From positions 42,160,001-42,224,000 of the forward strand of contig NC_043010.1 in NCBI RefSeq assembly GCF_006345805.1: a DNA stretch of 64,000 nucleotides, in the 5' to 3' direction. Below, piece by piece: positions 1 to 64,000 of this stretch. The stretch's first letter is position 1; each line of letters starts with the position of its first letter. The notes below the pieces were generated by a model. The model was not told the origin of the DNA and ran no database searches. It saw only the letters and a program-made list of their open reading frames with translations. A program made the translations under genes and the position numbers. The stretch is from Octopus sinensis. Its lineage: Eukaryota.

Positions 1-18
1 CAAGCGGGGTATAACTCC

Positions 19-301
19 TGCCACCCTAGCTTCAAGACTACCAGATAAAGTGGTTTCTATTTGTATTAGATTTCCTTGGTGGTGGGTACTCGTTACCAGG
101 TATGGCGTAATCTCTTAGAGGACAGCCACATACTGTTGCTATCTCGACCAGATTTCCTATTTACAAAGCCAGTGATTCTATGACACTGTGTCTTCTATAT
201 ATTGCAAGCGAGATAAACTGCTACCTTGCCTGGCAACGAGTACCCATCACCAAGTACAGATTGAAACCATCGGGTCTGCTGGTCTTCAAGCTAGTATGGC
301 A
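19..301. repeat. Imperfect inverted repeat (degenerate foldback/MITE)
   Basis: 19-100 (ctagcttcaagactaccaga...gggtactcgttaccagg) matches the reverse complement of 229-301 (cctggcaacgagtaccc...tcttcaagctag), with one indel. Confidence 0.6.
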
Positions 302-1341
302 AATTTATCTCCCGTTTTCAATAAATATTGAGTGCGAGAAGCGCACTGAATAAACCAGCTGGGGTTTAAATGACAGTATCGCCGTCTCTTAGAGGACAAC
401 CACATTAAAGCGGCCATAAGCAATACATTAATCATTTGAATTAACATTTAAACAAGTTTTATTCTATTACTGTAGAATGTAAACACATTTTCTATAAGGT
501 TCTGTTCTATATGGGATTTTGAGTGGAATATAAATTCAGTATCCTTACAAAATTTTAATCAAGTACATAATTAAATATTATGAAATTGTTTTCGAGAGAC
601 TCATCTTTATAATTCTTCCTTCTTCTCTCGTTTTTGATACAGTTGCTTCTTCAGAGAGCATAGGTATTGTCTCAGTTTTAATGATGTTTATAGTGGGTGT
701 AAGCACTAGAAGGAAATTCATCCAATTTAGGTTGTGATGCTTCTTCGAAATATCAGTCATTTCTGAATTTTTCCCTTAAGAGACTTTCTATATTGTAGTC
801 ATGCTGGTTGAATAATTATTCGTAGTATTTTAACTACAGTCATTATGGTTATTAATTATCTTATTATTTTTCATAATAACATTATTGTTGTTTGCTATGC
901 TCTTCCTTTTCCAAGTTGTAACACAGAAAAATCGAATAGTTGGCTTTGATTTAACAGTCTTGATCATTTCACACCTGAAGTGAGGACAAACACTGGTTAA
1001 CCTTAAAGTTATTCATTTCCAATAATATTGTTCACAGTAATTTAGCCAAGCTTTCAAAGTATGTTATAACTTTCATACTGCTAACCGTGCACCATAACTT
1101 AGTGGATATAACGTGGAGTTCTGGGTATGCAATTATCTGCATCTGATTTTTAATTCCCAAAGCGCTTTTATTTTAGGGATCTTTTTTAATTAAATGGGAC
1201 AGTAATTTCTTGAGGATCGTTGCGTCTCTTTTTTATGAGATCATTTAAACATCTGGTCAGGATTGTTTAAGAGTTTGTATAATATGCCTATATCAACCTT
1301 GGAAGTGGAATTGGTTAACGGAAACTGAAAGAAACTCGTCG

Positions 1342-1375
<34 letters not shown>

Positions 1376-1454
1376 CACGATATAAACGACGGGTTTCTTT
1401 ATATAAAAAGAATTGTTTTACATGAAGAGTTGTTCCTCAGTAATTATTATCATT

Positions 1455-1646
1455 CTTTTACATGTTTTAGTCCTTAGACCGTGATTATGCTGGGGCACTA
1501 CCTTGGAGAATTCTTTAGCCTAACGAATCGATTTCCGTACTTACCTTTTAAGATACTTATTCTAGCGGTCTCTTTGCCAAACCGCTGTGTTGCGGGGGCA
1601 TAAACACAACACCTGTTCTCAAGCAGTGTGGGGGACAAACACACAC

Positions 1647-1650
<4 letters not shown>
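1455..1650 (-). mobile_element. Major SINE family A, 3' half fragment
   Basis: Similar to the reverse complement of 32370-32550. Confidence 0.7.
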
Positions 1651-1687
<37 letters not shown>

Positions 1688-1785
1688 ATATATATATAAA
1701 TTAATAATAAATATTAGGGAATAAATCCAAACTTACAGGGAAAAATCAGATTTAGGATTGAATCCAATTTTATAGTAAAATATTA

Positions 1786-2029
1786 TATTATATTAAATTA
1801 GAGACAAAACCACTATTAGGCAAATCAAACAATGAAAAACTTAAGCCAATACATATGATTAATTTATATTATTTAAATATATAACAAAATTATTAAAAAA
1901 TTATTAATTATATTTTTTTAAATAATTTTGTTATATATTTAAATAATATAAATTAATCATATGTATTGGCTTAAGTTTTTCATTGTTTGATTTGCCTAAT
2001 AGTGGTTTTGTCTCTAATTTAATATAATA
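1786..2029. repeat. Long perfect palindrome (109-bp arms, 26-bp loop), probably an inverted Penelope pLTR end
   Basis: 1786-1894 is the reverse complement of 1921-2029. Confidence 0.9.
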
Positions 2030-2064
2030 AGAGAGCGTGTGTGTGTGTGTAGAAGGTTGATGTG

Positions 2065-2320
2065 TATAAGGAAAAAACCAAGGTAGAAAATGTTAAAATA
2101 ATTTTATAATAAAAAACATTTTAGTACCGGTTTCAGTCATTGAGACTTTTTCTACTGTAAAGTATGGAAAACAATTAAATTTTGGAAAAATTAAATGAAA
2201 AGTTTTTAAAAAGAATATTTGCATAGTATTCAAATACAAGGAGCATTTTCCTTGTTTCAGCCTGTCTCTGTCTCTCTTGTTTACTCTTGTGGGTTCGAGG
2301 TCGTTGTGAATTCTTGGCAG
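2065..2320 (-). mobile_element. Penelope-like pLTR fragment; same family as 50045-50285
   Basis: Colinear similarity to 50045-50285; contains a minimal HHR-like motif. Confidence 0.6.
2122..2157 (-). ncRNA. Minimal hammerhead-like motif (U3-A8 family, one core mutation)
   Basis: Minus strand: ag UAGAAAA AGUC-ucaau-GACU GAAA CCGG UA cu; palindromic stem III ACCGGU. Confidence 0.5.
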
Positions 2321-3279
2321 AGGAGGAGGAGGAGGAGGAGAAGAAGAAGAAGAAGAGAAGAAGAAGAAGAAGAAGAAGAAGAAGAAAAGAATGCGGGAGT
2401 GGTATGATAGTAGTAGGATGTTAAAGGGTCAAGTGATCTAAAAGTGACTCGTTTTGGGTTATAGTAGTGGTTGGGTTAAATACATTTCTTCTTTTTTAAT
2501 AGTCCCTTCGCAGGTGTTCCTATATTTAAGAAATTCTCCTAAGATGGGATCGTAAATGACTTACTCCAGCTGTCGTATGCTGCAGGTCAAAACATTTATG
2601 GAATCTGGAAAGGTTGATTTTGTTTGGATTTTGGTTATGCATGTGTATACGCTGGTATACCCTACTTGTTTGTGTTTGCATGTGCGTGCATGTGCGTTTG
2701 TTAACACTTGCAGAGAGAGTTAATTCGAAGTGATAACACTACTATAGCATTGGAAACATGTGACAATCAAACCTTAAACAAAGGTTGTGCGATAACCAGC
2801 AGTGAAACAGTATTAATGTACAGCAGCAAATCAAAAAAACAATTAAAAAGAGCTGGGAAAATTGCGAAGACGAAACAGATTGGATTTAAGAGTTCAAGAG
2901 TAAATTTAAATTAAATTAGTGGAATGCATTTCAGTGAAAGTGAAGTATGAAGTAACCATGAAATGAAAGATTTAGAACATATGAAAAAAAAAAAGGAAAG
3001 AAATTAGAGAGGAGAAGAACAAATGGTGGTAAGGAGAAACGAGAGATCTGAGTGTCAAGAAAATGAAGAACAATACGAAAGATTAGAATGAAAGTAAACA
3101 AAAAATAGTGACGAAAATAACGGCCTTGGCGAGAAGATTGTGATGTTTGAGAATTAGAAGAAGGAAAGTTTGTGATTACAGTCAACTATACTCGTCTAGA
3201 TTATCACTAACAGCATGTTCTTTTTACAACTAAAAAGGAATGTAATTAAATGGAATCCCTATTAATTTCAAATACACGC

Positions 3280-3349
<70 letters not shown>

Positions 3350-3401
3350 ATACACAGACACACACATATATATGTATGTATACATGCATACACACACACA
3401 A

Positions 3402-3436
<35 letters not shown>

Positions 3437-3460
3437 CGGAAACCGAAAGGAGCCTGTCGA

Positions 3461-3520
<60 letters not shown>

Positions 3521-3649
3521 TACGTACATACATACACATATAGAGAGATAGGGGAAGTAGAGGGAGAGAAAGACAGATATATGTATGCATATATGTATGT
3601 CTATAAACAAATAAATATATAGATACAAAGATTGGGAGAAATAGTGACT

Positions 3650-3706
<57 letters not shown>

Positions 3707-5171
3707 AGTGTAATTAACTATGCTGGTTATTACACATTTTTGTATTGACAGTGTGCATTTGCAAATGTTAATCTGTATTGATTTAAGTGTGCACATTCAA
3801 TTATGTTGTTAAGCAGTCGGCTTCAAAATCATGTAGTTTCGGCTTCAGTCGAACTGAATACTTCTGAGTCGAAACCAGTGCCTATTTCTTACGAGTTCCA
3901 ATGGAGTTGCCCAATCAATGGTACGTTTGACGTGTATCTGGCCGGGGCGATTTAAAAGGCTGAAACAATCATATGTGTAACAAGATATTCAAACTTCTTG
4001 AAAGTTGTCCTTCGTAATTTAGATATAAGTTTTTAGTGGCTTCCATTGATTTACGATTGATCTGTCGACTGACACTCAAGTACAAACGCACAGTCCCATA
4101 AACACACCCACACTCACCCATTTATGCATAATAATATACCTGTAGATGTGTATGCCTGTGACAAATACAGATATGCACACATTTCTTAAGCAACTGGATA
4201 TTGCTTACAAAAGAGTAGGAGCAGTAAGACGAAATGGAAAAGAAACAGACAAATTTGCACATGGTCGATTATAAATACGGTGGTTACATATAAAATATAG
4301 CCTAGAGTACATCTACACACAAATAACTAAGTTCAAAACAAAGTATGAGAAAAGATATTCCTATTATTCTTTTAAGCTTTCCTTTTCGTCTGTGCATTTT
4401 TTTTATCAAAATCTCGATGAAGATCCTGAATTAGTAGAGCTTCTCAATATTGTATGAAGTTATAAATCGTTTGGAAAGTACAATGGCCAACGGATACAAC
4501 TAGCAACAATGGGAAGCAAATTCTTGGGAAAACATATATAGAGAGGCAGAAGAAAGATACAAAAATGAAATTTCTACTTGGCTGGATTTCTCGGCATAAC
4601 TTCTAGGGGCTGATAGTCCTAATGTAATGTACCCTTAGAAAATTCTAATTAATGAAAAATGACACCATCGTATATAGTAGTAGGGAGTATGTATGATCTT
4701 AGACCATAAACATCAGAAGAAGTCAATATAAAATTTTGCTGGGGTTTCCTCGCCTATCTTCACAAGGCCAAATCATTAAAACTAATGATTTTTTCATTAA
4801 AGGTGTAATTATAATTAATTAAATGTGTAATATAATTAATTAGACATTTTTTTATTCCTACATTAAATATATTAGCCTTACTTTTCTAAAATAAAAATGG
4901 AAATCGCAAACACACTTAACTTAAAATCTTTCATACTTTACAAGTGCTGTTACATTTAAAGATTTACTCGTACATGCATGCAACAACATTTAGTGATGAT
5001 ACATACGTACATATCAGCATACGTATAGACATTTACAGATATGAATTTTCCTGTCCCCTCCTTTACTTTATGCTATTGAGTTTCTACTGTTCTCTCTTAT
5101 TCCTCTTACCTCTCTCACTCTCTCTCCCGCTCTCTCCATCTCTCTCTATATATCTCTCCCTCTCCCTCTCC

Positions 5172-5211
<40 letters not shown>

Positions 5212-6009
5212 TGCTGTTCCTCTTATATTCCTTCAATAGTATTGTGTTGTTATGTCAAGGTATAGAATATATTGTCTTTTATCCTTACATTGAGCTTTCA
5301 TTTATTGAATTCTTTCTCTCCCTGTCGAACTGTTTTCTATTCCTTTACAATTATCCCTGTCGCGTTGTTGTTAAAGGACATATTTAAGTATAGTGTAGTT
5401 GAAGCAGTGCAAAAATATCATTTTGGAAGTTATTCTTGAAAGTTGCAGTCTTAAGAAGAGTGCAACTTCAGTACTTTCTATGTAGAGTTTACACCACCTC
5501 TGGAACCAAACGCTCCAGTAAAAGTGCAACTTGAAAAGGAATTGTTTATCTCATTGTACTCTGTAAACTTCCAACAATCTTACACTTTTCAAAATAATAA
5601 TTGTGCCCATCTGCGATCTGATGCTGATAGTGGCAAATTCAGCCCTAGTTTCGTCACAAATTTCCCTGGGCCAATGTTTTTCTTATGTTGTGGGAAGAAA
5701 ATGTTTTTGTAGTTCTGATATTTTGAACTTCCTGATATTTGGTCATAGCGTTTAAGGGAACCATTATCATTGTTGATGTTGTCGACGCCGCTGCTGATAT
5801 TGGAGCGATTTGTACTTGTACTTTTATTATTATTTTTATTCAGGCTCCAACAAGGTTGTTATTTCTAGGGCCTTTGTCGCGATCGAGGTTAGTTTTGATA
5901 CTAGTATCCTTATAATAATCATTATTATTACTATTAATATTGTTATTTCTGTTATGGTTATCTTGGTTATTTATAATTGATATTGCTGAACAATGTCATA
6001 TAATCTTTT

Positions 6010-6195
6010 CTGGAAGCATGGGACAAAACGTTTTGCAGTATTTCTTCCGACTCTTTACATTTTAGGATCATATTCCACCGACATCGACTTTGCCTTCGTT
6101 CTTTCGGAATCGATAAAATGAGTACCAGCTGAGAACCGGGGTCGATGTAATTGTTTTACACCCTCCCTTAAATTGCAGATATTGTGCCTAAATTA
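6010..6195 (+). mobile_element. SINE family B, older copy
   Basis: Contains tcgactttgccttcgttctttcggaatcgataaaatgagtaccag; same tail as 51370-51585. Confidence 0.7.
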
Positions 6196-6289
6196 TTATT
6201 ATTTTCATTATTATTATCATTTTGGTTTGGCTCAGGTTCGGTCTTATTCCTGATAGGATTTGTGTGGGCAGCGGGTTACTACCTGTAAC

Positions 6290-6625
6290 CTTAGGTATCC
6301 ACAAGTTTTCAGTCGTCTTTCAAGTGCTTAGAACCCTCCTGATAATCCTTGCTGTCCCTAAGAGACAAAATTTCTATAGGAGCTCTACCGGGCATTCTAT
6401 TTCAATCTTCTTCAGCCATTTGTCGAAATCTTAGTTTACTGTTCCCAACCTAACAATTATTATAGGCACGGCCTTTACTGATCGCATGCTCCAAATTCTT
6501 CACATTTCAAACTTTAAGGTAATGCGTTTTCTTTGTTCCCCCCAGCCTTTCTTTACGATCCTGGAATCAAACGGGCAATATGGGTCAATAAGTAAGCAAC
6601 TTCGTTTTTCCTTATCGATAATCGT
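6290..6625 (-). mobile_element. R4/Dong-like LINE 3' fragment (RLE region)
   Basis: Similar to 21410-21850 and 6740-7170. Confidence 0.65.
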
Positions 6626-6739
6626 TGTTGTTATTATGACTATCATCATCATCATCATCATCATCATTTCTCTTTATCGCAGGTTTTTTTGAGCTCCTAG
6701 ACTTATACATGCGTAGCGGACTTGCTACCCGCAGCCTAT

Positions 6740-7170
6740 GGTACCATGCTATCCATTTTTTTTTTCAGCTATCTAATACGTTTCTGATTATTCTGGTCGT
6801 GCCAAAGAGACAAACCTTTTGTAACAGTTCTACTGAGTACTCTGTTCCAATTTCCTTTATATTCCCCTTGATTCCTTCTGATACTATTCTCAAGGACCTA
6901 ATAATAATTGGCACTATCTTCACCTTCATTTTCTATATATTCGGGCTATTTCGTACATAAGAGAGTTATATTTATCTATCTTTTCGCCTTCCTTCTTGAC
7001 TATTCGTGGGTCAAAGGCGCCTGTAACATCAACTATATAGTATATGTGGTGCATGTTGTCTACCACCACTAGATCCGGTTTGTTATACTCTAGCACCTGA
7101 TCTGTTTGGATTAGGAACTCCCAGAGGATTTTGTTAGTCTCCGACTCCGCCACTCTCTGCGGTTTGTGGA
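6740..7170 (-). pseudogene. R4/Dong-like LINE restriction-like endonuclease fragment
   Basis: Translation KILWEFLIQTDQVLEYNKPDLVVVD...IVDVTGAFDPRIVKKEGEKIDKY fits the PD-(D/E)xK RLE motif. Confidence 0.85.
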
Positions 7171-7243
7171 AAATATTTCTAAGTTTGGAAACCATTCAAG
7201 AACACACAAATATCGTTAGTTTCACTTCAACTTTAAAACTTCA

Positions 7244-7294
7244 TTTGTCAAAATATTTTCGTCGCTTTGAAACGGCGACCTGTTCACTGACAAA
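7244..7294 (-). ncRNA. Type-I hammerhead ribozyme, G3-C8 core variant
   Basis: UUUGUCA GUGAACA G GUCGC-cguuucaaa-GCGAC GAAA AUAU UU UGACAAA: 7-bp stem I, 5-bp stem II, palindromic stem III. Confidence 0.7.
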
Positions 7295-7362
7295 ACTTCA
7301 CAAAAGTAATGCAGGACAAAGTTTTGTCAGTGAACAGCACGCACACACAGACACACGAACAC

Positions 7363-7395
<33 letters not shown>

Positions 7396-8389
7396 TTCAT
7401 TGCCTTTCATTTGTGTGCATGTGTATTTATGTGTGTACACGAGTGTGTATTTGTGTGTGTGTGTGTGTGTCACAGTTTAATTTGTGTTTGTAAACTGTGA
7501 ATTTAGCGCAAGTTTCGAGTGCTTGTCGAAAACTTTTGAGGTTTTTCTCCCCGTCTTCTAATAGTAATTACCCAGCTTACTAGGTTCTTCTCATAGCTAT
7601 CTCACATTAAAAAAATTATACGGGTATTTAAAAAAATTTTCATTCAATGAATAATGTTTTTACATTACGTATACATTAATAGAGAATTAAAACTTAAAAG
7701 AGAAAGTGAGAGATTTTGCAAATGAAAATGAAATACTCTGCAGTGAATGCAATGAATATTTAAATTTGTGATGAATTGGAAGCAGTGAATATTTAAATTT
7801 GCGAGAAATTGGAGCTTAAAAAATTCACTAAACTTGAGAAAGCGAAACTATAGGAAATTTCTAAGAACATGAATTCATAAAAATATTTCCAGACAGTTAA
7901 CCCTTTAATAATTGGGTTTTTTTTAGTACTTTTAGTAATTGTTACATACCTAGTTAATAAGCAGCTTTCTCCATTGTAGTATAGATATGTGTGTGTATCT
8001 GTGTGTGTGTGTATGTGTGTGTGTGTACATGTATATATGTATTAAAGAAAGCAAAAAATAAAACAAAAATGATAGTGTTTAGTATGTTGGTGACAGAAAT
8101 TCTGTCAACGAGACATGGTGAAACAAAACTGTACATCATCTCTCTCTTTGTCTGACATACCTACTCTTTCTCTCTCTTTAATAATTACTGCCACCATCAA
8201 ACACTATTACTTTTAATAAAACATCATCAACTCTCCTTGAATTTCTTTGTCTCTCTCTCCCTCTCTTTCTCTTACTCTCTGTCTGTCTTCGTCGCCGCCT
8301 TCACCGTCTCAGTGCCTACTATTACTCTCACCCCATCATGAGGAATAGTAGGAGTATCATTGAATACTGAGAGAATGATTCTTCTTAAT

Positions 8390-9025
8390 AATCATTTGAA
8401 TAACTCTAAACTTTAACTGTATACAATATAGCAACATTGTTTAAAATATTTGACTATAGTAAAACATAAGACTTCCCCTGTTTCATTATCAATGGTCTGC
8501 TAGTGGGCGACCTCCTTAGTTATCAGCTAACATCTTCTTTTTAAGTTTTCCTTCACCAAACCTCATGATATTGCTTCTAATAAATATTGATTTTGATGAC
8601 TATACCAACTATGATGTCTGTCTGCTCCTTCAGCCCTACCCCTAACAGATACTGCCTCTGTCCTCTCAGCCTTAGATATATAAGGGATTTGATAAACTAG
8701 TCTATAAATTAAAACTGACCCCATAAAAAACAAAATATCAGTGACAGTCAGAGTCAGTAACAATGTATATCTTGAAAAATGCAGTGTCTTCCAAACTGGA
8801 GTGAGACAGCATGTTCTTTGTGTATCGCCTTACTTCTTGGAGATTTTAGGTATAATTACAGTAATGTGTCCATCTGTTCTAATTTACTTAAATTCTATGT
8901 CTTTGTGTAGCTGAAGATTGCTCTGCATTTTAAATTGATGTAATGAATGCATTGTTCAATTATATGGAGTTGCATGAAGCGATCGTGCTGCATTACCTCT
9001 GGATACCCTTGTTGCTTATTTTGAT
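8390..9025 (+). mobile_element. Penelope-like family P1 3' part with decayed HHR (8905-8993)
   Basis: Homologous to the reverse complement of 34172-34810 and to 25260-25592; ends in a TA run. Confidence 0.65.
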
Positions 9026-9050
9026 ATATATATATATATATATATATATA

Positions 9051-9261
9051 CAGGGTGTCCCAAAAAATGTATACACACTTTAGCAGCTAATAACTCATTT
9101 GATATTTTTTCTTTCCAGATGAAACCTATAGGATTTAATGATGGCAGTCAGATTAAGTTTTGAACAAAGAAAATCCATTCTAAAATGATACTGGAAGTGT
9201 GAAAATGCAGTTGAAGTGCAAAAACAGTTAAAGTATGCATACATTTTTGGGGGACACCCTG
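9051..9261 (+). mobile_element. Tc1/mariner-type MITE, copy 1
   Basis: TIR cagggtgtcccaaaaaatgtat, TA flanks; retains a transposase N-terminal remnant (MAVRLSFEQRK...). Confidence 0.9.
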
Positions 9262-9277
9262 TATATATATATATATA

Positions 9278-9487
9278 CAGGGTGTCCCAAAAAATGTATG
9301 CATACTTTAACTGATTTTGCACTTCAACTGCATTTTCACACTTCCAGTATCCTTTTAGAATGAATTTTCTTTGTTCAAAGCTTAATCTGACTGCCATCAT
9401 TAAATCCTATAGGTTTCATCTGGAAAGAAAAAATATCAAATGAGTTATCAGCTGCTAAAGTGTGTATACATTTTTTGGGACACCCTG
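9278..9487 (-). mobile_element. Tc1/mariner-type MITE, copy 2 (inverted)
   Basis: Reverse complement of copy 1 with about 6 substitutions; separated from it by (TA)8. Confidence 0.9.
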
Positions 9488-9614
9488 TATATATAAATAT
9501 ATATATAAGTGTTCACACATACATAACATTTTTATTGAAGCTAAAAGGATTTCACATAACTTTATGTTCACACCACTACAATCATCAGGTGAGAACTGAA
9601 TAAATATATATAAA

Positions 9615-9650
<36 letters not shown>

Positions 9651-10343
9651 TGTATGTATGTATAAGAAGCTAACCAGTGCTTTAACTATCTTTTCCAAAT
9701 TTTTTTATTGTGTTTCTCTTGACACACTTCAAGCAGTACTCGATAAAAATCGCCTTCATTTTCTTTTCTTTTTATTTAACTACCACTATCACTCAAATAA
9801 GATTATTTTTGTTAATACATTTTCCCTAATACTACGTGTACCTTGAAGGTCACCTTGTTATTGTTGCTTGTGCTGTTATTGTAGTATTATGTGTTTATGC
9901 TTTTGTTCCTAGGAATTTGATAATTTCGTAAGTAATGTATATTGTATACCTTGAGAATTTAGAAAAATCCGACAGGTAATAATTGTATTCCACCCAATGA
10001 AACGCTGTTGCAGAAAAATATTCAACTATATAGTAATTATAAAGAATGACATTTTATAATGGTATATGCATATAAACACAGCGGCTGTTGTGCTGTGCAG
10101 AAACAAATGTTGTGATCTGCGATTAAAGCCTGACATTCTCCATCCTCGTGCTATTACATCACTCTTATGTAAAGAGGAATCCATATGTGTATCCACCCCT
10201 GGAATATACCCTACTGTACGATACCATGTGGTCGCCAAAAACCGACATAAGAGCCCTTACATGCATGTTACGAGATTTTTACCCGAATTATAATAAATAC
10301 ACACACACGCATACATATATGTATACACACACACACACACACA

Positions 10344-10407
<64 letters not shown>

Positions 10408-10410
<3 letters not shown>

Positions 10411-10487
10411 GGATCAAAGCATTTCGATTCAAATTCGTTGATATTCAAGAGTACCAACGAATTTGAATCAAACTCTTTTGATCCATA
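10408..10487. repeat. 80-bp hairpin (tiny MITE or structured RNA)
   Basis: ggatcaaa...gattcaaattcgttg pairs with caacgaatttgaatc...tttgatcc. Confidence 0.7.
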
Positions 10488-11789
10488 CATGTAACTCGCA
10501 ATAAATTGGTTGAGTGTCCTTGTTTCGTTTGTCCACTCACTCAGGAAGAGAGAGAATGAGAGAGTGAAAGGGAGAGAAAACTGTGTGTGCGAGCGTGCGT
10601 ATTTGAATAGAAAACAGTTGCTTAAAAACGCAGCGCAAATTAATATCGTGTGTGAGTGATGTTATTCTCATGACTGCAATAACTAATAAGAAACTTTTAC
10701 GATAATACCCGTCTTCCTTTAGCCTTACTCCTTATGTGTGTGAATGTATGTGAGAGAGAGAGAGAGAGCACATTTGTGAAAGAGGGAGAGAAAGAGAGAA
10801 TATTCACTTTATTACAACTGGCAGGGACATATATTAAAGATGGAGTTATTTACTTAACAACTAGAAAAAACGCGATATTGGTTTATGATCAATATTTAAA
10901 TAGCAATAAAGAACATGGATAAGTGTTAGAGTAGGAGATGAATATAAGGAGCAGCAGACAGTCTATTAGTCTGTTGGAAGTTTGTCCCTTATGTGTATTA
11001 ATGTCAGTCATCAATTTCTATCAATGAAAAGAAAATTAATGGGTTTTTCTTTTTTCCTAATGGTCAATAAATATTCAGAGAATTTTCTAAGTGGCAATCA
11101 AAACTTGATGTCTATGGTCGGTGTTGAATATTACTGAATGAAAGATACCCTGAACATAGCACGAAGAGGAAAGTCTTCGTGGCCATTTCAGCTATTTAAG
11201 TAGTTGATTATGAAATATAGATGGTACGATTATAAAACTTTAATAAAGAGCAAGAATTTTTGAAAACTTTGGAGGCCACTGAAACTGGGTTCGATTATTC
11301 CATCTCCTGATGAAAGCAGACGATAAGAGGTTACGATCTGATACTACCATTCGTGGTTATAGGTTCTTCTTTAACATATTTACTTCTCTTGCGTTCCTAA
11401 GTTTAATGGGAGTGCTATTAACGTCAGTAATCTCATTTTCATTTTTAAGAAACACGAAACATTTATGGTGAGTAAAAGGAAGCCACTAATATGACGTAAC
11501 TGTTGGAAGCGCAATATACAATCTGACAAGCCGAAGAACAACTTCGTTTCGAATGTAGCAAATCTTTTAGTTGTTGCTGGAGTAAAGCCCCAAGAAGTCA
11601 AATGTTATATAATACACATGAATATATAGGGTAAACATTATTGTCCTGTATTTCTAACGATTCTGTGTTGTGTATTTTCATCAATGCCATTCTTTGTGTT
11701 GATTATTTTCCCGAGCATCTACAGTGTCAGTGAATATTGGAAGAGCTGCTGAGCAATTCTTTGAGAAATCTAATTCATATGAATTTTAT

Positions 11790-11945
11790 TGAGCTCCAGT
11801 TGCAATAAGCCGTTAAAGCAATAACCTTCAGAGACAGGATCATTCGCTTTGATGGACTCTGGCGGAGAAGTAATGAGGAACTGGCTAGTGAGACCCTAAC
11901 TTGGACCTTTCGGCATGTTCGAAAGAGCGTTCATTGATCGTTTAA
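11790..11945 (+). mobile_element. RTE-clade LINE 3' ORF remnant
   Basis: RIIRFDGLWRRSNEELASETLTWTFRH resembles the RTE C-terminal RLRFAGHCWRS.EELAS motif. Confidence 0.55.
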
Positions 11946-12010
11946 TATGTGATACCGGATGTCAGTAGGAGGAAGTGTCAAATTCCAGGTGGGGGACTAT
12001 GCACACGCGC

Positions 12011-12042
<32 letters not shown>

Positions 12043-12539
12043 TCGCACACATACACACTCTTACACATACACACATACGCCCATAGTTTTGTATTCGGTT
12101 TGCAAGTTTCTTGATGTGGACATTTGCTGAAACAGATTTTGTTGTATCTTAGGAAGAGCATTAAGTCAATAATAAACACACTCACTGGTCCTATTGCACT
12201 TCCTTTAATATTAGTCAAATAGTTAACCATTTCACCAATTAACTAATCGATCATTTGATTAATCGCTTGATCAATCAATTATTCAGTTAACTAGGTTTGT
12301 CAAAGTACTTTCGTCTCCATTCGCAACCTAATCAATGATACGCCCCTCTCTATTCCTGGTCTGTTTCAAGTCTGTGTCTTGTAGTTTGCGGGTTCCATGT
12401 TTATATTTTTCTATAGCTGTGAGAATGTATGAGAGAGAGAGAGGGAAAGAAAGAGAGGAAGAAAAGTGTGAGCGTGTGTGTGAATAGTTGAGTACATGTT
12501 CGTATGTGTGTATGCACTTTTGCGTGTGTGTATGCACTC

Positions 12540-12572
<33 letters not shown>

Positions 12573-13121
12573 CGCAAATGTGTGTATATCCACGTCTGTG
12601 AATTTGTGATAGAAAACGTGTGTAAATGTATATGTGTATGTGTGCGCACGCGTTTGTGTATATATATGGTTCGAATTTTGTGAATGGTGTAAGTGGTTAA
12701 ACGTTTCTTTCTTCGTATCTTTATTTCATCTTTGTTCTGTGTCGGGGCACATGTGTGTCGGTGAGGGTATGTGGGTGTATAGATATTTAAGAAAGAAGGC
12801 CTTACTTATTTGGGGGATGGTATCCATCAGATTACAATTTAATGACTCTTCATCTTTCATTCTAAAACCTCAAAGAAATAAAGAATTTAAGTACTAATGA
12901 ACGATACTTCGCCTACGCACGCAGAAAACACATTGAGGTATGTTTATTAACACATTAATGTACATTTACTAATACATTCGAATATGTTTATTTATCTAAC
13001 AATTATATCAATATCTGTATGCCAACATATAAGACAACTGTTTTTTCCTTTCTTGTGGAAGGGGCAGAGGCAGTCCAACATGTCCGCTGCAGTATCTGAT
13101 TTACGGTATGTTTATCGTCTA

Positions 13122-13543
13122 AGGCGGTGAGCTGGCAGAAACGTTAGCACGCCAGGCGAAATACTTTGCAGTATTTCGTCTGCCGCTACGTTCTGAGTTC
13201 CAATTCCGCCGAGGTCGACTTTGCCTTTCATCCTTTCGGGGTCGATTAAATAAGTACCAGTTACGCACTGGGGTCGATGTAATCGACTGAATCCGTTTGT
13301 CTGTCCTTGTTCGTCTTCTCTGTGTTTAGCCACTTGTGGGTAGTAAAGAAATAGGTATTTCGTCTGCCGCTACGTTCTGAGTTCAAATTCCGCCGAGGTC
13401 GACTTTGCCTTTCATCCTTTTGGGGTCGATTAAATAAGTACCAGTTACATACTGGGGTCGATATAATCGACTTAATCCGTTTGTCTGTCCTTGTTTGTCC
13501 TCTCTGTGTTTAGCCCCTTGTGGGTAGTAAAGAAATAGGTATT
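13122..13543 (+). mobile_element. SINE family B with internal 184-bp tandem duplication and TSD
   Basis: tRNA-like head; core gaggtcgactttgcctttcatcctttcggggtcg; TSD tttatcgtcta at 13111-13121 and 13544-13554. Confidence 0.9.
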
Positions 13544-15184
13544 TTTATCGTCTAATTAATGTTGAGGTTCGTGCATAATTGTATACATTAGTATTAGGCA
13601 GTTATGCACATCCATGTGGTAAGATGAATGCACATAATACAATGCGTCAGTAGCACACAGGTATGCGTGTAGATTGGGTTCATAATTGATTTTATACAGT
13701 TTGTAGCACTTTTATCTACTTTTATGTGTGGGAGCTGGGTGGTTGCAACAGTTTTACAATGTTTTTTTCATTAAATGATGCTTTCCATTCGTTTCCTTGT
13801 GTACAATGTCATATGAATGTACGAAATGAAGTTTATGTCTATGTTATTTAACATGCCGTGAAGTTTATCTTTAGCATGCTGATGGAATACTGATATAGGT
13901 TTCCTATCACTATATTCTTCCGATGCTCCCCATTGTTTCAGCTCGACTCCAGGCAATTCCCTATGTTTCTCCTGATCCTAGGCTTTGTATCATGCACAAT
14001 ATAATTCCTCTTATGTATACGTGGTCCTATCAACATGTTATGTTTTGTTTACCTATCTATGGCCTAATGGATTTTCCCGGATTCTCTGCTACTTTAATTC
14101 TAAGCTTAGTGTCACTCAGAGCTTTCTTAAATTTATGGGCTAATCCCCCTTTCGGTATAGAAGTAATAAACAATATACCTTTTAAAGTTGTCGTTATTGT
14201 ACCATGTTTTTACCACATCTATCTTCTTACTAATCCCTTATCCTTTATTCCATAGTTTGTTACGATAGCCAAGTCGAGATATACACACTCTTGTTCTATT
14301 AATCATCCAGGTTTTAATTCCCAGAAGTAAAATGCAATGCTACACAGTTAAATGATCGCATTGTTGGCCTAATTATTTCCCCGTCGTTTTTTTGTTTTTT
14401 TTTGTCCTTAGAACTAATCATTAGCTCCCAGAAGACTGACCCTCACAGTTTTGTGTGCTCTCTATTCAGTTCTTAATTTTGGAGTTATCTTTCTTTCTCT
14501 TCTAGAATAAAATTGTTACGTTAATGCTTTCGGGTTTTTTTTTTTCACTTCTTCCCTACAAGTAAAATTTGAATAATTTTTTTCTTGCGACAGTTTGCTG
14601 CTTCCGTATTAATTAATATACATACCAGATTATCTGGGAGAGTAAATGTTGCAATTGTTAAAGATCAAATTTACAGAACTTACTGCAGAATATATTAAGT
14701 TACTTAATTCTATATAAAATTCTTTTATAGATAAGTTGAGCTGAAAAAGAAATTGTTGCTTATTAATTATTCAGTATTTCTATCTACACAGGCACTGTTA
14801 AGTGCAACATAAAAGTTTGTTACGTTACTCCTTACTGATAAAGCTGAGTGCAAAGATATGTCCAATGACTACAAAGCGGCCTAATAAAAAATTTTGATAT
14901 TTTACACGTACACACACACACACACACACACCACACACACACACACCACACACACACACACACATATGAACGCAAACATATACATAGACACACATGTATA
15001 CATGCTTAACCGTTAGTCGCGAGTATTACCTGATAGTTCATACCACGCTTTCGTTAATTGTCTTAGACGCCCATAGAATCACGAGCAGACAGAGGCACCC
15101 TTTCGGCCTGCCGCTCTTTCACCCAGCAGAACATCGAGGATGTAACAGCTGGAGGGGAAAAAAATGTCTGCACTACATCTACTT

Positions 15185-15238
15185 CAGGCTGAGTAGACTG
15201 GAGCAATGATGTGCCTTGCATAAGGACACAACAGGCCG
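15185..15238 (-). mobile_element. CORE-SINE fragment
   Basis: gctgagtagactggagcaa...gccttgcataaggacacaac is the reverse complement of the CORE-like domain at 63385-63450. Confidence 0.5.
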
Positions 15239-15248
15239 TGTGTGTGTG

Positions 15249-15289
<41 letters not shown>

Positions 15290-15302
15290 TGTGTGTGTGT
15301 AT

Positions 15303-15339
<37 letters not shown>

Positions 15340-15485
15340 TGAATGTGTGTGTGTATGTGTGTGTGTGTGTGTGTGTGTATGTGTGTGAGAGTGTGCGTGT
15401 ATGTGTGAGAGAGTGTGTGTGTGTGAGCGTGTGTGTGTGTGTGTGTGTATGAGTGTGTGTTTGTGTATATGTGTGTGTGTGTGTG
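15239..15485. repeat. (TG)n microsatellite
   Basis: Direct observation. Confidence 0.95.
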
Positions 15486-16302
15486 CCTTTAATGCGCTTT
15501 ATTAATGAACATAGGTGTCAGTTTCAAATCCAGGATATTCAGATAATTATAGGACACTGAAACTGGAATTACAAGAGGCATCTTGAATCCTAACCCTAAG
15601 TTTGATGCGTTGCTGAGCTATCGGTAGCGGAAAAAATTCAGACATGCAATTCAGGAAATTTTAACTTCTAATAAAACATATACTCACTTTCCTACTTTTA
15701 AGCATAAACTGTCAGCAACTACGCACGCACACACACATTCATACATACACACATTCATACATACATACATACATACATACATACATACATACATACATAC
15801 ATACATACATACATACCGACTCAAGGAACGCTGGTGGAATATTCTCATCAAAACTTCTGTCAAATGTGAACCTAACAGGCCGGATATTGTTGTTTGGAAC
15901 GGAGAAGCAGCTGCCCTGCATGTATAAATATCTCTTTGAAAAATCAAAGAATAAGAGGATACCTACGGACAGCTGCTTCGAAACCTCCACCTTCTAAATC
16001 CAGACTATGAAATTATTTTTTACCAATAATAATTAGGGCACTAGGTTTTTTTTAGTAAATGCTTAAAGGAGAATCTGGATAAACTGGGAATTTCTGGGAA
16101 TTTCAGAAAGAGAAATCGACCGGCTAATTCATACAAGTACAATCTGTAAGTGGAACAGTAAAAATATGCAAGACTTTTCTCAAGTTCCAAATGTGAATTT
16201 GTCTGTGTTAACTACATCCCACTGATAGACCCTTGTATCTTTGTTGGAAACTGGCTCCCTCCTTAGTGAAAGATATATAATAATTAAAACATTGAAGAGA
16301 CG

Positions 16303-16374
<72 letters not shown>

Positions 16375-16534
16375 GGGTATATGTCGATTAGTGTGTTGAA
16401 ATGTTGCGTCTAAGCTCATACTACAAGGTCTCCTAATTAAATGCTCATGACATGAAAATCTGAGTAACAAGGTGTAGTTCTTCATCTGATACCTAAGCAG
16501 GTTTATTTTTTTCATTTCTCTCTGTCTCTCTCTC

Positions 16535-16576
<42 letters not shown>

Positions 16577-17506
16577 AAAAGTAAGTTCCTATAATTCCAT
16601 CAAAGGCCAGTCCCTTAAAAAAAACCAAAATCATTAATTCTTAAGTGAAAAGAAAAATAGGCTCGTTTTGTGGAACTTGAATTGGTTCCAATATTGATAT
16701 ATTGTCTCCAGCATCCGTAACATATTCTTGGTAAATATTTTAATAAAATCACCATCCTTACTACGCAAAGTATAGATTAACCGATTAGATACAGACCGAA
16801 AATAAATAGACCTGAGGCTTTTATCTGAAAAATTTGGCGAATCGTCAACTAGTTTAAAGTTGGCCAGGTTGATCATGTTACGACATTGCGAGGCACACTG
16901 CCATATTCATGTAAAATCATATTTTTTTCAGTGAAAGTTGCATACTATAATATACTTTAGTATATTACATATAACACTATTTTCCACGTAATTTACGTTT
17001 TATGCTATTATGTGAACGAAAGCGCCGTTGGTTACAAGTTTTCAACGAATCAATTAGTAGTTCACAGTATTTTTATGACGACCGTTATGACAAGAGATTG
17101 TCTTTTCAACTCGGGCGGAACAAATATCATGAACGATTTCATTGGAAACTATCGATTAATCAGATTTCTCATTAATACATCTACTCACAAGATATTGTCC
17201 AACACGGAGCTATAGAAGAAGGTACGCATCCAAGGTGCCGCCAACTTCTTAGTTATTCCTAGACCTAGTCATGTAAAATCACATTTAATCATGTAGGTTG
17301 AACATCATAAACTGACGTACGTTACGTATAGCAAGGTGCTTAGTATTTTATATCAACCAAAACTGTAAAGATCTCCTATAGGTTATAGCTGACATTTTTC
17401 ATTCAATGCATCAAACACTGTAATTACAAAGCAAGGAGAAAGAATCTTTCATGGATAATCTTTTGTATTATATATGTATACATACATACATGCATGCATA
17501 CATACA

Positions 17507-17539
<33 letters not shown>

Positions 17540-17896
17540 GGTGGCTGCCCCCTCGTTATCGAGTATGGCCATTGCACGAAGCTTAATCAATGTTGTTATC
17601 GTGCAATGCCTGTGCAAGAAGATTTTTTTAAAGCGAGGAAAAGCTGTGCACTGAGTCAATCTCACTCACTAAGCAACAGCAGCCATAATCCGAAAAGAAG
17701 AACAAGTCAACATCATCGGTAACCACTGAGCCGCAGGTTTTATGTCGGAGTTATCCCAGTTACCTGAGTTACCTTCTCTTACCTGACAAAGGCTAGGAGT
17801 CCTTCACTCCCAATGGTTTAAACACGCGATCGGGTATTCAGTCCGATTATTTCTAAGTCCCCGCGCATGATACAGCCTTAAAACACTTATTGGATA

Positions 17897-19203
17897 GACG
17901 ATGGAGAACCCAAAAGAAACCGGAATTTTGCAATATTATTTTATTCACCTAGTTTTACATGTTTACACATTTATTGCCCTAAAAGTATTCTCCATTTGAA
18001 GCAATGCATCGGTCCAGTCGCGTTTTCCACTATTCGATGCAGCCCTAGTACCCTTGCGAAGTGATGCCTTTTAACGCCTCTGTCGTTTTATTCTTCACCT
18101 CTTACACATCTGCAAAACGTTTTCATTTAAGGGCCTTTTCCATTCCGGGGGAACAAAAGAAAGTTGCAGGGAACAAAATCCGGGTGAAAAGGTAGGGTAT
18201 GTAAAAAGGGTCAAGCCATTTTTGGTCAAAAACTGTCTCACACTCAGGGCAGTGTGCGAAGGTGCATTGTCGTAATAAAACCACCACTCTCCACTTCGCC
18301 ACTGGACAGGGCGTTTTCGTCTCACCATGTCTCACAAACGCTTCAGAACTGCCAAGTAAAATATCTGCTTAACAGTTTGACTAGGAGTAACAAATGCTGT
18401 GTGGACAATTCCTTTCGCATCGATGAAACAAATCAGCATAGTCTTGACATTGGACGACAATTAATGCGCTTTGGGAGGCCTGGTGATGTTGAATGCTTCC
18501 ATTGACTTGATTGCTGCTTCGTTTCCGAATCATAGCCATAGCACCAGGTTTCGTCACCAGTGATGACCTCCGAAGTGAGGTTCGCATCAGCTTCCAACTG
18601 TTCTTTCAGTTCACGACACGCATTCAGTCGTGACTGCTATTGATCTTCCGTGAGCCAGGAAGGCAAAAATTTTGTTACAACTCTCTTCATTCGTAATTCC
18701 TCGTTCAAAATTCTTTGGAAAGAGCTCCACGACACACCAATCATATCAACAAATTCGTCAATTGTTCGGCGAAGGTTAGTTTATGAATTTTCATGATGTT
18801 TTCATTCGTTCGGGAGGTCGACGGTCACTCCGTACGAGGTTGGTTTACAAGCGACAAGTAACCATTCCGAAAGTATAAAAACCACTCATAAACATATGCT
18901 TTGCTCATAGTAGCTTCCTTGTAACCTGTTTGAAGCATGTCAACTGTTTCGGCTACCGTTTACCTCAGCAGAAAACAGAATTTCTCGGAAGCACGCTGAT
19001 CCTTCGTTTCAGCCATCGCAAAAATCGACGAACAAAGGAGAAGCACTGCAAAATAAAGACGCACTACGTGACAGTACGACGACGCCGTTCGGCATACTGA
19101 TGCCTGAGAGTCACAGCAAGTAGCTTCTAACAGCAGAAGATTGACGTACGATGAGCTTGTCCCGCAGTGAATGTTTTTGGTTAGTTTCGTGTACCCACTC
19201 ATA
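17897..19203 (-). mobile_element. Decayed full-length mariner transposon
   Basis: Minus-strand fragments ETKDQRASEKFCFLL, ITGDETWCYGYDSETKQQSSQW, YDNAPSH and a YSPD-like motif; degenerate TIRs. Confidence 0.85.
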
Positions 19204-19246
<43 letters not shown>

Positions 19247-19264
19247 ACACACATATTATTGTTA

Positions 19265-19649
19265 TTGGCATCGTTTTCTATCGGGAGACAATGCAGTTGC
19301 GCATAAAATAATCCTTTCCAGTTTTGTGCAGGCCTGGGCTAGATGTAAGAAAATCCTGGGTAGCCCAATCGTCCGCATTCCTCTCTCGACCTTGCTGACA
19401 TAGTCCAAAGGAGTGCAGAGCATTACGTTTGGCACCAGCTTAGTTGCAGGAGCTGCCGGAAGAGTGTCGAGTCGAACACTAAACCGCCTGCGGGGCTCCA
19501 CTCCGGATTTCTTTGAAGGTTGTCTCCATTCTGTAACCCTAGATAGGGGCCCATACCGGGTACTGTCAGCTGGAGCCAGCTGATCCCGGAACTCGTGTCA
19601 AGCAGGGTCATCTCTCTCTGAAGTAGTGAAGAAAATCACCGCCTACTCC

Positions 19650-19650
<1 letters not shown>
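19265..19650 (-). mobile_element. Putative RTE-clade LINE 5' region
   Basis: GC-rich block resembling RTE/BovB-type 5' UTRs; recognition only. Confidence 0.4.
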
Positions 19651-19688
<38 letters not shown>

Positions 19689-19690
<2 letters not shown>

Positions 19691-19916
19691 ATTTCTTCAC
19701 TGCCCACAAGGGGCTACACACATAGGGGACAAACAAGGACAGACAAACGGATTAAGTCGATTATATCGACCCCAGTGAGTAACTGGTGCTTATTTAATCG
19801 ACCCCGAAAAGATGAAAGGCGAAGTCGACATCGGCGTAATTTGAACTCAGAACATAGCGGCAGACGAAATACTGCTTAGCATTTCGCCCGGCGTGCTAAC
19901 GTTTCTGCCATCTCGC
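19689..19916 (-). mobile_element. SINE family B, full copy
   Basis: Matches the reverse complement of 13122-13353. Confidence 0.9.
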
Positions 19917-20309
19917 ATGCATATATATGCATGCGTGTATGTATGCATGCATGTATGGATGGATAAATAGATATACACAGAGAGAAATAGAGAGAACGAT
20001 CGTATAGCCAAGAATCAAAATAATTGATCGTATTCAAAATATTTCTGGATTGGTAACCTCGTTGTTGTTGTTGTTGTTGTATACTATTAATCTGCATGTT
20101 TGTTACAATCACTTGCCGAGACACACCCAGCGTCCTAGAGTGAGTGAAGTATAAGAAATATTACAGAATGACTAAAAGCGTAAAGAAAGGAAGTGACAGG
20201 GTCAGTAGCGAAATATTTTCATGTGATACAACACAGACATTTAAATTGATAGGGTTTTTTTAAGGATGTGGGCTGTAATTGTCAGTACAAATTTTTAGCT
20301 TTCTCTGAG

Positions 20310-21200
20310 ACATGGTTCTCCTGGGATTTTATCTAGATGTTTCTGACATCCCTTGTTTTCTCACATACAGTTCTTGCTTTAAGATGCCATATCTTTTGTA
20401 TTTCAATTTTCAGGTCCTTATATTTACATAATTTGTCAAATTGCATTACAGATATATTTTTATCAGTTAGAGCACATACATCTATTAGTCTACATTTTTT
20501 CGTCTCTTTAATAATTATGCCTGGTGAATCAGCCTGGATCGTTCTGTCCGGTGTTGACTGGAAAACCTCAGAGGAGAGTGTCATTTTTGCCTTCATCGAT
20601 TGGCTCAGGATGATGTTTATATCAAGAAGCAAGAGTGCTGATTTTGTAGTGTTTACATATTTTCCAATGTAAATACTGTCCTACCCAACAGTGACGATTT
20701 TTGTATTCGTTTGGTGTCAGCACAGGACATCCCGTTTCATCAAATATGTTGCAAAATCTGCTTTTAGGGTCAGAACCGTTTTGGAGAATGTCAGCCTGGT
20801 ACTTTCTGGTGAGCAAGCTTTGATCTTGAGCTGCCAATATGAAATCTTCAGTATCTGCTTTCAGTTCTGAACTTCTCAGCCACTGATGGGTTGATGCTTG
20901 GTCTAAATCAACATTTCGACTTCGAAGAATATATTGTCCATGCAGAGGCTTCTGGAACCACCACTCCTAAATTTGTTTCTGTCCTTTCTTTTCTGCAAGC
21001 TGCGTGATTCATTTTGCTTGTTTGGTGGCGGTGGTTTCAGGTTCTTGATTTAATTCAGGGTTCCCTAGCGAGTTTGCAAGCTTCATTGTAACTTTTTGCT
21101 GCTTTTGTTTTCACACAGTCCATAGTATCCAATCCTCTGTTCTAGATAAGTACATGTTCGTAGATTTTTAGTAATTTTCTTGTCATCCTGTACAAATATA
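20310..21200 (-). pseudogene. R4/Dong-like LINE 3' ORF (zinc knuckle + RLE)
   Basis: AAQDQSLLTRKYQ...SRFC...GCPVL..EYKNRH..VGQYLHWKICKHY, then TDRTIQADSPGIII...LIDV...KYKDLKIEIQKIW. Confidence 0.85.
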
Positions 21201-21350
21201 CGAAGCCCAGTATACCCATCATGGCTACCCGTCTGATAAGAGTACATCAGGCACATGCATCACAACCACACTTGATAGATTTTTGCTCCCTGTTCCAGGG
21301 CTCCGACAATTATTGGTACTATTGCTACCTTTTTCATCGACCACAACTGC

Positions 21351-21351
<1 letters not shown>

Positions 21352-21405
<54 letters not shown>
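21352..21405. repeat. (TTA)n microsatellite
   Basis: Direct observation; lies between R4/Dong fragments. Confidence 0.95.
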
Positions 21406-21409
21406 GCGA

Positions 21410-22715
21410 CTATACTTGTCCCCTTAGTTATCCACAAGCTTTCAATAATCTTTCAAGTGCTCTAAACGCTTCTAATAATCTTTCCTGTCCCTAAGAGGCA
21501 AACTTTCAGTAAAACTTCTACAAAAAATTTTATTCCAATCTCCTTCAACCATTTCTCTGTTCCATTACTCACATTTCCAAAGACACCAATTATTACAGGC
21601 ACAATCTTTACAGTTTTCATACATCAAATTCTCTCAATTTCAAATTGTAAAGGATTTTATTTTAAATTTTTTCATCTTTCTTAACCATCCTGGAATCAAA
21701 TGGACACGATGGCTCAATTAATAGGGAACTTCGCTTTTCCTTGTCTATTATTTTTATGTCTGGTTCATTATTTTCTAGCTTATTATTCGCTTGAAGAGGA
21801 AAATCCCATAACATCTTGCATTTCTTTGACTCAAGCACTCTTTCAACTCATTTGAGAAAATGCGTATAGTATGTACAAGACTTTTAAGCTGGTTATCATT
21901 TTTCAAATATAGCTTTATATCATCCATAAAAAGGAAATGATTTATCTAGCCATATCCTTTTCCCAACTAAGCTATTTTCTCATAATATCATGGCCAATAC
22001 AAATAAAAATAGAAATATACCATGTCTAATGTTCACATTCCAAAGTCTTTATTTTCCTCCAATCAGTTCAGTATTCCACTTTTTCTTACTTTCATTTACA
22101 ATTTTCTCCATATTTTCTGTCACTCCTAACTTGTTCATTGTTTTTCTTATCCAACTGTGTGGTACCATGTCATATGCTTTCCTGTAATCCAACCATGCTA
22201 CATTCAGTCCTTGGCTGCTATGATAAACTTTTCTGTCTGTGATTTTAAGCGAGAAAACGCTAACCATCGATAGGTAAGGGCTTTGTCAACATCAGCATTA
22301 TTATCTCTCTTTGGAATTTGTCACTGAGAAGTTTTTTCTTTTTTTTTTTTTGGTGGGGCTGGGGCATTTATCAGTAAGAATATCTAAGTCAGCAGTTTAG
22401 CAAGGGCTTTCATATGCTTAGCTTTTTCTGTGCTTGTTTCTAATACGTCTGATTCTGAGACTTACTTTATTTGAAAGTCACTTACATATATTTGTGACTG
22501 TTTTGCTATTGAGTATGAAATTTTCTCGCTTTCATGCTTTAAGACAAGTTTTAGCATCCAGTCACCAGAATTTCTCAGGTGTTTAGGCCAACAGTAGCAA
22601 TCTTCATTGTTAATTCAAATTGTAAAAGCCCACGGCCACCCTCTTTTCTTGGCTAGTAAAGTCGTTCTACATCTGCTTTAGGATGGTGCTTTCTTTTCAT
22701 TCTCAACAATTTTTG
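21410..22715 (-). pseudogene. R4/Dong-like LINE fragments (RLE, RT, post-RT)
   Basis: NVAWLDYRKAYDMVPHSWI (RT) and HPKADVERLY*PRKEGGRGL; RLE remnant at 21410-21850. Confidence 0.8.
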
Positions 22716-22719
22716 AATT

Positions 22720-23100
22720 GCAGGTAGGGCCTACTTAGAATTTGCTTCGGATCAAGTAGCCCGTCCTACTTAAAAGGTCTCCGAATAAGTTTTGTTTAAG
22801 GATAATGATGAAAACACCCATGTTGTCAGGAGTGAATTTTTCAAACCCCAAAGAATCCCTCTCAACACATGGACTGCTCCCCCACTACTCCTGCTCGTGA
22901 TTAGAGATGCACACATCGTCAGCAATTAAGGGAATTCTCAACTGGTTATGATCAAGCAAATGACAAGTAAATCTGTCGTAATGAGCGGAATATTTGTTGT
23001 AATCCATCTTTTACACTAAAACAAAACATGTACGGGTTAACGCTTCCAATCAATTAAGATCAGAAGACACAAGAGCTACAGCCTGGCATTGTATCAGGGC
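22720..23100 (-). mobile_element. Putative 5' UTR of the Dong-like element, abutting (TAA)n
   Basis: Contiguous with the R4/Dong pieces and bounded by (TTA)n at 23101-23213. Confidence 0.4.
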
Positions 23101-23188
<88 letters not shown>

Positions 23189-23213
23189 GTTGTTGTTGTT
23201 GTCGTTATTATTA
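23101..23213. repeat. (TTA)n/(TTG)n microsatellite
   Basis: Direct observation. Confidence 0.95.
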
Positions 23214-24589
23214 TGCATCGTTTTTTTTTGTGGGGCGCAAAACAACTCGAATGTTAGATCTTTTATCTTCAGGTATATTTTGTTGTTTTACTGTTGTTTA
23301 ATCAGACGTTCCAATCATAACTATTCTATATTTTCGTATATTTAGAAATATGTATCATTACCTTTGTTTTTTAATGATAGCGAGTAAGAATTGAGGAAAA
23401 TTTGACTACTGTTTCTAACAGGGCGAACAACCGTGAAAGTTTTTCTCCGTTTGTTTGTTTGTTTAAGTGCCATATTTATGGACACGTCAACAATGTCACT
23501 AATCGAACATTCTGATATGAATGCTAAAAATAATTTTTCTAAAATATTTAGTCCATTTGACCTTGGCTATTCTTCTTTCAAAACAATAACAACTATTGAT
23601 TAGTGGGAATATATTTAAATATGTATTTCACATGAAAAATATGCATTACAAAAATTAGTCACTACGCTTCTATGTCTGATGTCAACGGAAGAAATGTTCT
23701 AGTTATATTAATATTGCTAAGTCAGTGTTAACATCGTGAGTTAAACATTATAAAGTTAAATTAAAAATAATTCTGCGGCGAAGACAAAATAACGCCAGTT
23801 CAATGGATATAAATGAATTATTTTGTATAATTTTGTCTAGTGAAAGAGACAACTTAAGTCATATTTCAGTCTTACAAGACCTCATCGTCGAAGTACATAT
23901 ATTTTACATAAGATCATATTCGGAATTGCCTTGCATAATTACAGAAATTAAGTTAATATTAGTCGTTGAGATATCAACAATTTGTTTTCTTTTGCTTGAT
24001 CACATAAAGTATTTCCATTCATATCTTTGATTCTCAAGCTTTTAATATGTTAATACTTAACTGTTTTTCAATGCTGATGATGTCTCTGAGTTATTAACCT
24101 TCGACTATTCTTTTTCTTTTTTCTTTTTTTTTTTCGGTTAAGGAGGTAACTCCAGTATGGGAGCCACTGTTAAATCGTTCAAGTTCGATAATATGTGGTT
24201 GATCTAACTAACACGAGATTTCAAATTGCATTGTTTGTGGCTATTTCTTCTTAGCTTAAAGGGAATATAATCTAATACAGTATCTTATCAACCAGAAATA
24301 TATAATCTGGAGTAAAAGACACCTATCAACTCTTATACATGTCATCTGTAACAAAACACCTAAATCTTTTCGTTATATGTATGTTTATTGTTGCCTTTGA
24401 ATGGCCAGTGTAGTACATCGCTTGATTTGCTAGAAATAACCATAAACTATCCCGCAAAGGTCTACTAACATAGAAATGGACACACGAAGAATTTATACTT
24501 CGAGGTACACAACTGAAAAATTAACACGTTAAAGGGATGTTTATGTTTACCTGTTGAATCTAGGGAAAGGCCCCCAATACAGGTTGGGT

Positions 24590-24930
24590 GCCTGACTACT
24601 GGAAGTACGAGAGCCTCCAACTCTGTGGAACAAATATCATAATAGTAGCCGTAGAAAAGAGAGAGAAGACTGCATGCTTGTGAGCCAGCAGCTGGAACGT
24701 GTCCAGTTATTACTGAACGCCAAAGAATTAAGTTGCCTTTCTCTGGATGTACTCCATTACAGCATCACAGTCCCAGACTTAAGAATAGTCTTACATGGTA
24801 GCACTCATTTGAGTTGTGTAGAGTAATGGCTGCCATTGAAGTGTGAAGCATTTACTGGCCCCATATTTATGCACTAAATGTGTGCCAAGGTCGGAAAGTG
24901 GAGTAGAAGTGAGGCTGAGTCAGCGAGGTT
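24590..24930 (-). mobile_element. CR1/Zenon-like LINE 3' ORF remnant
   Basis: HKHAVFSLFYGYYYDICSTELEALVLP resembles the Zenon-type HRR.V.SL.LFYRYY.G.CS.EL motif. Confidence 0.6.
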
Positions 24931-25259
24931 GTGTTAGTGATTTTATTGGGACGATGACGTGTTTAAAATTTACTAAATAGAAATACATTGCGTGTAAAAA
25001 CGTTGAGAATGTTTCTTCCTTTATATTGAATATATTTGTTGGCACAGTCAGTAGTTCAGCATCTCTGTGATGTAAAGATTACATCAACTACCTCGCCCGT
25101 TACTCTCCCTACCCCATCAGCTTTAGCATGCTAATTTTGGCTGAAATATATTCTACTGAACCCAAATGGTTTCTACTTCAAAGGGATCTTGATTTATGGC
25201 TCTGCCACTAAAAGTGTCTTTTTCTCTATCCATAAAAAATAGATTCTTGTTTTCCACTA

Positions 25260-25592
25260 GACCTGATAAACTAGTCTTAAACCTCCTCTCCCGGTAGTAA
25301 CAAAGTATCTTCTAAATAACAAAGTATCTTCAAGAAAAAAATATCAGTTACTACTATGATTTAGTTGATGAAACTTGTTCTCTGTCTACCTACTTACCCT
25401 CTTTGTGATTTTGGTTAATGGAATAACTATAAAAGTGAATCTTTTAAATTTAACTAAATTCTATATTTTTATGCAGCTGAAGATTGCTCTACATTTAAAA
25501 CTGATGTAATACTTGCATTGTTCAATTACATGAAGTCGCATGAAACGATCGTACTGCATTACTTCTGGATATCATTGTTGCTTATTTTGATT
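25260..25592 (+). mobile_element. Penelope-like family P1 3' end
   Basis: Homologous to 8700-9025; ends at a TA run. Confidence 0.65.
25471..25559 (+). ncRNA. Type-I hammerhead ribozyme with long loop-2 insert
   Basis: AUGCAG CUGAAGA [58 nt] GAAA CGAUCG UA CUGCAU: 6-bp stem I, palindromic stem III, GUA site. Confidence 0.75.
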
Positions 25593-25673
25593 ATATATAT
25601 ATATATATATATCTTGTATGTATGTATGTATGTATGTGTGTGTGTGTGTGTATGTGTGTGTGTGAGTGTGTGT

Positions 25674-25711
<38 letters not shown>

Positions 25712-25765
25712 ATGCATGTATGTATTAAAAACGGGAGATGAAATATACGAGAATTTTTATTATTG

Positions 25766-25868
25766 ATCACAATTGTTTCGACACATCTAGCATCGATCCC
25801 TCACGGGTGGGACACTTAACAACTGGTTCAGGAGCATCCGGTGGTGTAGGTTTATCTCATCAGGTGAT
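25766..25868 (-). ncRNA. Type-I hammerhead-like motif with long stem II
   Basis: AUCAC CUGAUGA GAUAAACCUA...UAGAUGUGUC GAAA CAA UU GUGAU. Confidence 0.55.
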
Positions 25869-26114
25869 AAACAGATACCACTCGTTAAAATAACAGTTCC
25901 GCAATGTACCTTGTCATTTACAAGAAAGGAAAGCAGCGAAACGAGGAAAGTATCTTCGTTTATATAGAGAACCAAGAATAAAATCACTGAGGAAAAAAAA
26001 AAAGAAACGAATACACAATCCAGCGAGAAAAGTATTAAAAATAACCGTCAACAGATATGGATGTGTAAACGCCCTCGCACAATTGCATGATGCGTACACA
26101 CTCCCTCATATAAT

Positions 26115-26249
26115 ATAAATCAACTCACAGCGCTTCGGTCGGGCCGAGGTCATAGCAGAAGACACCTGCCCGAAACACCACGCAGTCAGACTGAAAGTGG
26201 AACCATGTGGTTGGGAGGCAATCTTCTTACCACACAGCCACGTCTGGGC
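26115..26249 (-). mobile_element. SINE family A 5' part
   Basis: Similar to the reverse complement of 32107-32240. Confidence 0.75.
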
Positions 26250-26639
26250 GCGTGTGTGTGTGTCTGTGTGTGCGTGTGCGTGTGTGTATATATAGAGAGA
26301 TCGGTTTTTCTTTTTCGATTGTCTGACAATGTGTTTACTGCATGCTGGTCCGATAATCTACATCTACTTTTTGCATCTATAGAGTGAAGTCTTGTGTCAG
26401 TGAATATTGAAATAAAGGAGTACCAAGTTGTGGCTATGTTCTTTTTTTCCTATCACTGCCGTACTCTTTATATTACGTCATAGAACCCCTCCCGCCCTCC
26501 AATAAGGACAATGTGTGCGAACATGCGACACTTCGAGTTCACAGTGTTTAGCATTAGATCCGAAACTCATGTGGTTTGTCGCGCCTCGAGCGCATATATT
26601 TACTCACACACACATACACAAAACACACACATACACACA

Positions 26640-26682
<43 letters not shown>

Positions 26683-26692
26683 TACATATATA

Positions 26693-27092
26693 CTCTTTTT
26701 ACTCTTTTACTTGTTTCAGTCATTTGACTGTGACCATGCTGGAGCACCGCCTTTTTTTACTCGAACAAATCGACCCCAGGACTTATTCTTTGTAAGCCTA
26801 GTACTTATTTTATCGGCCTCTTTTGCCGCACCGCTAAGTTACGGGGACGTAAACACACCAGCATCGGGACAAACACAGATACACAGACATACACGCACAC
26901 ATACACACATATATATATACATATATATACGACGGGCTTCTTTCAGTTTCCGTTTACCAAATCCACTCACAAGGCTTTGGTCGGCCTGAGGCTATAGCAG
27001 AAGACACTTGCCCAAGGTGCCACGCAGTGCGACTGAACCCGGAACCATGTGGTTCGTAAGCAAGCTACTTACCACACAGCCACTCCTACGCC
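26693..27092 (-). mobile_element. SINE family A, near full-length
   Basis: tRNA-like head, ccttgggcaagtgtctt, internal microsatellite and A-rich tail. Confidence 0.9.
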
Positions 27093-27156
27093 TATGTACA
27101 TATATATGTACTCCTACGCCTATGTATATATATTATATATATATATGTGTGTGTCA

Positions 27157-27194
<38 letters not shown>

Positions 27195-27663
27195 TGTGTG
27201 TGTGTGTGTGTGTGTGTACATATCATTTCATTTATAATTTTGTTTTAGCAGGCAACAACTTAGTATTTTTACTCATTGTAGTAGTAGTAGTAGTAGTAGT
27301 GGTAGTGGTGGTGGTGGTGCCAATAATGTGAAAACTTGCTAGTAGTGGTAGTTATATTGTCAGCACTACTAACAGTCGTTTCCTTGCGGTGGTGCAGTAA
27401 CAGTGGCATATGTGTATATAACAGCAGTCGCAGCATAACAGTAAGACCTGCAAATAAATAATATTAGTAGTAGTGATGGTAGCGTTATTTCTGTAAAAAC
27501 ATGTAACAGCGTCAATAAGAGTACTGATGGTTGATCTGCCTTTGTCGTGACCGAATGCCTACCAGTTATAGCCTCTTCGACATACATACATACATACATA
27601 CATACATACATACATACATACATACATACACATTTTGTATGTACGTACATACATATATAAATA

Positions 27664-27874
27664 CGACGGGATGCTGAAAAGTTCCTGGTTTAAAGGGTGC
27701 TGAGAAAGGCCTAGTTGGAGGCTCAACCAATCCGAGATCTTTTGCAGGGCCTAGAAAAACTGAAGGGCTGCTGCAACGTGTATGAATATGAGAGGGAAAT
27801 ATGTTGAATAAAGTCATAAGGGATCCTCTTGTATTGTCTTTTATTCAAAGCCAGGGACTTCTCAGCACTCCTCG
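27664..27874. mobile_element. Mariner-type MITE
   Basis: TIRs cgacgggatgctgaaaagttcctggttt / aaagccagggacttctcagcactcctcg, flanked by TA. Confidence 0.8.
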
Positions 27875-28042
27875 TACATACATACATACATACATATATA
27901 CATACATACATACATACATACATGCATACATACATACATACATACGTACATACATACATACATACGTACATACATACATACGTACGTACATACATACATA
28001 CGTACATACATACATACGTACATACGTACGTACATACATACA

Positions 28043-28076
<34 letters not shown>

Positions 28077-28265
28077 CATACATACATACATACGTACATA
28101 CATACATACGTACATACATACATACATACGTACGTACATACATACGTACGTACGTACATACATACATACATACATACATACATACATACATACATACATA
28201 CACACAGACACACATATGCATGTGTGTGTGTATTTGGATGGATGGATAGATAGATAGATAGATAT

Positions 28266-28335
<70 letters not shown>
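27875..28335. repeat. (TACA)n then (GATA)n microsatellites
   Basis: Direct observation. Confidence 0.95.
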
Positions 28336-28354
<19 letters not shown>

Positions 28355-29227
28355 CATGATGGATTACAATAACCTATGCGGCCTTTCTTGTTTGACAATG
28401 GTATTTGAGGGAATTTGACTGTTATTTCTAATAGATTGAAGAATATACAAGAGGTAACGTCATTGGTTCGTGCTGACACATGTCTTGTGTTGATGACTTG
28501 TGTTATAGGTATTTGTAATAGTGGTGCATTCAGCGGTAGAGGTTTTGATATTATCTTTCGACGAAATGTCCATGTGGAACATGCGAGAGTCACTTTGATG
28601 CCTGTTTGAGAAATTAGCGGTCGGCAGTGCAGTCAGCCTTAGTTACTTACTACTAGCAATAACAACAGAAGAGAATAACGGAGAATGAGATAAGAGATCG
28701 GAGAATATCTTCACATAGAAACTACTAGTCGGTGGGCCGATTGCTCGCTCACTCCACTGGAAGATTATATTGATACCGCTGCTACACAACACTGCACACA
28801 AGCGTTAGTCTAGAATGATAGCTTCTACAACAGTCCCGGTACTGAATCTTATCAGTCACGTCACTGCTGACAAGTGAAATGTCGCTGACATTGGTAATAA
28901 CAGTGCTAGGAGGAGAGCAGAATGTGGCGACTGTTGTGGCGAGAGGTTAACATAGGAGAGAGAGAGAGAGAGAGAAAGGAAGAGGGAGAGAGTAAGGGAG
29001 GGAGAGCGAAGGAGTCAATCAACAAATGAAGGGGAAAGAGAGAAGAGATGAAAGTAAAGGGAGACAGAGTGCTTCACCAGTGATTACAGTGTCAGATATA
29101 TCACTATACATTGAATGGCTGTTTAATTGTAAGAGGAGAAAAACAGAGAAAAACATTATTATCGTTATGATCATCACAGACAATAGCAAGAATAGCGGGA
29201 ACTACATTACAGATCACTAACCAATAT

Positions 29228-29407
29228 AGGAACTTCACTTGAACCTGCTAGAAACAGCAGCCAAATCTCTCCCTCCTTAAAAGAAGGACACGTTGGATAA
29301 TGTAGTCCGATACACACCTGAAAAAGACGAGATGGTCACAGCTGGAATGTCTTCGATGATAAATATACGGTCATGGTTGACATACGGTAAACAACAAGAA
29401 CAACAAC
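29228..29407 (+). mobile_element. SINE-like family C (ctagaaatagcagccaaa...aaacaacaac)
   Basis: Related copies near 24420-24540, 54255-54425 and 54450-54600. Confidence 0.55.
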
Positions 29408-29736
29408 GTCAGTGACAAACATTGCGAGATATATTAACCAGATGTCTCTTGAAGGAAGTTTGAACCGTGGTTGATTGATAGCGGTAACCGGTGCTGACAT
29501 CCAGCCTTGTGTAGATGTGTTCCACCTTCACAACGCCAGATATTAATGACAGACGTAACTACTGCGACTGTAAACAGCGACATTCTTCATGTCTACTACG
29601 AAAGCTGTTCAAAGGAAGCAGGCAATTTCACAGTGGATACAATCAACTGAAGTCATATATATACCATGATGGAACCACATGGATGCATATGGTGGCAATA
29701 ACAATACTGTCATCATATACTACTACTACAACAACA

Positions 29737-29785
<49 letters not shown>

Positions 29786-29816
29786 GGGCTGCTGCTGTTG
29801 CTGCCAATACTGCTGT

Positions 29817-29866
<50 letters not shown>

Positions 29867-30117
29867 TAGAACACATGGAATAGAAGTGTGGCAAGTGATT
29901 GACTAAAATAAAATTATAAAACTGATTATTTACTTATATACTACACACATGCATAAACATGGATCTATACATACACACATTAACATACACACACATGTAT
30001 AACACATAAGTACACACATATTCATTTATATAAACATATATATACATATATATACATATATATATATACATATATATACATATATATATATACATATACA
30101 TAGATATATATATATAC

Positions 30118-30164
<47 letters not shown>

Positions 30165-30217
30165 CGTATGAATGTGTGAGCGTAGGTCTGTATGCATGTA
30201 GATGTTAATGTACATGC

Positions 30218-30255
30218 ACTTACCCTGAAAACAGTAAAAAGAAAAATGAGGTGAG
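30218..30255 (-). other. Juxtaposed 3' splice site, one G, then 5' splice site
   Basis: Minus strand: ctcac ctcatttttctttttactgttttCAG G GTAAGT gcatg. Confidence 0.35.
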
Positions 30256-31422
30256 ACACACGGAAAATATATTCATATATCAAGGAATCTTAAAAAATAA
30301 TAGTTTGTGGACGTTACTTCAGCCGTCTTGTTTGAGTCTAACCAAAAAATAAACAGTGTGGCTGAAGTCAAGAGTCTACCAGGTGACGGTTTGGGCAGCA
30401 GTGATGGCATCACTGCTAATGAGATTATTGATATTCTCGGAACTAATACCATCGCAAGTGGAGCCGGAGTGAAAGCCAACGTTTTGGAATTTGTGACGAC
30501 GGAATCTACTGATCTACGGCACGGTCTAGCGATAGGTGGAGGAGGAGGAGGAGGAGGACAGGAAGACACGACTAGTATTTGGTAGGTTAATGCTATATTA
30601 GTGTTTCTTATGTAAACATGTAATTAGTTCTGTTTGGATGTGCTGACCAGCATGACTAAACTAAGATGAGTTTGTTTATTTTTCTTCTGACAACATAAAC
30701 AAACGTGTTTGTTTTGTGAATACCTTTTTTGTATACACCAATTCCTATACCAGCGAATTTGCCGACAATTTTGTAACGACACATATCCCTCTTCATATAT
30801 CTATATATTCATACCCTATTATACACACACACACACAATATACGTATGTGATTTCTATATGCTAGAAACACCAATCAAATCACCATCAAAAACATCGAAT
30901 ACTATAGTATTGCATACGCTTAAAATGTCTTTGATCATTAGTCTGCTCATTCAGAGCTAATCAGAGAATAAATAACAACAGACGAACACAAATATACTAC
31001 TTCAAAGCCGACACAACACGGTGTACAGTCAACACACACCTGGATACAGTCTTTGTATATACAAACACCAAAATATATCTTCATACTCCATACAATACCA
31101 TATCAAAATACAAATGGTATAACTTCATGGCTATTTACACTGAAGCTAACTTCTGCATGTTTATACAATATACATGAGAGCATGTAGTACATATACATAT
31201 TGTATATGTATACACACATGCGCGGGTGTGTGTTGGAATGTATGTATGGTATGTGTATATGACGTATGTGATTATTTGTATATTATATATGGTGTATGTA
31301 CATGTGTGTATCTATGTGTGTTTACACACACCAGAAAAGTAAACTTCATCTATGCAAACTTGCAAATCACACAATGGGTCTGAAAGACAAAAGCTTTTAT
31401 GAGTCTGGATGTGTATGCATGC

Positions 31423-31455
<33 letters not shown>

Positions 31456-31572
31456 GTATGTATGTATGTATGTATGTATGTATGCATGTATGTATGTTTG
31501 TATGTTTGTATGTATGTTTGTATGTTTGTATGTATGTATGTATGTATGTATGTATGTATGTATGTATGCATG

Positions 31573-31604
<32 letters not shown>

Positions 31605-32051
31605 CATGTATGTATGTATGTATGTATGTATATATGTATGTATGTACGTACGCATTCATGTTAATGTGTGTATGTGTGAGTGTGTGTATGCGTGATGTGG
31701 GCAATGGCCACAAGTCGACATAAACATTCAGAAAGAAAATGAGTGTTGGAAACTATTACATAACTTTTCTTACATAATGTGTCACGTTATATTAGAGGTA
31801 CTCGTGTCTGAGGAATACACAGCCACTTATGAGCTAGTATATGATTAAGTGTATAGTTGATTAAACAAGTGGAATACTCGGTGTCGAAAGAGATAGGTTC
31901 CAATCACATTTTACACTACTTTCTGTGCATGATTATATTAATACATTTAAGTGAACACGTGTGCGCGTGTGACGCTGAGGACACGCGTATTCGTACACAC
32001 ATAGATGCACACATACATACACACATACAAAATACGACATATGTATGTATT

Positions 32052-32106
<55 letters not shown>

Positions 32107-32308
32107 GGCGTAGGAGTAGCTGTGTGGTAAGTAGCTTGCTTACCAACCACATGGTTTCGGGTTCAGTCCCACTGCATGGCACCTTGAGCAAAGTGTCTTC
32201 TACTATAGCCTCGGGCCGACCAAAGCCTTGTGAGTGGATATGGTAGACGGAAACTGAAAGAAGCCCGTCGTATGTATGTATATATATGTGTGTGTGTGTG
32301 TGTGTGTA

Positions 32309-32339
<31 letters not shown>

Positions 32340-32562
32340 TGTGTGTGTGTGTGTTTCTGTGTCTGTGTTTGTCCCCCCCAACATCGTTTGACAACCGATG
32401 CTGGTGTGTTTACGTCCCCGTAACTTAGCGGTTCGGCAAAAGTGACCGATAGAATAAGTACTAGGCTTACAAAGAATAAGTCCTGGAGTCGATTTGCTCA
32501 ACTAAAGGCGGTGCTCCAGCATAGCCACAGTCAAATGTCTGAAACAAATAAAAAGAGTAAAA
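32107..32562 (+). mobile_element. SINE family A, full-length
   Basis: A/B-box-like head, internal (TA/TG)n after gaagcccgtcg, tail tgaaacaaataaaaagag. Confidence 0.9.
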
Positions 32563-32610
32563 AAAGATTAAAAAGCGTATATGTAGACACACTCACACTC
32601 ACACACACAA

Positions 32611-32769
32611 GGCGCAGTCCTGGCTGAGTGAGAAGAAGTTTGCTTCTCAAGTACATGGTTCCAATTTCATTCCGAATGCGTGGCACCTTGAGCAATATGT
32701 CTTCTCCTATAGCCACGGGCTTGTGAATGGATTTGGCAGACGAAAACTAAAAGAAGCCTGTCGTATATA

Positions 32770-32823
<54 letters not shown>

Positions 32824-33030
32824 CTAGACAGACAGAGAAAGTGTGTGTCAGTATTTGTCCCCCACAACCGGTTCTCGTGCGCTTACACCCCATTAGTTTA
32901 TTGGTTCGGTAAAAAAGACTGATAGAATAAATTCCAGGCTTTAAGAAATTAAGTACTGAGGTTCTATTCATTCGACTGAAATTCTTCAAGGAGATGCCCC
33001 AGCATGGCCGCGGTCTAATAACTGAAACAA
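32611..33030 (+). mobile_element. SINE family A, older copy
   Basis: Colinear with 32107-32562. Confidence 0.8.
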
Positions 33031-33080
33031 AACGATGTAAAAGTAGATGAAAAAAAAAAGACTATCATTGTTTTCTTTTT

Positions 33081-33471
33081 CTTGTTTCAGTCATTTTATT
33101 GCGGCCATGCTGGGATAACACCTCGAAGAAATTTAATCGAAGGAATCGACCCCAATACTTAATTTTTAAAGTCTAGTACATATTCTGTCGGTCAGCTCAG
33201 ACAAACCGCTAAGTTACACTAGCAACGGTTGCTAAGCGGTGGTGAGGGACAAACACAGAACACACGGACACACGGATGCAAGCGCGCGCGCGCGCACACA
33301 CACACATACAATGGGCTTCTTTCAGTTTCTCTCTACCTAATCCACTCACAATGCTTAGGTCGACCTGAGACTGAAGTACAAATCACTTGCACAAGGTGCG
33401 ACGCATCTGGACTGAACCCGGAACCACGTGGTTAGAAAACAAACTTTCAATCACACAGCTATGCTTGCACC
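33081..33471 (-). mobile_element. SINE family A, older copy (inverted)
   Basis: Reverse complement is colinear with 32107-32562. Confidence 0.8.
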
Positions 33472-33836
33472 TATATAATAGCAGTATTTTAAAACGTTCG
33501 TCCTTCAGGGTTGATCCATTAAAATATAACTGGTTTCTGGCGAAGGTTTCAGACGGGAGATTTATTGAACAAAACACCTGGTGGTATTTCTTCCGTCTAA
33601 AAAATATCATTTAATCCATACTTAGCCCTAAAGGCTTCTTCTGATGAAAATACAGAGTCAATTCTGAGTGACAGAAGATAATATCTAGCCGAAGCAACAG
33701 AGTGACTCAAGACACCCGAGTTCCGTGCGTTAGTACTTAATAAAAATATACATATACTCATATTTTGAGTTCTATGGCGGAGGGACAAGCACAGACACAC
33801 AAACATATACATACATACATACATACATACGTACAT

Positions 33837-33883
<47 letters not shown>

Positions 33884-33900
33884 ATATATATATATATACA

Positions 33901-34062
33901 CGCCGGGCTTCTTTCAGTTTCCGTCTACCAAATCCACTCAGAAAGATTTGGTCGGCCCTAGTCTATAGTAGAAGACACTTGCCCAAGGTATCACACAGTT
34001 GGACTGAACCTGGAACCATATGGTTGTGAAGCAAGCTTCTTACCACACAACCGCTCCTGCGG
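33901..34062 (-). mobile_element. SINE family A 5' half
   Basis: Similar to the reverse complement of 32107-32270. Confidence 0.85.
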
Positions 34063-34085
34063 CTCTCTCTCTCTCTCTCTCTATA

Positions 34086-34125
<40 letters not shown>

Positions 34126-34171
34126 TATATGTAAGTATGTATGTATGTATGTATGTATGTATGTATGTATG

Positions 34172-34810
34172 TATCAAAATAAGCAACAAGGATATCTAGG
34201 GGTAATGCAGTACGATCGTTTCACGCAACTCCATTTAATTGAACAATACAACCATTACATCAGTTTAAATGCAGGTTAATCCTCAGCTGCACAAAGACAT
34301 AGAATTTAATTAAATTAAAACAGATGGACACATTAGTATAATTTTGCCTAAAATCTCCAAGAAGTTAAGGAGATAGACACAGAACATTGGTGCCCTTCCT
34401 TCCACTTAGAAGCTACTAAGTTATCAGGTAGAAAGACTTGTTACAGATTTTACTTGTCACTTTTATATGGGGTCAGTTATAATTTATAGACTAGTTTTTA
34501 TCAAATCCTTGTATATCTAAGACCGGGTTTGTTAAGGGTAGGGCTGAGGGAGTCGATAAAAAACATAGTGGGTATAGTCATAAAAATCAAGATTTATTTG
34601 AAGCAATATCATGGGATTTGGTAAAGGAAAACTTAAATGAAGATGTTAGCTGACAATTAAGGGGACTGGCCACTAGAAGACCATTGATAATGAAACAGGA
34701 AAAACCATATCATATAGTTACTATAGTTAAATATTTTAAGCAATACTTCTTTATTGTATAAAGTCAAAGTTTAGGGTTATTCAGAGGATTATTTCAGAAG
34801 AATAATTATA
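34172..34810 (-). mobile_element. Penelope-like family P1
   Basis: Similar to the reverse complement of 8390-9025. Confidence 0.7.
34205..34292 (-). ncRNA. Type-I hammerhead ribozyme (P1 family, intact core)
   Basis: GUGCAG CUGAGGA [insert] GAAA CGAUCG UA CUGCAU. Confidence 0.7.
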
Positions 34811-35208
34811 ACAAAAGGATAAAGTGTTTTATGAATACTTTTGAGTATATACCAAACTTTTACCACAATAGAGGGAGGAAAAGAAAATTACCCAGAAATA
34901 GTTTAATATTTATACATATTATAAATTTAAATACTAACTAATCAGATGGTATCAGTGAATATTGATCAATTGGTATATACTGGTATTTAATAAAGAAGTA
35001 CTGAGGTAAAAGAACATGCTAACTATGAATTAATTTAATCATAATCTAAGCAGTTTGTGTTAAGTAGTGAATATACCAGTATTGTTTATGTATAAACTAA
35101 GTATGAATTTATGGAGGTAAAAATATTAGATTTGTTTTATAAATATATGTATATATATATATGTATATGTCTATCTACCTGTCTTATTATCTCTGTCCCT
35201 ATCAATCT

Positions 35209-35263
<55 letters not shown>

Positions 35264-35319
35264 CATTTAAATATTTGTTGTGCAAGATCTTTTATGTGAA
35301 GTCGTGTGTTGAAACAGAC

Positions 35320-35704
35320 ATTGTTATATTTCGGAATGGTCATATTGCCAGTTTAGCCAATAAAAACACACGCACTATATATTTGGTGTTATTTTGCTTC
35401 AGTGTTATTTATTTTTTACATTAATCTTAATCTTATTTCGGCCAGAGTTCTTTCGTCACACTCCTGTGACCGCATCAGTGGTCCTTTGTTTTCTTCTTTC
35501 TTATTTGTGTCTCTCCTTAATAAGAAAGAAGAAAACAAAGGACCACTGATGCGGTCACAGGCGTGTGACGAAAGAACTCTGGCCGAAATAAGATTAAGAT
35601 TAATGTAAAAAATAAATAATACTGAAGCAAAATAACACCAAATATATAGTGCGTGTGTTTTTATTGGCTAAACTGGCAATATGACCATTCCGAAATATAA
35701 CAAT
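35320..35704. mobile_element. Palindromic inverted Penelope-like pLTR (186-bp arms, 13-bp loop)
   Basis: 35320-35505 matches the reverse complement of 35519-35704 with about 2 mismatches; related to 63170-63760. Confidence 0.85.
35540..35584 (+). ncRNA. Minimal hammerhead-like motif, A9C variant (mirror copy 35440-35484 on minus)
   Basis: GGACCA CUGAUGC G GUCACA-ggcg-UGUGAC GAAA GAAC UC UGGCC. Confidence 0.55.
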
Positions 35705-35738
35705 ATATATATACATGTATATATATATATATAATATA

Positions 35739-35782
<44 letters not shown>

Positions 35783-35970
35783 GTCCCCATCACCGCTTGA
35801 CAACCGGTGTTGGTGTGTTTACATCTCCATAACTTAGCAGTTCGGCAAAAGAGACCGATAGTATAAGTACTAGGCTTAAGAAATAAGTCTTGGGGCCTAT
35901 TTGTTTGACTAAAAACCTTCAAGGCGGTTCTCCAGCATGGCCATAGTCAAAGGACTGAAACAAATAAAAG
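35783..35970 (+). mobile_element. SINE family A 3' half
   Basis: Similar to 32370-32555. Confidence 0.8.
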
Positions 35971-35979
35971 AATAAGAAA

Positions 35980-36033
<54 letters not shown>

Positions 36034-36044
36034 ATGTATGTGTG

Positions 36045-36312
36045 TGCAATAATTATAATGATAGAATATATGGAAACTAGTACATTCTCAAAATTGAGTT
36101 CTTTTTATTTAACGGTATGTCATACGGCATATTTTCATTGCTACTACGATCTACACGTGTTTCTGTTGCACAGAGTATGAGCATGTGCATATGCGACCGG
36201 GAATAATTTTCTCTGCAATGAAAATATGCTGTATGACATACCGTGTAAAAAAAAGGAAATAAATCTTAAATATGTACCAGTTTCCATATCCTTTATCACT
36301 ATGTTTATTGCA
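36045..36312. mobile_element. Foldback MITE (about 97-bp imperfect arms)
   Basis: 36112-36141 matches the reverse complement of 36215-36244 (1 mismatch); outer similarity extends to about 36045/36312. Confidence 0.7.
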
Positions 36313-37074
36313 AATATACACTCCAGATAATATTACCATCCAGTGAAGCGAACACGGAATTACCCATCGGAGAAATATACAGCATGAGTGACAACACGTA
36401 GGAGTTACAGACGTTAAATACTAATCAATGCAGTTAGCCGTAACCTGGAACATAACTGAGAGCTACCACGGTATCAGCCCGGATAATATATCCCTCTAAA
36501 CAAATATATATATATATAATATATATATATATATATACACACACACAGAAACACATAAAGTGTGAGAGAGAGAATGAGAGAAAGAAAAGGCTAATGGATA
36601 TTTTGACACATAATCATAACGAGGTGTCATTAATGGCATATCATAGATTCAGCTATCTGGATAGGATTAACTGAGAAACATCTAAGTTTTATTTAGTAAA
36701 ATCTGGCCTTTATTGCTTGAAATAATAACATGCATATCCCATGTGTAATATATTTGTATTGATATAAGGTGCTATTCTTGATTTTACCTAATATGCATTG
36801 TAAACGTTATAACTGTAATTAAAAACATCAGATGTCCAATAATCCGGTCAACCCCAAAGATTAAGAATTGTCGAAAATACTCTCAAACTGTGAAGCAGCT
36901 GTCACATAACACATAATCGCTTTCATAACGACATCAGAACTAGAAATGTATATCCTAACTACAAAATAGCTGAGAACATTTAAAATATCATTCGTAGCAG
37001 ACGTTCTCTCGACATCGTTCACACACGCCTGACACGGGCTCCGAAGTTACAGCCCGAGTTGTTATCTATAATCC

Positions 37075-37462
37075 TGGGTGAATGTAGCAAGGATGACGAA
37101 GCCACCTTGAGCATAATCCTATGAACCCGGAAAATTTAAAATAGAGGGTTACCTACTTGCAAACAAATGTGGTAACATGTAACATTATTGATCGAGGTTA
37201 CCGTAGTCTTTTCCGTAGGCATTTCTTCCCATGGATAAACCTTATCTTCTTCCCCCTTTACAAATTACTTCATGACACTGTGATACACGACCCCTATTGA
37301 TCGTTTCTTTTTCTCTTTCCCTCCTTTTTTATTTTTCTTTCCCTTTTACGATCCCTTTTGATCGAAAACCTACCCCATCTTTTTTTCTCTCCCCCAAAAA
37401 GAAAAGCTCTACTTTGTAATCTGTCCCGTCTGTGTGCAGCCCTTTGTGGCTAATTAAGAAAC
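37075..37462 (+). mobile_element. LINE 3' end (L1/Tx1-like), with tail also at 45990-46072
   Basis: Tail aaaagctctac...tgtgtgcagccc...taaagaaac occurs at both sites; clade assignment tentative. Confidence 0.5.
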
Positions 37463-37882
37463 CTATATATAATCCTAAAAATTAAAAGTAATTCGAATTC
37501 TATGTTTTCTTGAAATAGTAAATTTCTATAGGGATTAGGATTTAAATTCCAATCTATGAAAAGTTTCCGTTCTACAATATTCTTAAAGGAACGAAAAATA
37601 TATCCAACAACTCCAGCTAATACAAACGAGCCAAGTTAGTGTAAAAGACTAACTGGCATCTTTTGTCAAGAGAACCGGTGAGAGTCAGATCGCTGATGTT
37701 AGTTGTGCACTCCACTGTCGTTATTTGATTGCTGTTATTCTGTGCGTCTATGCGTTATAACTCTGCTTGCCTGCGTACTTATACATCGCTCGCATTTTTC
37801 GTCATAAAAATTATATAAAAATACATAAAAAATATATAAAAATATATAAAATCTTCTTGGGACATAACATAGAAAGCATGTT

Positions 37883-38310
37883 CTATCTGTTTTCTTTAGG
37901 GGACCAAAAACGTAACAGAAATTTAGTCACATGTGGGCATGATCCGAAAAGTTCTGTCCTTGTATTTAGACATGTAGTAGGGTCTAAGCTGCTTTTCCAG
38001 ATAAGCCATCTCTCCATGTCGCATAGACCGCACCTTCCGCTGCCGTTGGTATAGGGCTTACATCTGGCCAAAATCTTCCATTGTATGTTATAATCGACAC
38101 CTTTATCTCTTAAAGACCAAAGACAGTTGTGTTTTGCAGGGTTGCTTTATTTTTACCCTTAACTTAAATATGGAGAAATACATAGTGCTAAATATACAAA
38201 AAATAAGCCGTTCGGGGTTACAAATGAAGCGGAAAAACGAGAAATTCTTCGAGCAGGCATGTGTCTTATGCGAAATCTGTGTTGAGCCCGAATGACGCTG
38301 AGACCGGGAG
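37883..38310 (-). pseudogene. Penelope-like GIY-YIG endonuclease C-terminal fragment
   Basis: YNIQWKILARCKPYTNGSGRCGLCDMERWLI...LNTRTELFGSCPHVTKFLL fits the Penelope/Poseidon CxLC..E..LN.R.EL...C.H motif. Confidence 0.85.
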
Positions 38311-38319
38311 TCACCTCTG

Positions 38320-38356
38320 ATACATACATACATACATACATACATACATACATACA

Positions 38357-38390
<34 letters not shown>

Positions 38391-38657
38391 CATGTATGTA
38401 TGTATGTATGTATGTATACATACATGTATGTATGTATGTATACATACATGTATGTATGTATGTATACATACATGTATGTATGTATGTATACATACATGTA
38501 TGTATGTATACATACATGTATGTATGTACGTATACATACATGTATGTATGTATACATACATGTATGTATGTATGTATGTATACATACATGTATGTATGTA
38601 TGTATGTATACATACATGTATGTATGTATGTATGTATGTATGTATGTATGTATGTAT
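38320..38657. repeat. (TACA)n/(TATG)n array with 24-bp higher-order repeat
   Basis: tacatacatg recurs at 38417, 38441, 38465 and 38489. Confidence 0.85.
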
Positions 38658-38728
38658 AGTTGAAATTTACAGAAAAACAAAGGACGAAGACTGGTGTATT
38701 AGTTTGACGCTCGGCAAAGTGTGAAAGT

Positions 38729-38764
38729 CTTTCACGTTTCGAGCCTACTCTCTTCAACAGAAAG
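38729..38764 (-). ncRNA. Minimal hammerhead-like motif (A6U core, GUG site)
   Basis: CUUU CUGUUGA A GAG-aguagg-CUC GAAA CG UG AAAG. Confidence 0.5.
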
Positions 38765-38974
38765 GAACACGGGGAAATAAACGAGAGAGAGAATAAAAAA
38801 AATTATGGATTTAGCGGTCAATCATGGCGAATGGTTGAAAAAAGGTAGTTAGACAGGACACCTAAGAAGAAGGGGAGATAATAAAGTATTGATATATATA
38901 TGACACAGGTGTCATTTATATATATATAAATGGAGCATGGGTATAGTTATGTGTAGGCTTATTACATTCTACAT

Positions 38975-39060
<86 letters not shown>

Positions 39061-39726
39061 TTATTTATTTGTCTACGCAGCTGAGGTCTTTGTGTATGTG
39101 TGGGTGTAAGTTGTGATCATGTGTCCGTGGTTCATTGGCCTTTTGAACTTGAATTCCTTCACTAATTTCTATGGGTTTATTCGGGACACTAAATTCTCTA
39201 AGCTGCTTATCTTTGCATTTATCTTCTAGGTATTCTCAACTTTAAATAGGGTCATAACCCACTCGTACTTTTCCAGGAGTCATATTTATGAACTGAATTA
39301 AAATGCTAAGCCCCTCCTAACCCCTTCCCTTCCTTAAACTCCCTTCTCTATACTCTTTGCTTTTTCTGTCTTCTCCTTCTTTTTCATTCACCCACCAATT
39401 TTGATATATTCATTTATTTTTCACTTATTTTCTCATTGACCTTTACATTACTTTATTTCATTTCATTTTATTTTAAATATTACTTGTGTATGTGCGTGTG
39501 TGCACGTGTATTATATACATATGTATGTATCATATATATATACATGTATCTTTGTGTGTGTATGTGTATGTATATATGAACATATATATAAATATATATA
39601 TATGTGTGTGTGTGTGTGTATGTGCGTATGTGTGTGTATATGTATATATATGTGTGTGTGTATGTATATATGTGTGCGTGTATGTCTGTATGTACGTGTA
39701 TGTAGAGAGAGAGAGAGAGAGATAAG

Positions 39727-39798
<72 letters not shown>

Positions 39799-40074
39799 TT
39801 ATTTTTTTAGAAGATTACTTGGAAAAATTTGGCATGCTGTAAAACCTGCCTATATTGCATCTCGAATATATATCATTACTAGCTCATAACTACATACTGT
39901 GTATATTAAATGATACACACACACACACACACATACACAGATACACACACACACATGCGCACACACATTTTTATCTTAATTGGTACATATCTAAATAATC
40001 GTACATACATAACTATACATACAGACGCACACACACAAACACACACACATATTCATACATATGTGTATATGGAT

Positions 40075-40455
40075 GGAAGCACTCCGTCGGTTACGACGAC
40101 GAGGGTTCCGGTTGATCCGACCAACGGAACAGCCTGCTCGTGAAATTAACGTGTAAGTGGCTGAGCACTCCACAGACACGCGTACCCTTAACGTAGTTCT
40201 CGGGGATATTCAGCGTGACACAGAGAGTGACAAGGCCGGCCCTTTGAAATACAGGTACAACAGAAACAGGAAGAAAGAGTGAAAGAAAGTTGTGGTAAAA
40301 GAGTACAGCAGGGATCACCACCATCCCTGCCGGAGCCTCGTGGAGCTTTAGGTGTTTTCGCTCAATAAACACTCACAACGCCCGGTCTGGGAATCGAAAC
40401 CGCGATCCTACGACCGCGAGTCCGCTGCCCTAACCACTGGGCCATTGCGCCTCCA
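40075..40455 (-). mobile_element. tRNA-derived SINE (OR1-like head), young full copy
   Basis: Head tggcccagtggttagggcagcggactcgcgg...ggtttcgattccc has A and B boxes. Confidence 0.85.
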
Positions 40456-40539
40456 CTTATGTGTATATATATTCTCACGAACACTCGATATACATCTGCT
40501 CAGCATAACATATGCACTTACATGCAAATTGGCATTCCA

Positions 40540-40847
40540 TCGGTTACGACGTCGAGGTACCAGCTGATCCGATCAAAAGAACAGTTTGCTCATGAAATTA
40601 GAGTGCAGGCCGTTGAGCACTTCACAGACATGTGACCCTTCACGTAATTCTCACGGAGACTTAGCGTGACACAGAACGTAACAAGACTAGCCTTTTGAAT
40701 CACAAGTAGTACAACTCAATTTTGCCCGCTGAATGGACTGGAGCAACGTGAAATAAAGTATTTTTCTGAAGAACTCACGAACTCCGGGAACCAAAATCTC
40801 GACCTTATGATCATGACCCGACCCTAATCAATAAGCCACGCGCCTTC
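40540..40847 (-). mobile_element. CORE-type SINE sharing its tail with 40075-40260
   Basis: 3' part is colinear with 40088-40260; 5' part is CORE-like. Confidence 0.7.
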
Positions 40848-41427
40848 ATTCACAAACACACATACATACTAAGCATACACACATACACACATACACACGC
40901 ACACATACGTAAGTACGTACGTACGTATGTATGTATGTATGTATGTATGTATGTATGTATGTATGTATGTATGTATGTATGTATGTATGTATGTATATGT
41001 ACGTGCATGTATTAATAACGACCATTTCTAAGGATGTCCAAGTAATTATATATTTGAAAAGAAAATAAATGATATAAAAGTGTGTTACACGCAATCTGAA
41101 GAAAGTATATTTTCAGTCGCATAGTTGTTACTAACTGTTGCACAGAGAAGAGAGAGAGAGAGAGAGGTGGGGATTTGGCGATTCAGAAGGTGTACTCAGT
41201 CCATAAGATATTTCTTAAAGTGTTCTTTAAGTAGTGTTGTCCAATTTATGAGGTACAGTTTTTTTGTAATGTACGATGCTGGTAAAAACTGCATCTATTT
41301 TGAATATACAGGGATGAATTTAGATCATTCTCTATTCTAAAAAAATTAAAATCAGGACATTGCATTAAGTAAAAAATAATTAATATAATATAATTACTAT
41401 ACAATACCACATTTAAAACTTCTATAT

Positions 41428-41671
41428 ATAGGTTCCCCACCTGGACGGGACGGCGGTCCATCGCAGGTGAGCTGCAAGATGCAGGAGGAGGAAAGAGTGA
41501 GAGAAAGTTGTGGCGAAAGAGTCAGCAGAAATTTCGCCATTACCTTCTGCCGGAGCTGCGTGGAGCTTAGATGTTTCGCTCATAAACATACACAACGTCC
41601 GGTCTGAGATTCGAACCCGTGATCCCTCGACCGCGAGTCCGCTGCTCTAACCATTAGACCATGTGCCTCCA
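41428..41671 (-). mobile_element. tRNA-derived SINE, OR1-like head plus V-domain-like tail
   Basis: Head like 40300-40455; tail cctgcgatggaccgccgtcccgtccaggtgggg. Confidence 0.75.
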
Positions 41672-42132
41672 CTATGAACTAATAGTATTGAAGTAAACTA
41701 CTGAATTTGAAATATAATGCTGATACTTGACTGTGTCTTTGGAGAGACCAAGTTCTTTCACACACTGGCTAAGTAGATCGGAAAAACTTTTCTTCTGGGA
41801 ATGATGACCAAATTGGATTACTTCCTAACAATTGAAGTTAATGGATTCTCTACAAGATCAATACACAAGCACATTATATGGATTTGCTAAGACATCGCGA
41901 ACGTTATTATTTCAATAGCCAATTGTAAAGTACTATAGTCAACAAGGAAGCTCGTTTAACAGACCACAATATAACGCAATACGCATAGAACTAAACTAGT
42001 CCACCCTGATTTGCATAATATCTGCACTACACGGCATTTAGAAATTATCTATGTTGTCAATTAATGCAGTGTTATACAAATAAGGACAGACCGTTTTAAT
42101 TCATAGATTTACTTAATCGGTGGCCATTTGAC

Positions 42133-43026
42133 CAGGGCCGTCGCATGACTTTTAGAGGTGCCCTGCAACTTTTTGTTTCGAGGTTCCATCTCTTCAATCA
42201 AAATTCATAATCTACGCACATTTTATTCATAGCTATATTTTACTTTATTCGATCTGAAGTTCAATATTTCTCGTTATCCTAAAGAACATATTTAAAAGTA
42301 CAAGTTAAATTTAATTTGGGGCTGGAACTATCGTATAATTTCATGTTTCGGAAGGCCAACATTCAATAGGGTTGAATATTTATTCGATGGACTCACAAAT
42401 ATCAGAAGACAAACATTTCAAAATAACAACTGGGAAGTATAGTTGTCTCAGTCTTTGTGTGCAAAGAAATTTATTCAAGAACATTAATATACAAAGAATT
42501 TTCAGTCTAAAACAAAAGCAAACTATTTCAAATTATATATTTTTGAAAAATAGACGAGAACGTTTTCAAAGACTTGATAACAGACGAAAAAGCCTTTTTT
42601 AGATTCTATATTTCTTTGTTAGCTGTTGCAATACTTCGATTGGATAGACAATTCTGCAATTCAGACTGTAAAGTCAAAATGTCAAAGATGCAAAATATGA
42701 AGAATTTCTTACCTTTTTCTGAAATCACAAATTCGAGGAAAAAATAGAACTTTGCAAACTAAAATACGTCGATCACAAACTAGTTACCACAGAAGAATTG
42801 AGATGCTTGGTGACAGTGAGCAAACGATATTTGTGCATAGATAGATACATAGACACACATACATACACACACAAACTTCTATGTGTGTGTGCACGCGCGC
42901 CCCTTGCTTTTGGTTCAGAAAGAATTTCGTCACAAGTTTTTATTGCCTTGGGAGATCAAAGGCCACTGTTCTGGGTACAAAGTGACCAGCCTTTCAACAA
43001 CGTCAAATGACAACGCCATATATATA

Positions 43027-43061
<35 letters not shown>

Positions 43062-43064
43062 CAG

Positions 43065-43120
<56 letters not shown>

Positions 43121-43322
43121 AAGAAAGAGAGAGAGAGAAAGAGGGGGAGACAAACAGACTAAGAGATGTGTGTGTGTGTTTGGTTCACGTCTATCTATCT
43201 ACCTACCTATCGACCCGAGCTGGCAAAAGCTTTGTGAATGGATTTGGTAGGCGGAAACAGAAGAAAAAACAGTATATGTGTGTGCACGTGAGCATGTGTC
43301 AGTGTGTGTGTATGTATGTATG

Positions 43323-43356
<34 letters not shown>

Positions 43357-43803
43357 TGTGTGTGTGTATGTATGTATGTATGTATGTATGTATGTATGTA
43401 TGTATGTATGTATGTATGCTTGTGTGTGTATGTCTGTTTGTATGTTTAAGTATATATCATCACCCTTTATCACCACTGTTTATTTTTCTGGTCTTTTCTG
43501 TTGAAGTTGTTCTTATTTTCACTATTTGGGATTTCTTTCGTTTTCTTTTATCTTCCTAGGGAATTCGTTGACCAGCTTTTTCCTCTTACATTTTTCGTTT
43601 GTTTAAAATTTATTTTGCGGTACACACGCGTATCTTTTTCCTCGTCTGGCTTGAAATTTTCAGTTAGCACCTTAACCAATGTAGGTAGATGTCTCATCTA
43701 TGTACTTTGATCTTAACAAGTAGCCCCCTCAACCGTGGAGGACCCCTCAACCGCGGAGGCCCCCTGCCACCGCAGGGGTTGCATGGGTTTAGCGACGGCC
43801 TTG
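42133..43803. mobile_element. Non-autonomous hAT transposon with 8-bp TSD
   Basis: TIR cagggccgtcgc / gcgacggccttg; TSD catttgac at 42125-42132 and 43804-43811. Confidence 0.85.
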
Positions 43804-44137
43804 CATTTGACACTAAATATTAAAACAGTTTGGGATCTATAACACATAAAAAGAAAATACAATTGAGACAAACCAAAGACAATGATTTCGAAATCCGTAA
43901 TATATTTGCCTTTTATATTTTATATGTTTCACACATTGGACTGTGGCCATGCTGGGGCTCTACCCGTAGGGATTTTTAGTTGAACGAATCGACTTCACTA
44001 TTTATTTTTTAAAGCCTGGTACTTATTCTATCGTTTCCTTTTGATGAACTACTATGTATCGGGGACATAAACAAACTCAAAGAGAATCACATACGCACAC
44101 GCACGTACGTACGTACGGACGTACATACATACATACA

Positions 44138-44167
<30 letters not shown>

Positions 44168-44168
<1 letters not shown>

Positions 44169-44357
44169 TGGGTCATCCCATAAATAATGCGGTTTTTTCA
44201 ATTGCATGAACTAAAAGTCGGTGATGGGGACGAGATAAACTACCTGCACCAACTAGCAATAAAGCCTTGTTACTTATTCTTAGTGCAAGTTTTGAAGTGT
44301 GCAGTTCGATTTTAACAGTTGTGTTTTCAAAGCTATGATGGAAGTGATGAAGGAGCA
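44168..44357 (+). mobile_element. Mariner 5' fragment
   Basis: TIR-like ttgggtcatcccataaataatgcgg after TA, then a truncated start MEVMKE. Confidence 0.6.
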
Positions 44358-44679
44358 GTAATTTTATTAAGCTGAATACACGTCATTTATTGGTTGAAAT
44401 TACCGAAATACGACACCTTTAACAACAAATAACTTCCAAAATACAGAATTTTCTCAACAACGCCAAGAGTAAAATATGTTTTATGTGACACATTCTACCA
44501 GTATACGAAGTTTGAAAATGTTTAGTTTCAAGAAATTACTTTTTTAAATCTAGTTTCCGTCTACCAAATCTATTCAGAAGACTTTGGTAAAAAACACTCT
44601 CCCAAGGTGCCACGCATCGATATTGAACCCGGAACTACGTGGCTGAAAATCAAAATTCTAACATCAGAGCCATCAACCA

Positions 44680-45830
44680 TGTCCTTCTTGTGTCCAGGGG
44701 CAGCTTGTAAGACTATCCAGTTCCTTCTATGTTGTGTCGTATGCAGCAGTCTGTCTCTTCTTCTAGTCGATTCTTTGATAATCTAACTCCATAAACATCT
44801 TTGAAGGCCTTTTGCTCTCTTACCTTCAGCACTTTCCATCAGGATGATGTTGGGAGAAAGTGAATTGTGGTACATTGTATATCCAAAAGGCAATACCTTT
44901 CCGGGCTTGATTCTCGGAATTGGTGTCTGTGGACTTTCAACTTTTCTAGTATTGCACCAGTTGTTATCTTTCCTGCTTATTCAGTCAAATTTGCGGAAGT
45001 TCCACACCTCAAAACCTTCGTCTTTTCCTCCACTTTTGCGCAGATTCTCCCAGTTTCCTCACCGTAAAGGACAGTTGGCCTAATATAACAGTTTACTAGG
45101 CTCCATTTCAGGTGCAGTCTTGTCTTTTGAGCTGAAGATCATTTTCAGTTTTTTAAACGTAGTTTTAGCTTTATTTACTTTCTGAGTAACTTCTACACGG
45201 CGACATTCCTAGTTTATTCTTTGTTCTAGATGCATGAAGTTTTTTATTTGATCAAGCTTTTGTCCACCTACCTTTATATAAGCTTCCTTTTGTTCTGTCT
45301 TACTAATAACCATTGTCTTTGTCTTTTACATCAAAAATTTCTGGCAAGTTCTTATTACTGTCAGCCAAGAATACTGTATCATTAGCATATCTTACATTGT
45401 TTATGTTCATTCCATTGACTGTGAATTCTTTGATCTCATTTTACTTTGTAAATAGATATTAAATAGGTATGGTGATAACACATATGACACACATACTTGA
45501 ATAACACCTATTTTGATCTCCGCTGATTCAGATAACTCCTTCTCTATTTTGATGTCTGCCATTTGGAGCCAGTATAAAACACAGATAATTTCTAATGTCT
45601 TTTTCCTCTAAGTCGGCTTTTTTTTTAAAGAAGTGATGATCTCTTTGTGCTGCATGCTGTCAAATGCCTTACATTATCTGTGAAGCAAGCAAACAGATCT
45701 ATTTGTACCCGCGTTAGCTTTTGTGGTGGCTTTTTCAAGCAGAATATGCCATCACTTGTATGTCGCCATGAGTCCAAACTGTTGTTCAACAACTCCAGCA
45801 TTTAGTTCGCTTTTTATTACTTCAAGCATG
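44680..45830 (-). pseudogene. RTE-clade LINE RT remnant
   Basis: GMNINNVRYANDTVFLA (YADD-like); KTKTMVI motif. Confidence 0.75.
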
Positions 45831-46110
45831 ACTAAGTAACTATAAGAAATATTATTGCATTAAATATTTATCATTGAAATGACAATAATGTATATGTATG
45901 TATATATGTATGTATGTATGTATTATCTATCAATCTATCTATCTTTTTTTATTTTTTTTTTGTTGTTTTTTTTTGTTTTTTTTTTGTTGTTTTTTTCATC
46001 CCCCAAAAGAAAAGCTCTACCTTGTAACTTGTCCCATCTGTGTGCAGCCCTGTGTGGCCAATAAAGAAACTTATCTATCTATATAGCTATCTATCTATTT
46101 ATAGATACAG

Positions 46111-47067
46111 TAAAAAAGGGTAGAATTAATTAATTGTTAATCAATTCGACCAAGCAGTATTCGGTATGTAAAAAGACCATTTACGGTATATTTGAAGTAT
46201 TAATTTATAAAAATATGCTAAAGTAAAAAAATTCACTTTACCGCACACCGAACTTTTCAGAAATAGCAGCCAAAAATTTGGCTATTTCTTCAACTGCAAG
46301 TAAAGGTCTCCAGACAATCTTATATGGATGTGATCTTTCATTGTTTTTCCCTTATACCTATGTGAGTTATTTTCTGAGTATACATTGTCTGGAGACCTTT
46401 ACTTGCAGTTGAAGAAATAGCCAAATTTTTGGCTGCTATTTCTGAAAAGTTCGGTGTGCGGTAAAGTGAATTTTTTTACTTTACCATATTTTTATAAATT
46501 AATACTTCAAATATACCGTAAATGGTCTTTTTACATACTGAATACTGCTTGGTCGAATTGATTAACAATTAATTAATTCTACCCTTTTTTACTGACAATA
46601 TAATGCTTTCTCTCCAAGAATTTGAACTACAGTTTTTGCCTCTGTAGGAATGTACTACTCTATGACTCACGTGGGTGGACAGGGAGAATAATAGATCTCA
46701 TTTGTATTTTTGGATTCGCTAGTACTGGTTGTCCGGCATAGTTTGGCCGATGTTACAGATATCGGACGGGTATGTTTGATTCTTAGTATTTTCAAATCTA
46801 AATCAGAAGAAATCTCTGAGCTGATGAAGGAAAAGTGGCGTTTAACCCACGAATCCAGAAACAGGCTGTCCTCGGGTATCTTATATGGATGTGATCTTTC
46901 ATTGTTTTTCCCTTATACCCATGTGAGTTATTTTCTGAGTATACATTGTCTGGAGACCTTTACTTGCAGTTGAAGAAATAGCCAAATTTTTGGCTGCTAT
47001 TTCTGAAAAGTTCGGTGTGCGGTAAAGTGAATTTTTTTACTTTACCATATTTTTATAAATTAATACT
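46111..47067 (+). mobile_element. Non-autonomous retrozyme/mini-Penelope insertion with 15-bp TSD
   Basis: TSD tatttatagatacag at 46096-46110 and 47068-47082; inverted arms 46108-46318 vs 46384-46594; direct repeat 46317-46507 vs 46878-47068; internal HHR. Confidence 0.85.
46816..46875 (+). ncRNA. Type-I hammerhead ribozyme, canonical core
   Basis: CUGAG CUGAUGA a GGA aaa GUGG-cguuuaac-CCAC gaa UCC a GAAA CAGGCUG UC CUCGG; predicted GUC cleavage after 46870. Confidence 0.8.
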
Positions 47068-47082
47068 TATTTATAGATACAG

Positions 47083-47114
<32 letters not shown>

Positions 47115-47189
47115 TATATATATATAAGTATATGAAAGAATGGAGTTGAACGACTAGTTAACAAATATCCTTTATATATATATATATAT

Positions 47190-47348
47190 ACGACGGGCTT
47201 CTTTCAATTTCTATCTAGCAAATCCATTCACAAGGCTTTGGACCCGAAGCAATAGTAGAAGACAATTACCCAAAGTGCCACACATTTGAGTGAACCGAAA
47301 CCATGTGGTTTAGAAACAAGCTTCATACCATATAGCCATGCCTGTGCC
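47190..47348 (-). mobile_element. SINE family A 5' half
   Basis: Similar to the reverse complement of the family A head. Confidence 0.8.
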
Positions 47349-47440
47349 GTCTTGTGAACGTCGTCTTGTTGTTTTGTTAGACAGACAGATAGATAGTGAG
47401 AGAGAGGGATAGGGAGAGATTAAATTAACAAATGAAAAAC

Positions 47441-47980
47441 CAAACTATTTACCACCACTCGAAAAAAAAAGCATTTAATTTAGATAGAAAATATAGACAT
47501 ATAGAGACTCTTAACGCTGTTTCTAGAATAGCCAAATATGTGGATCATTATATTGAATTAGGATTCTATAAGCTGAGTATATCGTCATCAGAGAGGGAGA
47601 GTCAGATAAATGTCAAAATGAAGAAATATCCGCCATCGAGAATGCTATTAATACGTTCCAGTTTGTCAAAATTGAAGAAAGGATCAGAGTAAAATAAATA
47701 TGCATTGTGCATGTGTTCATGGAGCTGCGTAATGCATATCTATTTTACTCTAATCCTTCTTTCATTTTTGACAAACTGGAATGTACTGATATTCTCGATT
47801 GCGGATTATTCTTCGTTTTGACATTTATCTGATTTTTCCCTCTCTGATACTCAATTTATGGAATCCTTACTCAATATCTTGATCCACATGCTTGGCTATT
47901 TTAGAAACAGCTGTAAAAATACTTTTATATGTTCAGTCTAAATTAAATGCCTTTTTTTTCGGGTGATTTCAAATGTTTTG
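47441..47980. mobile_element. Old foldback element (about 260-bp diverged arms)
   Basis: 47441-47711 resembles the reverse complement of 47726-47980. Confidence 0.75.
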
Positions 47981-48180
47981 AAATGTGTGTACGTATGGGT
48001 ATGTGTTGCGTGAGTATATGTGTGTCTATGAGTCTGTATGTGCACGTATCAGTATATGTGTAGATATATGTATATATTATATATGTATATGTATGCACAT
48101 ATACATGTATATCTGTATGTAAAATAAAAATTTTTTAAAGATTTTGAATTTTAACCATCATCTGCGAAAATAGTGACATA

Positions 48181-49398
48181 CAGGGCTTGGACAAAATAAT
48201 GGAAACACCTAGCATCATAGCATCATAATTTGGAAACAAACTATAAAACTGTCAAAAGCTTGTTTATTTTTATATTATATTTTTTAAATCTATATGTTTT
48301 GCTAAAATTGCTGTTTCTTTTCAGATATCATCAGAAAAAGGTAATTAAAATTCATTGAAATGACAGATCTATCGAACTTTCAAAGAGGTCAAATTGTTGG
48401 TGTTCGTATGATAGGAGATTTCGTAACGAAAACCGCCGAAATGTTTGTGTATCAAGAAGTACTGTCGCAAAAGTAATGGCAGCCTTTGAGAAAGAGGGAA
48501 AAACCTCCTCGTCGAAGCAAAACTCCGGAAGAAAACCAAAATTTTCAGATAGGGACCGTCGGATTCTTACGCAAATTGTTTGAAGGATCACAAAAGTTCA
48601 GCTCTCAAAATTACTGCAGAGATTAATGACCACCACGAGAACCCAGTTTCCACAAAAAGCTGTTCGCCGGGAGCTGCACAAAGCTGGATTTCACGCGAGG
48701 GCTGCCATCAGAAATCCACTACTTTCAAAAACAAACGTTGAAAAGAGTTAAAAGTAGAGTAAAAACCTACAGAATTGATCCCTAGAGCAGTAAAAGAATG
48801 TTATTTTCTCGGACGAGTCATCCTTTACCATATTTCCGACCACCGGCCGAGTATACGTGTGGAGATAGCCAAAAGAAGCATTGACCCAGACTGCCTTTTT
48901 CCAACTGTTAAACATAGAGGAGGATCTATGATGATATGGGAGCCTATATATTGGCAGAATTAATAGTCAAGACTATTTAAGCATTTCATCTGATCAAACT
49001 CATCCTATGGTTGCAGAATTGTTTCCGGAGGGAAATGCAATCTTTCAGGATGATAATGCACCAATTAACACAGCTAAAATTGTTACTGAATAGTACGAGA
49101 AACATTATAGTGAAGCTGAACATCGTTTCTGGCCACCACAGTCCCCAGATATCAATATTATTGAACATTTATGGAGCGTTTTAGAAAAACAAGTAAGGAG
49201 TCGATATCCTCCTCCATCACTACAAGAACTGTTTTAGCTGAAGAATGAAGAAAAATTCCTTGGAAACAATTCAAACTCTGTACGAGTCCATACCTTGTAG
49301 ACTTCAAGCTGTAACTACTGCCAAAGGCGGTCCAACCCCATATTAAAATAGATTTGTTTGAAATTTTAAGGTGTTTCCATTATTTTGTCCAACCCCTG
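48181..49398 (+). mobile_element. Tc1 (DD34E-type) transposon, full-length but frameshifted
   Basis: 30-bp TIRs with TA TSD; MTDLSNFQRGQIVG from 48360, IFSDES, FQDDNAP, WPPQSPDINIIEHLW, GGPTPY*. Confidence 0.92.
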
Positions 49399-49546
49399 TA
49401 TATATGTGTGTAGATGGATAAGCGTATATGTGTGAGTGCGTATACGTTTTTATAAGATTGTGTGAGCGTGTACATATGTGTAGGTAGCTTATATTTGCGT
49501 GTATGTATTTGCGGTGGTGAGAGGGACATATATATATATACATATG

Positions 49547-49599
<53 letters not shown>

Positions 49600-49879
49600 T
49601 TCGACAGAGTAACATTCATATATACAAGTTGAACAGACACACATATCAGTACATATACATACGTTCACATGTACATGCACATATACACACACAGAGACAC
49701 ACTTATATACCTAAATACTCTTATACATACATAAGTACATACACACACACACATACACATACATACATACATACATACTACATACATACATACATACATA
49801 CATACATACATACATACATACATACATACATGCATGCATGCATGAACAAACTATTACTTTCTCAGATGCTGCACGGAAT

Positions 49880-49930
49880 TTTGTCAGTGAACAGGTTGAG
49901 GTTTTAAAGCGACGAAAATATTTTGGCAAA
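49880..49930 (+). ncRNA. Type-I hammerhead, G3-C8 family, second copy
   Basis: UUUGUCA GUGAACA G GUUGA...GCGAC GAAA AUAU UU UGGCAAA; flanks homologous to 7195-7300. Confidence 0.65.
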
Positions 49931-50009
49931 TTCAAATTTAAATGTTGAAGTGAATCTAACGGTTTTTGTGTTTTTAAATGGCCTATAAACACCTTCCACG
50001 CTGCAATTG

Positions 50010-50041
<32 letters not shown>

Positions 50042-50044
50042 ATA

Positions 50045-50285
50045 TAAGGAAAACAAGACAAGGTAGAAAATGCTTATATAATTTGATCTTGAAGAACGTT
50101 TTAGTACCGGTTTTAGCCTTTGCGACTTTTTCAAGCGTGAAAAACAATTAAACTAAGGAAAAATGAAATGAAATATTCTTTAGAAATATTTCCATAGCTT
50201 ACAAATGCAAGGGACATTTTCCTTTTTTCTGTCTGTCTCTGTCTCTCTCTTTTTTTTTTTTACTCTTGCGAGTTCTAGGTAGTTG
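50045..50285 (-). mobile_element. Penelope-like pLTR fragment with U3-A8 HHR motif (50102-50136)
   Basis: UUGAAAA AGUC-gcaaa-GGCU AAAA CCGG UA; homolog of 2065-2320. Confidence 0.6.
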
Positions 50286-50385
50286 GCAGCAGCTAGCAGT
50301 TTTATATGAGATTTTATCGTTGATTATTTAAGCAGCAGTAGTAGTAGAGAAAGGAGGTGGCGAAGAAGAAGTATGTATGTATGTC

Positions 50386-50417
<32 letters not shown>

Positions 50418-50574
50418 TGTATGTATGTATGTATGTATGTATGTATGTATGAGCGCAGGAGCAATCTTAGAGATCTCTAGTTTCTGAAGTTGTGGAGTTT
50501 GGGAGCGTGTGTATTTGTGTGTATATTTGCGTGTGTGTTTGCGTATGTATGCGTGTGTGTGAGAGAGAGAGAGA

Positions 50575-50717
50575 GATAAGAAAGAAAGAAAGAAAGAAAG
50601 AAAAAAGAAAGAAAGAAAGAAAGAAAGAAGAAAGAAAAGAAAAAAGAAAGAAAGAAAAAAGAAAGAAAGAAAGAAAGAAAAAAGAAAGAAAGAAAGAAAG
50701 AAAAAAGAAAGAAAGAA

Positions 50718-50760
<43 letters not shown>
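50575..50760. repeat. (GAAA)n/(GA)n purine tract
   Basis: Direct observation. Confidence 0.95.
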
Positions 50761-50762
<2 letters not shown>

Positions 50763-51369
50763 AAGGTAAAGAGAAGCTCTTTCAATTTGTCCCACAAAAT
50801 TTCTCTCTTCCAAAAGCGTTTTTGGGTTACTCATTTTTGCTTCTTCAGTATTCAGTTCCCGAAGTGTTCTGTACAAATGTAAATATAAGGGTATATTGCA
50901 CAGGTTCTGTTTGTGTGTTTACTTCGTCGTCATTCTTTATCTCGGCCATTTGAGTTTTATGTTCCTGGGTACATTGTATATGAAGCAAAGACAGAACACT
51001 CTCATGACTGGAACTGATGTTATGATCACTACTTTGATCATTGTGATCATAGATACACTCAATGGAGGCTGAACTGGTTTAAGCAACAACAGTGCTCGAC
51101 TTACTAACGGCTACAATCTGTGTCCTCTGCACATTATTTACACTGTGATCAGCGAACACTTGACCGCGAATACTGTTACAGTCCGACTGATAGAATAAAA
51201 AATGCTGATCTGTCATTGAAGCCTTCCAATTTAAAATATTCTGTCTCGTAATTTTTCGTGCAGTTTCTTAATGAAGAAGCTCTATATAAAGTATTTGCAA
51301 TAAGAATCTAATTTTGCAAACTGCTTATTTTCATCTTCTCGAAGAGTATCCAATATTAAGTGAGTACAA

Positions 51370-51585
51370 AGTGGCGATTTAGCAGAATTGTTGGCACGCC
51401 GGACGCAATGCTTGGCGTCATTTTGTCTGTCTTTATGTTCTGAGCTCAAATTCTGCCGAAGCCAACTTTGCTTTTCATCCTTTTGGAGTCGATAAAATAA
51501 GTACCAGTTGAACTCTGGGATCAATATAATCGACTTACACCCTCCCCCAAAATTACTGCCATTGTGCTAAAATTTCAAACCAGCA
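51370..51585 (+). mobile_element. SINE family B, older subfamily
   Basis: Head and core similar to 13122-13290, with an alternative tail. Confidence 0.8.
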
Positions 51586-53069
51586 CAGAGTGAGTATATA
51601 TAATATAGACACCCGTAATCATTAGCATACATATATAGATGTACATATACATATACTGAGAATGCATAAACATAAGTAAACGTAAACATAGGCTGACATT
51701 TACATAGATATACACACATGCTAAAATACTCTTAAACTTTCAAAAATTGTAAAGATTAAGATGCAAAAGCTAAGTCTGAGTAAAATATAAGACGAAAATT
51801 TCCGATTTTGAATGAAAACAAGAAAGAGCAAAACATTGAATTTCAATAATTTTCTCTCGGTGGCATTTTTGTTCTGTGCCTGAAACATATTATTTTTTTG
51901 AAGTTATATTATAAACTGTGAGACAGCGTATATGTCGTTCATTGTCTGGCATTCTATTCACTTGAAGATATTTCCCTCTCAGTCACATATTTTCAACTTC
52001 TATTGTTGCTAGCAATCTCATTTAGTCATCACTAACTATGACAGTCAAAATCCCCAGCTGTTCTCTCACAATATCGATCAATGAATTCATGCACATCTTT
52101 CGTGATTGCCATAGAAAGAAATGACTATCATGGAAATTATTCAAAATGTTTCATTATAAATATCAACATAAAACCAGTCCCCACAGACTTGAGCATTAAC
52201 TCACCAACGTATTTTAAAGTTATGTTGTAGTAGCAAACCGAATCAAGCCTGAAGTGCAATAACAAATGCCCTGCCAATATGATATATTATTGCACATATC
52301 CTAGTTTTCTTTTTATGCAATTGTCATAATGAAGTGTTTCATTTATATTTAGTATTACTATGTTACTACAAGTAGTAACGTGGGAGAAACGGTACATCAG
52401 CGAACTAAATAATTTAGTTCCTTTATGGACGTTTAAAATCTAAAGACAACAAACAAGGGGAATACTTTCAACAATATCCGTTGATGCACATTAGAGTGGA
52501 CCTGTTATGAAAAGCAACTGATGAAATCAATATGCATGTTTCTATAGAATTAGAACTCCTTAGTAAAATATATTCTACTCAGCAGAAGTGATTAGCATAC
52601 ATAAAAATAAAGGCAATATAGAAACGCAGATTATGAGTGTATACGATATACTTGCTAATTAATATCCCTGAGAAGTGTTCTGTATTTAATTTCCCTAAAG
52701 TAAATTGGTCAAACGCTACTTTATGTGTATTGAGTATGTTTAGCGCATATAACTTTCACTCAGTCATATTGTTGACATCCATTGTTACACTCTGCCATAT
52801 TGTTGACATAACAAATGTCCTTTATTTTTCAATATATATTGATCAAATCTGAATACAATATACTTCTCTAAGGAGGTTCAATACGATCTAAAAACATGTC
52901 TATTGCTTTTACCGTTTGTCTTTAAAGTTGAAATCTCTCTAATTTCCATTGTCTTCCATTATTCCAAATTTGAATTTGTTGATTTATCGCGTTATCTCCC
53001 TTGCTTATTTTTTCTGATTTTAAACACTGATTGTATGAATAATCTTAGTTTGTAAAACCTGGAGTACGG

Positions 53070-53242
53070 TCGATATGTTATCTATAGTGCAGAAATCTAG
53101 ACTTCCAAACAACATGAGGAGAGCCTCTTTCAAGCAACTGTTATCTCTGTTCTGTTGTATGACTGCTCAGCATAGACCCAAACCTCAAAATTGGAAAGAA
53201 AAATTGATGGAACCTACACTCGCATACTAAGAGTGGCTTTAA
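53070..53242 (+). pseudogene. RTE-clade RT C-terminal remnant
   Basis: FQATVISVLLYDCSA*TQTSKLERKIDGTYTRILRVAL. Confidence 0.75.
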
Positions 53243-55329
53243 GAGGAAAGGAGATAAAACCTATAAAATCAGTTGATCGAATTTTTCGACAATCGAGTGA
53301 ATAGAAAATAAAGTAGATTTGGTCTTTAAAACCAACTGATAAAAGCCATGGAATGTTTTTTTTTTATGTTATGAGATCACAGCGTAGCATATTCGACTCA
53401 ATTGGCAAGAAGCGTGATCGATATAATATAGAAATGGAAGGAATGAAAGTGAAGCTGATTATGAATATCAGCATTTGTTAATTTTAATTTGCTCCAGCAA
53501 TTTGATTGCATATGTGGGTTAGTATATAGGTATATTTGTTTATTTTTGTATAGGTATTAGTTTGTACGTTGGTTTGGTTTTGTTTGTGTGTGTTTGTTGG
53601 TGTGTACCTGCACACGTGTATTCATGTGTTTGAATGTGTGTATGTATGTGTTTGCCTGTATACATGTGTGTATGTGTGTGTGTGTGTGTGCATGAATGCG
53701 TTTCAATATCTACTGTCTACATGCAATGGAACAAAAGTTCACATGGCATGAAATACAAACCTGCTAGAAAACCAGAATTCTCTCACTGTTCTCGACAATG
53801 GAAGTTATAAATAAATTGGCTTGCATGAAGATCATTTCTAAAGTAGAACTGGGAACACAGCTGAAGTGATCAAGGTGTGATAATATAATGCAACAATGCT
53901 TCATATGCCAATCGGAACATTTACTCTGAGTTTGTTGGGGTTTTTTCCTTTTCAAAAAAATCAATGGCCCACAATGCAATCGATGTGTTGGTCCCTTTTC
54001 TCCTGACTATGCATTCTTTTGCATATATTTGGGATATCGGTTCAGAAGTTTGATTCAATCAGACAATTGAAACAAAAGATCCTCTAGATCTAAGAAGCCA
54101 TCAGGAGTATTTTTATTTTATTTTATGTATCAACAGAAATATTATCATTGTTGCAAGAGTGGGAAAATATCAAGACCATTTTTAAGATTTCCATACAATC
54201 TAGTAAACAATAGAAGATGCTTACGAACCAACGATGTAACCTCTATTCATCACTCTGTCTGATAGAAATAGCAGCTAGGCCCCTCACAAATTTTACCTCA
54301 AATTTCTTAAAAAGGAAAGTAAATATTTTATTACGTAGTTCTGCATACACTGTTACAACAACCAAAAATGAGTCGAGCATGTCTGAGTTTCCTTAGTCTG
54401 AAACTAAACGAAAACAGCAACAGGAATGAGCTCAAGAGTTAAAACTCCTGCAAATCACACTTTACTGTCTTGGAAAAGGAAGGACACATTCATACCTTAG
54501 AATCTTAAAAAGTAAAGGATATGTTTAATATCCGCGGTATAGCAATAGAGGAACGAAAATACGATCACAATCGGATTAGGTTTGAGTGAATGAGAAGGGG
54601 GCGTACGTTTTGCCATAAACTGTCTGGAAAACAGTACAGTATCGCTATATGTCGGAAAAATCCAACTTCTAGAAGCAACACACACACAGACAGCTCTCAA
54701 ATAAATATGGGTAGATATAAATTACGTGACCTGGACAAGGCAGTTTGGGTAGAATTCCATAGTTCCCATATGCAACCAGAAACTCATCTTCTACCCAACA
54801 TTTTTAGGGAGAAGGAGCTGCCCTGTTAAGATAATGAGAGCTCCTCCTGGACTGAACATCTGGTGGCCGAACGGAGAGGAATTTTAGGGATGGTCTCTCT
54901 CCAGATCAAACAGGAGAATGTGAAAAGGATCCCAAACTTTATCCATCTGCCTAATTGAGTGTTACTGTTGAGGGTAGAAGGCTGAGATGCCAATTGTGTG
55001 GTGCTGAAATTCACTTAAAAACCTTTTTGCCCTTAACAAAAAACAGGGATGTGGAGGCCCCTTACTAATGCCAATATCACAGTCCCAACAATGAAAGCAG
55101 TGTACAACACTGGCAGCAGAACCAATACGAACAACTGTAGTAATAGAAGCAACAGCGAAAACACAAATGATTGCAGATGCATCTGCACCAACAACAGTAG
55201 CAGTACCAACACCAACAACTGCAGCATAACGAAGAACAGCAAAACTAACAACAGAATCAAAATCCGCCAGCCAGAAAAATGTCTATCTTAACTTCTTTTA
55301 CTTTCCTTCCCGTCTCTTCTTTCAAACAG

Positions 55330-55493
55330 AACCACACACTTGAACTCACACACGAAATCGTACTCCCAGCCTCACTAGCAGCGGATCTTTCTGACGTGGA
55401 AATCTTAACTTGCGATGAACAGAGAAAACGACAATCAAAAACTAATGAAAAGTTGATGCCATTTAACGCAGAAAAGGAAAGGATTGAAACAGA
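55330..55493 (+). other. Candidate exon
   Basis: Long pyrimidine tract plus CAG at 55327-55329, an open frame, and donor ga|gtgaga; no recognisable homology. Confidence 0.3.
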
Positions 55494-56637
55494 GTGAGAG
55501 GTCTTCGAGACCGGTACTTTCAAGGTGCCACAAATTTGAAAATAATAAGGATGGGCATAGAGATATATAAAATAATGAGGGGTAATTTTCCTAATGTTGT
55601 GTGATGCCCCAGCGCAAGGGCATAATAACCAAATCTCCCTAAAATTCCACCTTAATGTCATAAGAAGTGATAAATGTAGTAACTGATGTACAAATAGGCA
55701 GTACCGTCACATCTGCTACTGGAGCTAAAACACACTAAGAACAACATTATTTGATCGTAATAATTATAGAAATTAATTCACTTACAAACAGCTGCAAACT
55801 CTTTATTTTTATGTGTGTAATTTATAAACATTGTAGCTACTAATTTTTTGCTTGTTCATCTAATTGTATTTATGAGGCGGCCATAGATGTAAGTTAGGTT
55901 CAGCAGAGGTCTTGAGCGAAATAAAATTGCTAATTAAATGCAGAGGACAGAGAATTAATTTGTGTTAGGTATTGCTACAATATAGTTATACCTGTATTTC
56001 AGCTCAATGTAGCCTTTTAGTACACATATTAAAATAAGCATTAATATTAATTCATGTTGCTATGACTATATTCCACTCATTTGGATAGACTGGTCTACAT
56101 TCTTGTATACTTAACGATCATTAATACTTAGAGGCCGGTAAGATTTGTTATGTACATAAAATGCTGTTGATGAAATATTCATATTAGAAGTATGATAGTG
56201 TCCTGGTGCATATACTTCGTGGAGGGTGATTTATCAGCTAGTAAGTGTGCTAAGTATCAAGTTTGATGGGGCTAAAGTAACAATAACAGGGAGAGAGAGA
56301 GAGAGAGAGACAAGGCGAAAGTAACAGCTATTGCTTGTTTGTGGAACATGTATTTGAATAAAAATATATTATTAATAAACGAGAGTAGATGAAAATAGGA
56401 AATAAAATCAAAGAAAATAAAGGCTATTGTGTCGCAAGACAAAAGGGTGGCAAAGAGCATGATATGTATAAATTATTAAACAATGCATTTACAAGGAAAC
56501 AATATCGATAAAACTTGGTGGCTATATAGCTACCAAACCATCAATCTAATCTATTTGGCGTTAACATCCGACTCTCTCTCTCTCTTTCTTTTTCTCTCCC
56601 TTTCTCTCCCTATATACATACGTACATACATACATAC

Positions 56638-56712
<75 letters not shown>

Positions 56713-57053
56713 GTGTTTGTGAATATGTTAGCGAGCAAAAAGGGCGGAAATAGATTAGAAAGAGGTTTAGACCTTAGTCAGGCAATCTCATATATACCGA
56801 CGTCGATGAAATGTGGATGTACAGCTTGCAATCAGCTTATCATATCTAAGATTTGGTATGTTTCTTTTCGTTTTCTTCACTTACTGTCACTTTCTGTAGA
56901 CGTATGTATGTATGTATGTATGTATGTATGTATGTATGAATGTATGTATAGGTAGGTAGATAGATAGATAGACAGTTAGATAGACAAATAGATAAATAGA
57001 TAGATAGATAGATATATAGATAGATAGACAGTTAGATAGACAGACAGACAGAC

Positions 57054-57148
<95 letters not shown>

Positions 57149-57254
57149 TATTAGTCTTTGTTTTTATTCAGTTAAAATTTTTAAAATTATATTAATCTGA
57201 TGGGTTACTCTAAAGTTTTGTAGGTACAAACTTGTTATTCTTAAAGAGTAGTTG

Positions 57255-57299
57255 ACAGCGACTTCGAAGTTTCTGGCAGCTAAGCCGTCGTTGGACAGC
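57255..57299 (-). ncRNA. Degenerate hammerhead-like motif
   Basis: CCAACGA c GGC-uuagcu-GCC a GAAA CUUCGAAG UC GCUG; palindromic stem III. Confidence 0.4.
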
Positions 57300-57333
57300 T
57301 TATCTGTCTATCTAAAAATAGATAGATAGACAA

Positions 57334-57395
<62 letters not shown>

Positions 57396-57776
57396 TTGAG
57401 TTTGTGTATGTGTGAGTGTTTGTGGCAGGGTATGTGCAATTTTTTCCTTTATTTTGTTCAACGGAAACACAAAGGAACTTAATATCAAACAAAATCATAG
57501 TTCAGGATTAAAAATATACTTGCTGCTTCCACGCATACTTGTGTGTGTACGTGCTTGTGTGTTAGAATAAAAGTAAGTTGATGTTCGAGTTGAATCTTTT
57601 TTATTAATGATTATTCATCTTTCTCTATTAGGCCTTCAGATCTACATTGGAACCATAATATTATCAAATCCTTTAATATTCTAAAACTTTCTCAGCCTCT
57701 GCTTCTCAAGGAAATCTCGATAGTGGTGCAGTAAGTAGCTTTAAAGTAAGCAACAAGAGATCGTAAGAAACCTGTA

Positions 57777-57826
<50 letters not shown>

Positions 57827-58029
57827 GCGCTATGTGTGTCTGTCTTTCTCTGTGTGTGTGTGTGAATGAACAAACGAGGGAGCATTCAACACAGTTACAA
57901 TTGTGTTTGTGTGTGTATAGTATATAAACACATATATGTATATACTTATACACAAATAAACATACATATACACACACGCACACATGCACGCAGACACACA
58001 GACACATATTTTTAATCATCATCATCATC

Positions 58030-59585
58030 ATCACCATAATCGTCATCATCATTTAATGCCTGTTTTCCATGCTGGCATGGGTTGGACGGCTTGACAGGAA
58101 CTGGCAAGGTCAGGGGCCGCACCAGATTCCATAGGTCTGTTTTGGCTTAGTTTCTACAGCTGGAGGTCCTTCCCAATGCCAACCACTTTACAGAGTGTAC
58201 TGAATGATTTTTATGTGGCAGCAGCACCAACACCAATACTTTTAACGTGGCACTTTGGTTTTAAGATCTCAATTCTGTTGTGACAGGCGAGTCTTCTTGA
58301 GTACAGCAGCACCCCACATACCCAGTAGGTCTTCCACACCCCTGTGATCTCCTTCATAAAGCTCAGCGTCTAGATATAGGCCTTTAATACTTCGTTCCAT
58401 GTCTTCCTCGGTCTTCCTCCGGCACAACTTCCCTTCACTTTAAGTGATCGGCATTTTTTATGCAACTGTTCTCATCCATCTGAATCACATGATCAAACCA
58501 GCGCAGTCCTCTTATCCCTAACTTTTCTCTCAATTCTCTCTCGCACATGTACACTGTCATTGCACATCCAGCGGAGCGTACCAACTTCGTTCCTCTCAAT
58601 TATTTGCATATCCTCTGCATTCGGGACTCCTATCTCACTGTCATGTAGCATTGCTGTTCGTACATATGCATCATACAATCTTCCTTTCATCCAGGAAACA
58701 GAGTAAAAGCTCTCTGAAGTTTCTCCTATTCTCATTCTAACAACTACACTTTCTCTACTAACTCCTCCACTGCTAATTTGGTCACCTAGGTAACAGAAAT
58801 TATCTTACAACTTCCAGAGAGCCTCCGGGACACTTGAGGAAATCTTATGACTCCTGTACATCTTCCACCACATACAATCAGTATTTTCTCTGATAGCCTT
58901 TCTACTATTCAACTGTACCTCTTGTGTGTCCGAATGTAATTTCTGCCTATATCTTTCCTACAAATCGACCTCAAGTGTGACGGCTCCTGTCTGATTTCTT
59001 GCTTTCTAGAACCTTAGTCTTTGCCAAGTTAACTTTAAGACCTTTTGATTCCGGGTTTTCTTTTCACACCTGGAATTTATTTTCTAATTCTGTTATAGAT
59101 TCTGCAATGAGATTAGGCCTTTATGAATAATCTGATTAACTATACGAGTGACTAACCTGTATCCCATTCTACCAAATATTTTAAGCATCTCAGTATTGGC
59201 ACCTGATGGACCAGAGACCTTCCTTGTCTTCATATCTTCAGTTACCTTATCTATAACACTGCTAGTAGCCTTTCAAAGTAGGCCTTCCACGCCTCTTTCT
59301 TTTCAGAATCACTAAGAGCAAGCATACCGTAACTGCCCTGGCACACTTCTTCTCTACTACATATTGATTCTCTCTGACACACAGCCTGGAAATCCCGAAC
59401 ACCTCAAGTCTCTGATCTTCACGCTGTAAGACAGGGAAATCTCTTCCTAGCTATATATACCTGACGCCTAGCTTCTCTTTTGGCAATCTGACATGTTTCT
59501 TTGCTACCCTCACTCTTCCAATTTTTCCAAGCCCGTCTCTTCTTTTTTATAGTCCTGACGATCCCATTGTTTCACTACCATGTCA
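58030..59585 (-). pseudogene. RTE/RTEX-like LINE, 3' part with deletions
   Basis: KGRLYDAYVRTAMLHDSE...ERNEVGTLRWMC; 3' tail next to (CAT)n. Confidence 0.8.
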
Positions 59586-59602
59586 CCCTGTATATACACA
59601 GA

Positions 59603-59835
59603 AGACGTGTGACTTAGTGGTAAGAAGCTTGTTTTCCAACCACATTGTTCCAAATTCAGTCGCGTTGTGTAGCACTTTTGGGGCAAGTGTCTTCTACCGT
59701 AGCCTCAGACCGACTAAAGCTTTGTGAGTAGGTTTGGTAGACGGAAATTAAAAGAAGCCCGTTGCATTTATGTGTGTGTATGTAAAAGTGTGTGTTCCCC
59801 ACTACCACTTCACAACTGGTGTTCGTGTGTTTACC
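59603..59835 (+). mobile_element. SINE family A partial
   Basis: Similar to 32107-32410. Confidence 0.8.
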
Positions 59836-60939
59836 AAACATACATTCATACAAAAACATGACTCTTTCTACACATAGCCATGGCATAAACCCACACTCAT
59901 ACCCATACGCAGAAGGCTCAGGCAACACACATGACAGTACAGCTACAATTCAATGAAAATACATACGCATACAATCACAGCAACAATGTCGGTTATGCTC
60001 CACATTTGTATGCATACATTTAAATGGTATACTCCAATGCACATAGACACACGTTACTAATACTTAAAATAACAGAAAATAAACATACTTAAAAAACACG
60101 TACACGGATACACGCACACACATGCACACACACTTGTCTTGACTATACATTCACACATACTAGCTCATCTATATAGCGGAATTAGACACAAAATAAAGGA
60201 TCTTTCATACTTCCTTAAATTAGCAAGTAAAACACACAAAGGATTAAAAAGAAAACGGAAGCAAATACTACAGAAATATAGTATTCCTGTAGTATATACA
60301 GAAATATACAACAGAAATACATAGTATATAGATTCTGCAACGAAGGTTAGGTCACTCACTAGAGATTACGCCTTTATGAATAATCTGATTGACTGTACGA
60401 GTGATTAGACTGTAAACTATTCTACCAAATATTTTAAGCATCTCAGTATTGACACCTGATGGACCAGAGGCCTTCCTTGTCTTCATATGTGAGATGATTT
60501 TTAAAAGAAATGGTCTTCTCTTCGACGCAAGAGTAATAAAGCGTTACGAATATGACACTAACGTTGCACAGTCTTAAGAAGTTGAATGTACAAAATGAGT
60601 GCCACATCGGAACAATAGTGAATAAAAACAGTTCAAATAATAATCTAGATGCTACAAACATAAGCTGGAAAATACCAGAAAATCTTAAAGTTTGAAACTT
60701 TTGATTAAGATATTTAAAATGTTCGCAACCAGGGAAAACTATTTTAATCTCCAAAATTTAAGGAATAACAAAATTATCCGAAAATAGTGACCTATAACTT
60801 CCTTTACTTTTGAGAAAATGACACTGTGTTGCATTAAACAAAATCCCCAAGTCCCAAAACATTTAAATACACCAGTCTCTGCAACTAGAAATGATTATAC
60901 TTATAATGCAAAAAATATATAATAAAGTATTCAAAGAAA

Positions 60940-61625
60940 TCTAACACAAATAGCTGCGAACCATGTGCTAAACAAAAGGCAACATTTACAAGAAGAAGCT
61001 GGAGGGAATAGAGGTGGAGAACAAACAATTGATTCTATTAAAGAATTTTAAAAGAAATAAACTAAAATTTTGATACAAAATATCATGGTAAGAAAACTTT
61101 GATTATAGCAAGAAAACTTTCATTATGGACAACAATACTACGCAGAAGATAAAGAAAAAACTGTCATTGAACGAAAATTAAATGAGTCAAGGCTGAAGCC
61201 AAAATATTTTATATAATTTTACAAGACGACAACTTTCCTAATAGAAACTTACAAAAACGTTAAATGTAGCAGAAATCATATTATTTCAGGCTGTCCAGTC
61301 TTAGCCAAAAGGGTAAATATCTACAACTTTGAAAGTCTTGAAACTTTTACAGACTGGAAATTATGCCAGTATTATTAAATAGTACGGAGAAAAAGTTATA
61401 CATCTTATATTTCAAAATACCACAGAGAATAACAAATGTTTATATTCTGGATCATTCTAATTCACTTTTGTTGAAACATTTAGGCAACATAGTTGTCATC
61501 TAATCAATGCATCATTTCCAACAAACGGTAATATTATGCCTTAAAAAGAAAACAGAGAAATTATCCAAATATAAAATTCAGAAAAAGAGAGATAACCAAA
61601 GTGCTAGAATTGAAAACAAAATAAT
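60940..61625 (+). pseudogene. Highly decayed R4/Dong-like 3' ORF
   Basis: HIISGCPVLAK and WKLCQYY remnants. Confidence 0.6.
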
Positions 61626-62424
61626 ACACTTTAGGATGTCGTTTTGTTAATAACAATGCGACTAATGTTTACATTTGAAAACAATGAGACACAAAAAGTT
61701 GATTTCCATACTTATAATGGTTATTAGATGTAGTCGTTTTGAAGTTTTGATTCTATATTTGTTGCACTAAATAGAATAAGAAGCTTACAGCTATAGAACT
61801 CACTACTGTTGTCAACTCCTGAGATAAAATATGTTCCAGTCGAGACAATACCATATTTTTTCGGACACGATACATACGGAATTACATTTCTCAATTTGTC
61901 GATAATTTTTAAACAGCTGGGTATGGTTTAAGAAGGCATTTTATTATAACTTGCATATCAAGTGATCGTATAGATGATGGTCTTGTTTCATTTCATCTGG
62001 TTGTTTGTTAGAAATATGGCTTCGTAGATTACGTTCTGAAAAAGTAAAAGAATTATGAAATGTGCTCAACGAGAAGGATATACTTTATCTTAAAAAACGA
62101 TTCTAACTTGGCATTTTATATTATTCGAATAAAGATATATTTCCAGCAATAGATTCGGATAGCTTTCTTGAAATAATAATGATTTATATAGCTACCTTTA
62201 TTAACGAAACTGAAACATTGTTAAAATAGTAAACACAATAAGAAAGCAAAAACAGATCTTAATTGTTGAATTATGTGAAACAGTTGGATAATCACTGATG
62301 AACATAAGAAGCTGCAAAGATATTACTATTTAACAGTGTCGATTCTTGAGGGCAAATGCGTAAATTGCAAGGTCGGTAATAGAATTATAGTAGTAGAAGG
62401 TATAACATTTCTCTCTCTCTCATT

Positions 62425-62479
<55 letters not shown>

Positions 62480-63308
62480 TACACACACATACTCACACAC
62501 ACATGCTCGCGCGCTCTCTCTCTCCCACACCCACCCACCCACATGCACTCTCTCTCTCCCTCTCTCTGACGTTAAAACGCGGAGAATTTAAAATTTGTCT
62601 ATTAATCTTTCGTTACACACTGCAGAATGTTTAAATTTGCAATCATGTTAAATGAATGATGAAATATCAGAAGAAATTGCTGAGGTAGAGACAGAGACAG
62701 AGCAAAGGAAAGAAGAGAGAAGCAGGATTAATAAAGCAGTCTTCGCATTCTGACAGCTTTCATCTTTAAAAAGATGGGAGATGGAAAGAAAGAAAGAAAG
62801 AAAGGGCGGAGGAAAAGAGATAAAGAAAGTAAAGGGAACGAGAAAGAATAAACACGAAAAAGAGAATAAAAATAGTAGAGTCTCAGGTCAAAGTACCAAG
62901 CAGCATAGTGTAAGGTTGAGAAAAAGAACCCGAGGTGAAACTGTCGGAAAATCGAATGCTGTGTGATTTAGAGGAAGTAACAAAATTTCTGAAATTAGAT
63001 ATTATTAAAAAAATTTTTAAACATATTTTTTAAAATATATTTTCTCAAAATTTATTTACTAGCCATCTTCCTTCCTTAGCCTTTTTCGCCTCTCCACCCC
63101 TCTTTCTCTCTCGCTCTCGCTCTCTCCCTTTTCTCCCTTTCCTTCACTATTATTCATTCGTTGTCCAACCTCTACTTGCATTCACAAATTTCAATATAGA
63201 TTCTATTTCGTTTTGGGATTTGGTTTGCAAGGTTCTTTATGTGAGTTCATGTGTTGAAGCATATTCTGTTGTGTCTGGGGAGATTCATTCTCTTTTAGTG
63301 CCTTGTGA

Positions 63309-63641
63309 AGGCGCATGGCTCAGTGGTTAGAGCGTCGAGCTTACAATCGTGAGATTGTGAGCTCGAATCCCGGACCGGACTGCGTGTTGTGTTCTTGAGC
63401 AAGACACTTTATTTCACGTTGCTTCAGTTCACTCAGCTGTAGAAATGAGTTGCGACGTCACGAGTGCCAAGCTGTATTGGCCCCTTTGCCTTTCCCTTGG
63501 ATAACACTGGTGGCGAGGAGAGGGGAGGCCGGTATGCATGGGCGACTGCTGGTCTTCCATAAACAACCATGCCCGGATTTATGCATGGGAGGGTAACTTC
63601 CTAGGTGCAATCCCATGGTCAGTGTCGTGACCGAAGGGGGT
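63309..63641 (+). mobile_element. tRNA-derived CORE-SINE (OR2-like)
   Basis: A/B boxes, then tgtgttcttgagcaagacactt...cagttcactcagctgtagaaatgag (MIR/CORE-like). Confidence 0.8.
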
Positions 63642-63704
63642 CCCGGATCCCGGAATTTAATACACACACCGGTAAAATTTCCACTCATCTGCTTATTTAT
63701 TTTT

Positions 63705-63743
63705 CTAAAATATTTTCATAGCGTCTTGCAACCCTTTCAATAG
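63705..63743 (-). ncRNA. Minimal hammerhead-like motif (U3-A8, A9G)
   Basis: CUA UUGAAAG G GUUGC-aagac-GCUAU GAAA AUAU UU UAG. Confidence 0.5.
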
Positions 63744-64000
63744 TTGTTGACGCTGTCCGTTAGCCAAGCTGCGTTCTTTTTGTTCGTGCGCATGTGTGTG
63801 TATGTATGTACGTATGTATGCATGCAGGCATGTATGTATGTATGTATGTATGTATGTATGCATGCATGTAACTGTGTGTATGCATGCATGTATGTATGTG
63901 TGCGTATGTACATCGGTTAGATAACATTATATATAAGGAAACCAGTAGTGCCTGTTCTAGATATAGAAGCAAAAGTTGGAATAGGATACAAAGACCTTGT

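Follow-up and report, generated by a model that had tools for sequence, protein, structure and literature searches.

A young octopus copy of a non-coding 561-nt repeat family with a predicted Penelope-type hammerhead motif

The 64-kb window considered here (the whole stretch of 64,000 nt of octopus DNA that was analyzed) contains an insertion of recent date that belongs to a non-coding repeat family with many copies, built on a unit of 561 nt and bearing what its sequence predicts to be a Penelope-type hammerhead motif. I propose, with a little more belief than doubt, that it is a non-autonomous Penelope-like element (PLE) that borrows the reverse transcriptase (RT) and the GIY-YIG endonuclease of a partner, and that its template is a linear, terminally redundant RNA. 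The anatomy of the insertion, the family to which it belongs, and the constraint on the predicted fold of its sense strand are documented below, and the argument for the mechanism follows from them.

The insertion is bounded by a target-site duplication (TSD) whose two copies, 46096-46110 and 47068-47082, are identical at 15/15 positions, can be extended on neither side, and enclose 957 bp. On both strands of the window, the 15-mer occurs at just these two sites. Between them lies a direct repeat (46317-46507 against 46878-47068, matching at 190/191 positions with a spacing of 561 bp) and, adjoining it head to head on the 5' side, an inverted, 5'-truncated copy (46384-46594, reverse-complemented, matches 46108-46318 at 209/211). 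The original prediction of a 15-bp TSD around some 960 bp, a 211-bp inverted copy, and a 561-bp unit followed by a 191-bp repeat is thus borne out by alignment. The window holds no further copy of the unit, the next best blastn match having an E value of 0.10.

The partial tandem gives the insertion direct pseudo-LTRs (pLTRs) of 191 bp, and the inverted copy reveals a one-ended extension, or tail, of 84 nt (46508-46591), a length measured on this single copy. The TSD lies within AT-rich DNA: the element went into the microsatellite tail that ends an older repeat, and (TA)n follows on the right. Microhomologies mark the joints: the TSD shares 3 nt with the outer end of the inverted arm and 1 nt with the end of the direct repeat, and 2 nt at the inversion junction are common to the inverted and direct copies. 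A partial tandem, an adjacent inverted 5'-truncated copy and a one-ended tail are the pattern reported for EN+ PLEs (PMC8557442, PMC8969392), whose insertions carry a TSD (PMC3846280).

Table 1. Features of the insertion, in positions of the 64-kb window.
Feature	Position	Strand	Basis
Left TSD, 15 bp, of which the final 3 nt are shared with the element	46096..46110	+	identical to 47068-47082
Inverted 5'-truncated copy of 46384-46591; outer end 84 nt past the direct-repeat end	46111..46318	-	209/211 over 46108-46318
5' pLTR, 191 bp, without ribozyme; start lies 7 nt beyond the equivalent of the cut site	46317..46507	+	coordinates 46878 vs 46871
Unique body, 370 bp: tail 46508-46591, then non-coding DNA ending in the predicted ribozyme	46508..46877	+	alignment, contigs, Pfam scan
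Body segment predicted to pair with the early pLTR as a long rod	46611..46707	+	fold prediction, variant test
Predicted ribozyme blocker, pairs with 46851-46860	46708..46717	+	fold prediction
Type I hammerhead motif, predicted Penelope-type variant	46816..46875	+	sequence features compared with PMC4209133
3' pLTR, 191 bp; end is the inferred reverse transcription start site	46878..47068	+	190/191 to the 5' copy
Right TSD, then a (TA)n tract	47068..47082	+	identical to left TSD

That the insertion is young, as was first supposed, is supported by the small number of differences between its repeat copies, 3 mismatches in 402 compared positions or 0.75% divergence. At the octopus rate given in PMC13282606, should that rate hold here, it is about 1 million years old (0.2-3), and any copying errors among the mismatches would make it younger still.

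Other repeats lie in the same window. The 3' end of an older repeat (45990-46078, 87% to 37380-37470) leads into the TATC/TA tail that hosts the insertion, and 370 bp to the right of the insertion is a MITE-like long imperfect fold-back (47456-47965) with nested inverted arms that are 83-86% complementary. A SINE-like repeat at 47173-47348, which I take to resemble octopus SINEs, has several copies in the window at 72-81% (26912-27082, 32119-32287, 33884-34045, and others). At 9031-9507, two short elements in TA tracts, presumably with mariner-like ends, form a near-perfect 222-bp inverted repeat, and a frame across them matches the DUF4817 helix-turn-helix with an E value of 2e-5. A further inverted-repeat element, with arms 75-90% complementary, occupies 36036-36321.

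The insert encodes nothing recognizable, in accord with the initial judgment that it has no credible open reading frame. Its longest stop-to-stop frame is 92 aa, none of the 10 frames scanned reached a Pfam cut-off, and an ORF for a PLE reverse transcriptase and GIY-YIG endonuclease is absent from those frames. A Pfam search over the 102 low-complexity-filtered frames of the window found no RT or GIY-YIG family. It did turn up a weak DDE_3 transposase match, under the curated cut-off, on the minus strand at 18098-18331, and the minus strand at 20333-20966 has decayed frames that lack a Pfam match and presumably resemble the C-terminal part of a non-LTR retrotransposon.

On the plus strand of the insert, a hammerhead core can be read in CUGAUGA (46821-46827) and GAAA (46858-46861), with the cut predicted to fall after C46870. 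Helices I, II, and III all pair on inspection: 5 bp in helix I, 3+4 bp in helix II, and 3 bp in a palindromic helix III, leaving A46828 and an extra A46857 unpaired. PLE ribozymes are described as having a long helix II, a short helix I, a palindromic helix III (15.2-16.2), and an extra base between A9 and G10.1 followed by a G10.1-C11.1 pair (PMC4209133), and the motif at the pLTR has every one of these, judged by sequence features. The extra A46857, between C11.1 and G12, is outside the feature list in the available text of that paper. A canonical type I hammerhead would have a 6-bp helix I, a 4-bp helix II, and loop-loop contacts, and the motif departs from it in its 5-bp helix I, its 3+4-bp helix II, and the additional bases that flank helix II. 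The hammerhead is predicted to be of the Penelope-type variant rather than canonical. The original prediction spoke of one canonical hammerhead; the one motif is there, but its build is Penelope-type and Rfam does not match it. No Rfam family, the hammerhead among them, reached its gathering score anywhere in the 64 kb, and a search of 46000-47200 at E up to 10 gave 10 matches, none of them a hammerhead. The best three of these, microRNA models lying on the long inverted repeat, were rejected as far below gathering.

Folding energy alone does not support the ribozyme, because the 81-nt ribozyme region folded by itself is no better than its shuffles (z -0.13) and the pairing probability of helix III in the monomer is 0.0. 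For two copies of the ribozyme, the prediction is a dimer held by helix III, at -33.4 kcal/mol against 2 x -12.7. The case for the ribozyme rests on its core sequence, its geometry, and the variants found in other copies. The two core boxes are free of every variant listed from contigs of other copies. One diverged contig, examined by eye, has a helix III pair altered on both sides, A-U to G-C, and in helix I has replaced U.G with the better pair U-A. A loose pattern for the core occurs at 9 places in the window, and the exact 25-nt ribozyme pattern had no match in metagenome and viral contigs.

The insert has only the one ribozyme motif, just upstream of the 3' 191-bp repeat, and with a single ribozyme it has no means of excising a 561-nt monomer through two self-cleavages. 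An active retrozyme is defined by tandem units and at least two complete ribozymes. What had been called a complete retrozyme is, by the definition given in the 2026 preprint (bioRxiv 2026.07.22.740005), a monomer with one ribozyme and not an active retrozyme.

The unit or part of it was found in 20 of 24 listed sequencing runs (9 studies, 4 organism labels; RNA is recorded for none of these), and in 5 of those runs half or more of the sampled words were present. Contigs from four of the 24 runs, under three organism labels, were aligned to a repeat-free rotation of the unit, 46400-46960. They cover 30/30 bins in each run, and the fraction of them that continues into sequence unlike the unit is 0.01 in run X1, 0.00 in X5, 0.01 in X8, and 0.07 in X3, which may be an RNA run. 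Contig depth is 321 to 1661 on the body vs 5 to 10 for rare junction contigs, a contrast that suggests many copies, depth itself being no copy number. The base in the window is the minority base at 8 positions in all four runs, which places the window copy in a subfamily or species of its own. Three of 24 loose ends (24 of 167) exit into TA-rich sequence near the two end sites, a weak hint that ends and targets are shared.

It might be supposed that the insertion is no more than a 5'-truncated partial tandem of an autonomous PLE, with 46592-46877 as the 3' end of that long coding element and a 561-bp period confined to this locus and perhaps a handful of descendants. Truncation at the 5' end and partial tandems are common in PLEs (PMC8557442, PMC8969392), contig depth is lowest at 46571-46665, directly after the tail end, and the loose ends seen are the 24 out of 167. 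Contigs from other copies, however, pass through the tail end and each position beyond it. When a position is called bridged if a piece has 31 letters on each side of it, the pooled runs (32 of 1387 pieces) leave none of the 287 positions of 46591-46877 unbridged, and pieces with at least 5 differences by themselves bridge 270/287, leaving 17. Single runs each leave 21 to 150 of the 287 unbridged, and no contig among the 32 of 1387 pieces spans the whole unit. One 280-nt piece with 31 differences is unbroken over 46618-46899, straight through the ribozyme. Since the pooled contigs bridge every position, the 561-nt unit is a family and not a one-off truncation. The idea that the unit is merely a pLTR lacking independent copies, on which the first account would have fallen, did not materialize, and its claim of a multi-copy family is upheld by a contiguous 561-nt unit in the contigs of other copies. 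The depth of contigs on the body, the want of any coding remnant, the near absence of continuation into unlike sequence, and a body complementary to the pLTR over about 70 nt, with variants that respect the pairing, likewise speak against a truncated autonomous element, which I consider improbable.

Loose ends in runs X5 and X8 show more diverged sisters that keep the hairpin at 46403-46443 and differ on both sides of it. The hairpin may be a signal by which the partner enzyme recognizes its RNA, or it may point the way to the autonomous partner. The pLTR also contains a splice-donor-like motif at 46923 (twin at 46362); a pattern search found no acceptor and the contigs contain no spliced joint. 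Penelope carries an intron in the corresponding region of its pLTR (PMC8557442). A signature of A-to-I editing was considered and is unsupported (15 A/G vs 13 C/T among 40 variants).

The predicted RNA of the unit is strongly self-paired. Folded as a circle, the sense strand gives -160 kcal/mol with 65% of its bases paired, z -7.5 against 60 dinucleotide shuffles (-7.8 against 15), while the antisense fold reaches z -3.3. Of 54 control stretches that qualified, 29 were run, and the 3 that fell below z -6 each have a DNA inverted repeat. In the predicted fold, the body segment 46611-46707 pairs over about 70 nt of complementarity with 46883-46956 or its 5' twin to form a long rod, within which 46662-46677/46916-46931 makes a 16-bp helix, and there are hairpins at 46405-46485 and 46534-46579. 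A 10-bp helix, 46708-46717/46851-46860, has a pairing probability of 0.80-0.99 in the circular form and in linear forms that include 46708-46717. This helix is predicted by the model to hide a strand of ribozyme helix II and part of the GAAA core.

If the fold matters to the element, then variants from other copies should avoid breaking its pairs. The 40 variants listed (of 42) comprise 21 at unpaired positions, 12 that keep a pair, and 7 that break one, where 17.1 +/- 2.7 breaks are expected (P 1e-4 to 4e-4 under base-matched, trinucleotide-matched, and one-per-site nulls). These statistics treat variants that share ancestry and are not independent events, on a fold modeled from one copy. The antisense fold serves as a control and shows no effect, with 12 pair-breaking variants vs 12.4 expected. 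The table of 40 contains no two-sided pair changes. The asymmetry between strands points to selection on the RNA, insofar as the modeled fold is right, and a highly self-paired monomer has the backing of both prediction and variant test.

The same results weigh on the view that the structure arose at the level of DNA, as a MITE-like fold-back, by recombination, or through an assembly error, and that the hammerhead is a chance resemblance. The window does contain several DNA inverted repeats, 3 of the 29 controls fold as extremely as z < -6, Rfam fails to see a hammerhead, and the loose core pattern is not rare. But a DNA-level event does not account for an exact 15-bp TSD, nor does a duplicated read account for 3 mismatches between the repeat copies, and the fold and its constraint are specific to the sense strand. 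Nor would a chance motif be expected to keep its core boxes free of variants or to undergo the two-sided change in helix III and the improvement in helix I noted above. I judge this explanation very improbable; it and the truncated autonomous element both fit the family data poorly.

I return to the proposed linear template. From the anatomy I infer the partner, each enzymatic step of a two-ended target-primed reverse transcription, and a template that is linear rather than circular. A source locus would be transcribed into an RNA of more than unit length (pLTR, body, ribozyme, pLTR); the template must have exceeded one unit. The 5' end of this RNA would fall close to, or exactly at, either a ribozyme cut site or an internal promoter. 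The RNA would fold into a long rod that turns the internal ribozyme off and presents the recognition hairpins. In AT-rich microsatellite DNA, the partner enzyme would nick the two strands 15 nt apart, and each nick would prime synthesis at one of two start sites inside the RNA, the equivalents of 46507 and 46591. A start at the pLTR end would copy 752 nt, and a start 84 nt further, at the tail end, would copy 208 nt. Head-to-head joining of the two cDNAs over the 2-nt microhomology would then yield the inverted copy, the direct 1.34-mer, and the duplicated target.

Much of this has precedent. In experiments with purified protein, an anole PLE enzyme cleaved AT-rich DNA on both strands and extended each of them. 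It began at two sites inside the RNA, downstream of the ribozyme, which define the tail, and its template was for the most part uncleaved RNA (PMC11167929). The pLTRs alone suffice for mobilization in trans (PMC3846280). Mobilization in trans by a PLE reverse transcriptase, as first suggested for this insertion, stands as the best inference, and the Penelope-type footprint supports it. Twin priming of the classical L1 kind, on a single RNA, was set aside because the inverted and direct parts overlap in sequence and do not abut.

The same family and the same kind of enzyme could also have used a different template, a circular RNA of 561 nt, as in the retrozyme model first put forward. Other loci with two ribozymes would supply it, their transcripts cleaving themselves twice and being ligated by the host, and the enzyme would have traveled 1.34 times round. 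The unit is predicted to fold well as a circle, and the predicted pairing of two ribozymes through helix III would serve the making of one. Animal retrozymes accumulate as circles (PMC7229834), circles have been proposed as PLE templates (PMC7229834, PMC4209133), and a blocked ribozyme is a feature of plant retrozyme and viroid circles. Against this, the present copy with its one ribozyme cannot make its own monomer, and a circle offers no reason for the direct copy to end 7 nt from the cut site. The chance of a start within that distance of the cut-site equivalent is about 0.03 on a circle (noticed post hoc, in one copy). The template of the protein PAc is mainly uncleaved RNA, with none of the reads stopping at its cut site (PMC11167929), 8 of 9 tested Xenopus dimers went uncleaved (bioRxiv 10.64898/2026.07.22.740005), and PLE-type ribozymes are slow (PMC4209133). 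The linear template is favored for two reasons: the direct copy stops so close to the cut-site equivalent, and the predicted blocker helix would protect the internal ribozyme from being cut. I regard the circular template as possible and on the whole unlikely. More tentative still is the fullest form of the idea, in which the family would be a viroid-like circle of RNA, 561 nt long, that is abundant and still active in this animal lineage, with a self-blocked hammerhead in the style of plant retrozymes, its fold under purifying selection across related species, and each of its dispersed copies bearing the complete Penelope footprint.

Non-LTR retrozymes are a class already published, and the element is apparently a new family of that class, though Repbase or Dfam may well name it already. 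A search of the literature, where most subscription papers lay outside coverage, found no description of such a family in cephalopods. Octopus vulgaris is reported to have 31 recently active Penelope-like families, and the word "ribozyme" does not occur in the available main text of two cephalopod repeat papers that mention Penelope. Retrozymes have been argued to be non-autonomous derivatives of PLEs, the link so far being their co-occurrence and the similarity of pLTRs (Li, Clavereau and Pollet 2026, bioRxiv 10.64898/2026.07.22.740005). As far as its available text goes, that preprint leaves the mechanism open and barely examines invertebrates; its survey, mostly of vertebrates, has units of 51-972 bp and counts solo monomers. 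A short, young, many-copy family with the whole Penelope footprint allows a test from genomes alone of linear vs circular templates, by the position of 5' ends relative to the cut site. It also maps the minimal signals in cis of a poorly understood mode of retrotransposition: two start sites, conserved hairpins, and a predicted ribozyme blocker. If the template should prove to be a circle, then the insertion would be a direct genomic record of a Penelope enzyme copying a ribozyme circle, a step proposed but unshown in the retrozyme papers, and the circle would be a minimal natural substrate for that enzyme. What the family adds to the known kind is the complete footprint, measurable selection on RNA structure, and the predicted blocker, matters of interest mainly to specialists in transposons and ribozymes.

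Among known systems, the nearest are the non-coding type I hammerhead repeats of animals, the metazoan non-LTR retrozymes, which form circles and for which PLE enzymes have been proposed (Cervera and de la Peña 2020, PMC7229834). The octopus element shares with them the lack of coding capacity, the type I hammerhead, a GC content of 35% (<50%), a TSD longer than 4 bp, a strongly self-paired predicted RNA, and the proposed mobilization by PLEs. Its 561 nt falls inside the range of the 2026 survey, yet exceeds the 150-450 bp units of invertebrate retrozymes. It differs in its arrangement, a dispersed 1.34-mer that has one ribozyme where theirs are tandem arrays, in the predicted PLE type of that ribozyme (theirs is canonical), and in being known from DNA, whereas theirs accumulate as circular RNA. 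Unlike that of most animal retrozyme circles, its ribozyme is predicted to be blocked. It displays the full PLE integration footprint, a feature that receives no analysis in the available text of PMC7229834 or of the 2026 preprint.

With EN+ PLEs (Penelope/Poseidon, Neptune) the element has in common the pLTRs, the inverted truncated copy on the 5' side, an extension at one end, and the TSD (PMC8557442, PMC3846280, PMC11167929, PMC4209133), along with an AT-rich or microsatellite target and an insertion end downstream of the ribozyme. The predicted ribozyme agrees with theirs in its long helix II, short helix I, base after A9, G10.1-C11.1 pair, and palindromic helix III, and departs from it in the additional A between C11.1 and G12. 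The element lacks an RT or GIY-YIG frame, has 561 nt rather than about 3 kb, and has a tail of 84 nt where 30-40 nt has been described. Its TSD of 15 bp is longer than the 8-10 of the Adineta examples. MRC1 and other non-autonomous Chlamys elements of Chlamydomonas, and the pLTR-flanked passengers of Adineta vaga, are similarly short non-coding or passenger DNA framed by pLTRs and moved in trans, but most Chlamys elements have no hammerheads, and the Adineta vaga cases are single captures, in contrast to the conserved, structured unit amplified here across related species.

Plant LTR retrozymes (PMC6765202, 2026 preprint) resemble the element in having terminal direct repeats around a non-coding body and a ribozyme blocked in the predicted fold by complementary sequence. 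They have a type III ribozyme in both LTRs, a 4-bp TSD, a PBS, a PPT, and Gypsy partners, whereas here the ribozyme is of type I and present once and the TSD is 15 bp. This copy, then, is neither an autonomous PLE nor, by strict tests, an active retrozyme. Its best place is among PLE-type elements, as a non-autonomous one of the retrozyme kind.
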